Source of the DNA: Octopus vulgaris
Lineage: Eukaryota
Direction: 5' to 3'
NCBI GenBank assembly: GCA_951406725.2
Contig: OX597818.1
Coordinates: 71,858,001-71,922,000, forward strand
DNA: 64,000 bases
Within the stretch, counting starts at the first letter, position 1. Every line of letters begins with the position of its first letter. The translations under genes and the position numbers were made by a program. Positions 1 through 64,000 of the stretch are shown here, in pieces. Below the pieces are notes generated by a model that saw only the letters and a list, made by a program, of their open reading frames with translations, was not told where the DNA came from and searched no databases.

Positions 1-349
1 TGAAATATTTTTAAGTGGTTAGCGTATTTTCCGTCACACAAGTCGACTTAGTATATACTACAAACGTATAGTATAAACATTCAAACATCGTCAATGTCTT
101 TTCTAATCTTGATGCATTTCACACGGACTTTTTGGTCCTCCGAAGTCGTTATGGTGTATAAAGTCGCCAACCTATTTTGGCTATAAATGTTGGCTGTAAA
201 TTTGGGTGTAAATTTTGGTTTGCAAAAATTTGACTTCTGCGCTGGAAAATGCAGTAACATTTATCTCGAAGCAAGGAGACCTGCTTGCAGTAGTTTGATC
301 TGCTAGAAATACGCAATCAACCAACAAATATTTTCTCATTAAGGAAAAG

Positions 350-1660
350 TCTTTTACGTTTCGAGCCTACTCTCTTCGACAGAAAGGATTAAAAAGACGA
401 AAACGAGAAAAAAATGAAAGAAAAAGAAAAACGGGAAGAAAAAATTGTTATTTGGTCTACAAGGAGTGAATGTTCGAGTGAAAATGAGTGTTTGCTCTCG
501 TTGGAGACTTGAGTCTGAGGAACCACTGATATGACGACACCTATGCTGAACACGAAGATCTGCCAGATTGAATGCTTCATAAAACAGAATTGTCATGTAA
601 CGAAGGGTCAAGACGGATGTCCTGCAGGTTTTCTGTAAAGCAGTCAGACAAACGTTGTTCAGTCTGATCTATATATTAGGATTTGCCATAAGGGCATTTT
701 AAGCAATAAATAAGATTGGTAGATGCGTAGATGAAGGAGTCTGATATATGGAAGGAGTGGTGGTTGGTCCAGTGAGGAGAATAGCGTAAGAGTTGGAAAA
801 GAAGTGACGTGTGTGTTAGCAAGCAAATGATCCAGGTCGGATTTGAGGTTACGGAAGGAATGAGCCGCGGACGAACTGGCAACGTAGATTACCGAAGCAC
901 TTAATGGCAGGTTGGGTGGGCTGGAGAAGATGTGGGTAGTTTAGGTGTTTGTCTGGAGGATTTGGATTGTGCATGAGGTAGAATAGAGGGGTGGTAGTGA
1001 AGAGGGAAAGGAAAGATTTTGATGGCACAGAGGAAGGATGGAGGTGTGGTTTATTTTAAGGCTGCGAGTGAAGGCAGCTTAGACTAGGCTGGCGAGTATT
1101 CGAGTCGAGTGAGTTGGTGGACGGACTACGCATTGAAATTACATGTTACAATCATATTGGCGGCTACAGTGAAGGCTGAGCTAGAGGAATTGTAAGTAAC
1201 AAGTAGATTGTTTAGTGTAGGTAGAGTGGGAGGAGGCGAAGGCAGCATAACAGTGGGAGTCGATAGGTTTGTAAAAGGTGGTGCTGGTGAGGTTAATGGT
1301 GGGGTGATCGATGACAACAGAGATGTCAAGAAAGTTAACTGTGATGTCAGAAATGGAGGAGGCGAATTCTAGAGAGGAATGAAACGAGTTGAAAAGATGA
1401 ATGTGTTGAGATATTCACAGGAGAGGGAGATGGCGCTGAAACAGTCAGTGATGTGAAGACTATAGCGTTGCGGCAGGGGCCTGCAAACTTTGTAAGAATC
1501 TGAGTTTCAACAGGACTAACAAGCAGATTAGCATAGTTCGGTACCATTCAGGGATAATAGCCACCCCAGACACCGTCGAACGAGAAGCAGCTAAGAGTGG
1601 GAACAAGTTCGACTAAATAGAAGTGAGTAAAGATCCAAGGTTGATAAGTCGAGAAAATGT
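350..1660 (-). mobile_element. Degenerate Penelope-like retroelement (RT plus GIY-YIG endonuclease remnant)
   Basis: Minus-strand fragments YLVELVPTLSCFSFDG and MVPNYANLLV (ORF 1347-1547) resemble PLE RT. STNLIYCLKCPYGKS (ORF 676-882) resembles the PLE GIY-YIG domain. The 3' end has a GAAGAG-agtagg-CTCGAAACGT hammerhead-like motif. Many stops and frameshifts. Confidence 0.8.
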
Positions 1661-2380
1661 ATTGTAAACGTCTAAATATTCTCCATATATTTGTGTCGAA
1701 ACAATGGTATTTTTATGACATACACAAATCTATCATCATACACATCACTTAATTTAAATTTAATTACAATCAAACTATTTAAACTGCATTAAAAGGACTT
1801 TAAAAAACAAATTTGACGTGAAATTAAAAATATAAAATGATTTTCTGGTTCGGCCACTTACTTTGGAAATACTTTTCAAATAAAGAATAAATAGCAAAAA
1901 CAATGCCGGATAATTCAGTTGTTTGTTTTTTACTCTAAACGTTAATTTGCTAGTTCTAGCTTATTGCTGACTTAGCGGTTTTTGTTTTGTAAGCTTTTTT
2001 TCTTTTAATTTCTCCTCAAATATTTTTCGATTTCTTAAAATTCTTAACGAAAATACAAAGTAGTTGGCGAATTATGCATATAGCTTTTTCCAACGAAATA
2101 TTCCACTCGACTTGCATTCAATAAAGGTATTTCATGAGACGTTTTAATCACCAGAGTTGAATTCACATTAAAAGTAGCTTTGAATATATTTACTCTTCCA
2201 TTGTTTTATTTATTTATTTTTTTACTTTCTGCCAAATCTTTGCTCTGACATATTTTAGCTATCTTCTTAATGTTATTGTGTTTTACCTTATGAAAATTGG
2301 ATGAATTAATTTCCTTATGATTCTCTGATTAGAAAAGAAAATCATTACATCAAGATATTATTTGCCTCATTATTATTATA

Positions 2381-2960
2381 AAAGCGGCGAACTGGCAGAG
2401 TCGTTACCGCGTCGGGCAAAATGCTTAGCGGCGTTTCGTCCGTCTTTACATTCTGAGTTCAAATTCTTCCTAGGTATGCTTTGCATTTCATCCTGTCGGA
2501 GTCGATAAAATAAGTGCCAGTTGAACATTGGGGGTCAATGTAAGCGACTTCACCCAAACTTGCTGGCTTTATGCCAAAATTTGAAAGCACTATTATTATA
2601 ATGGCGGTGTGTTAGCAGAATTGTTACCGCACCGGAAAAAATACTTTGCAGCATTTCGTCCGTCTTTACGCTCTGAGTTCAAATTCTTCCGAGGTTGACT
2701 TTGCCTTTCATCTTTTCAGGGTCGATAAAATTGAAACTGGGGTCGATGTAATCGACTTCACCCTTCCACCAGAATTTCAGGCCTTGTGCTTATAGCAGAA
2801 AGTATTAATGGGGTATTATTATTAAAGCAGCGGACAGAGAGAATCGTTAGCGTGCTGGACAAAAGACTTAACAGAATTTATTCCAGTTCTTTACTTTCCA
2901 AGTTCAAATCCCGCTAAGGTTAACGTTGCCTTTCATCCCTTCTGGAGTCGAGATCTGGGG
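2381..2960 (+). mobile_element. Three head-to-tail copies of a tRNA-type SINE
   Basis: Three diverged ~220-bp units (GCGG..GCAGA..GTTA..GAGTTCAAAT..TTGCCTTTCATCC..GTCGATAAAA) separated by (ATT)n. Each has a B-box-like GTTCAAAT. Confidence 0.75.
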
Positions 2961-3974
2961 GTAGCCAAAGCACGAGATGGTTAGATAATATCTATAGTAT
3001 TAATTCGTCACGCTTGGGAATCGAACCGGAAAATGTGTTGACAGCTACTTCTGATAGTAATCTCCGGAGAAGGTGACTCATCTCTTCCAATCCTTTCAAG
3101 ATAGTGGGCGGAGAAGACGGATGGATAATTTATTATTGGAGCTATTACGTGCTTTTTAGTTCGATAGTGCATTATCCTGAGATTTAGTGGCAGCAAATCT
3201 CAAATCTCAAGAATCTTTCATAGAATTCTTGCAGAATATAAAATGGCACTTTTCTTAAGTTTGATAATATGTATCTCAAATCCAATATTCTTCAGCTTCT
3301 TGGAATACAATGCGCCGCTCAGTACAGGAATCGAACCCACGAGCGGTAGAACGTGAAAGGAAAAGGGGAAATCTTGATCTAGGTCATGCACCTTTGAAAC
3401 ACAAACACCATTCACACAACTAACCCAGCACATACAGAACACAATCACACCCCGACTCTTAAACACACAACTCACATAGTTTATACCAACCTCAACAATT
3501 ATCCAACAATTATCCAACACTGTACATAGGCTACACAACAAACAGTTGATAATAAAATAACATAAAGACACTACAGCAAACAAGATAAATGCAAACAAAC
3601 ATAACTCTACACCCCAACAGGCTATACTTCTCATACTTCAGAGGGACTGGGGTGTACCATGCATGGTGCAATAGAAACTTACAGGAAGCTCTTGTCAAGG
3701 TAACGATAGTGATTTTTTTTCTAATTTAGATGAAAAGGCAGCAATTTGGAGGGCAGGGGCCTAGCATATACCGTCAACCGTAGTAATTGACCAGTACTTT
3801 ATTTTATCGACCCCAGAATGATTAAAGGCAAAACTGATGTCAATGGATTTGGATCTCAGAATGCAGAGAGTCGAAAGAAATACCGTACGGCATTTTTTTT
3901 GCCCTAACTATTCTGTCAGTTTGCTGCCTGTAATGATAATAATGATGATGATGATATTGATGATGATGATGATA

Positions 3975-4006
<32 letters not shown>

Positions 4007-4039
4007 TTTTTATTAGACTCAAGGTTATGGATCAGTGGA

Positions 4040-5400
4040 ATGTCACAAAAATAGTCAATAATTTGTGTAGGTATTGAGAAAGAAATAGCAAAGATTGTGA
4101 AATATGATAAAAGTATACAAAGTATGTAGTCTTCCTAATACAGGAGAAAATTCAACCAGGGTCAATCAAGGAACCCCCACAAATCCAGGATTGCCCTGAT
4201 CACCAAAGACACGAACCCTCTCTCAACTATTGCTCTCCAATTTATAGGCGCCATTCACTCTAACCAGTTTTGCCAGTCATCCCTTTTATCACAAATTCAC
4301 TTGGAGGTGGCACTTCCCTCTCCACCCTCACTTTCCTTTCTCAAGTCGAACATAAAAAAGTCAATGAGGGCTTGGTTGAAGAGGAAGGTGTTTTTACTCA
4401 ATCCTTTCAGCCTCTTTTACCACACAACCTCTTTCGTCATAGCCACTAAACAGAGGAATACTGCTTGTCCTACCTTGTTAAAGGCAGCTGGTGGGGGGAT
4501 CCTCATGATGGATTCGGCCGATAGTCGGATTCGTCCTACTCGCGATAACAGCTGTTCGATATAACTCGGACAATACATGAGTGCGTGCATAACAGTTTCG
4601 TCGCTCTGCAAGCATCCTGGACTGTACTGCCTGGCAGTACTTCCGTACCTATAAAGCAGACAGTACTCATCGGTAGCATTTCCAGGCCTGGAAATTCTAG
4701 AAATTATCCATGGTGGTACAGGGCCCGAATGTCCTCCCAAACAGATCTACTATTTCATCTTCGTTGACACCAAGATTTTCCCCGAGAACGTCCTCGCCCT
4801 TACTAACGTAAAACTTCTATCGATCGCTTTGCCAGACTGGTTGAGGGCAGCGTGAGCCTGATGATATTCTAGGCCTTTCTTGGACAAATCTTGCACATCT
4901 ATTACGGTGACGAGCTACGGAAAGGTATGTGTTACAAACGGACACCACACTGGCTCGCTGTATAGAAAAAGCTATATGTGGCGCATATAGCAGAACACAT
5001 CCTTTTCAGAGAAACAGAAATGTGAACACTTCAGTCTGGCCACACGTGAACCGGGACATATTACAAGGGTCAGACGGTCAGTTATTAGGGAAGCGATGAG
5101 ATCATTCGCCACCTTTGCCCGTTTTTAATCTCATTCCGGTGGTATGGGCCAAACCAGACTCTGAGAAATTTCCTCGATCTGCTATAATGTTTGTTGACAT
5201 AGACTTGCTTCTCCAGTTGCAAGCCTATCGCCTTGTTCGGATTTATCTTTGCTCCTGCCATCGCTTTGCATTATTTTAAAATGGAATCGACTACCTGAAC
5301 TTCTGTGCTGTCTGTCATCATTACCGTGGAGTCATCCGTATACACCGACACAGCTCTCCCGCATCCCAGTTCTAGTTTCGCAGCAAAGGATCGAGAACCA
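4040..5400 (-). mobile_element. Degenerate Tx1/L1-clade LINE, 3' part
   Basis: ORF 4417-4740 (SDETVMHALMYCP...EQLLSRVGRIRLSAESI) is clearly homologous to ORF 36158-36703. An RT motif VSVYTDD lies near 5340 on the minus strand. Confidence 0.8.
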
Positions 5401-6445
5401 GAATATTCTGATGAGATGAAAGAGGACACCCATAACAGATCATGGTATTTTCCAGTTATCTTTTATTCTTTGACCGCTACATTCATGTCCGCAGATGTAG
5501 CTATATCTATGATAGAGTACTCTTTTCTCCTTATCAAGAACGATAATATCTGGTCGTGTGGCATGAATTTCGCGATCATTTTGTACATTAAAATTCCATA
5601 AGATCTCGCATTGGTCGTTCTCTATTATCCGTTCTGGTTGATGTTCGTACTGTTTCCTTCTTTAAAACATTTTTGCCGTAATATGTTCTAGTGTAGTACC
5701 TTGGCCACACAGTCGTGTCTGTGTCTATATTCCTTCTGCGCCAAAGGACTACAAGAATTTATATACATAATGGATTCCTCTTTCTCATTACATAGTCTAC
5801 GCTTCGCACTTTTCGCGGATTTATCTAATTTGGCCTTAATGATATTCGTCTGCAATAACTTTAGTAAGGTCTCTATTCTTCAGCCATAATCAAGGCTCCT
5901 CTGCTGCGACGTCCTGTGTTTGACTGAGATACTGATGGCGTTGTTCTTTTCCCCAGTTGTTTCATTGTCGCACCTGTTTCCTTCTTTTCTTGTATTTCGT
6001 TACTGCTTCCGCAGCCTCTTTCTCCTCTGCTCTGGCAGCTGAAATTCTGGGATGTTTCTCTCACAATTTAGTGTATTTTGTTTTGCAATCTCCATACTGT
6101 CTTTTATTGATATCAGACCTCCACACCTTTTCAGTGGTAGGTATAATCTATCGACATTGAGCTAATCACCTCTTTTACTCTCTTGAGATATTCATTTTTC
6201 ATTTCCTCGTTCATTTCTTGGCAGACGATATATCTGTCTCCAGTACACCCTCATTCATTGTTCCGATCAATGTCTTGTAGGGAGCTTAATCCCTTCTGAC
6301 TTGGGTATTTCCCTCTTTTTATCAGTAACAACGTACATTTATCTATCCCAAACTCCATGGCAATGCCATCACTCACAACTCTAACAGTCTGTACAAGTGA
6401 ATTAAAGCTTTCTCACTTTTGGCAAATAATTTCAGGTCGTCGATA
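5400..6445 (-). mobile_element. Degenerate R4/Dong-like (RLE) LINE fragment
   Basis: Minus-strand IDDLKLFAKSE...MEFGIDKC (RT) near 6340-6445. ILWNFNVQNDREIHATRPDII (restriction-like endonuclease) near 5540-5610. Confidence 0.75.
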
Positions 6446-6737
6446 AAATAAGTACCAGTTGAGCACTGGTATCGATGTAATCAACTTAGCCTCTCCCCTG
6501 AAATTGCTGGCCTTGTGCCAAAATTTGAAACCATTATCATTATCGTTAACACACCGGGCAAAATGCTTTGCAGCATTTCATCCTTCCTTACCTTCTGAGT
6601 TCAAATTCCGCCGAGGTCGGCTTTGCCTTACATCCTTTCGGAGTCGATAAAATAAGTACCAGTTCAACACTTGGGTCAATTTAATCAACTTAGCCCAAAC
6701 CTACCCCAAACCTGCTGGCCTTGTACCAAAATTTGAA
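6436..6737 (+). mobile_element. SINE fragments, same family as 2381-2960
   Basis: GTCGATAAAATAAGTACCAGTT and GAGTTCAAATTCCGCCGAGGTCGGCTTTGCC blocks. Confidence 0.75.
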
Positions 6738-7257
6738 ACTGGGGTAAAATATACGAAGGTCAATATACCCGTCATGACTACCCATCTGATAAAGGTACAC
6801 TAGGCACATGCATCACAATCATATATGCGCGACATTGTGATCTCATATCAAGATAAACATCCCATGACCTTGCGGTGGGGTCCTGTTAGAATTTTCTTCA
6901 GGTTGGGTACTCTAACTCGCTTAAAAGGTCCCTGAATAAGGTTTGTTTAAGGACGATGAACAAAACACCCATGTTTCCAGAGGTGAATAATTCAGACCCC
7001 AAAGAATTCCTCTCAACACATGGCTATGATGCTCCCACACTACTTCTGCTCGTGATCAGAGATGCACATATCGTCAGCCACTAAAGGCATACTCAACTGG
7101 TTAAGGTGAAACAACTGCCAAGCAAATCTGTGGTATTGAGCAGAATATTTGCTGTAGCCCATCTTTTATACCAAGACAAAACAAGGTACATGATAACACT
7201 TCTAATCAGTTAAGATCAGAAGCCATGAGAGCCACTGCCTGATACTGCATTAGGGCA

Positions 7258-7258
<1 letters not shown>
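6738..7258 (-). mobile_element. 556-bp (AAT)n-associated non-coding element, truncated copy
   Basis: Reverse complement of 45528-46083, lacking about 35 bp at one end. Confidence 0.85.
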
Positions 7259-7290
<32 letters not shown>

Positions 7291-7381
7291 GATCATGATC
7301 ATCATCGTCGTCATCATCATCATCATCGTCATCATCATCGTCATCGTCATCGTCATCGTCATCATCATCATTATTATTATT

Positions 7382-7934
7382 GAGTGAGAAAGCAGTGCAT
7401 ACCATCAAAGTGACACTGGGGTAAGATATACGAAGTCCAGTATACCCATCATGACTACTCATTTCATAAGTGTACGCAAGGCACATGCATCACAACTATA
7501 TGTGCGCGACATGGAGACCTCATATCAAGATAAACTGCACATGACCTTGCAGGTGGGCCCAGTTAGAATTTTCTTCTGGTCGAGTAACCCATCCCGCTCA
7601 AAAGGTCCCTGAATAAGGGTTGTTTAAGGATGTTGAACGAACCACCCATGTTTCCAAAGGTGAATTATTCAAACCCCAAGGAATCCCTCTTAACACAAGG
7701 CTATGATGCTCCCCACTACTTCTGCTCGTGATCAGAGATGAACTTATCGTCAGCCACTAAGGAACATGCTCAACTGGTTAAAGTGAAACAACTGCCAAGC
7801 AAATCTGTGGTTTTAGCAGAATATTTGCTGTAGCCCATCTTTTATACCAAGACAAAACAATGTACATGATAACTCTTCCAATCAGTTAAGATCAGAAGCG
7901 ACGAGAGCCACTGCCTGGTACTGCATCAGGGCAT
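7382..7934 (-). mobile_element. 556-bp (AAT)n-associated non-coding element, full copy (partial copy follows at 7981-8180)
   Basis: GAGTGAGAAAGCAG...CTGCATCAGGGCAT termini match the 10457-11012 copy. Confidence 0.85.
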
Positions 7935-8252
7935 TTTTTCCTCCTCCTCCTCCTCACCACCACCATCATCATCATCATCATCCCTGAATAAGTGTTGTTT
8001 AAGGATGTTGAACGAACCACCCATGTTTCCAAAGATGAATTATTCAAACCCCAAGGAATCCCTCTTAACACAAGGCTATGATGCTCCCCGACTACTTCTG
8101 CTCGTGATCAGAGATGCACTTATCGTCAGCCACTAAAGGACATGCTCAACTGGTTAAGGTGAAGCAACTGACAAGCAAATACAATAATAATAATCATAAT
8201 AATAATAATAATAATAATAATAATAGTAATAATAGTAATAATAATAATAATA

Positions 8253-9156
8253 AAAAAACAAATGAAATCCAAACTAAAAATAGAACAGCAACGAACCATG
8301 ATAAAACGATAGCAAGAAAAGCCCCTTCATGGTAAATACTGGACTAAACTAAATGCAAAATAAATAGACAAAGAAAAATCCCAGCAATGGTTGAGAAGCT
8401 CAGGACTCAAAGCAGAGACGGAGGGATTTTTAATTGCAGCACAAGACCAAAGCCTCCCCACCAGAAATTACCAAAACATGTAATGAAAAGAAATATAACA
8501 AGTAACTGTAGAATATGTGGAGATGGACAAGAAACAATAAATCATATTATCTCTGGCTGCTCAGTCCTGGCTAAGAAGGAATATATTCACAGACATGACA
8601 GAGTTGGAACCTACATACACTGGAAACTATGCCAACATTATGGAATAACAACAGAAAAAAGATGGTATAGGCACACACCAGAAAAGGTCACAGAAAACGA
8701 GAAAGCAACCATACTCTGGGATATGCCGATACACACAGATAGAGAAATTAAGGTAACATACCAGATATAGTTGTCAGAGATCATGAAGAAAAAAATGCTT
8801 TCTACTTGATGTATCAATACCGGCAGATGACAACGTGTCTCTAAAAGAAATGGAGAAACTTTCAAAATACAAAGACCTGGAAATAGAGGTAACCAGAATG
8901 TGGAATCTAAAAACAAACAATTCCTATCATAGTAGGTGCATTAGGCATGATAAAAAAATATTCAGACAAATACATAACAAAAACACCAGGACTTATAACA
9001 TACAGAAAATTGCACTACTAGGCACTGCATACATCCTACGCAGAACACTTTCCATACAATAACCATCAGAGCATCACAACAAATCACAGCACATACCTAA
9101 GGCACACAGAGCTGCGCTCGGTAGTGAAGTGAAAGCATGCTATAAAAATAAAACTA

Positions 9157-9159
<3 letters not shown>
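8253..9159 (+). mobile_element. 5'-truncated R4/Dong-like LINE, family A
   Basis: CRICGDGQETINHIISGC zinc knuckle, RHD motif, WDMPIHTD and EKLSKYKDL (RLE domain). Frameshifted and flanked by (AAT)n on both sides. Confidence 0.9.
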
Positions 9160-9193
<34 letters not shown>

Positions 9194-9196
<3 letters not shown>

Positions 9197-10296
9197 TCTC
9201 GTGTGAACACGAAAGCAGCAAAAAGCTGCATTCTATTGTCAAGGAAGCTTATAAGTTCGAAAGGGAACTAGACATTAACCTTGAATCAGATGAAGAGCCG
9301 GAAACCACTGCTACCAGGCAAGCAAAGCGAATCAAGCAGACTGCAAAAAAGAACGGGCAGAATCAAATTGAGAGGCGGTGGAGCCACAAGCCCCTGCATG
9401 GACAATATATTCTCCGAAGCCAAAATGCTGATGTAGACCAAGCAACAACCCATCAGTGGCTGAAGAGTTCAGGATTGAAAGCAGAGACTGAAGGCTTCAT
9501 ACTGGCAGCACAAGATCAAAGCTTGTTTACCAGAAATTACCAGGCTAACGTTCTCCGAAACGGTACTGACCCTAAATGCAGATTCTGCGACACATTTGAC
9601 GAAACAATAGACCATCTCGTTTCGGGATGTCCTGTGCTGACACCAAACGAAAACAAAAATCGCCACGATAGGGTAGGACAGTATATACATTGGAAGATAT
9701 GTAAACACTACAAATTCGGCACTCCTGCTAACTGGTATGAACACCATCCTCAGCTAGTTGTTGAAGGTAAAAATGTCACCATCCTCTGGGATTTTCCAGT
9801 CAACACTGACAGAACGATCAAGGCTAATCGACCAGACATAATTGTTAAAGACAAGGAAGAAAATATCTGCAGACTAATAGAGGTAAGCGTCCCCACTGAT
9901 AAAAATATATCTGTAAAGGAATTTGACAAACTTAGTAAATATAAGGACCTGGAAATCGAAATACAAAAGATGTGGAATCTTAAAACAAAAACTGTTCCTG
10001 TTATTGTAGGTGCCCTAGGTATGATAAAAAAGGGATGTCAGAAACACCTAGACAATATCCCTGGAGAACCATGTCTCAAAGAAATCCAAAAGATTGTGCT
10101 AACAAGTACTGCCCACATCCTTAGAAAAACCCTATCAATGTAAATGTTTGTGTTGTATTACATGGAGTTATTTGTCTACTTCCCCTCCCCAAGCTTTCAG
10201 CTATATTTCAACAACTCTTAACCTTCACTTGCCCTAGAGCGCTGGGTGTGCCCCGGCAAGTGATTGCATCAAACATGCAGATTAAAAGTAAATGGC
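9194..10296 (+). mobile_element. 5'-truncated R4/Dong-like LINE, family B
   Basis: ORF 9475-10143: AAQDQSL, CRFCDTFDETIDHLVSGC, RHD, NRPDII, KLSKYKDL. (AAT)n on both sides. Confidence 0.9.
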
Positions 10297-10443
<147 letters not shown>

Positions 10444-10456
10444 TATTATTATTATT

Positions 10457-11011
10457 GAGTGAGAGAGCAGTGCATGCCATTAAAGTGATACTGGGGTAAA
10501 ATACACGAAGCCCAGTATACCCATCATGACTACTCGTCTGATAAGGGTACACCAGGCACATGCATCACAACTATATATGCGCGACATGGTGATCTCATAT
10601 CAAGATAAACATCGCATGAACTTGCATGTGGGGCCCAGTTAAAATTTTCTTCTAGTCGAGTAGCCCATCCCGCTCAAAAGGTCCCTGAATAAGGATTGTT
10701 TAAGGATGTTGAACGAACCACCCATGTTTCCAAAAGTGAATTATCCAAACCTCCAAGAATTCCTTTCGACACACGGCTATGATGCTCCCCGACTACTTCT
10801 GTTGGTGATCAGCGATGCACATATCGTCAGCCACTAAGGGATATGGTCAACTGGTTAAGGTCAAACAACCGACAAGAAAATCTGTGGTATTGAGCAGAAT
10901 ATTTGCTGTAGCCCGTCTTTTATACCAAGACAAAACAATGTATATGATAACACTTCCAATCAGTTAAGATCAGAAGCCATGAGAGCCACTGTCTGGTACT
11001 GCATCAGGGCA

Positions 11012-11012
<1 letters not shown>
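10457..11012 (-). mobile_element. 556-bp (AAT)n-associated non-coding element, full copy
   Basis: Near-identical to the reverse complement of 45528-46083, with (ATT)n on both sides. Confidence 0.9.
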
Positions 11013-11055
<43 letters not shown>

Positions 11056-12127
11056 ATTTCAATTTTTTTCACAAAGTCAGCAATTTTATAGGAAGGGACT
11101 CCAAGTGCTCAACTGGTACCCATTGTTACCGATACCGAATGATGAAAGGCAAAGTGGCGCTAAGTAGGGTCTGAACTAAGGAGAGAAAATGAGAAATGCC
11201 CCTAGGTGTTTTCTCTGACAGTCTAACGAATCTACCAGTTTACTACTGTTAATAATAATAATAGGCAAAATGATATGAAATAAAATAAATACGTTAAGTT
11301 AAAAAAAACACGTACAGTTACACCAACTGTACTTGAGACAATCTTAATGTTTGTTTTGATGATATTTTTTCAAGGTTAGCAGTTAGGTGTGAGGTTACTA
11401 TTAGGGTTTATGATAATAAATGACAGCATTTGACAAATCGATAAGAATGTTTACAGGTGTAAACAGGCCAGTAGGTTAAGAGATAGCCAGACAGAAAGAG
11501 AGAGAGAAAGAGAGGGAGAGGGGAAGAGGGAGAGGGAGAGAGGGAGATAAAGGATGATTTGAAAGTTCAATGCCCCATATCGTTGGCTGTCTGACGTCAA
11601 GAAGAATCAGTGATTCACTGCACTCAAACTCATCTGACTGATTTATCTGCAGGTTAGATAGTAATATTATTTGTGCGATAGATGAAGGTTTATTAAAGAC
11701 TTTAATCTGTAGTGCGATGGAGTAAGTTTTCCTTCAGACATTCTAAAAGTTCGTTTTGTATTAGCGTCATATTAACATATCGCAAGCAGAGTGTGTATAT
11801 AACAAATCTACACCACAGTGATAGTTTGTGGGAATTAAATAATTCAGCAATTTTCTCTGGTTTGGATAAGTTTTTATGCTTTGGGGAGACATAGCGATTG
11901 GAAAACCTACTCGTCAGAAGGAGAACATTCATCGAATTTATTTAATGAAATAGTTAATATGAAATAGTTAATATAGGCGCAGGCGTGGCCTATATTAACT
12001 TTCCAACCACATGGTTCCGGGTTCAATCCCACTGTATGGTACCTGGGGCACATCTGCATCCATGAGGTTTCTCCAATCGCTTCTCAAAGACTGTTTAAAC
12101 ATTTGGCATGCTCTTTTTTATTACCGA

Positions 12128-12920
12128 CTAGCAGCATAGCCCGGCGTTGCCCGGGTATGTAAGAGCCCTTAGTAGGCAACGACTAATCCCAATCTAGTCC
12201 TTTCCCTCTAGGGAACGAAGGCGCATGTGTAAGTTGCAATGTCTTCTCTTCACTCGAATACTTCTGTGTATACTAATGTTCCTAGCTGTCCCTTTGGGCG
12301 ATAAAAAGGTCGAGTTGTGTACCCTAGACAGTTTGTGTTTAATACACAAATCGGTTTGCTATGTGTGCCACATATGATTTAATTAACCGATTTTTTCCAG
12401 TAATAAAGTATCCTATTGGAATAAAATGGGCCATATAGCTCCTTGGAGCAGACATGATGCTCACTGTGAATTTAAAAAAAAAATTCCTGCCAATTTGTGA
12501 AAGATATTGTCGAAAATATGTCATCTTGAATTTGAACGCGATTTCCCAAAATGGCATGATTTTATCGATTTTTTCTGATGGTAAGGTATTGCATGGAAAA
12601 CTAACATCAGATTTAAGTTTCTTAGGGTAACATTAAGCTTCACCATGAGTTTGGTGAAAATCGATTGCAAGTTTCGAAAACTACAACAGAAAATGTGTTG
12701 CATATAAAAAGCTTAGATTCTCGACCCCATGTCGAATTTATCGATTATTTTCAGAACTGGGGAAACTTTTCAAAGTTTTCGCTGCGTTAGTTTTGAATTA
12801 TGACATTGGGCTATGTGTGTGTCAAGTTTCATCAGAATCGGTTGAAAGCCGTGGTCAGGGTGAGAATACAACCTGACAGACACACAGACAGACAAACTGC
12901 CGTTTATATATATATATAGA
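12128..12920 (-). mobile_element. Non-autonomous Helitron
   Basis: Minus-strand 3' end CCCGGGCAACGCCGGG hairpin followed by CTAG|T at 12128. The other end has cagacacacagacagac followed by a TA-rich terminus. Confidence 0.75.
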
Positions 12921-13092
12921 TATAGATATATAGATATATAGATATAGATTTTTAATAAAATTTTCGTTTTTTTCTATTATTTTTTTGGGGGAATTCCTCA
13001 TCTTTAAAATGTGGTCTGAGTAGACCCGAATGAAATCGGGTTATAATATCGAAACAAGTAAAACAATAAAAAGACTATGCTAATCTAATCCC

Positions 13093-13146
13093 TATCATTA
13101 TATAGACTTACTAGCGTTTCTCTGCTAGTAAGTCTATATAATGATA
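13093..13146. repeat. Perfect 23-bp inverted repeat with 8-nt loop
   Basis: TATCATTATATAGACTTACTAGC-gtttctct-GCTAGTAAGTCTATATAATGATA. Confidence 0.95.
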
Positions 13147-14654
13147 AAAACTTTTATCTGACGAAGTAGGTAATGTCTTAATGGAAACTTTTAAAATGTT
13201 CCAATGAAGTATTCATCAACTTTGACGGATTTTATCTTAAGCCAATTAGCAAACCTCTACGTCGTTATTGAAGCCGCTGAAATAGCAGCTTAATCTCCCT
13301 CAAACCACATCTGCGTTCTTAAATACAGAGGTATACATTCGATAATATTTGAAGAGGTCGAAATAATTACAGCTAGAAAACCTTTAATTATGTCTGCTCT
13401 GTCAGGGCTGTCCAGGGTTAAAAATGATGATGATGATGATGATGGTGACATTTTTAGGTATCTTAAATTTGTGAAGACAGCGTTGACTTAATACTAGATT
13501 ATTGACTGATTCAAAAACTAAAGGTATCGGATAGGTGACAGGTCAATAACTGGGAACTTAGAACTAATTAAATAACAAATTGAGAGACAAATAGAATCGC
13601 TGATGGTTGTGAAGAAGACACAGATTTTCCTGTGGTTGTTATTGTTACGTTTGTTGTTGTTGTTGTTAGTAGTAGTCTTAGTGTTGTTAGTGTTGTAGTT
13701 GCTGTTGTTACTGTTACTCTTGTTGGTGTTTTGTTGTTGCTAGAGGTGATGTTATTGTTGTTTATAGTGTTGGTGCTATTAGTTTTGGTAGTGTTGTTGA
13801 TGTTGGTGTTGTTGATGGAACTGTTGGTTTTGTTAATGTTATTCTTATTGGTGTTGTTGCTGTTTGGGTCTAAGTCTAAGTCAGGCCCAACCAAGCATGC
13901 ATATGATCTAACTCTTTCAAAATTCCCTTCTCTGTTTCTTTTTTAATGTTTTAAAATCATTGAGGATGCATTGTATAGTGGTTAGGGTGTTGCACTCACA
14001 ATCGTAAGAATATGGTTTCGATTCCTGGACCGGGGAGTGCACTGTGTTCTTGAGAAAGCACTTCATTTCATCGGTCATGAGAAACAGATGAAACCAATAC
14101 CAGATTTTAAAAAAATAACTACTATGTTCGATTTGTTTAACTACACCCTTCAAGATGGTACCTTAGAATGGCCGAAGTCCAATGACTGAAACGAGTAAAA
14201 GATAAAAGATATCTGCAGACAGGCCGTTTCGAAATTATGCATATTATCAGTGCAGATTGCAAGTGTGCTGTTATTTTCAGGTGAGAAAGTCAGTGAACTT
14301 TTTTGTAAATTAAAACTAAATGTAAAAACTACTTCTCACTTTTTTTTTCTCTGCTATAGGCATAGAATCACTTGAGCTAGATTCCGTGTGAAATATTTTC
14401 ATCATACTTTGCATTGTGTCTGAGGGGCATTCTACTCTAAGTGTATAATTTGTTTCAGGTGATGCCTGATTTCTGTATAACGTATTACTAGAATATGCTT
14501 TACAATTCCAACCAAGTGTTTACATATTTTTCCACTTCCTTAAACTTCATTTCATTTGGTATCTTCGCTGCCCTATTCATTTTATCACACGCATATAGGT
14601 AATGCGCCTTTTATTTCAAACTGATTATAATGTACTGTTTTACATTATAAAATG

Positions 14655-14760
14655 GAAGAAAGTTTTGACGTTTCGAACCTATGCTCTTCTATTGAAAGGA
14701 ATAATTAGGGAAAACAAATGGAGATAGGAAAAAATAACGAGAAAGAAACGTGTTCAGATT
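14655..14760 (-). mobile_element. Degenerate PLE-type terminus
   Basis: GACGTTTCGAACCTATGCTCTTC matches the motif at 356-377 and 26929-26950. Confidence 0.55.
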
Positions 14761-15747
14761 AACGGTTGCGCATGCTGAATTGACCGGAAGGAAATAAGTG
14801 TTTAGAGACATGAGTGACAAGGGCGACAACAGTGACCTGGCTAATGTATGTGTGTGTGTATGTGTGTGTATAGGCGAGCGCGTATGTCAAGCGGATGTGT
14901 GAGAGGCTATTAGATATGTCTGTGTGCAAGCATCTGAGTGTAGAGGCTAATGTGTATCTTGTGTGCGAGTAGCGTGTGTGTGTGTGCATGTGTTCTTGTA
15001 TCGTTTTTAGGTGCATGTGTAAGAAGCAGTCGGACCTATGCAGGCGTGTGCGAGCGTATGTGTGCGCTTGTGTGTGTGTGCGTGTGGGGTTGGTTGAGGT
15101 GGGTGTGTTGGTGTGTATGTGTACATAGTGTGTGTGACACTGTTGTGTGCATATATATTATGTATGATTATGCGTGAATTTTATGTGTTAATGAGCGTCT
15201 ATGCATGTGAGCGAATGTATGTGTCCCTGTTTTCAGTTGATGCGTGTAAATAACGCTGTTGGATAAAGTGTGTGTATATAAAGCTAATGTGTATGTAAAT
15301 GAAGAGAGGTGAAGCATTGCGCCAGAGAACATAACGATTTGAAAGTAATAATATACGCTCTTCATACGTTAAGAATTCTTAACCGAGCAGTACACTTGAT
15401 GTAAGCATGGGTTCTTCGATGACGCAGAGGTTTGTGAACTAGCAGGTATATATATAGATCAAGACACAAAGCATTTTACGTAGCTTATTTTCCTTCATGA
15501 CTTTTATTTTACACAAAGACGACGCCTTAACCATAACAAAAGTCACCAACAACCAATCCCTAGACTAAGCAAAAGAAACAGGTTTTTAATTCTTTCGGTC
15601 TCAAAATTCAAACAGACACTAGTTCAACGACTGTAGATTTTCCTGTTATCATCGGAACGAACCTTAAAACTAGTGCAAGACCGTTAGGAACCCAACGTTG
15701 CTTAAATACCTGTTGTTTGAGTCATGAAAACTGATTAGGGAACTACT

Positions 15748-15809
<62 letters not shown>

Positions 15810-16500
15810 TGTTTTGGGAGTAGATTACAGATAATGACTACAAAATATAGTTGTTTTACATGAAAGCGAAATTTCTTGTCAGAAACAGCCACTTAAATGG
15901 TGTAAGGAAATTGAAGGAAGACGTTGAAAATTGTCCCCTGCGAGTTTATTTTTTTCAACGGTAAAGGGAGCTATTTTTTCGGAGAGATAAGCTAACAAAC
16001 GCCCCTTTATTCTATCTTCCCACATAGCCTGCGCATAAACTAACAGCGAATGCTGCATAAAGTTAAATTGGTATGGAGCTTTCTGAACGATACGTATAGC
16101 TCCCGCTAGTTGAAGCAAAACGCTTATTTAAAGGTTGGGACGAATCGTATGTAATTGTTTAAAAAAGGCTAGAACGACAATGCTAAAACGTATTTGAAAC
16201 AATGGACAACAGTCGAAATATCATAATGGATGGGTAAATAAGTATCCTTAAAGTGAAACAACGCATTAGTAAGTAAACAAAGGTATCAACAAATAGAAGA
16301 GAAGGAAGGGAACATCACCTTTCAAATAACTCAGAATAGGTAAATGTAAGCTTGCCAAAGTTTAATGCAGTTTAAATATGGAGATTAAGATTGTTTGGTA
16401 TTAGATATTCATTGCATACAGTGTTCCTAGTAAATTTAATCACCGTGGTAGGTTGACAGTGGAAATAAATAGACAAAGTCCTTTCACTTTTATACAAAGA

Positions 16501-16800
16501 CTAGCAGTATAGCCCGGCTTTGCTCGGGATTAAGTTAAGATTATTAAGCTAATCAAGCTCTTTATTTCAAAGCAAACTAAGTAACATCGACGTCAAATTT
16601 GAGTGAAATCCGTTGAAATTGGTAAACTTTTGGCTGCAATTTTGCTGACAATTTGATTGAGAAATCCCATAAGGAATCGGTTTCTCCATTTTTTCCACCC
16701 ATCGATTGTTTTTTCTTTTTTTTTTTCATTTAACTCCACTTTGCCCATAGGTTGAGAAGCGGTTATGTTCAGATCACAACTAAGTTTATATATATGGGCA

Positions 16801-16831
<31 letters not shown>

Positions 16832-18192
16832 TATACGTACATACACCTATTGCATACATGTTTTTGTACGCCTTTGCCCCTGCCACTGTCATACCACCAC
16901 CACCACCACCACCTCCTACCCGAGTAATACCATCAGTTGAAGCAAATTTGGTACCCGGAAGTAAGTTTTGTAACAGGAATAGAGAAGCCTAATTTCTCCC
17001 GCAGAGATGTGAAAGTCATACTTCTTTCGAAAACAAGAACAGTTTCGAAACATTGTTTACAAAATAATAGCTGATTGTTTGCGAAGGAGCGTTTCTACAG
17101 TCAACACGTAGGTCTTTTGCTCTGGTAGCCTCTGCTCTCTCCCATGTTCACGCACGACCGGCTATATATATCGCTATGAGTAGAGCAACGGATTTAGCTA
17201 ATTTGGAAATTAGTTGTGGAGAAACGGAGAATATCCTTTATGTTGCCCATATATATATACGTGCAACACACACACGCGCACACACACACATACACACACA
17301 TTACATACATGTGTCTTTTACGCATACATGCTCGTGTGTGTGTATGTGTGACTGAAGCCATTCACACATACATAACAACATCTGTCTGTCTGTTATTGCC
17401 AGTCAAAAGACGAAATTTTAAAAATCTGCTATCTCTCTCTCTCTCCCCCTTCGTCCCTCTCTTTACACCGTTGCTAGGAGGGGACTTAACCCATGTTTGC
17501 TTTGTAAACAATGGTAGGTTTCATCGCTGTAAAAATTTAGAAGTTATGGCTCAAAATTATTTACCGCTATTCGCGGGTACCTCGGGGGGAAAATAATTTG
17601 ACGAAAATACAGCTAGGGTCGTGACGAAAGTCCTCCTAAAATTCGAGCGACATGCGTGTTAATTTGTGGATGTGCATAAACTACAATCACGTACACACAC
17701 ACACACATCTTGCCTTATATATATACAGATTAAAATAGTATACAAAAATATGTGCCCATTTAGGTCCATTTATGCTGGAGCTCTGAGCAAAATGTTTAGT
17801 GCACGACCATCCTTGGGACATCAGTAATTTTTGGGTAAATTTTAGTGAAAATCGGTTGAGAATTATGAAAATGTATACATTCAGAGTTCCTAGTCAATTT
17901 AATCACCGTCGTTAGTGAACACTGGAAATAAATAAATAAGCAAAAAAGTATGGAAGACCCTACAAATCATAAAACAGCTGATTAATGCAAATGAATAGGA
18001 ATCATCTATTGTTGGTTTCCCATCGCTCTAGAGACCCCAATATCGATCTTGAAAAATCTAAGTAGCTTATGTTCGTGTCTGGGATATGAAGCAGCTGTAT
18101 ATAAAATTTTAAAGAAATTGGATGAAAGATGTAGAAGGTATTGAGGTACATTAAATTTTTGTACACATACACACACAAAACTTCAATTTTAA

Positions 18193-18195
<3 letters not shown>
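16501..18195 (-). mobile_element. Cluster of non-autonomous Helitron-like pieces
   Basis: CTAGCAGTATAGCCCGGCTTTGCTCGGG end at 16501. CA-repeat plus TA-rich termini at ~17725 and ~18195. Related blocks at 16424-16477 and 17888-17940. Confidence 0.55.
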
Positions 18196-18237
<42 letters not shown>

Positions 18238-18479
18238 AGCACGCATGTATGCATACATACATACATACATACATACATACATACATACATACATACATAC
18301 ATACATACATACATACATACATGGGTATATACGAACGTACACGCATACACACACACATGTATGCAAGTCTATCTTGTTTCGTGTTATCTAAATTCCACTG
18401 AAACAACCTAGAAGACTAGGCACTTTCTCTGTTGGTGAGAAATTCAAGAATAAACCATGAAAATGTAGACATATGCACA

Positions 18480-19304
18480 TACGAGGTGTGATCAATAAGT
18501 ATCCGGACTGTTGCCATAGTAACGAAAGTAAAGCACACAGAGTAAAGCTGCTTGGCAAAGATTGACCTTGAACTCTGCTGTGCATGCACACTAAATTTTA
18601 GCGTTCACTTCCGCTGTTTACAGCAGTGCTTTGAAGGAAGGTGTGTCGTGTGTGATCGTCGCACTGACCTTGATACAGAAAGTTGACATGGTGATACCTG
18701 CTCAGAGGCCTACGTAAAGTTGCAAAAAGTGTATGAGAGGAATGTATGAGCCGCATACAAGTGTACGATTGGTTCAAACGTTTCTAAGATGGCTGAATAT
18801 ATGTCGATATTGACGAAGGTTTCTGGAAGACCCACGATTAGCAGAATTGAGTAAAACATGTGCGTGCGGCTGTGAGTGGAAATCATCGAATCACCATCCA
18901 TGAGTTATCAGAGGATGTGTAGATTAGTTACGGCTCAGTTCAGTCCATTATCTCTGAAGATTTGGGTATGAGACGCGTGTCTGCCAAGTCTGTGCCAAAA
19001 CTGCTTTAAGTTAACCAAAGAGACACTTGATTGTGTCGGGAACGATGAAAACTTTTTGAAAACTGAGAAGGTATTGCCCAGCTTTTGGCGAATTTTAATG
19101 CAGATTCTCTGCTCAACTTTTTCTGTCATGGTCAATGCGACGATCACACGCTGTACACCTTCCTTCCAAGCACTGCTGTAAACAGTGTAAGTGAGCTAGA
19201 ACGTTAAAACTTAGTGTACATGCACAGCAGAGTTCAAGGTCAATCTCTGCCAAGCGGCTTCAGTCTGTGCACTTTTCCTTTATTACTATTGATCAGATCA
19301 CGTA
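18480..19304. mobile_element. Mariner-derived palindromic element
   Basis: Ends TACGAGGTGTGATCAAT and ATTGATCAGATCACGTA with ~190-bp inverted arms. Transposase fragments are SYGSVQSIISEDLGMRRVSAKSVPKLL (+) and MTEKVEQRICIK (-). Confidence 0.85.
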
Positions 19305-19458
19305 CACATTCACGCACACACATGTACATACATATATACATATAGATACACGCATAAACATGGAGCTGTGTGTTTAACAATTCACACAACTCAATGGCTT
19401 AGTTTAGAAGGAAGGTGCATTGTTGACGGACGTGTATTGTATAAAATAAGGTAATCGC

Positions 19459-19530
<72 letters not shown>

Positions 19531-20115
19531 CTTTCTCTTTCTATCTATCTGCCTATCTATCTGTCTAACTATGCATATCTGTATATATCTATTTAGCTAT
19601 ATCTCTCTTTCTATCTGTCTGTCAGTATGTATGTATGTATGTATGTATGTATGTATGTATGTATGTATGTATGTATGTATGTTGTATGTATGTATGTATC
19701 TATGTTGTATGTATGTATGTATGTATAAATATATGTATATATGTATGTATATATGTTAGTGTGCGCGCGTTTGTCACTCTATCTCTTTACGCGTTTGTAT
19801 GCATGTATGTGTACGTCTGTATGTGCGTGTGTATGTATGTGTGTATCTGTGTGTGTGTGTGCGTGTGTTTATGTGTATATGTAGTGTGTTTCGACAGTAC
19901 ACCTGGGACAACAGAACTCGCTCCGTCATTGTATAACATACGAAACAACGACATGAAAGACCGGAGATACGTCTGAAAGTATAAGTTAACACATGGCGGG
20001 ATGTGTAGAGGCGGCGGCGGATGAAGAGGAGGAGAGGGGGGCAAAATATGGGAGGAAGTAATAGAATAAGAATGTAGGAAGGTAAGGAGACGTAGCTGTA
20101 AAAGAAAGAAGTGAA

Positions 20116-20147
<32 letters not shown>

Positions 20148-20646
20148 AGAAAGAGCGAGAGAGGGAGAGAGAGAGAAAGAGAGGGAGACTGACAGACAGA
20201 GAGAAAAAGGAAGAAAGAGAAAGAAATCTAGAGACAGATGAGGAAGATTGAAATAAGGCCGGTCGTCTATTGAACCTCACCGTATTTTATGATCAATGAT
20301 TTTCGTCGGAATTGACGTCATAGCTGTGACGTAAATATGCATTGTGTGGTGGTGGTGGTCGTCGTCGTGATGCTAGTCTATGGTGGCATGGTTGTGAGCA
20401 GCGCGCGGGACGTTATTTCAAACAAGTCTTTGTCTGCTTACCTGACAAGCTTACTTACTATTTGCCTGATTAATCCTCTAACTTGATCAGCTAACAGCTT
20501 GTTAGGAATAGCTACTATATCGCCCTCAAATGGACCTCCTGGATAGCATAGACTAGGAAAAAAAAAGTTATGATCTCCACAGATGGAACATTTTTTGTTC
20601 ATAAGCCTGTTGCTGGTTCTGCGCCGACTTGGGGCTAAACTCCATT

Positions 20647-20837
20647 ATCTTCTTCTTCTTCTTCTTCTTCTTCTTCTTCTTCTTCTTCTTCTTCTTCTTC
20701 TTCTTCTTCTTCTTCTTCTTCTTCTTCTTCTTCCTCCTCCTCCTCCTCCTCCTCCTCCTCCTCCTCCTCCGCCTCCTCCTCCTTCTTCTTCTTCTTCTTC
20801 TTCTTCTTCTTCTTCTTCTTCTTCTTCTTCTTCTTCA
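20647..20837. repeat. (TTC)n/(CCT)n compound microsatellite
   Basis: Directly visible polypyrimidine tract. Confidence 0.95.
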
Positions 20838-20980
20838 TTTCTGCCAAGAATTCAAAACGACCTCGAACCCACAAGAGTAAACAAGAGAGACAAAGACAGG
20901 CAGAAACAAGGACAATGTCCCTTGTATTTGAACACTATGCAAATATTCTTTTTAAAAACTTTTCATTTAATTTTTCCAAA

Positions 20981-21087
20981 ATTTAATTGTTTTCCATACA
21001 TCGAGTTGAAAAAGTTTCAATGGCTGAAACCGGTACTAAAATGTTTTTATAATAAAATTATTTTAGCATTTTCTACCTTGACTTTTC

Positions 21088-21163
<76 letters not shown>

Positions 21164-21269
21164 AAAAGTCAAGGTAGAAAATGCTAAAATAATTTTATTA
21201 TAAAAACCTTTTAGTACCGGTTTCAGCCATTGAAACTTTTTCAACTCGATGTATGGAAAACAATTAAAT
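20981..21269. repeat. 109-bp inverted repeat centred on (TA)n
   Basis: Arms 20981-21089 and 21161-21269 are reverse complements with one mismatch seen. The arms contain GGCTGAAACCGGTAC. Confidence 0.95.
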
Positions 21270-21552
21270 ATATTATATGCATAAACTATTTAGGAAGTTA
21301 TTCGCAATTCACAACCGAAAGGCAAGAAGTATAGTCGTCACTAAAGTAACGGAAGGTGCTAGTGAGCGCAAGCATTGCTTAAGATTAGACAAGCTCCCTC
21401 CTTACTGCAAGTGATTTCACGTTTGATTAATCTTCATCAGTGATTCATTACTCCCTCACCGAGGGTTAATGAACGTAACTTACCTTGTCATTGTTATAAA
21501 AGACACGATAGGAAACATCGACTGATTCCGAAGAATATATATAGGAATAAGC

Positions 21553-21710
21553 AGAGGCGTGGGTGTGTGGTAAGAAGCTTGCTTTCCACTCACATTGTCC
21601 AGAGTTCAATCCCACTGAGTAACACCTTGGGCAAGTGACTTCTACTATAGCCTCGGCCCGACCAAGGCCTTTTCAGTGGATTTGGTAGACGGAAACTGAA
21701 AGGAGTCCAT
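21553..21710 (+). mobile_element. tRNA-derived SINE
   Basis: GTGTGGTAAGAAGCTTGCTT...GAGTTCAATCCCACTG...CACCTTGGGCAAGTG. Related fragments at ~11975, 27190, 48360 and 58950. Confidence 0.7.
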
Positions 21711-22828
21711 TATATATATGTGTGTGTGTAAATATATATATATATATAGTGAATTAATGAACTTATGTAGGCACACGGCTAAATTTAAAATGTCGAATAT
21801 AAATATACCATATGGATAGAGTATATATTTTGTATTTTGATTTTTTGATTTTGATTTTGACTCTTGAGCGCTACGACGGACCTATAGCAAAGTCTTATTG
21901 TTTCTACATATATATTAGGAAAAACCTACAAACTTTGTTTTCATGTTATTGTATTGCATAAGATTACCTTGATTATTTATATTACCTTGATTATTTATAA
22001 ATGACCCAAAATAGGATGTTATATTTTATTTTATATGTCTTTCGTATATATTTTTATTAATGCACCCATTTTTTAAAAGCAATGTTTTTTTAAAAAAAGC
22101 AATGTTGTCAAATTTAGAATGTTTATATAAGTTTGTGTATAGCAAAGCATATATATTTGTAAGCATGCGTATCTGTGTATGTGTAAGTGAAAGTATGCTT
22201 GTGCTTAAGCACGCATACACACGACGGTATGTATATGTATCAATTCAAACTTGTGTATGTATACTGGCCTCTATAGATGCCAATAATATCGCTACAAGTT
22301 TTTTCCCCACCCCTCCTTCGTTCCTTTTTCTCTCTTTCCCTTTCTTTCGTTCCCCCTCCTTGCTCAGTATATGAGAATTGCTACATAGATGAATTTTAGC
22401 TTGCGTGCGAGACGGTTTGCGTGAATATATGTACACATGCTTTTATGTGTATAATTTAGATTCATATTCATACGTCTGTATATGTATGTATGGCGTTTAC
22501 GCGCATCCTTTTGTGTATGTTGATATATATATGTGGATTTTAATATAAATATGTATTGCAGTATTTATAACAGGTTTAATTTCTATGCATTAATTTGTAC
22601 TGTCTTCATTAACGGCAATAGGTTTTTTCCTCGGTTTTTTCCTCGGATTTTATAATTTTTATACGTTTTTTTATATATATATACATATATTTTTGACCTT
22701 TTTGTTTATCGCTCGAAGATTGACCGTTTTTTCTAAAGGGCCAATCAAACAAGTCCATTTCTTTTTAAAGGTGTAGCGTTTGTAAGAGTATAGATTGAAT
22801 TAATATATATGTTCCATTCTAGCAAAAA

Positions 22829-22866
22829 CTGTCTGATGAACGGCAACGAGAAACTCAGAGTAACAG
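22829..22866 (+). ncRNA. Type I hammerhead ribozyme motif
   Basis: CTGT-CTGATGA-A-CG(GCAA)CG-A-GAAACTC(A)GAGTA-ACAG. Helix I CTGT/ACAG, helix III ACTC/GAGT, GUA site. Confidence 0.65.
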
Positions 22867-22899
22867 ATTTTGTTGAATTTTCTGCTGCTTAAAATAAAG

Positions 22900-22987
<88 letters not shown>

Positions 22988-22989
22988 TA

Positions 22990-23215
22990 TGTGTGCCTGT
23001 GTGTCTTTGTGTCTATGTTTGTCCCCTCACCATCGCTTGACAACCGATGCTGGTGTATTTATGTCCTTGTACCTCAGTGGCTCACCAAAAGACACCGATA
23101 GAATAAATACCTGGTTTACTAACAATAAGCGCTTGGGTTGATTTCTTCGATTAAAAAACCCTTTAAGGCGGGACTCCAGCATGGCTACAGTCAAATGACT
23201 GAAACAAGTAAAATA
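22990..23215 (+). mobile_element. SINE 3' portion (related copy 25120-25330; inverted copy ~27860-27990)
   Basis: TTTGTCCCC...GACAACCGATGCTGGTG...CGATAGAATAAATACC...CAGCATGGC..CAGTCAAATGACTGAAACAAGTAAAA. Confidence 0.7.
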
Positions 23216-23219
23216 ATAA

Positions 23220-23520
23220 ATTCAGATGAATATGGTACTTAAGTTAAAGGCACCAGAATTTAGTATGGTTTTATCCATATAATTCAAAATCGGGTGATTA
23301 TAATCAAAATAAGCAACAAGGATATCCAGAGGTAATGCAGTACGATCGTTTCATGCAACTCCATTTAATTGAACAAGGCAAATATTATATCAATTTAAAG
23401 TGTAGAGCAATCTTCAGCTGCACAAAAATATAGAATTTATTTTGCATTGTTCAATTAAATGGAGTCGCATGAAACGATCGTACTGCATCACCTCTGGATA
23501 TCCTTGTTGCTTATTTTGAT
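23220..23520 (-). mobile_element. Short hammerhead-bearing element with inverted arms (same family as 57305-57945)
   Basis: Arms 23303-23384 and 23438-23520. The segment 23220-23320 is the diverged reverse complement of 57845-57945. Confidence 0.75.
23335..23423 (-). ncRNA. Type I hammerhead ribozyme motif
   Basis: GTGCAG-CTGAAGA-TTGC...GCAT-GAAAC(GATC)GTA-CTGCAT. 6-bp helix I and a palindromic loop III. Confidence 0.7.
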
Positions 23521-23884
23521 ATATACATATATATATATATAAGTACAAAGTGAAATAGGGGTTATGAGTGTAACCCACTATGGGATATCAGTTATCCAAT
23601 ATACAGCTAGTGAAGTACCCAAAAGACTAATACATAAATGCTAATAATTGCAATGCAATTAGTTCATTTATTGTATTAGATGGGCGAAGGTAAAATATTT
23701 TACCTCAAAATCAAAATACAAATAAGAAAATGGAGGAACAGATTCCTTTCAATCATCAACTTACAGATAATACCAATTCAAATTATTTATTAACTACTTA
23801 AATAGGAACATCCAAATCCAACAGAATAAAACAATATACATCAATAATTAAGATAATACCATAAAAAGAATACATATAAAATGG

Positions 23885-24001
23885 ATCTTACAGCTGTTTC
23901 AGCCTGTAGATAAAGGTATCTCATTGTGCCTATATTAGTCATATGTATTGAGGTAATATGCACTTAAAAATGAGTATATATCTCAAGGCCTCGTCAGAGA
24001 T
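23885..24001 (-). ncRNA. Type I hammerhead ribozyme motif
   Basis: ATCT-CTGACGA-GGCCT...AGGCT-GAAAC(AGCT)GTA-AGAT. Confidence 0.7.
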
Positions 24002-24068
24002 TATAAAGTACAATTATAAAAATATAAAATGCAAATATAAATATGAAACAAAATGCACATACACAAGA

Positions 24069-24167
<99 letters not shown>

Positions 24168-24325
24168 GTAAGTATATATATAATAATATCCATACACATT
24201 AGGTTACTGATAATCAAATATTTATACTGGAGTATACAAATACATCCACATCAATGGGTACACATACAAAGTCCAAAGTTCATTATATTAAATTACCAAA
24301 ACTATTAATATTATTATTATTATTA

Positions 24326-24395
<70 letters not shown>

Positions 24396-24673
24396 CATTT
24401 ATAATAATAATACCAATAATGGAATATGTGCATTCTGCTATTCACAATGCATAATAGATGGAAAATACCACATAAGATATAGTATAATATAATATAGTGT
24501 AATATAATATAATATAATATAATATAATATAATATAATATAATATAATATAATATAATATATTGTATATTACATATATAATATAGTATAACCATATAGAG
24601 ACAGATGTTTATGGAAGATGCAAGCACATTAATTCAACAAATAATGTAACAAATAATGCCATTATATTCATGT

Positions 24674-24964
24674 ATCATACAGTCAAAATCGAAACTTCAG
24701 TCTTAATCTGCATACATATATATACACACAGGTAACAAATACATGTATATGCATATACATACATGCGTAAAAACATCAACTGATACATATACATATATAA
24801 ATATATTTTATCCTTTTACATCATACAAAAGATATATGCATGTACATATGTATTAGTTGATGTTTTTACGCATGTATGTATATGCATATACATGTATTTG
24901 TTACCTGTGTGTATATATATATGTATGCAGATTAAGACTGAAGTTTCGATTTTGACTGTATGAT
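24674..24964. repeat. ~117-bp inverted repeat
   Basis: Arms 24674-24790 and 24846-24964 are near-perfect reverse complements. Confidence 0.9.
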
Positions 24965-25978
24965 GTGTATGTATGTGGATGTGCTTGTGTATGTATATAT
25001 ATATATATATATATGTATGTATATATATGTGTATATGTATATATAGATATATAGATATACATATATATACATCTATGTCTGTATGCATTGCATTTGTCTA
25101 TGTGCACGTTTGCATGCATGTGTGTGTGTTCCTGTTAGATTTGTCCCCCGTCACTACCTGACAACTGGTGTTGGTTTGTTTACGTCCCATAACCAAGCGC
25201 TTTAGCAAAAGTGACTCGATAGAATAAATACCAGACTTTAATAAACATATATATTTGTTCGACAAAACTCTTCACGGTAATGCGACAGCATGGCCGCAGT
25301 CAAATAACTAGAATAAGTAAAGATAAAAATATAAAAGATAGCGATTAAAAAGTACTCAAGATACAACGGTAATAAATAATCTTAATCCGCTGCTTTAAAA
25401 ATATATTTATGAATAGAGAACAGGAATATCTTATAATAGTTGCATTAGTATTCAAAATATGGGATGTAATATGTATGCAGTAATAATATATATATGTATA
25501 TTAGTTTTGTACTGGTTGCCTTCGTGAAAATATAAAATGGCGTATTTTTTTCAGTTTATTAAGGATGAATATGTAATTAAAGATGAAAATAAAATATCTA
25601 ACTACCTGCTTGCGCGCGCGCGCACACATGCACATGCATACACTTCAAATCCAAAGAATATGATATATGTATGTATGCATGTATATACATATTATACATA
25701 CGCAAATATTCTTAGATTGTATTTCGAATACATATAACCTCTAAATGTGTAGAAGTTATAGTTATGCACTTTAAATTTATATAATATATATATATAGATT
25801 AGTGTTCACTTCCGGAATCTATCACTCTGTGAAAGTTTCTAGTTCGAATCACATGTGACTCGAGGTGCGCTGAAGATTTTTCTATTTTGAATATATTTGG
25901 TGTACTTAAGTCTGCTCGGGACTTGGTGCTTGCTTTTTCCATGGGTATGAGTAAGTATTTCATTTATATCTCGCGTAT

Positions 25979-26039
25979 TTGCCGCTGAAGAGGGAAAAAT
26001 TTCTTATGAATTAACCCCGAAATTGGACCAATACGGTAA
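25979..26039 (+). ncRNA. Type I hammerhead ribozyme motif
   Basis: TTGCCG-CTGAAGA-GGG...CCC-GAAATTGG(A)CCAATA-CGGTAA. Helices I, II and III all pair, with an AUA site. Confidence 0.7.
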
Positions 26040-26678
26040 TAACGAATTTTTTAGAGATTTCTATCGGTTTGTTTCGAGACGCATAAATTATGATGGTTAT
26101 CAACAATTTTTTGTTTCGGCATATTTGGCATTAGAATTTTTCTTCTGCCCTTATCTTGTAAATGATATATATATATATATATATATATATGTAGGTCCCG
26201 GGTTGATTCGGGGTTAACCACAGTAAATAAGGTACTCAATACATAGCAGAGTAAAATTAATTTATTATATAGAAGGAGCTTCTATGCATGTGAGTGTGTG
26301 TATGTATACATATATGTGTATGTGTAGATATGTATATGTATGTGTAAGTGTATATATATGTATATATATATGTGTGTGTATGTATGTGTGTATGTATATG
26401 TATATATGTTTGTATGCGTGTGTATATATGTATACATATGTGCATAGGTATAAGTGAGAATCTCCTTATTTACCTAAAACTCTATTCCCCCTTTTTTTTA
26501 TATATATATATTTTTATTTTTTTATTTTTTATTTATTCTTCTATCTAATTTAACACTGACTCCTTGACCACTCCCCCAAGTATGATATTTTGCGCTATGC
26601 CTACCCCCAAAAAATCCCCCACCAACACCCCTTTAAACCTGCCTAAATGTATAAATGCCAATACAATTCTTGTTAACT

Positions 26679-26729
26679 AGCTTCCTGAAGATTTCTCTTG
26701 AATGAAACAGTTCTAGTCCTGTAGAAGCT
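26679..26729 (+). ncRNA. Type I hammerhead ribozyme motif
   Basis: AGCTTC-CTGAAGA-TTTC(TCTT)GAAT-GAAACAG(ttctagtc)CTGTA-GAAGCT. Perfect 6-bp helix I and a GUA site. Confidence 0.7.
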
Positions 26730-26740
26730 CCTTCTATATA

Positions 26741-27153
<413 letters not shown>

Positions 27154-27529
27154 TGCATTGTCTATTCATAGTAGCATGTATTGCACTACAACCATATACT
27201 TTCGGCTTCAGTCTCACTGTATAATCTTCTACTATAACTTCGGGCTGACTACTGCTTTCTGAGTGAATCCGATCGACAGAATCAGTGTGGAGGCCGTTGT
27301 ATGTATATATATATATATAGGAAATTTCGTAACTTTGCATGACTGAATTGGAATGCATGTCTAGTATGTGCTGGGAAGGGCATTATTGAATAAACTTACT
27401 GAGCCTTCAAACACGTCATTAAGTAACTCTTATTCTTTCCTCTGCACTACTTTGCGCTTGAGTGTGTGTGCGTGTGTGTGTGTGTCAGTGTGTCTGCGTG
27501 TGTATATGCAAATATATATATATATATAC

Positions 27530-27695
27530 ATAGTCAATTTAAACATGAAAAAAAGCAAGAAAAAACAACGCGAAGACGTGGAATAAGTACAGAGTTATTG
27601 GACGCTCAGGAAAGGAAAGAAAAGAAAGAGGATTCACTTTTCGAGCGGAGCTCTTCATCAGAAATATAGTAAAAGTGTAAAGAAGGGAAGACAGA

Positions 27696-27697
<2 letters not shown>
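27530..27697 (-). mobile_element. PLE-type terminal fragment between (TA)n tracts
   Basis: CTGATGA-A-GAGC(TCC)GCTC-GAAA at 27638-27661 with a degenerate cleavage site. Confidence 0.6.
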
Positions 27698-27764
<67 letters not shown>

Positions 27765-28137
27765 TGTATATTTTAGCGTTCATAAGTGTACAAGTACGTA
27801 ACTTAATGAAAGTGCCGAGTGCACTGAATGAATGCAACTGAATGAATGCACCGCCTTTGCTCGAACTAATCGACCCTAGGACTTATTCTTTGTAAGCCTT
27901 TAATTATTCTATCGGTCTCTTTTGCTGAACCGCTAAGTTACGGGGACGTGAACGCACCAACATCGGTGTCAAGTGATGGTGGGAGGGCAAACACAGGCAT
28001 ACAAACACATACGTATAAATACATATACGCCGGGCCTCTTTCAGTTTCTGTCCACCAAATCCACTCGCAAGGCTTTATTCGACCCGAGGCTATAGTAGAA
28101 AACACTTGCCCCAAGGTGGGACTGAACCACTCATATG

Positions 28138-28191
<54 letters not shown>

Positions 28192-29119
28192 GAGATTGAA
28201 TGACAGGGAGTGAGAGGGAGAAAGAGAGTTGCTAGGAAGCACTAGAAGAAAAGGGATACAAATGTACGACGTTAAAGACACTATGTCACAGTGAAGGAAG
28301 CTTTTATTTTTTATTAGCGTGTAGCCGAAATCTTCAATTATGAAATCTCGAAAGAAATTCAAAAGCCACATTTTGATAAAAATATATAATAATAATAAAC
28401 GCAAAATTCTGTCTGTCTGAAACCCCGTATCTGAATCTACATTTGTTCTACATAGACATATTATACTTTTTTGCAATCGGGATGATCTTGGGATTGAAAA
28501 TCTACCCTTCATTTGGTTCTTCAACATCCAGCATTGGGATCTGATTTAAAAGCATTTCGGCTGCTATTTCACGCCATCTTGTTTGGCGTTTGTAAGATGA
28601 CGTCATAGATCAAGGGGGAGATAAATAACATTCGCTTCGTTCATTTTACGTCGAGTTAAGAAATTGGGACAAATTGGCCAACAGTTGGAATTCAACTTGG
28701 GACTGGAACAACAGAATGTTTGCATTACAGAATTAAATCTCATCCATACTTAACTTCTGATCAATCACCATTATAGACGTATTATAGTCAAGCTATTTAG
28801 CTCGTTTTAGTTTTGGGCCGCAGGCCCAATTAGCCTTCCGCAGGAGTTAGTTTAAAGGTCTGCAGAGAGTGCAGTTTTAAAGGTAGTATGTATATTAAAA
28901 CTGGAAATTATAAGAATTTTATACACAGTGACAACCTTGATAATTGCTTTCTTTGTGTTGTTTGTCTTGTTTTTATTTGTTTCTTTCGTTGTTCGCAAAA
29001 AAATCTTCATATTCCATGTCCTCGTACTTCTTATTTTTGTTGTTTACGTTTTGTGATGTTCTTTGCCCACATATGCATATGTACATGCGTATTCATGTAA
29101 GTATGTACGGATACGTATG

Positions 29120-30490
29120 TATTATTTATTTATTTATTTTATTTTATCTAGTTTCAGCTCACGAGCTGTGGCCATGCTGGGGCATCGCCATTTGGTGTTG
29201 CTACATGATTTTACTTCACGAATGCTTTTTAGCAATTGCCATTTGGTGCATGAGAGAGTTCGATGCAGCTGCCCTCATCTGCACCTCCTGCCGTGAAGTT
29301 GGTTCACCTGGGACACCTGACAGGAAGAGATCCAGTTTTATTTTAAAGACATCTGCATCCACCCCATGCAGGTCTCTCAGGTTCTTCGGGAGGATATTGA
29401 AGAGCTGTGGGCCTCTGAAGCCCAGGCTATTACAGTATCTTGTTCTACATCTTGATGGCAAATTTGGAGTCCTTGGCACTATGCAGTGGCGCCCAATTCT
29501 AGCATTTGTGTAACTCTCGATGCCAAAGTTTGGGACAAGTCCTTCTAGGATCTCCCAGATGTACATTATGGCGTATCTTTCTCGCCTACGCTCTAGGGAA
29601 TAGAGTCTTAATCTCTTGAGTCTTTCCCAGTAGCTTATATGCTGCACAGAGGCTATCTTCTTCGTGTAGCTTCGTTGGATCGCCTCAAGTTCTGTGATTA
29701 ACTTGACACTGGATGGTGACCATAGCTGAGAGTAATAGTCAAAGTGGCTTAGAACAAGTGTCCTCCAGAGGACCATCATGGTTTCCTGGTCTCTTGTTCT
29801 AAAGGTTCTAAGAATCCATCCGGTCAGCTGCCTACATTTCATTGCCAATTTAGCAACATGCACATGAAAGGTTGCATCATCACTCATGTAAATACCCAGG
29901 TCTCGCACTGATTGTGCCTCTGGGATTGCAATCCCTCCAGGTCCAATGTATTTATTGGGTATTGCATTTAGTTTTGCATGATGATAGAATAAAGCTTGTA
30001 ACTGTTCAGCATTGAACTGCATGCTATTCTTTTCAGCCCACTTGTATATTTTGTCCAGCTCACATTGCAGGTGCTTAGTGTCTTCAGGGTACTGTATTGC
30101 CTGTGAAACTTTTGTATCATCTGCATAACTTGTGATCGTGGATCTCTGCGTGGCTGAGGGCATATCTGAGAGGGCCATTATGAACAGTAGTGGTCCCAAA
30201 ACAGTGCCTTGCGGAACACCGCTCACTATTTGCGTGTTAATGGAAGTGGCCCCATTGGCTACTACCACCTGACTTCTATCCTTCAGAAAGTCATGAAGCC
30301 ATTCTCCCAATTTTCCAACTATGCCAAGATCCCGCAGTTTGTGATATATCATTCCATGATCGACTTTGTCAAAGGCCTTTGCAAAGTCGAGATATATGAC
30401 TTCCACATTTGAGTGGTTGAGCAGTCGTTTCAGCACCTAGTCATAGTGTTGTAGGACTGAGTTAAGCAGCTTCTTCCTGGTCGGAAACCA
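29120..30490 (-). mobile_element. 5'-truncated CR1-group LINE, RT ORF 29216-30436
   Basis: YLDFAKAFDKVDH, GVPQGTVLGPLLF, YADD, VRDLGI and YWERLKRLRLYSLERRRER motifs, with a (TAAA)n tail. Confidence 0.92.
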
Positions 30491-30565
30491 TATATATATG
30501 CATATATATATATTATTTTATTATTTATATCATTATATGATTGAACGCCACGCATCATTTTCCAA

Positions 30566-30692
<127 letters not shown>

Positions 30693-31429
30693 AGCGTGTG
30701 TGTGTGTGTGTGTGTATATAAACACACCGGCAGTGATTTGTTTACGTTCTCGTAACGTAATGGCAAAATAGACCGAGAGAAAAAGTGTCAGGATTATATA
30801 TAAACGGTGGGGATCGATCAAACAAAAACACACATATCTCTCTCACAGACACGCGCACAAACACATACACGCGACTATAAAAGGAGACACGTGATCATGG
30901 TGACACACAGAGGGACTGAACTCGAAACCACGTAGCTGCAAAGCGAACTCATTAACCACACTGCTATGTCTACACCTGCCTGCTTTATCCATTTGTTATA
31001 GCAAATACTCATTGATTTTGACGCGTCAGGGGTTCATTAACTGAAGCATTATTTTCACGATTTCACGAACATTGCCAAGCAAATATTTAATGTTGAGACT
31101 CAATCTGACTATCATTATCATTTTTTAATGTAAGGTCCTTGTTTTTTTTTTATTTTGTTTTAGCATAACACAAAAGTCACTGTGCACTTCGTAAACAACT
31201 TTTTCATTTTGGGACAACATTGTCATAACAACCAGATATTTAATGTTTTTCTTTTAGAGCCAAATATTTACTTTTCTTACATACATCTGTCATCATGATG
31301 AAGACAATTTCAGTCACTACATAAAGGCTAATTTTATTCCGTGGAAGACAATGTAAATATACTTGAAAATTCCACTTTCGTTGAAAGTAAAATCGTCGTA
31401 CCAGAGGTATTAAAGTTATCTATTAAGAA

Positions 31430-31860
31430 GGTAGCATAACAGAGACATCAGGGGTATCTATCGACGAGTTTACAGAGACAAAAGTATTTAACATTGATTC
31501 ATAGACACCAGAGGGAGCTATCAACAAGGTTCAGAGTTAGTGATTTCTAACAACGAGGTATTAGAGAAAACGGTATCTAACAAGGTACAAGAACTATGGG
31601 TATCTGACAAAGTAGCAGAGATAGCAGAAGTATCTGACAACGAGTTACCACTGACGTCAGAGATATCTAATAATGTGGTGCCACTGACGTCAGAGATATC
31701 TAACAACGAGGTACCACTGATGTTAGATGTATCTACTAACGAGGTACTGGAGTCTTCAGAGATTTCTAGCAGCGAAGTATTATTCATTAATCAAAGGTTT
31801 ATATAAGCGGAATACTAGAAACGTCAAGAGGTATCGAACAACGAGCAACTAGAACGACAG
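31430..31860. repeat. Degenerate ~33-bp minisatellite
   Basis: Repeated ATCTAACAACGAGGTACCACTGACGTCAGAGAT-like units. Confidence 0.75.
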
Positions 31861-32699
31861 AGGATCTTTTAGTAAAGGTTGAAATGTGATGAAGACAACG
31901 AGGATGAGAACACTGGCCATAATGTATCACTGTATAATAACGATCGTACCTCATTTCAGAAATCAATCAACCAATCAATCAATTATTGATAGAAATGGCA
32001 AGAATGAAGGAGACCTCGATATTATGTAAATAGAGGAATTTATCTGTATACAGATATATATTAATTATATAGTTTATAGACGAGAGACAGATATTCTCCG
32101 TATAGAATACACCTCGTAGTGCTCAAGAGCTTTAAACTTGAGCAGGTAGAGGAGTAAATGTAAGGATAAGCAATTCGGGCAAGTCGGTTTACAAAAAATA
32201 TCAAATATATTTGTTACAAAAAATGTACGTATATTTACATATAAAAAGGTCTGACGTACACAGAATAGAAATGATATCAGGGATTAAAGGGGCTGAATAA
32301 GTCAAACCCTTTATGTATTATATACATATATGTCTCAAGCTGGTTCTTGCTGGCTCATGTGATCTTCTTTTGAATAAAACATGTTCTTTTTTTTATTCAC
32401 TGCCTAGATACCTATATTTTTCAGCTTGCTCCTGTTCTTCCCAGTTAAGTGCTGTCCCGTCACAGCATACCTGCTCCATTGGGTGCGTGGGGTTTAAGGA
32501 AACTAATATCCTGAATCGTGGGCTGTAAACACTGCACCAAGAAAAACAGACAAGCAAACAAACAACGCAAAAAAACCAGCATTCAGACTCGGATGCTGGA
32601 ACATAAAGACCATGACAACTGGTCCGTAAGAGGCCTTCGAAAGATCAGCGATCAGCAACGAACTAATACGACTCTGATTGGATATTGTAGCGTGGTCCT

Positions 32700-33770
32700 A
32701 AACAGACTACAAGATTGGCTGTCCTCAGGATTGTCCAATCATTTCACGCGGATATGAAAGCCGTCGTTAAATTTGATGGGTCTTCTTAGGAAGCTTTCAT
32801 CATAAGTAGCGGCGTGAAGCAGGGCTGCGTGCTTGCTGCCACCCTGTTTGGCTTCTTCTTTGCAGTCATACAGCAACAGGTGGTGTTTACATTCACACCA
32901 GACCAGACCAGACAGTAAACTGCTTAGTCTGTCGAGGCTGAAAGCAAAATCCAGGATGCGCCAAATACTCATCAGAGAAATGCTATTCGCGGACGCCGCA
33001 GCACTGACAGCACATTCTGCGGAGCAAATGTAGTACATAGTGGATAAACTCTCTAAGGCCTGTCAGGAATTCAGCTTGACTATCAGTCTGAAGAAGACAA
33101 AAGTACTAGACCAAGGCAAGAAGCACCCACCCCACCATCACCATCAACAACTATAAGCTCGAGGTAGTCCATGAATTCACCTGCCTCGGTACTACCATCG
33201 TTGATGACCTCTTCCTAGATCCTGAGATCAACAGGCAAATTGGACAAGTATCCTTCACATTTTTTCCAAGCTCACAAAGAGAGTCTGGAAAACAGAAAGC
33301 TGGCTCCAAACATCAAGATTGCTCCCAAGATTGCGATGTTAGTACGCTACTTTATGGCAGTGAGACGTGGAGCATCTACTCCAGGTAGGAGTGGAGTCTC
33401 AAAGTCTTCCACCTTCGTAATTTGAGACGCATTTTGGATGGATATCAAGTGAACCGACCACATCAGCAACACCGTAATCCTCAACTGTACCAATATACCC
33501 TGTATACTCACCATGCTCTGCGCTGGCTCAGTCATGTACATTGCATGCCGGACGGGAGGATCTCGAAAGACCTCCTGTATGGGGAATTGACCACCGGCGC
33601 AAGAGCACGAGGACGACCGCATCTTTGTTTCAAGGACTGTTGCAAGAGAGGTATGAAGTCGCTTGAGCTGGACGTCCTAAGATGGGAGGAAGTTGCAAAT
33701 GATCGCCCACCCTGGAGACAATTACTGTGAAAGGGGATGAAGTGAGCGCAAGAAAACAGGAGCTTGCCAC
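32700..33770 (+). mobile_element. Degenerate RTE-clade LINE (RT C-terminal part)
   Basis: GVKQGCVLAATLF, REMLFADAAAL and LRWLSHVHCMPDGRISKDLLYGEL, broken by frameshifts. Confidence 0.85.
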
Positions 33771-33866
33771 TAAAGAAAACCGCACTCGACAGAGAACTCC
33801 TTCAAATGTAGTCGCTCTCTCTCCCTCTCTCTCCTCTTCTCACGCTTTCTCTATCTATCTATCTTT

Positions 33867-33943
<77 letters not shown>

Positions 33944-35118
33944 ATACGTTTTATCCTTCAGAGGCCGATTTAACCAACTAGAGCCTCCAGTCCCTCACTT
34001 CACTCTTCTTCAAAACTAAGGCCTTATACTGTTGTTAGGATGTTCCGCAAGTATTTTGGTAAGTTTGAAATATTTAATGTTGACCTAAAACTCCTTTCTC
34101 CGATTTTGCAAATGACGATATCGTAGCAAATTTTAGTTTCTCATTTCGTAGTTATTAAATTATCTTGATACACATCGTTATTACGTAAATGTCTTAGATA
34201 AGAAAGCTAGTTTAAGTATGTAGAATTATGTTTTCAGTGGAGTAAACACAAGAAATTCCTTCGTTTCCATATCACAGATGTCAACTTTGAACATTTGTTT
34301 TGTTTTATCGTTACAAATTCATTAAGATATGTGACTATTTATTTACTTACCTACTAACCCAACCACCCACTAACCTAAAGACGCACCTATCTATAGATTT
34401 ATCTATTCAAATAACAACTTTATAGTTGCCTTTATCTGATACAGTGTCGCATATTGATGATTGAACAAATTTACACACATGATTGTTCATATACATACTT
34501 ATTCATGTACATGCCTATTCAGAAACACACATGCACGTACACACACACACGCACGTACACACACACACGCACGTACACACACACGCAAGTACACATACAC
34601 AAACACGCACGCACGCATGTATGTATGTATGTATGTATGTATGTATGTATGTATGTATGTATGTATGTATGTATGTATGCATGTATGTATGTATGTCATC
34701 ATTCAGTTTATCTCAAGAATTCTTGCCAAGGGAGAAAGAACCGGTTTCTAACCTAGATCCAAGGTTCCTTCATTGGAATTTAGACATCAACAACAGGGTA
34801 TTTTTTTATGTATGTATGTATGCATATATGTATGTATGTATTTATGTATGTATGTGCAGATCCGTGTGTTTTATGTATGTATCCTCATGCATATAGTTAT
34901 ATATCTAGACATGCTCATATATATTTAAATGATAATCTTCTGAAAAGTTTTACAAATTTTTACAGTTCTAGTAATGGATTGGATCTGTAGTCTTCGAATT
35001 AGCTTTCTCCTTTCTGGTTTTGAGAAGCCTTATAGCTCAAGATTGGTATTTAGGCAGTGTGTTACATATCCCAGGGCTCCAATAATTACAGATATAAACC
35101 TGAAATTGTAATCTCTCT

Positions 35119-35163
<45 letters not shown>

Positions 35164-35671
35164 TTTATACGTTTTATCCTCCAGAGGCCGATTTAACAAA
35201 CTAGAACCTCTATTCCCTCACTTCACTCTTCTTCATATTATAGCTTTTTATTTTTTTGTCCTCGGGATTATCCTTTCGACGTATTTCATTATAGAGTGTC
35301 CTAGCTACAACGTCATGTCTCATCGGAAGATAATACCGTGATGACATTTTCGGACGACTGCTTATGATGTGGGTGATATTTTCAGTGTGAACACCATAAA
35401 TTATTACAGTATTTGGTCCAAGACAAGTTCTTTCAGCCGTTGATCATTAGTGGCAATTATTCCAGTCTTTGATTGTAGACTAAGCAGTATCACCTAAACA
35501 TGAAAAGCAACATAAACTTCCCTCTAGTCATTCAGTTAGCCCTAAGATAAACGGCTTTCAGGTTCTCTTTCACTGCGCAACATAGATTACTTCATCGTAC
35601 AAACATTGAGGATGAAGGAAGTCCGTGAAGTCCTCTAAAGATATGTTGACTGGACCCACTTCTATAACTCG

Positions 35672-35773
<102 letters not shown>

Positions 35774-35794
35774 CCTACCTATCTATCTATCTAT

Positions 35795-37501
<1,707 letters not shown>

Positions 37502-39599
37502 ACAAGAGAAACTTAAACACAGACACGATCCAACTATCGGCCCATCAATCTATCTTATTTCCTTTATTTTCTCTACCCCTCTCTCCCTTTCTATTGTCCT
37601 CACCCCTCTCTCCCTTTCTATTGTCCCCACCCCTGTACTTCATATGTATGCTGCAACATAAAAATTTACACTTAAACCAGATAAATTTCGTTATTCCTTC
37701 ATTTCTTATCTCTCCGTGCTTGTCACCTCATCTTACTCCTCCTTATTGTTGTTCACCACATGTAATTACAAACAACTAATATCCTCAATAGATACAATTC
37801 ACAACGCCACCCCTACCTACCTACCTACCTACCTACCTACCTACCTACCTACCTACCTACCTACCTACCTACCTACCTACCTACCTACCTACCTACCTAC
37901 CTACCTACCTACATACATACCTACATACATACATACATACATACATACCTACATACATACATACATACCTACATACATACATGCATGCATACATACATAC
38001 ATACATACATACATACATACATACATACATACAACTGTACATACATACATACATACATACATACATACATGCATGCCTGCATACATATATATATACATAC
38101 GGGGTGCTGGGATATGTAACGCACTGCCTATATACCAATCTTGAGTTCCCCCTATTGTTTTTGTGAGGGAGGTTGTATGTGTGGCACATCGATCAGTGTG
38201 TGTATTGCGCTGCCCCGTCCTTGGGTAGATTTGAACTTAGAATTTTAAGTGTCGAAAGATATACCGAATACACTTTATCGACCGGACTATGCGATGACTC
38301 TAACAGCTCGTCGCCGCAAGTAGAGCTAAAATAATGTAATCTATAGCACATGAGCAATATATCTATATCTACAGGTGTGTGTGTGTGTGTGTGTGTGTGC
38401 GTTTGTTCGAGTGTTCATATTTGTTTTTGTATTTGATCACATATTTATAATGGTGAAGATGGGTCACCTAGATGAATGATTTGCAGACATTATGAAGAAA
38501 TTTCCGTTGACGATAGTTGGATAATATTTCTGACTTTCAGTTAAATGATATTGCTAGCTGCTACTTATTAAATGCATCCGAAATATATGTTTCTTCTTCA
38601 ATAGTCGTCAACAAAAAGCAATTCTGTTTTACTTTGACTCTAGCAGTACATAAACTTAGCCCATTTTCTTTTAAGTCTATAAATATCCGCAAGTCTTTTT
38701 GTGTATGTCTAAGTCATGTGCCTGACTGGGTTATCCCCCATAATGCACTCGAAGTATACCAACAAATACTATTCTAGCAACAGATCGGCACTGATCGAGT
38801 AAAGTGTGATCAATCATGCTTCACTTGTGGTCAACTTACACATTTATTTCTAGCAAGTGGTAAAAAAGAAAAAAGATGCCCTTTGATATTGAATGACCAT
38901 GGAATTGCAATTAGGAAGTTCCCCTCTGTGGCACAAGTCCAGGCAAGGTTGTTTATGGAAGACCAGCAGTCGCCCATGCATACCAGCCTCCTCTCTCTAC
39001 GTCACCGACGTTATCAAAAGGAAAGGCAAAGGCCAATACAGCTTGGCACCAACGACGTCGCAACTCATTTCTACAGGCGAGTGAACTGGAGCAACGTGAA
39101 ATAACGTGTCATGCTGAAGAACACAACGCACAGCCCGGTCCGGGAATCGAACTCACTACCTCGTTAATGTGTCCGACGCTATAAGCACTGAACCATGCAC
39201 CTATATCTATGTATAACTGCATTATGTAATATGTCACCGTCCTTTCAATGTGGTAGGTTATCATTTGAGGAAGATTTGACTGATATTTCTAACAGGGCGC
39301 AACTCTAACACATAAAATATAACTTTTCTTTCCAGCTTGCTTTTGTATAACTTAATGAAAGTAATGGCTGCGCAGTGAGGGAGAACCCGAAAGCGATTTA
39401 TTTTAGGGCGGGAGTCAGAGTTTGTTTCTTACCGTAGTATAAGGCTAATTGAATGACTAGAGGGAAGTTTTTGCTGTTTTATGGTGTTTAGGTGATGTCA
39501 CTTGGTCTATAATCAAAGAATGAAATAACCTCGACTAGCGATCAACGGCTGGAGGAACTGCGATCTTTTATCAAATGCTGAAATGACCAAGGGCTATTT

Positions 39600-39775
39600 A
39601 AAGGTTGTAATAACGGCGATCTATGATCAAAGGTTGTAATAAGCCTGATCTAGGATCAAATGTTGAAATAACCGTGATCTATGAATAAAGGTTGTAATAA
39701 TTGTGATCTATGATCAAAAGTTCTAATAAACGTGATCTATGATCAAAGGTTATAACAACCGTGAAGTATGGTCAA
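39600..39775. repeat. 29-bp tandem repeat, ~6 copies
   Basis: Consensus about AAAGGTTGTAATAACCGTGATCTATGATC. Confidence 0.9.
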
Positions 39776-39904
39776 CTGATACTTATTTTATCGACTCTGA
39801 AATAATGAAAAGCAAAGTCGACTTCAGTGGAATTTGAATTCAGAACATAAAGACGGACGAAATACCGCTAAGCGTTTTGTCCGGTGCGCAAACGATTCAG
39901 ACTT

Positions 39905-39941
<37 letters not shown>

Positions 39942-39944
39942 GTA

Positions 39945-39976
<32 letters not shown>

Positions 39977-40077
39977 AGAAACGGCAGCAGCAACAACAAC
40001 AGCAACAACAACAACAGCAGCAGCAACAACAACAACAACAACAGCAGCAGAAATAGCAGCAGCAACAACAACAGCAA

Positions 40078-40109
<32 letters not shown>

Positions 40110-40170
40110 ACAACAACAACAGCAGCAGCAGCAGCAACAACAACAATAATTATAATTACAATTATAATAG
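39905..40170. repeat. (CAA)/(CAG) compound repeat
   Basis: Directly visible. Confidence 0.95.
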
Positions 40171-40429
40171 GTTATAATTTTGATACAATGCTATCGATTT
40201 GGAGGGGAACTGTTAGTCAACACCATCACTATGTTGACCAGACTCAGACTATCAAATGTTATACATTATACACCACTGGTCCCAATGCACTTTCAGTTCT
40301 TTCTAGATTGCGACAACTTGCTTATCGTTTAATTAATTTGTCTTTCCATCTTCCTGTCTTAAGGAATCGCTTCGTATGCCTCTTGTCTTACCTCTATGAG
40401 CTGTTTATAAAGTTAATAGCCACCAGACT

Positions 40430-41440
40430 ATGGAGACCAGGCGATGACAAGTAGCTGAGGGAGCAGGCTTACGTCGACTCCGAAAAGGCCTTCGATAACA
40501 TCGAGATGAATCCAGTGCCGAAATCTCTGGAAATGCAAGGTGTCGTTGCGCAATACAACTAACTGCTGAAGGGATTCGCTCTCTGGATTCATCAGTGATA
40601 CAGCTGTGTTATCGCCATCAGTAAGAGTCCCAATCAGGAAGGGCGTCAAGCAAGGAGATACCATCTCTCCAGAGCTCTTCATCGCATGTCTAGAAATGGT
40701 CATAGAGACAATCACTGGACAGGTGGCATGAACATCAACGAATAGGAGATGACATCGTATTCATCGCTGAAACCACAGATCAGCTAAAGATCATGCTGAC
40801 ACAGCTAGACAATCATAGCTCAGAATTTAGTCTTAAAATGAACCTCATGAAAAACAAAATAACTTGGAGTCTGAAAACATAGCACAAAGCCGAACAGAAT
40901 CAGGAAGCGAAGAAATCGAGGAGGCAAAAAAGGTGCATCTATTTAGAGCGCACAGTGAATATGTGCCGAAGCATGGATGCTGAAATCTCGAGGAGAATAA
41001 GAGCAGCATGGATGCTGAAATCTCGAGGAGAATAAGAGCAGCATGGAAGGTGTTTGCCTCAAAAAAGGATGTGCTCAAAGCAAAGCTGGACAAAACAATA
41101 CGTGCCAGATTCTTCAATAACACCGTCCTACCTGTGCTTTTATACGCAAGTAAGACATGGGCTACCACGAAGAGGGAATAACATTGATTGGCTACGACGC
41201 CAAGGGGCTATGGAAATATCCATGCTACAAATTTCATTGAGTGAGTATATGTGAGTTGAAATAATTCGAGAATGGAACGGAGTGAACGATGTAATTGCAG
41301 AAGACCGAATGTACAAGTTTCGCCGGGCCGGACATATCGCAATATTCACAGACAACAGGTGGATCCGTGCAGTTGCCGAGTGGTATTCAAGAGAACGGAA
41401 GAGCCATTCGGGGAACCTCCACATCGACGGGGAGATGGAA
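40430..41440 (+). mobile_element. Degenerate RTE-clade LINE fragment
   Basis: VDSEKAFD, KGVKQGDTISPELFIACLE, EISRRIRAAW and AGHIA..TDNRW motifs. Internal ~32-bp tandem duplication at 40971-41046. Confidence 0.8.
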
Positions 41441-41470
41441 CACACACGTCCGCGTACACACTCACGCACG

Positions 41471-41555
<85 letters not shown>

Positions 41556-42014
41556 ACACACACACCTGTAGACATACGTCGTAAAAATACGAACATGACA
41601 AATTTAACTACTCCAAGGACTGAAAAAAATGTTAAATGAGTATGCCTTCTAAACTGCGGTATTAGTACTGAGCAAGTATCTTTTATAGGCATATGGTGTT
41701 AAAAATTCACAGAAAATTATTAGCAGCAGGCGAAGGTCACCTACCAGCATTTAGATTTCTGCTTATTGGCTTCATCACATGCCAAGCAAACCTCAGCTGC
41801 CAGCTGATATAGTTAATCGGTCATTGATGTCGCATTTAGCCATGAAAGTGGACAAAATTTAATTATATATATATATATATATAATTTCATTAAAGCTGTA
41901 AAAAATCACAAAACTGCTACTCAGAGTTCACGTTCCCGTTCGTAAAAGTATATAACTTTAACTGTGGTATTCGAGTACTATTTTTTCCACCTTGTTTTGC
42001 ATTTATGTGTTCAC

Positions 42015-42063
<49 letters not shown>

Positions 42064-42755
42064 CGTGCGTGAGTGTGTACGTGCACGTGTGTGTGTACGT
42101 GCACGTGTGTGTGCCATCTCCCCGTCGATGTGGAGGTTCCCCGAATGGTTGTTATGTTTGTCAGGGTTGTTATGTTTGTCATTCATTCAGACAGAAAGAT
42201 CTGCTCAATTAGGGTCAACTTAGATCAATAACGACAACAACAAAAAGATGAACAGCTCCAACAATAACAAGAACAAGATCCAAAGTAGCAGCAACAGCAG
42301 CAGCAGCAGCAGTATCAAAGACACCAACAATAACAGTTTTGTCTTTCTCCGAGAGAAATTCTCCATCTTTCCTTCACCATTGAAGACAAGAGTGGCAACT
42401 GCGCCATTGAAATGACGTAACTTTATAGTAAAGCAACCGTATTCCTTTTCCAGACTGATGACGTCATTTGAACAACCGTTCATTCATATAGTCTTTCAAT
42501 ATTTCATTCATACATTTCTTCTTTCATTCATTGAACTTTGTCTGAAACGAGTCAATTTCGTCTTTGTTCAATCGGCGAATCACAACACAGTTTCCATATA
42601 CCACAGCTTCACTCTCTCCCCCATCCCCTCTCTTTTATCTCTATATCCCTCCTCCCCTGCCTCTCCCGTTTCCCTGCCTCTATTTTTCTCTCTGCTCCTC
42701 TCCTCTCCCGTCTCTGTTTTATCACTTCTCTGTCTCTCACTTCATCTCTAACACA

Positions 42756-42830
<75 letters not shown>

Positions 42831-43419
42831 GTCTGCCTGTTTGCTTGTGTGTCTGTGTGTCTGTCTGCCTGTCTATCCGTCTGTCTGTCTGTCTGTCTGT
42901 TTGTATCTGCTGCCTGCCTGTCTTTCTATGGCTCTGTTTGTCTGTCTTCCTCTCTCTGACACCCCCTCTTGCTATTCCTCTTCTTTCTTTCTTCTCTAAC
43001 TTACTGCATTATAAAGATGTTTTAATGTTTATGTGTCTGTGTTTTTGTATCATTTTGTATGTTTGTGTGTGTATGTGTATGTGTATGTGTGTATGCCTCT
43101 GTGTGTACCTGTGCTTGTGCGTGTCTGCACGTGTGTATGTGTGTGTATGTATGTGTATGTGTGTATGTGTACTTAACTGTGGGTTTATGTGTATATGTGC
43201 TGCAGGAAATAAAGACCTTCATCGCTTAGCATACAATACCAATGATGTCATTTTTCACACAGACACAAACCCACAACAATTCATATATTAACCAGTGAAT
43301 TATGACACACACTCTCCCACACACATACACATATACACATAGATATATACACAGAGACATACATATATACATTCATACATACCTATACACACCTATACAT
43401 GCATACATACATACATACA

Positions 43420-43497
<78 letters not shown>

Positions 43498-43899
43498 CAT
43501 ACATACACATAGATGCATAAACATACGCACATAAACGCACATGCATTGTTCTGTACATAGTTTGTTGAAGAGCCTGCCATTAGTACACTCATAGAATAAC
43601 AGAATAGCCAAATCCTTGAATTAATTCCAGTTTGTAGAGTTTCCTGTTCAGAATCTGCCCCACAATCCCGATCATTGCCAAGACGGTAGAGATAATCCTA
43701 GTTATTGCCACTGACATTGTGATAAATTATAGAGATAGCTTATCGAAGATTAGTTCTGTTTAAACTTTTACATAGCGAGGTCATCGATATGTAACAAAGA
43801 CAACAAAAACCATTTGGAGGGGGTGGGGGCTTTAAAATATCCAGAAAAGAAAATGGAAATGGTTCAAAAGAGACAGGTATGAGGGAAAAGGAGAAACAA

Positions 43900-44700
43900 T
43901 AGGCATTGTGAAAATCATACAAACTAATATAAAAAAGAAAGGGCTATTATAACGAAGCGATAGCAAAAACAGTCTCTACATGGTCAATACCTGTTGAATA
44001 GGGTAGAAGTGTTTGCGAAATCTATGATTATAAAACGACTCTAAAGGGCTTTTGATTGTGGCAGAGGATCAAAGCCTTTTCACCAAGATCTACTAAAAAC
44101 ATTTAATGATGCAGAATTGCAGAATACGTGAAGATGAGGAGGAAATTGTTACAATATTATTTCTGGTTGTCTTGTTTTAACCAAGAATGAATATATTGAT
44201 AAACATGAAATGTTTTTCTTACTCTTGAAATTATACCAGATCAAATACCAACTGAAAAGAGGTGGTGTAAGCATACACCAGAAAAAGTGGAGAAAATGAC
44301 AAAGTAACTGTATTTACCAACATACAAAGACAAGGAGAACAAGGCTAAATAGCCAGATATTGTTGTCAAGGATAAGCAAATAAGGGGGTGCCTTCTGATG
44401 AGAAACCGTATTTCTAAAAAGAAATAATTTAAATATAAAGACGTGAATCTGCAAACCAAAACAGTTCTTAAACCAATACGTTCATTGGAAATGATTACAA
44501 ATATGCAGACAAATGCATAACCCAAACATTAGAACATAGGAGAAAAATAACACAAGATACTGTAAATACATCATTTAGAGAAATTTCAATATTACGAAAT
44601 ATAAAAACAAAAGAGAACACTGCATAGAGTTGCAGTCGGTTGAGCAGTAAACATAAACAATAAAAACAAGATTCCGAAATGACAAAGTTAACCACGACGT
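43900..44700 (+). mobile_element. Old, heavily decayed R4/Dong-like LINE
   Basis: Remnants VAEDQSL, CRI and KRWCKHTPEKVEK, collinear with 8253-9159. Confidence 0.65.
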
Positions 44701-44780
44701 GAAGTGAACATAAAGAGCCGAAAGAAATGCTGTTAAGCATTTCGTCCGACGCCCAAACAACCACACAATCTCGCTGCCCT

Positions 44781-44815
<35 letters not shown>

Positions 44816-44832
44816 TAATAATAACAATAATA

Positions 44833-45480
44833 ATGGACAAGAAACAATAAATCATATTATCTCTAGCTGCCCAGTCTTGGCTAAGAAGGAATATATTCAC
44901 AGACATGACAGAGTTGGAACCTACATACATTGCAAGCTATGCCAACATTATGGAATAACAACAGAAAAAAGATGGTATAGGCACACACCAGAAAAGGTCA
45001 CAGAAAACGAGAAAGCAACCATACTCTGGGATATGCCGATACACACAGATAGAGAAATTAAGGCCAACAGACCAGATATAGTTGTCAGAGATCATGAAGA
45101 AAAAAAATGCTTTCTAATTGATGTATCAATACAGGCTGATGACAACGTGTCTCTAAAAGAAATGGAGAAACTCTCAAAATACAAAGACCTGGAAATAGAG
45201 GTAACTAGAATGTGGAATCTGAAAACAGAAACAATTCCTATCATAGTAGGTGCATTAGGCATGATAAAAAAATATTCAGACAAATACATAACAAAAACAC
45301 CAGGACTTACAAACACATATAACATACAGAAAATTGCACTACTAGGCACTGCACACATCCTACGCAGAACACTTTCCATACAATAACCATCAGAGCATCA
45401 CAACAAATCACAGCACATACCCAAGGCACACAGAGCTGTGCTCGGTAGTGAAGTGAAAGCACGCTATAAAAATAAAACTA

Positions 45481-45483
<3 letters not shown>
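44833..45483 (+). mobile_element. 5'-truncated R4/Dong-like LINE, family A
   Basis: Nearly identical to 8525-9159. Uninterrupted RLE C-terminus (ANRPDIVV..LIDVS..EKLSKYKDL) with (AAT)n on both sides. Confidence 0.92.
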
Positions 45484-45527
<44 letters not shown>

Positions 45528-45529
<2 letters not shown>

Positions 45530-46083
45530 GCCCTGATGCAGTACCAGGCAGTGGCTCTCATGGCTTCTGATCTTAATTGATTGGAAGTGTTATCATGTAC
45601 ATTGTTTTGTCTTGGTATAAAAGATGGGCTACAGCAAATATTCTGCTCAATACCACAGATTTGCTTGTCAGTTGTTTGACCTTAACCAGTTGAGCATGTC
45701 CCTTAGTGGCTGACGATATGTGCATCTCTGATCACGAGCAGAAGTAGTGGGGGAGCATCATAGCCATGTGTTGAGAGGGATTCTTTGGGGTTTGAATAAT
45801 TCACCTCTGGAAACACGGGTGGTTCTTTCAACATCCTTAAACAACCCTTATTCAGGGACCTTTTGAGCGGGATGGGCTACTCAACCTGAAGAAAATTCTA
45901 ACTGGGCCCCACCTGCAAGGTCATGTGCTGTTTATCTTGATATGAGATCACCATGTCGCGCACATATGGTTGTGATGCATGTGCCTGGTGTACCTTTATC
46001 AGACGGGTAGTCATGATGGGTATATTGGACTTCGTATATTTTACCCCAGTGTCACTTTGATGGCATGAACTGCTCTCTCACTC
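45528..46083 (+). mobile_element. 556-bp (AAT)n-associated non-coding element, full copy (partial copy at 46187-46638)
   Basis: ATGCCCTGATGCAG...CTCTCTCACTC between (AAT)n tracts. Confidence 0.9.
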
Positions 46084-48449
46084 AATAATAATAATAATAA
46101 TAATAATGATAACAACAACAATAACAACAACAACAACAACAACAAAAACAACAATAATAATGATTTCAAAATTTGGTACATGGCCAGATGGGCTACAGCA
46201 AATATTCTGCTCAATACTACAGATTTGTTTGTCAGTTGTTTGACCTTAACCATGTCCCTTAGTGGCTGACGATATGTGCATCTCTGATCACGAGCAGAAG
46301 TAGTGGGGAAGCATCATAGCCATGTGTTGAGAGGAATTTTAGGGGGTTTGAATAATTAACGTTTGGAAACATGGGTGTTCTGTTCAACATACTTAAACAA
46401 ACCTTATTCAGGGACATTTTGAGCGGGATGGGCTACACGACCTGAAGAAAATTCTAACTGGGTCCCACCTGCAAGGTCATCCGCTGTTTATCTTGATATG
46501 ACATCACCATGTCGCGCACATATGATTGCGATGCATGTACCTGGTGTACCCTTACCAAACAGGTAGTCATGATGGGTATACTGGGCTTCGTTTATTTTAC
46601 TCTAGTGTCACTTTGATGGCACACACACTGCTTTCTCAATCAGGAATAATAATAATAATCCTTTCATCTATAGGCATAAGGCTTGAAATTTGGGGGAGGG
46701 GACTCAACACTGTTGGAACACTGGATGAGTATGTACAGAACAGTTTCGCTGCTCTGCACGCAGCTCGGCAGGCTCGGCTGACGGCACTTTTATGCCCATT
46801 GAGTTTATCTCGAACCAGCAATGTCTTCTAGAAATAAGCTGTATGTGGGTTATGGAAAAAGCATAACAAACAGTATTAGAACGTAAGGAAACCCCTGAAA
46901 ATCATAGCAGGGTTCGAAAATCTTCACAGCATATAGCTTTGCTAGACGCAGCTATATCTTATGTAGAATATATTTATTGTAAGACTACATCCCACATACC
47001 ACATACTCTAAACCAGGGAAAACTTCTCTTATTGTTGAATCCTTCGTGAAATCGTTGGTGACTTATTAACCTCATCATGCTAATTTCTAGAATAAACTTA
47101 CAGCATAATCAATAAAAATTTTTCTTTGATCATGAAACAATAATTCCATCATTGCTTTTAATAAAAAAATATTTAAAGAATTAGTGATGTCCACTGGCGG
47201 ACTCAAGGGAGTTAACACAAGGGAGATAATCATTTCTTCAGACTGGAGGAATTAGAAGTTTGAATTGAAAATAAGGAATAAAGAAAACGATGCATAGAAT
47301 ATATTTATTTAATATTTTTGTTGTTGCTGCTTGCTTATTACGAAGTTCTTAGAATTTCTAGTGAGTTGTAATCATGTATAGCATTATTTTAGTGAAAATA
47401 TTTAACGAAATCAATAAAAGAAAAAATATCACTCATTGATATAGTTGAAATATTTAATGTGAAATATGTGTTTGGAGAATACTAGCTATTGTATCGATAT
47501 TTGGCTTGAAACTGGTGAGTTTTATAGCCTTAAATTATAGCGCTCTCTCTCATTTCGTTCGCGAATAATTCAGCTTCCTTAACGCTCAAAATTGTTTCAG
47601 GTGTTTATTGACTCCATGGACAGCCACATAGGCCTATAGGAGTCAACTTCTCGTTGCCAACTTCCTTTCTATACAATCATCTACTAACGATATAACGTTA
47701 CTCATTCACCACATTGTGTGCGGAATCACGACGTAATAAGACCACCAACACAACACATTCTCTCCGGAGACAATTCCCAACAGCTAAACAAAACGATTTA
47801 CATTGTTCTAACGCTACACAAAAGAGAAGACACTAAAATGTCCTACGTAAGAAACGTATAACAATAGCATTGATGTCTACATCGTCGTCATCCTTTATCA
47901 TCTCTACCCTCCTCCTCCTCCTCCTCCTGTTGCTGCTGCTGCTGTTCCTTATCAGCGTCATCATCATCTTTCAATTCGACCGCTCTTCTTAATTTTCTAT
48001 TTTCAATTCCTCTTCTTTTCCACTTCCTCGTCTCCCACGTCATAACCAGTAACCCTTATCCAGACTCTTTATCATCGATGTACACCCCCACAAGCCCGAC
48101 AACCCTACCCGACACCCTCACACGTCCCCCGCTCTAATACGCCCGACACCCTTACAACCCAATAACTGACTGCGAAGCAACTTAATCAATAAGAAAATCA
48201 AGAACAATAAAATCACAAAAGAAACAAGTATATCAAATAATCAACAAATAAAATGAAATAAAACAATGTAAAATAAAAAGACAAACATTAGTAAAACATA
48301 AAAGAACGAAGCCAAGTTTCATAAAGACTATTCTTTACTTCTCTGCCCCCCTCCCTCGCGTCACCTTGGGCAACTATCTTCTATAGTCTCGGGCCGATCA
48401 GTGTCTTGTTAGCGAATTTGGTAAACGGAAGGTATGTAGGAGCGCTCCG

Positions 48450-48521
<72 letters not shown>

Positions 48522-48962
48522 CATATACACACACATATATGTATACACATATGTATATATGTACCGTATGGTTGTAATTTAGATTCTTGGCGGCACGTTG
48601 TGTTCTTGAGCAAGACACTTTATTTCAGGTTTCTCCAGTCAATTCAGCTGGCAAAAATGAGTAGTACCTGTATTTCAAAGGGCCAGCCTCGACACATTCT
48701 GTGTCACACTGAATCTCCCTTGAGAAGTACGTTAGAGGTACACGTGTCTGTGAACTGCTCAGCCACTTGCATGTTAATTTCACGAGCAGGCTGTTCCGTT
48801 GACAGGATCAACGGGAATCCTCTTCGTCGTAATCAACAGAGTGCCACTTAACAGTATAAATGTGTGTGTATATATATATATATACGCATATACATACATA
48901 CATACATACATACATACATACATACATGCATCTCTCTCTCTCTCTCTTTCTATATATATATA

Positions 48963-51900
48963 CTAGCATTATCGCCCGGCGTTGCTCGGGTTTTTAAGGG
49001 AAATAACTATATAAGCATTTTTAGAGAGTTATAGCCAAAAAATAGCAAAAAAATGCATTAAAAATTGAAAAAAAATTAAGGTAAATTTTTTTTTAAATCG
49101 TTGACACATCGTAGATATTTTTAGAGAGTTACTTCCCTTATATAAAAGCGAAAAAAATGCGCATTAAAATGGAAAAATATGATGGTAAATTTTTTTTAAA
49201 TCGTAGACTCATCGTAGACGCACGCTAATACCCAGAAGGGCTCGATATGAATCACGACTATAAGATACCCGCTTTTGGTTAAACTGCACCGCAAAATGTG
49301 GGAGTAGTTAGGAATCTAAATCGTAGGAGACAGACACACAACTTCACTCTTATATAAAGATGCTTTTTTTTTCAGTCATAGAGTTAGATTTATGAAGGTC
49401 TTCAGTAGAAAATCCTTCGAATTCTGACTCGCTGCTTGATATAATGAAATTCGTATCCATTTTTTGTCAGAATTACAAATTTTGAAAACACAATAGGAAA
49501 TGAGTAAAATAAAAACCAACTTACCTTTTCTGTCCGTCCGTGTGTCTTTGCAAATGTGTTGGAATGATAAGTGAGTTGTGATTTGGCGCCTTTTTTACTA
49601 ATAACAAACACACACGTGTTTGTATGTAGTTGTATGTGTATGTAGTTGTATGTAGTTGTATATGTATGTGTATGCGTGTGTGTGAGGAATGACACACACA
49701 CACTCACGCACGTACACATGTACATCAATACTTTCGGAGTGATATGTTAAAATATTGAGTTTTCTCGAATTTTGTCTTAATTGGTGGTAAAATTGAAAGA
49801 AATTTTTTATGGTATCACCCACTGAAGTACTCTGAAAAATCTTAGGTAAACTCTAATTGAAGAAATTGTGTATTTATTTGTTTCTGTTTGCTGTGTTTTT
49901 TTATTTTTTGAGTAGTGGTTTAAATACTTTCACTTTAGTCTTCCTCAAATCACTCTGTCGCTATTTACTTTCATTTTATTCGTCGCACACTGTGTGTGCG
50001 TTTGCGTGTGGTGTAAACCAGACTAAGAAAAGCATTTGACACACACACCAGAATGTGAGTTTTCTGTAAATTTTGCTTAATTGGAGTTTAAATTTTAAAA
50101 ACTGGACCTGGCATGACGCGATGCATTGTACTCTTAAAAATGCTAGGTAAATTGTAATTGAAGAAATCCTATATTGTAGATTTGTATAACTCCCAAAGGG
50201 AGGCAGATAAAATCTGCCTTTTATAATAAGACTAGCAGAATTGCCCGGCGTTGCTCGGGGCTGAATTGCTTGAAAGTACTGTTAATGATTGCACTGAATT
50301 ATGATGATTATTCAGGCAAATATTGAAATAAGCTTACGGTGGGAGGTAAGGACTTAACGCCAAACGTGTGCCATTGCATTGTTTTGGGGGAACCAAATTT
50401 CTGATGAGCATTATAGGGGCACTAACTTTAAGTTTGAGAAAGTGTGGTGGTAGTCCGGGGTGCTCAAAGCAATTGAGTACCTCTATTGGATAGTTGATGA
50501 CGTCCTCTGGGTCAGGAGTTGTATCGATAGACTGATATACATCGACTTCCCCAGGAATGAGTTTTAGCATTTCATCATTAATATGGTGAACAGTTTTATT
50601 CCTCGGGGCCAGTATAGCCTTTTTTGCCAATCCAATCCATATTCTGATAATTAGCTTGTAAATCTGGGAACACTGCATCTCTGAGATCAGAAGGCGTCTT
50701 AACAATGGTACAAATGGAATCGATGGCAATATTACCATTTTCATCCCCTGGTATTTTGCCTTCGCCAAGTGCAAGGAGGGTGTGAGGAAATGCTGGTGAT
50801 GTGATATTACGTCGCATATGAGCACGCATATTGGTGTGAAGTTTGAGAGTTACTTCCGTTTATTTTAAAAAATATGCATCAATGGTACAAATGGAATCGA
50901 TGGCAATATTACCATTTTCATCCCCTGGTATTTTGCCTTCGCCAAGTGCAAGGAGGGTGTGAGGAAATGCTGGTGATGTGATATTACGTCGCATATGAGC
51001 ACGCATATTGGTGTGAAGTTTGAGAGTTACTTCCGTTTATTTTAAAAAATATGCATTAAAATGGAAAAAAATGATGGTAAATTATTTGTAAAATCATAGA
51101 CTCATCGTAGACGCGCGCTAATACCCAGAAGGGCTCGATATGAATCACGACTATAAGATACCCGGTTTTGGTTAAACTGCATCGCAAAATGTGGGAGTAG
51201 TTAGGAATCTAAATCGGAGTAGACTGACACACAACCTTTCTTTTATATATAAATACATACATACACACACACATACATACACACACACACACATACATGC
51301 ATACATACATATACACATAAACCGAGTAAAAAATTTCAGTTATCTCTCTCTTTCACACATTACTCTCTGTCTCTTCACACACACTAACAGAAGCACTTCA
51401 CTTACACAACATACTGTCTGTCTCCCACACTCCATCAAACACACACACACACACATGTACATCAATGAGTCCCATGCACGGTAACTTCAAAGGAACTTCC
51501 CTCGTCATACAATCGCTTTCTCTTAGTCTCTTTCGCTCTCATTACTTATGTAAAAAAATAAAAGTTTTTTCTATGTGTGTATACAAGGAAGTGGGAGGCA
51601 GAGTGAAAGAATCACTCACTACAGTAAGTGAATTACTTTCATTTATTCCTTGCCCACTGTGTGTGTGCGTTTGCGTGTGCTGTAAACCAGACTAAGAAAA
51701 GCATTTGACACACACACCAGAATGTGAGTTTTCTGTAAATTTTGCTTAATTGGAGTTTAAATTTTAAAAACTGGACCTGGCATGACGCGATGCATTGTAC
51801 TCTCAAAACTGCTAGGTAAATTGTAATTGAAGAAATCCTATATTGTAGATTTGTATAACTCCCAAAGGGAGGCAGATAAAATCTGCCTTTTATAATAAGA

Positions 51901-53475
51901 GATATTATATATATATATATATACTAGCAGTATCGCCCGGCGTTGCTCGGGTTGTAAGGGAAATAACTATATAAGCATTTTTAGAGAGTTATAGCCAAAA
52001 AATGCATTAAAAATTGAAAAAAAATTAAGGTAAATATTTTTTAAATCGTTGACACATCGTAGATATTTTTAGAGAGTTACTTCCCTTATATAAAAGCGAA
52101 AAAAATGCATTAAAATGGAAAAATATGATGGTAAATTTTTTTAAATCGTAGACTCATCGTAGACGCACGCTAATACCCAGAAGGGCTCGATATGAATCAC
52201 GACTATAAGATACCCGCTTTTGGTTAAACTGCACCGCAAAATGTGGGAGTAGTTAGGAATCGAAATCGTAGGAGACAGACACACAACTTCACTCTTATAT
52301 AAAGATGCTTTTTTTTTTTCAGTCATAGAGTTAGATTTATGAAGGTCTTCAGTAGAAAATCCTTCGAATTCTGACTCGCTGCTTGATATAATGAAATTCG
52401 TATCCATTTTTTGTCAGAATTACAAATTTTGAAAACACAATAGGAACAAATTTCGGAAAAAAATCTCCCATAATTCACGGAATTAAAATTACACTTCGAT
52501 TTTTGTACAAAACTGTAGTTGAAGTGTTTACGAAGTATAATACGTGTTTTCACGAATGTACTAAAGAGATTTGCTCTGATATTCTCATTTAAATATGAAT
52601 AGGTAAATTCGGGCGGCTTGGTAACTATATATAAGTGTCGTCTGTTTATACATAAACACTGTTTCATACTGCAATTATGTATACATATATCTATATATAA
52701 TATTATATAATAAAATATATACAGAGTAAAATAAAAACCAATTTACCTTTTCTGTCCTCCGTGTGTCTTTGCAAATGTGTTGGAATGATAAGTGAGTTGT
52801 GTTTTTGCGCCTTTTTTACTAATAACAAACACACACGTGTTTGTATGTAGTTGTATGTGTATGTAGTTGTATGTAGTTGTATATGTATGTGTATGCGTGT
52901 GTGTGAGGAATGACACACACACACTCTCGCAAGCACACATGTACATCAATGCTTTCGGAGTGATATGTTAAAATATTGAGTTTTCTCGAATTTTGTCTTA
53001 ATTGGGGGTGAAATTGAAAGAAATATATTATGGCATGAGCGAATGGAGTACTTTGAAAAATCTTAGGTAAATTCTAATTGAAGAAATTGTGTGAGGACTA
53101 AATGGTTATGTATTTATTTGTTTCTGTTTGCTGTGTTTTTTTATTTTTTGAGTAGTGGTTTAATTACTTTCAGTTTAGGCTTCCTCAAATCACTCTGTCG
53201 CTATTTACTTTCATTTTATTCGTTGCCCACTGTGTGTGTGCGTTTGCGTGTGGTGTAAACCAAACTAAGAAAAGCATTTGACACACACACAAGAATGTGA
53301 GTTTTCTGTAAATTTTGCTTAATTGGAGTTTAAATTTTAAAAACTGGACCTGGCATGACGCAATGCATTGTACTCTTAAAAATGCAAGGTAAATTGTAAT
53401 TAAAGAAATCCTATATTGTAGATTTGTATAACTCCCAAAGGGAGGCAGATAAAATCTGCCTTTTATAATAAGAGA
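48963..53475 (-). mobile_element. Tandem array of three composite Helitrons (48963-50231, 50232-51902, 51924-53475)
   Basis: On the minus strand each unit starts TC(TC)TTATTATAAAAGGCAG and ends with a CCCGAGCAACGCCGGG hairpin plus CTAG. Confidence 0.9.
50334..50850 (-). pseudogene. Helitron PIF1-like helicase fragment
   Basis: AILAPRNKTVHHIN...YPIEVLN...GLPPHFLKLKVSAPIMLIRNL...CNGTRL, frameshifted. Confidence 0.9.
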
Positions 53476-53643
53476 TATATAAGCGATTTTTATATCGTAC
53501 TTGAAGCGTATATGCTGTTGAAACGCTTCAATATATGTATGCTTACATGTTTTAAGTATGATGGACAAATCGCTAATTTAAACTAATCCTGGTTGCGACA
53601 CTTAGTGACGAATCTGTCTGTCTGCTAACATCAATAGAAAAAA

Positions 53644-55326
53644 CGGATCTTTTCCTTTTGAAAGCCAGATTTTCCTAGTTAACTAAACAATTTGAAACTT
53701 CGTATACTGGTAGAATGTGTCAAAAGAAAACATAATTGTAAACCAAAATGAAAATGAAATTGTAATTTCTAAGTTTAACCTTGTTTAAAAATTCGAATTT
53801 TAACCAATGGTATTCTTTCTTTCGGCCTCATATTATTTACTGCTTCTCAAAATATTGTTAGTGACGTAAACAGCTATTTTGTGACGTAGCTAACGTATCA
53901 AAATGTAAACATCACCGTCCCATATAACAAAGTCCTAAACAGACAGAATAATAATAAAAATACGGCGGGCTTTCGAAATAGCTGTCGAGAATAAAATGAA
54001 ATTTCGATGGTAAATTTTTGGAGGGGTTTCGGTAATTTTCGTCACTCTAAAATACATGTAATTCGCATTAAATCTTATTTTTCTGAAAAATCCACGTTTT
54101 AAAACATTTTTACTGCCCACCACCTTCCTTAATAATATTTCTTTCCCCAGTAAGTACAAGGCCTGAAGCTGATGGGAAGAACTAGTCGATTGTATTCAAC
54201 TGGTACTTATTCTATAAGCGCTGCCCGAAAGAAGGAAAGCTCAGCAATATTCGAACATGGAACGTAAAGATTCGTAAGAAATGACGCTAGGCATTTTATC
54301 CGATGCACTACCGATTCTGCCAGCTTTACATTATATTTTTCGTCGAAGTTTAACTATGTCACCTTGATGATATATTTTTACGCGTGGACAAATAATAGAG
54401 AGATAATGTGGATCAGATGATATTACATGCTGACAAGGGCTTGGTAAAGGACTGTTAGAATGTTTAGGGATACGGTCCTATACGTTCGGGTTTCAACCCT
54501 CACCGGAATTCAAAACAAGCTGTCTGTTCTTCCACGGTCGAGAAAATACATCGATCAAGTATTGGAGATCGATATAAATGATTATACCCTCCACTCACCC
54601 CAAAATATATGCTTTGTGTCTATAATCAATATTACAAATATATTGTTATTGCTATTTAACTCATGTCATCCTGATAAACCCGGTTGAGGATCAAAGGGTT
54701 CCAACTATGACCAACCCGTATTTTTGCGCCCCTCCCACTTTTTTTCAGATATAGCATCTATGATTATATTAGCCAATGTACCCTTCCTTTAACCCAGTAG
54801 TATATGGTTTTAAGGGGATTTGGGTGTTATTCCTAGCACATCGACGAGCGAAAACGCAGAGGGGCCCTGATTATGTGCGAGTATGCGTATGGATGGGTAT
54901 GTGTGTGTATGTGGGTGCATACAAGCCAAATAACCGGTTCAAGGCGTGTGTCAAACTGAAGAATCAAAGCGTGTGCACAAGTTTATAGTAAATATATACA
55001 TTGTATAGAGAAAACACCCGAAGCCTATACAAAAACACTGAATATGTGTTTATTATTCATCCAAAGTAAACAGTACGTGTGTGCTGTTTACGTCACAGTA
55101 ACAATATGTTTAGACGGAGCAAATAATTTCAACTGAATACAGAGAATACGATTGGTTAAAATTCGCAGATTTAAACTACGTATAAACTTATAAAATACAT
55201 TTTTGTCAAAAAAACTAGTTGAACTTATTGTTTTCTTTTGACACATTCTACCAGTATACGAAGTTTCAAATTATTTAGTTAACTAGAAAAATCTGAAAAA
55301 TCTGGCTTTCAAAAAGAAAAGATCCG
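53644..55326. mobile_element. Non-autonomous TIR element with ~90-bp inverted ends
   Basis: 53644-53732 and 55229-55326 are reverse complements (GAAACTTCGTATACTGGTAGAATGTGTCAAAAGAAAACA). A SINE fragment lies inside. Confidence 0.7.
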
Positions 55327-55639
55327 AAAAAACACCAATGGAATAAGAACCACACTAAATATAAAAAAAGACCCCCTCTCTGCCAAAAAAATCCCATTAG
55401 GTATTGTGGCCGATTCGTTAGACTAAACCCTTCAAAACCCTTCAAGGCGGTGCCCCAGTATGGACGCAATTCGATGACTGAGACAAGTAAAAGATACAAA
55501 GATAAAAAAATTCCCCACCAACATTCACCTAAAATATAGAACGTTATTATCTAAAGCAGAAATACAGCTGTCGTTGATACCTACAAATACGTCAGTGCCA
55601 TTGGTTCTTTTAATGAACAATGTGGCGCCGTTGCCTTAC

Positions 55640-56010
55640 ACTGGTAGTGGTGGTGGTGAAGATGGTGGTGATGGTGTTGGTAATGGTAGTAGTAGAAGTA
55701 GTAGTAGTCGTAGTGGTGGTGGTGGTGGTGGTGGTGAGGATGTTGACGATGGTGGTGGTGAGGATGGTGGCGATGTTGGTAGTAGTGGTGGTGGTGGTGG
55801 TGTTGACGATTGTGGTGACCGTGGTGGTGATGATGACGGTGATGGCGGTGGTAACGATCGTGATGGTGGTGGCGACGTCGGTAGTGAAGATGATGGTAAT
55901 GGTGGTGGTGATGATAGGGTGACAATTGTTGTGGTGTTGATGGTGTTGTTGGTGGTGGTTTTGATGGTAGGGATGATGGTGCTGAGATGGTGAGTGGTGG
56001 TGAGGTTGTT
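55640..56010. repeat. (GGT/GAT)n low-complexity tract
   Basis: Directly visible; explains the overlapping Gly/His/Val/Pro ORFs. Confidence 0.9.
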
Positions 56011-56333
56011 ATCTTCTTTCATATGCGATAGGTAATTCCTCAACAATCAACGTTTCCAATAAAATCAATGAACAATTGACGTCATCACCGTTGCATTTAG
56101 AAATGGGCACCATTACTTGCCTTTCTATATCGCTTACTCCATCCACCTCTGCACACTTATTTTTCTCTTCATTTTCATCTCTCCTCTTTCCTTTCTTTCT
56201 CCACTATTCATTCATCTCGCACTTCATTCCTTCCCCACGTTCTTGACTTGTGTAATCACAACGGATTGGGGAAAGTGTATCGGCGTCTTATCACGGGAAA
56301 TGCTTTTCAACGTTATACAGACACACGCACTCA

Positions 56334-56410
<77 letters not shown>

Positions 56411-56585
56411 GAACGCACACATATTTTGTGTTTACTTGTTTCAGTCATTAGGAAAAGTCGAAAGCTGCCTATATCTTATTCTCTTCAAAAGGCTTTTTTA
56501 ACACGATATTTACAAGCTAGTACTTACAGCTTTATATGTTTCGAAATCCACTTGCAGAAAGAATTTACGTTCTTTCCACACAGAT

Positions 56586-56702
<117 letters not shown>

Positions 56703-57172
56703 CTTGTGCGCGAGCGCGCGTGCATCTGTGATACTTAATTTTAATTATTGGCATCAAATTTTGGCACATACCCTCGAGGGTATGTTTGTGTCAATGTTTT
56801 TAGTAGCACTATGATACACACACACACACACATGTACACACACAGACAAACACACATACATGTACACACACAGACAAACACAGATGCATGCCCATATAAC
56901 GATAAACATCATAGAAGAACAGAATGGAATAAGCAGAGCAATAGCAAACATGAAGACAGAAAGTGTCACTGAGGAGGTCACAGGTGTGTTACGAAAGATT
57001 TCCGGACAATGGACATGAGTTAGAATAAAAACAGTAATATACATATATATCGTGCGGGTGTTTATTTGACAAAAAAATGACCGTTCCTAAATACAACAGT
57101 ATATATATATATATATGTATGTATATACGTATATACATGTATATATATATATACACATAGATACATACATGC

Positions 57173-57263
<91 letters not shown>

Positions 57264-57304
57264 TAGATAGGCAGATAGATGTATGTGTGTATATTGTTGC
57301 TTAT

Positions 57305-57945
57305 AAAATAAGCAACAAGAATAACTTCGGTAATTTGGTACGATCGTTTCATGCTAATCATTTTATTAAATGTTGGAAGTATTACAACTGTTTTAAAATG
57401 CTGAGCACTCATCGGCCATTAATAGAGGTTTTCCATTAATACATAATTTTCATATCAATTGATAACATTATAGAGAAGGTAGATATATAGACAAAGATGT
57501 GGATTTAAATTTTAAGAACATTTAAGGTAGTGGAGTTTATCAACTGACTGAAGAATATTCAGTTGTTTTGAACTGCTAGAAGGTTTTGAGAAGAATGAAC
57601 AATTGAAAGGAGACAAGAAAGATTTTCTATTTATAGAAATTGGGGTGAAATAGATGTCAAAGTTCTATATAAAGAAATTGAGGTAGAGAGAAAGGGTTGT
57701 CAACCCTTGATATGAAAATTATGTATTAATGGAAAACCTCTATTAATGGCTGATGAGTGCTCAGCATTTTAAAACTGTTGTAATACTTCCAACATTTAAT
57801 AAAATGATTAGCGTGAAACGATCGTACCAAATTACCGAAGTTATTCTTATTGCTTATTTTGATTATAACCACCCCATGGATTTATATGGATAACACCATA
57901 CAAAATTCTGGTGCATCTAACTTAAGTACCATATTCGTTTGAATC
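57305..57945 (+). mobile_element. Hammerhead-bearing element with 154-bp inverted arms
   Basis: Arms 57305-57458 and 57707-57860. The tail is shared with 23220-23320. (TA)n lies nearby on both sides. Confidence 0.8.
57747..57829 (+). ncRNA. Type I hammerhead ribozyme motif
   Basis: TGG-CTGATGA-GTGCT...AGCGT-GAAAC(GATC)GTA-CCA with a long extended helix II. The antisense arm copy has CCGATGA. Confidence 0.7.
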
Positions 57946-57961
57946 TAAATTTTGCTGAACT

Positions 57962-57992
<31 letters not shown>

Positions 57993-58048
57993 TAAAGGTC
58001 ACAATACATGTATTAAAGGGCTACATATTTTCTATCATGGATCAGTAC

Positions 58049-58162
<114 letters not shown>

Positions 58163-58625
58163 ATATGAGCTGCTCAAGACATTGCTACATCCGTTTTAAC
58201 TGCGTGGTAATTTTTTCATCATATGTAATAGTTACGTGATAGTACTTATTTTAACACTATAGCATAACCGCAACATTTCATCAGGTAGTAGCTAGCTTAG
58301 TGAAATCGGATCATACTACAAAGAGAAATTCACTTTTAAAGAAAAATATATTAAAAGCGAGATTTCCTTTAGAGAAGTAATATTATACATAAAATGTGAT
58401 ATAACCAAATGGTTAAGACGTTCGCTTCACATCAATGATGACCTGAGTTCGATCTCGCGGCATGGTATCAGGAGCCAATGTTATTTTCTATATTTTAGAG
58501 TCGACCCAAACTTTGTGAATGGAATTGACTCGATGGAAACTATAATAAAACCCGTCAGTATACTGTCTAATGTATAGTCTTGTCACATACTGTCAGGCTG
58601 ATTCTGCCAGAGAATTCTTCTAACA

Positions 58626-58790
58626 CACGGGTGTCAAACTCAGTCGCACAGGGGACCAAAACTTATAGCACACTTTAGGTGGCAGGCCGAACAGGATAAA
58701 CATTTATTGAACAGACTAAAACTTTTTGAACATGAACATGTATTGAAGCAGATGGTATATAATTTTATTCTAAAAATAAATTAAATTACT
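58626..58790 (+). mobile_element. Possible hAT (Charlie-like) terminal fragment
   Basis: CACGGGTGTCAAACTC resembles the CAGGGGTGTCAAACT-type TIR. No partner end found. Confidence 0.4.
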
Positions 58791-60438
58791 TAAAATATTT
58801 TCTTGTTCTGTACTTTACCAGATGTAATAACTTGTCCTGAACTTTTCCAAGTGAAATAACTTGTCCTGTACTTTTCCAGATTCATAATCTTAAGAATATT
58901 ATTTCTCTTGCTCGCATTTCTCCATGTAATAGATATATATATGTATAGGACCGTCATTGAGTTTCCGTCTACCAAATCCACCCACAAGACATACAGTGGC
59001 ATTAACTCGAAACCATGTGGTTGAGAAGCAAACTTCTTACCACGCAGCCACATATGTATATATGTGTGCACATATATGTACATGTGTATACACACACATA
59101 CACACACACACACACATCTGCATATATAGAAGAGATATGGTTAGATACAAAGAGAGAGTGAGAAAACCAAAGACGGAAAGTGAGAGAGAGAGAGGGGGGA
59201 GAGAGTGAGAGACAGTGAGAAAGTGAGAAAAAGAGGCAGGGATAGTTTCTTTGTTCTCCTTTGCGACGGAAAACGATGACACTTTCCTTGAACATGAAAG
59301 TCTCATTTCTTGGTGTTCTGTGTCAGACTCGAAGTTCCTGGGTCTTGATGACTCGATGAATGCGTTGCTTAGAAGACCTTCTTATATCGTTTATCTCTTC
59401 CAATTTCTTCCTCAAATTCCATTAAAAATCTGTTCAAAATAAATGGAGCTTTGATAAGGAGGAGAACTGAATAAACGGCAATAAAGCTTTAAATCTTAAA
59501 GTATATAATTACGATATATTGTTAGACTTAGCTTCCAACGTTTATACGTTCAGGTATCTTCAAGTTAAAACGGGGAAATATTTCTAAATGTAAGAACTAC
59601 GATATTTTTGCGAATTAAGTATTTTATGTAATTCTGTAAACATCTAATCTTTTCGCTCTTTTGTTAGAATTTACTTTAATAATCTGCAATTATCAATCAT
59701 TCATTCAAATTGATAAAGGTTTGGAAAAATGGATGGAGCAAATATTGGGATCTTTGATCTTAGAACAAAAAGCAAATTTTTAGCACTGCAGTTCTTATAT
59801 TTTAAGGAATATGCCATGAAAATGTATATTCCAGATACTTATACAGTCGATACCAGAATTATAGGCAATATGCTTTTCAAAGGAATGTGAGCTCAGACCT
59901 CTGTTTTAAAGAACTAGATACTGTAAAGCGGTTAGTCTGATGATATACGGTCATATTTCTGTGAGAAAACAGCGATTGAACCAGTCCTTATGAGAGAGGG
60001 GTAAAGAAGAACGGACAAAAAGCGACTGAATGGCGGGAAAGAAAAAAAACCCCAGACCAAAAGCTCTCAAAAATAAAAAAAAAGCAAACATCCACGAGAT
60101 TTAAATAAAAAAAAAAGCAAACATCCACGAGATTTAAAGCTACAGACGGCAGATAGAAATTGGGACATTTGGTGGAGATTAGCGATGGTTCATATATTAT
60201 AACTCAATCGCTGTGTCCCTAGACTAAACATTTAACTGTAGTGCACTTTTGAAGCCTAAACCATACCATTTGTTAACATTTGTATGCAGGCGGGGGTTTA
60301 TTCCACACCTTCTAACTACTGACGAAACTGGAGTTAGCAAGTACATCTTTAATGCAATATAATTGGAGAAGGTGACAGTATCGACTAATTTTCATGCTCT
60401 ATCACTCCTGTTTGTCTCTATAAGTGTATGTTCGTTTG

Positions 60439-60473
<35 letters not shown>

Positions 60474-60510
60474 TGTATGTATGTATGTATGTATGTATGT
60501 ATGTATGTAT

Positions 60511-64000
<3,490 letters not shown>

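Follow-up and report, generated by a model that had tools for sequence, protein, structure and literature searches.

The ~670-base element located at 57294-57962 is read here, with a probability of roughly 0.88, as a Penelope-like retrotransposon (Penelope-like element, PLE) that inserted once and is now dead, made of two shortened copies in head-to-head orientation, probably belonging to the Hydra clade or lying near it. Both copies represent the same repeat end, and each bears a hammerhead-ribozyme motif. The window, i.e., the whole 64-kb stretch of DNA that was analysed, is AT-rich, animal-type DNA packed with simple repeats, and TA-rich simple repeats border the element on either side. A PLE pseudo-LTR architecture had been proposed in a preliminary description, and every structural test run supports it: a second truncated copy forms an inverted pseudo-LTR (402 + 256 nt, head-to-head), a tail extension is present at one end only, a palindrome lies at the inversion junction (57692-57708), a hammerhead motif is found close to the 3' end, the insertion sits in (TA)n, and 5' truncation and inversion points vary among copies (at least seven other junctions, declining contig depth). 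Since an RT/endonuclease partner was not found, PLE membership and clade fall short of proven.

Anatomy of the Element

The features of the element and of its relative in the window are as follows, with the kind of evidence in brackets where this was recorded.

57100-57293, no strand: simple repeats flanking on the left, namely (TA)n, (CA)n and mixed ones (sequence)
57294-57318, no strand: left-end fold-back palindrome with arms of 11 bp around a 3-nt loop
57305-57706, minus strand: left copy, tail-less, 5'-truncated, 402 nt (contig joints, loose ends, depth)
57336-57418, minus strand: hammerhead motif of type I with U4C in the core (CCGATGA), cleavage being predicted after 57339
57692-57708, no strand: palindrome marking the actual inversion junction, with arms of 8 bp around a single central nucleotide (57700)
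57707-57962, plus strand: right copy, tailed, 5'-truncated, 256 nt (sequence and contig depth)
57747-57829, plus strand: hammerhead motif of type I, intact core, predicted cleavage after 57826
57861-57962, plus strand: tail of ~102 nt, right copy only (contig loose ends and depth)
57963-57986, no strand: right flank of (AT)n (sequence)
23215-23519, minus strand: related family in reversed orientation, tailed minus copy with a whole hammerhead at 23417-23341

The inverted arms (57305-57458 and 57707-57860) are 154 bp each and identical at 150 of 154 positions (97.4%). That each of them holds a hammerhead, with CTGATGA on the plus and CCGATGA on the minus strand, was already claimed in the preliminary description and is borne out by alignment and motif search, while the limits given there (57305-57945) have to be extended to 57294-57962. 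The same description saw a full terminus together with an inverted partial terminus; the head-to-head arrangement stands, but the inverted copy is the longer of the two and there is no short partial arm. The left copy comprises its 154-bp arm and a 248-nt interior, which is the pyrimidine-rich region upstream of that arm. The four differences between the arms, of which those in the left copy include U4C and one broken helix II pair, are as expected from decay after insertion.

The two copies end at different points. The left copy terminates at GCTTATTTT, 34 nt past its cleavage site, and the right copy continues to 57962, 136 nt past its own, where the fixed right end of the family, GCTGAACTT, abuts (TA)n. 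The tail contains a stem-loop (57909-57931), 31 nt from the right end, and a stem-loop is also found in the relative at 23220. TT is present at both termini of the element, and the outer arm of the palindrome at 57294-57318 is an additional inverted copy of the terminus.

Hammerhead Motifs

In the right copy, the motif reads TGG-CTGATGA-(58 nt)-GAAAC-GATC-GTA-CCA (57747-57829), with TGG/CCA as helix I, intact CTGATGA and GAAA core segments and a helix II region of 58 nt; apart from CCGATGA in place of CTGATGA, the motif of the minus arm is alike. Helix II amounts to ~17-20 bp with internal loops, and helix III consists of two pairs closed by GATC within the palindrome ACGATCGT. The type I core (CUGANGA, GAAA and UH) and the three helices are thus all found, the core being intact in the right copy and carrying U4C in the left one. 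The U4C core change would be expected to reduce hammerhead activity. More generally, core changes usually reduce activity, and a helix II that opens with U-U is tolerated (PMC3088659).

A descriptor demanding at least 3 bp in helix I, pairing at the base of helix II and a helix III that is palindromic gave four hits in the window (57750 plus, 57415 minus, 23417 minus and 23997 minus). None of 100 dinucleotide-shuffled windows yielded a site, and only 1 of 100 did so when the palindrome was no longer required. As a second null, 53 metagenome loci matching the core letters were examined: 0/53 combine a helix I of at least 3 bp with a palindromic helix III, and blastn related none of them to the element. 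The hammerhead motif is more than a chance occurrence. The Rfam hammerhead models gave no match to these motifs, and the Rfam output consisted of simple-repeat and hairpin noise; as the short motif at 22833 is likewise missed, these models are insensitive to hammerheads of this kind.

Other hammerhead-like sequences occur in the window. The short hammerhead just mentioned (22825-22905, plus), CTGT-CTGATGA...GAAACTCAGAGTA-ACAG, resembles Hydra-2_aMil (PMC8557442), and (TA)n starts ~36 nt beyond it. A third hammerhead family (23530-24010, minus; motif at 23997-23889) has a helix II region of 90 nt (-20.6 kcal/mol), a palindromic helix III, ACAGCTGT, and ~360 nt between its site and the next (TA)n. 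Two further candidates, in which helix I has 6 bp, lie ahead of (TA)n tracts at 25985-26033 and 26685-26723 (plus), and a weak one lies at 13158. Several PLE-type ends are grouped in the 22-27 kb part of the window.

The Relative at 23215-23519 and Selection on the Fold

The element at 23220-23520 had been described as related, with a common tail and GTGCAG/CTGCAT instead of TGG/CCA as helix I, and this is confirmed by an alignment with 77.9% identity over 213 columns, tail included. It has only one whole hammerhead: its plus arm, an inverted copy of ~80 nt stopping at the same GCTTATTTT point as the left copy at 57305, keeps the GAAAC half of the motif and lacks the CTGANGA half. The relative has no outer palindrome, and its tail is interrupted by another repeat. 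The end of that tail is replaced by a short repeat (23000-23215, with pieces near 13051, 14178, 55474 and 56449), which is presumably an octopus SINE.

Preserved pairing in spite of sequence change had been put forward as a sign of selection on the fold, and this holds for parts of it. Between the two families, two of the three shared helix I pairs are changed on both sides and helix III is invariant, while the upper part of helix II is out of register. Within the family, the eight listed variants in helices I and II, which are unphased, comprise five that keep or gain a pair, two that break one (the pair is lost unless a second change compensates) and one located in a loop. None of the variant places listed falls in the 19 core positions (0/19, P = 0.21, not significant alone). 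Judged from these alignments, helix I covaries between the families and appears to be under selection, with a hint of the same at the helix II base; selection on the upper part of helix II would be no more than a possibility. Compared with shuffled sequences, helix II of the element folds only weakly better (34/500 as good), as is that of the 23220 family (99/500), and that of the third family at 23997 is clearly better (2/500).

The Repeat Family in Public Contigs

The family stretch was found in 20 of 24 listed runs, covering four organisms. Contigs were aligned for four runs from three organisms, with 57459-57958 as the query (the left arm being left out) and an 80% cut-off. The numbers aligned per run were 2830, 3123, 310 and 1038, mostly with 90-99% likeness, and the repeat is a high-copy family in all three organisms. 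Summed contig depth is no copy number and only its shape is informative: it culminates in the tail (57918-57934), is high over the arm and over 57459-57526 and, in two runs, falls from ~1e5 at 57459-57526 to ~1e3 at 57680-57696, a drop of about a hundredfold toward the 5' side that could also stem from divergence past the 80% cut-off. The right end is fixed, since loose ends reading TGCTGAACTT and then (AT)n were found in 32 and 39 contigs of two runs.

Joints linking 57459/57460 to 57706/57707 on opposite strands were observed in all four runs, and in other copies the bases just ahead of the arm (before 57706/57707) match the opening bases of the interior in reverse complement. These joints and reverse-complement loose ends identify the interior as the upstream part of the left copy. 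A fixed inversion at 57459/57707 common to many copies was considered for the same joint and rejected, the joint being the natural continuation of the left copy. At least seven other junctions from interior to arm or tail were found, with contig depths of 4-54, so that inversion breakpoints are copy-specific; among those listed are 57498>57911, 57515>57722, 57515>57730, 57521>57885, 57522>57907, 57562>57768 and 57632>57915. Position 57789 is C in both arms and A in >99% of the family depth, and this shared C suggests that both copies were made from one template in one event.

Variable inversion breakpoints, together with the architecture, argue against a DNA transposon with fixed ends, and they largely refute the idea of a Helentron-derived HINE/DINE-1-like repeat or of a long-armed MITE in which the hammerhead would be a chance or captured feature. 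Such an origin is quite improbable, even though the element resembles HINEs in the TT at its start and end, in the left-end palindrome and in the 3' stem-loop, whose distance of 31 nt falls within the 8-35 bp described for these repeats (PMC4067079), and even though its inverted arms are long. The subterminal inverted repeats of HINEs measure 12-15 bp and are found 38-60 bp from the 3' end (PMC4067079), against 154 bp and 102 bp here; a MITE with terminal inverted repeats (TIRs) would not be expected to have a 102-nt extension on one side and inner limits that vary between copies. The relative at 23220, with an arm of ~80 nt and no outer palindrome, also disagrees with a DNA element, as does a ribozyme motif kept across two families that are 78% alike and have helix I changed on both sides. 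The preliminary description had named the TIR/TSD signature of a DNA transposon as the sign contrary to its reading; what was found is a one-sided tail and variable inner limits, target duplication being unreadable within simple-repeat flanks.

Predicted RNA Folding

In fold predictions of the monomer, the hammerhead lies 3.4 and 6.4 kcal/mol above the minimum-energy fold for the two arms, and the pair probability of helix III is 0.005-0.09. The helix III palindrome by itself is predicted to pair between two molecules (-12 kcal/mol); a two-strand prediction with two copies gave another structure and no dimeric hammerhead. In read-through RNA of either strand, a 154-bp duplex is predicted (-299 and -281 kcal/mol), in which the hammerhead pair probabilities are 0.000 on both strands.

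The 97.4% likeness of the arms, which would form a long duplex, and the presence of family contigs in one run guessed to be RNA could be taken to indicate that selection maintains the opposed pair as a device at this locus, for example as a terminator that cleaves itself in both directions or as an origin of double-stranded RNA with a regulatory role. This is the least probable of the readings weighed here and can be credited with very little. Each arm has private changes, among which U4C alters the core and another disrupts a helix II pair, as in neutral decay, and the breakpoints are copy-specific. Moreover, the antisense arm is transcribed first whichever strand is read and, given the pair probabilities of 0.000, the two motifs are predicted to be incapable of assisting each other. 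As the predicted read-through duplex would hide both ribozymes, the opposed pair is probably an insertion by-product.

Proposed Insertion Mechanism

The single PLE insertion favored here could have arisen in the following way. A PLE protein encoded elsewhere, combining a telomerase-like RT with a GIY-YIG endonuclease, would nick a (TA)n tract and reverse-transcribe the element RNA, starting at two places located 136 and 34 nt beyond the ribozyme site, with the tail as the stretch between them. Synthesis would then stop early and fold back or switch template at 57700, which would make both copies products of the same event. The hammerhead of the parent element may cut tandem transcripts as a dimer, by way of its palindromic helix III, or with the help of the PLE protein. 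At the locus itself, the opposed pair would be a by-product of insertion and not a two-ribozyme device. Nicking, copying from two starts, early stop and fold-back at 57700 are all inferred from the architecture of the copies.

Search for a Coding Partner and Possible Nature of the Master Copy

The preliminary description had called for an autonomous RT/GIY-YIG partner with the same tail, and none was found in the window or in the protein and sequence collections searched. Pfam was blank for the six frames of the element copy, which offers only ~400 nt. A word-index search gave no protein homolog, and phmmer among 1.84 billion proteins returned one unrelated repeat protein. An RT/GIY-YIG motif scan of the 64-kb window gave nothing convincing, and the tail pattern did not occur in collections of metagenome, viral or prokaryote sequences. 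The possibility that the interior's minus frame is a decayed GIY-YIG end was considered and rejected, as the Pfam, word-index and phmmer searches were blank or gave unrelated matches; by eye, this frame also lacks the C-x-L-C...E-K and N-K-R-x-E motifs of Hydra-clade sequences.

It can also be hypothesized that the master is non-coding, i.e., a non-autonomous PLE derivative of SINE- or retrozyme-like nature which never had a reading frame of its own and was moved in trans. This alternative overlaps the preferred reading and differs from it solely in the master copy being non-coding; we regard it as less likely than not. It would agree with the lack of a frame in the 248 nt upstream, with the 1-, 2-, 4- and 9-nt indels that other family copies show in this region, and with the very high copy number. 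Non-autonomous PLEs have been described in Chlamydomonas (PMC8557442), and animal retrozymes have been argued to come from pLTRs (bioRxiv 2026.07.22.740005). Yet 400 nt could be wholly 3' UTR, and truncation still continues at 57700, which places the 5' end of the master beyond the sequence seen. Nor do the copies form tandem 150-400-nt monomers as in non-LTR retrozymes, and none of the 15 joints listed leads from the tail back to the beginning.

Remnants of other mobile elements occur in the window. Three LINE 3' ends with a restriction-like endonuclease (9133-10140, 8348-8767 and 44703-45383) lie beside (AAT)n and (GAT)n; their relatives are 52-87% identical, those with names coming from marine invertebrates, and presumably the LINE is R4/Dong-like. 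Further LINE frame remnants at 29219-30436 (minus), 35639-36700 and 61312-63998 (plus) appear by eye to be CR1/L2-, L1/Tx1- and RTE-like, and the minus frame at 50849-50337 resembles, by eye, a piece of a Helitron-type helicase. An inverted repeat of ~80 bp surrounds a (TA)n core at 21011-21239, and a repeat is present in three copies (near 50082, 51751 and 53324) within 49700-53400.

Implications

The architecture of the element has already been published for PLEs, and its unusual traits are only the long helix II and the long tail. A bolder proposal, to which we give somewhat less than an even chance, is that of a very high-copy PLE lineage with active hammerheads, a long helix II kept by selection (58 nt; 90 nt at 23997) and a tail of ~100 nt. 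If so, PLE ribozymes in such genomes would be badly undercounted, since neither Rfam nor the published descriptors pick them up, and PLEs described as ribozyme-free may in some cases have ribozymes. The many inverted insertions would also be a source of almost perfect RNA duplexes for RNA editing and silencing. A long helix II lets hammerheads escape descriptors with 7-17-nt spacers as well as Rfam, and motifs missed in this way bear on whether all PLE clades use ribozymes. In addition, thousands of variably truncated inverted copies provide material for reading the PLE insertion mechanism from the genome.

Among the papers listed for hammerhead ribozymes in octopus, none deals with these motifs by title or abstract. 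Hammerheads are unmentioned in the main text of PMC13282606, and PMC6962438 gives just a count of 235 Rfam hits in giant squid. The family is unmatched to published consensi, and Repbase, Dfam or the supplement of the Octopus vulgaris repeat paper may already contain it.

Comparison with Known Elements

Non-LTR retrozymes (PMC7229834; bioRxiv 2026.07.22.740005) are non-coding repeats with type I hammerheads, a trait shared by the present family. They are, however, tandem head-to-tail monomers with canonical ribozymes, whereas an inverted, truncated and dispersed pair is found here.

The Penelope elements of Adineta vaga and Drosophila virilis are similar in architecture. Their pLTRs are inverted head-to-head, one of the two carries a tail, and the inverted junction shows palindromes, which was read as self-priming (PMC3846280); one-end tail and junction palindrome are both present here. 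Their tail measures 31 bp (30-40 bp in general) against ~102 nt, and they have target-site duplications of 8-10 bp where none is discernible within the simple repeats here. PLEs with inverted 5'-truncated copies, tails and (TA)n targets have also been reported in PMC8557442.

The minimal hammerheads of metazoan PLEs (Cervera and De la Pena, 2014, PMC4209133) have the same short helix I and small palindromic helix III. Pairs of motifs on opposite strands, 100-700 bp apart, were described there, as was a low, dimer-dependent cleavage; dimer activity is predicted for such motifs, and opposite-strand pairs occur here as well. A helix II considered "large" in that study has 6-8 bp, compared with ~17-20 bp with internal loops in the present element. 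Precedents for a long helix II are the plant PLE-X1 motifs, which are marked as non-canonical and reach ~53 nt in PLE-X1_sMoe (PMC8557442).

The Anolis Poseidon element PAc (Frangieh et al., 2024, PMC11167929) has a tail bounded by two sites at which reverse transcription starts, and its ribozyme depends on the protein but is dispensable for insertion in vitro. Two start points, putative in the present element, the AT-rich target and the hammerhead upstream of the tail are common to both. The reading frame of PAc begins within the hammerhead; in the present family, an insertion behind 57808 that shifts the frame is common, so that no conserved frame crosses the motif.

Regarding the clade, an octopus Naiad with a "half core" was considered and is unsupported: a whole hammerhead is present, no Naiad consensus matches, and the 3' end of Naiad_Obim differs. 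None of the published consensi of Naiad, Chlamys and Hydra (PMC8557442) contains the short motifs of the element, and the 3' end of Hydra-1_Obim from Octopus bimaculoides differs from that of the element. The Hydra clade is defined by RWK, DKT and a CxCX5C linker, by the lack of CCHH and by RT phylogeny (PMC8557442). (TA)n insertion is also found in Naiads and is therefore not Hydra-specific, and the hammerhead tables compared cover the Hydra clade and not Neptune, Nematis or Poseidon, so that the likeness to Hydra may be non-specific. Considering the features in favor, namely the ribozyme signature, the (TA)n target and the ends 34 and 136 nt past the cleavage site, membership in the Hydra clade can be given about even odds.

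Hydra-clade PLEs (Craig et al., 2021, PMC8557442; e.g., Penelope-1 to -17_HM and Hydra-1_Obim) have a type I hammerhead near the 3' end, as here. With the canonical short hammerhead of this clade, the element shares the core and the stem-base signature but not the size of helix II, since the helix II region has 10-24 nt in Hydra-clade motifs and 58 nt here; the helix III loop is also longer (4 nt against 1-3 nt). The Hydra-clade motif is often TGG-CTGATGA-T/G-TGC...GCA-TGAAAC with a palindromic helix III, and a similar arrangement is observed here. Counted by eye, the helix II base is U-U in 13/24 and G-U in 3/24 Hydra-clade hammerheads, and the base in the present element is of the U-U or G-U type, as in these 16/24 motifs; helix II starts with TGC/GCA in 10/24, and the target is (TA)n in nearly all. 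The consensus ends past the cleavage site fall at 30-48 nt in 10/24 and at 88-153 nt in 11/24 (PMC8557442), against 34 and 136 nt here; Chlamys and PLE-X were excluded from this comparison, as were the inverted duplicate listed for Penelope-13_HM and the element Penelope-18_HMa, which has its motif listed at the 5' end. Finally, an inverted 5'-truncated copy has been noted for Penelope-13_HM of the same clade (PMC8557442), as is found in the insertion described here.
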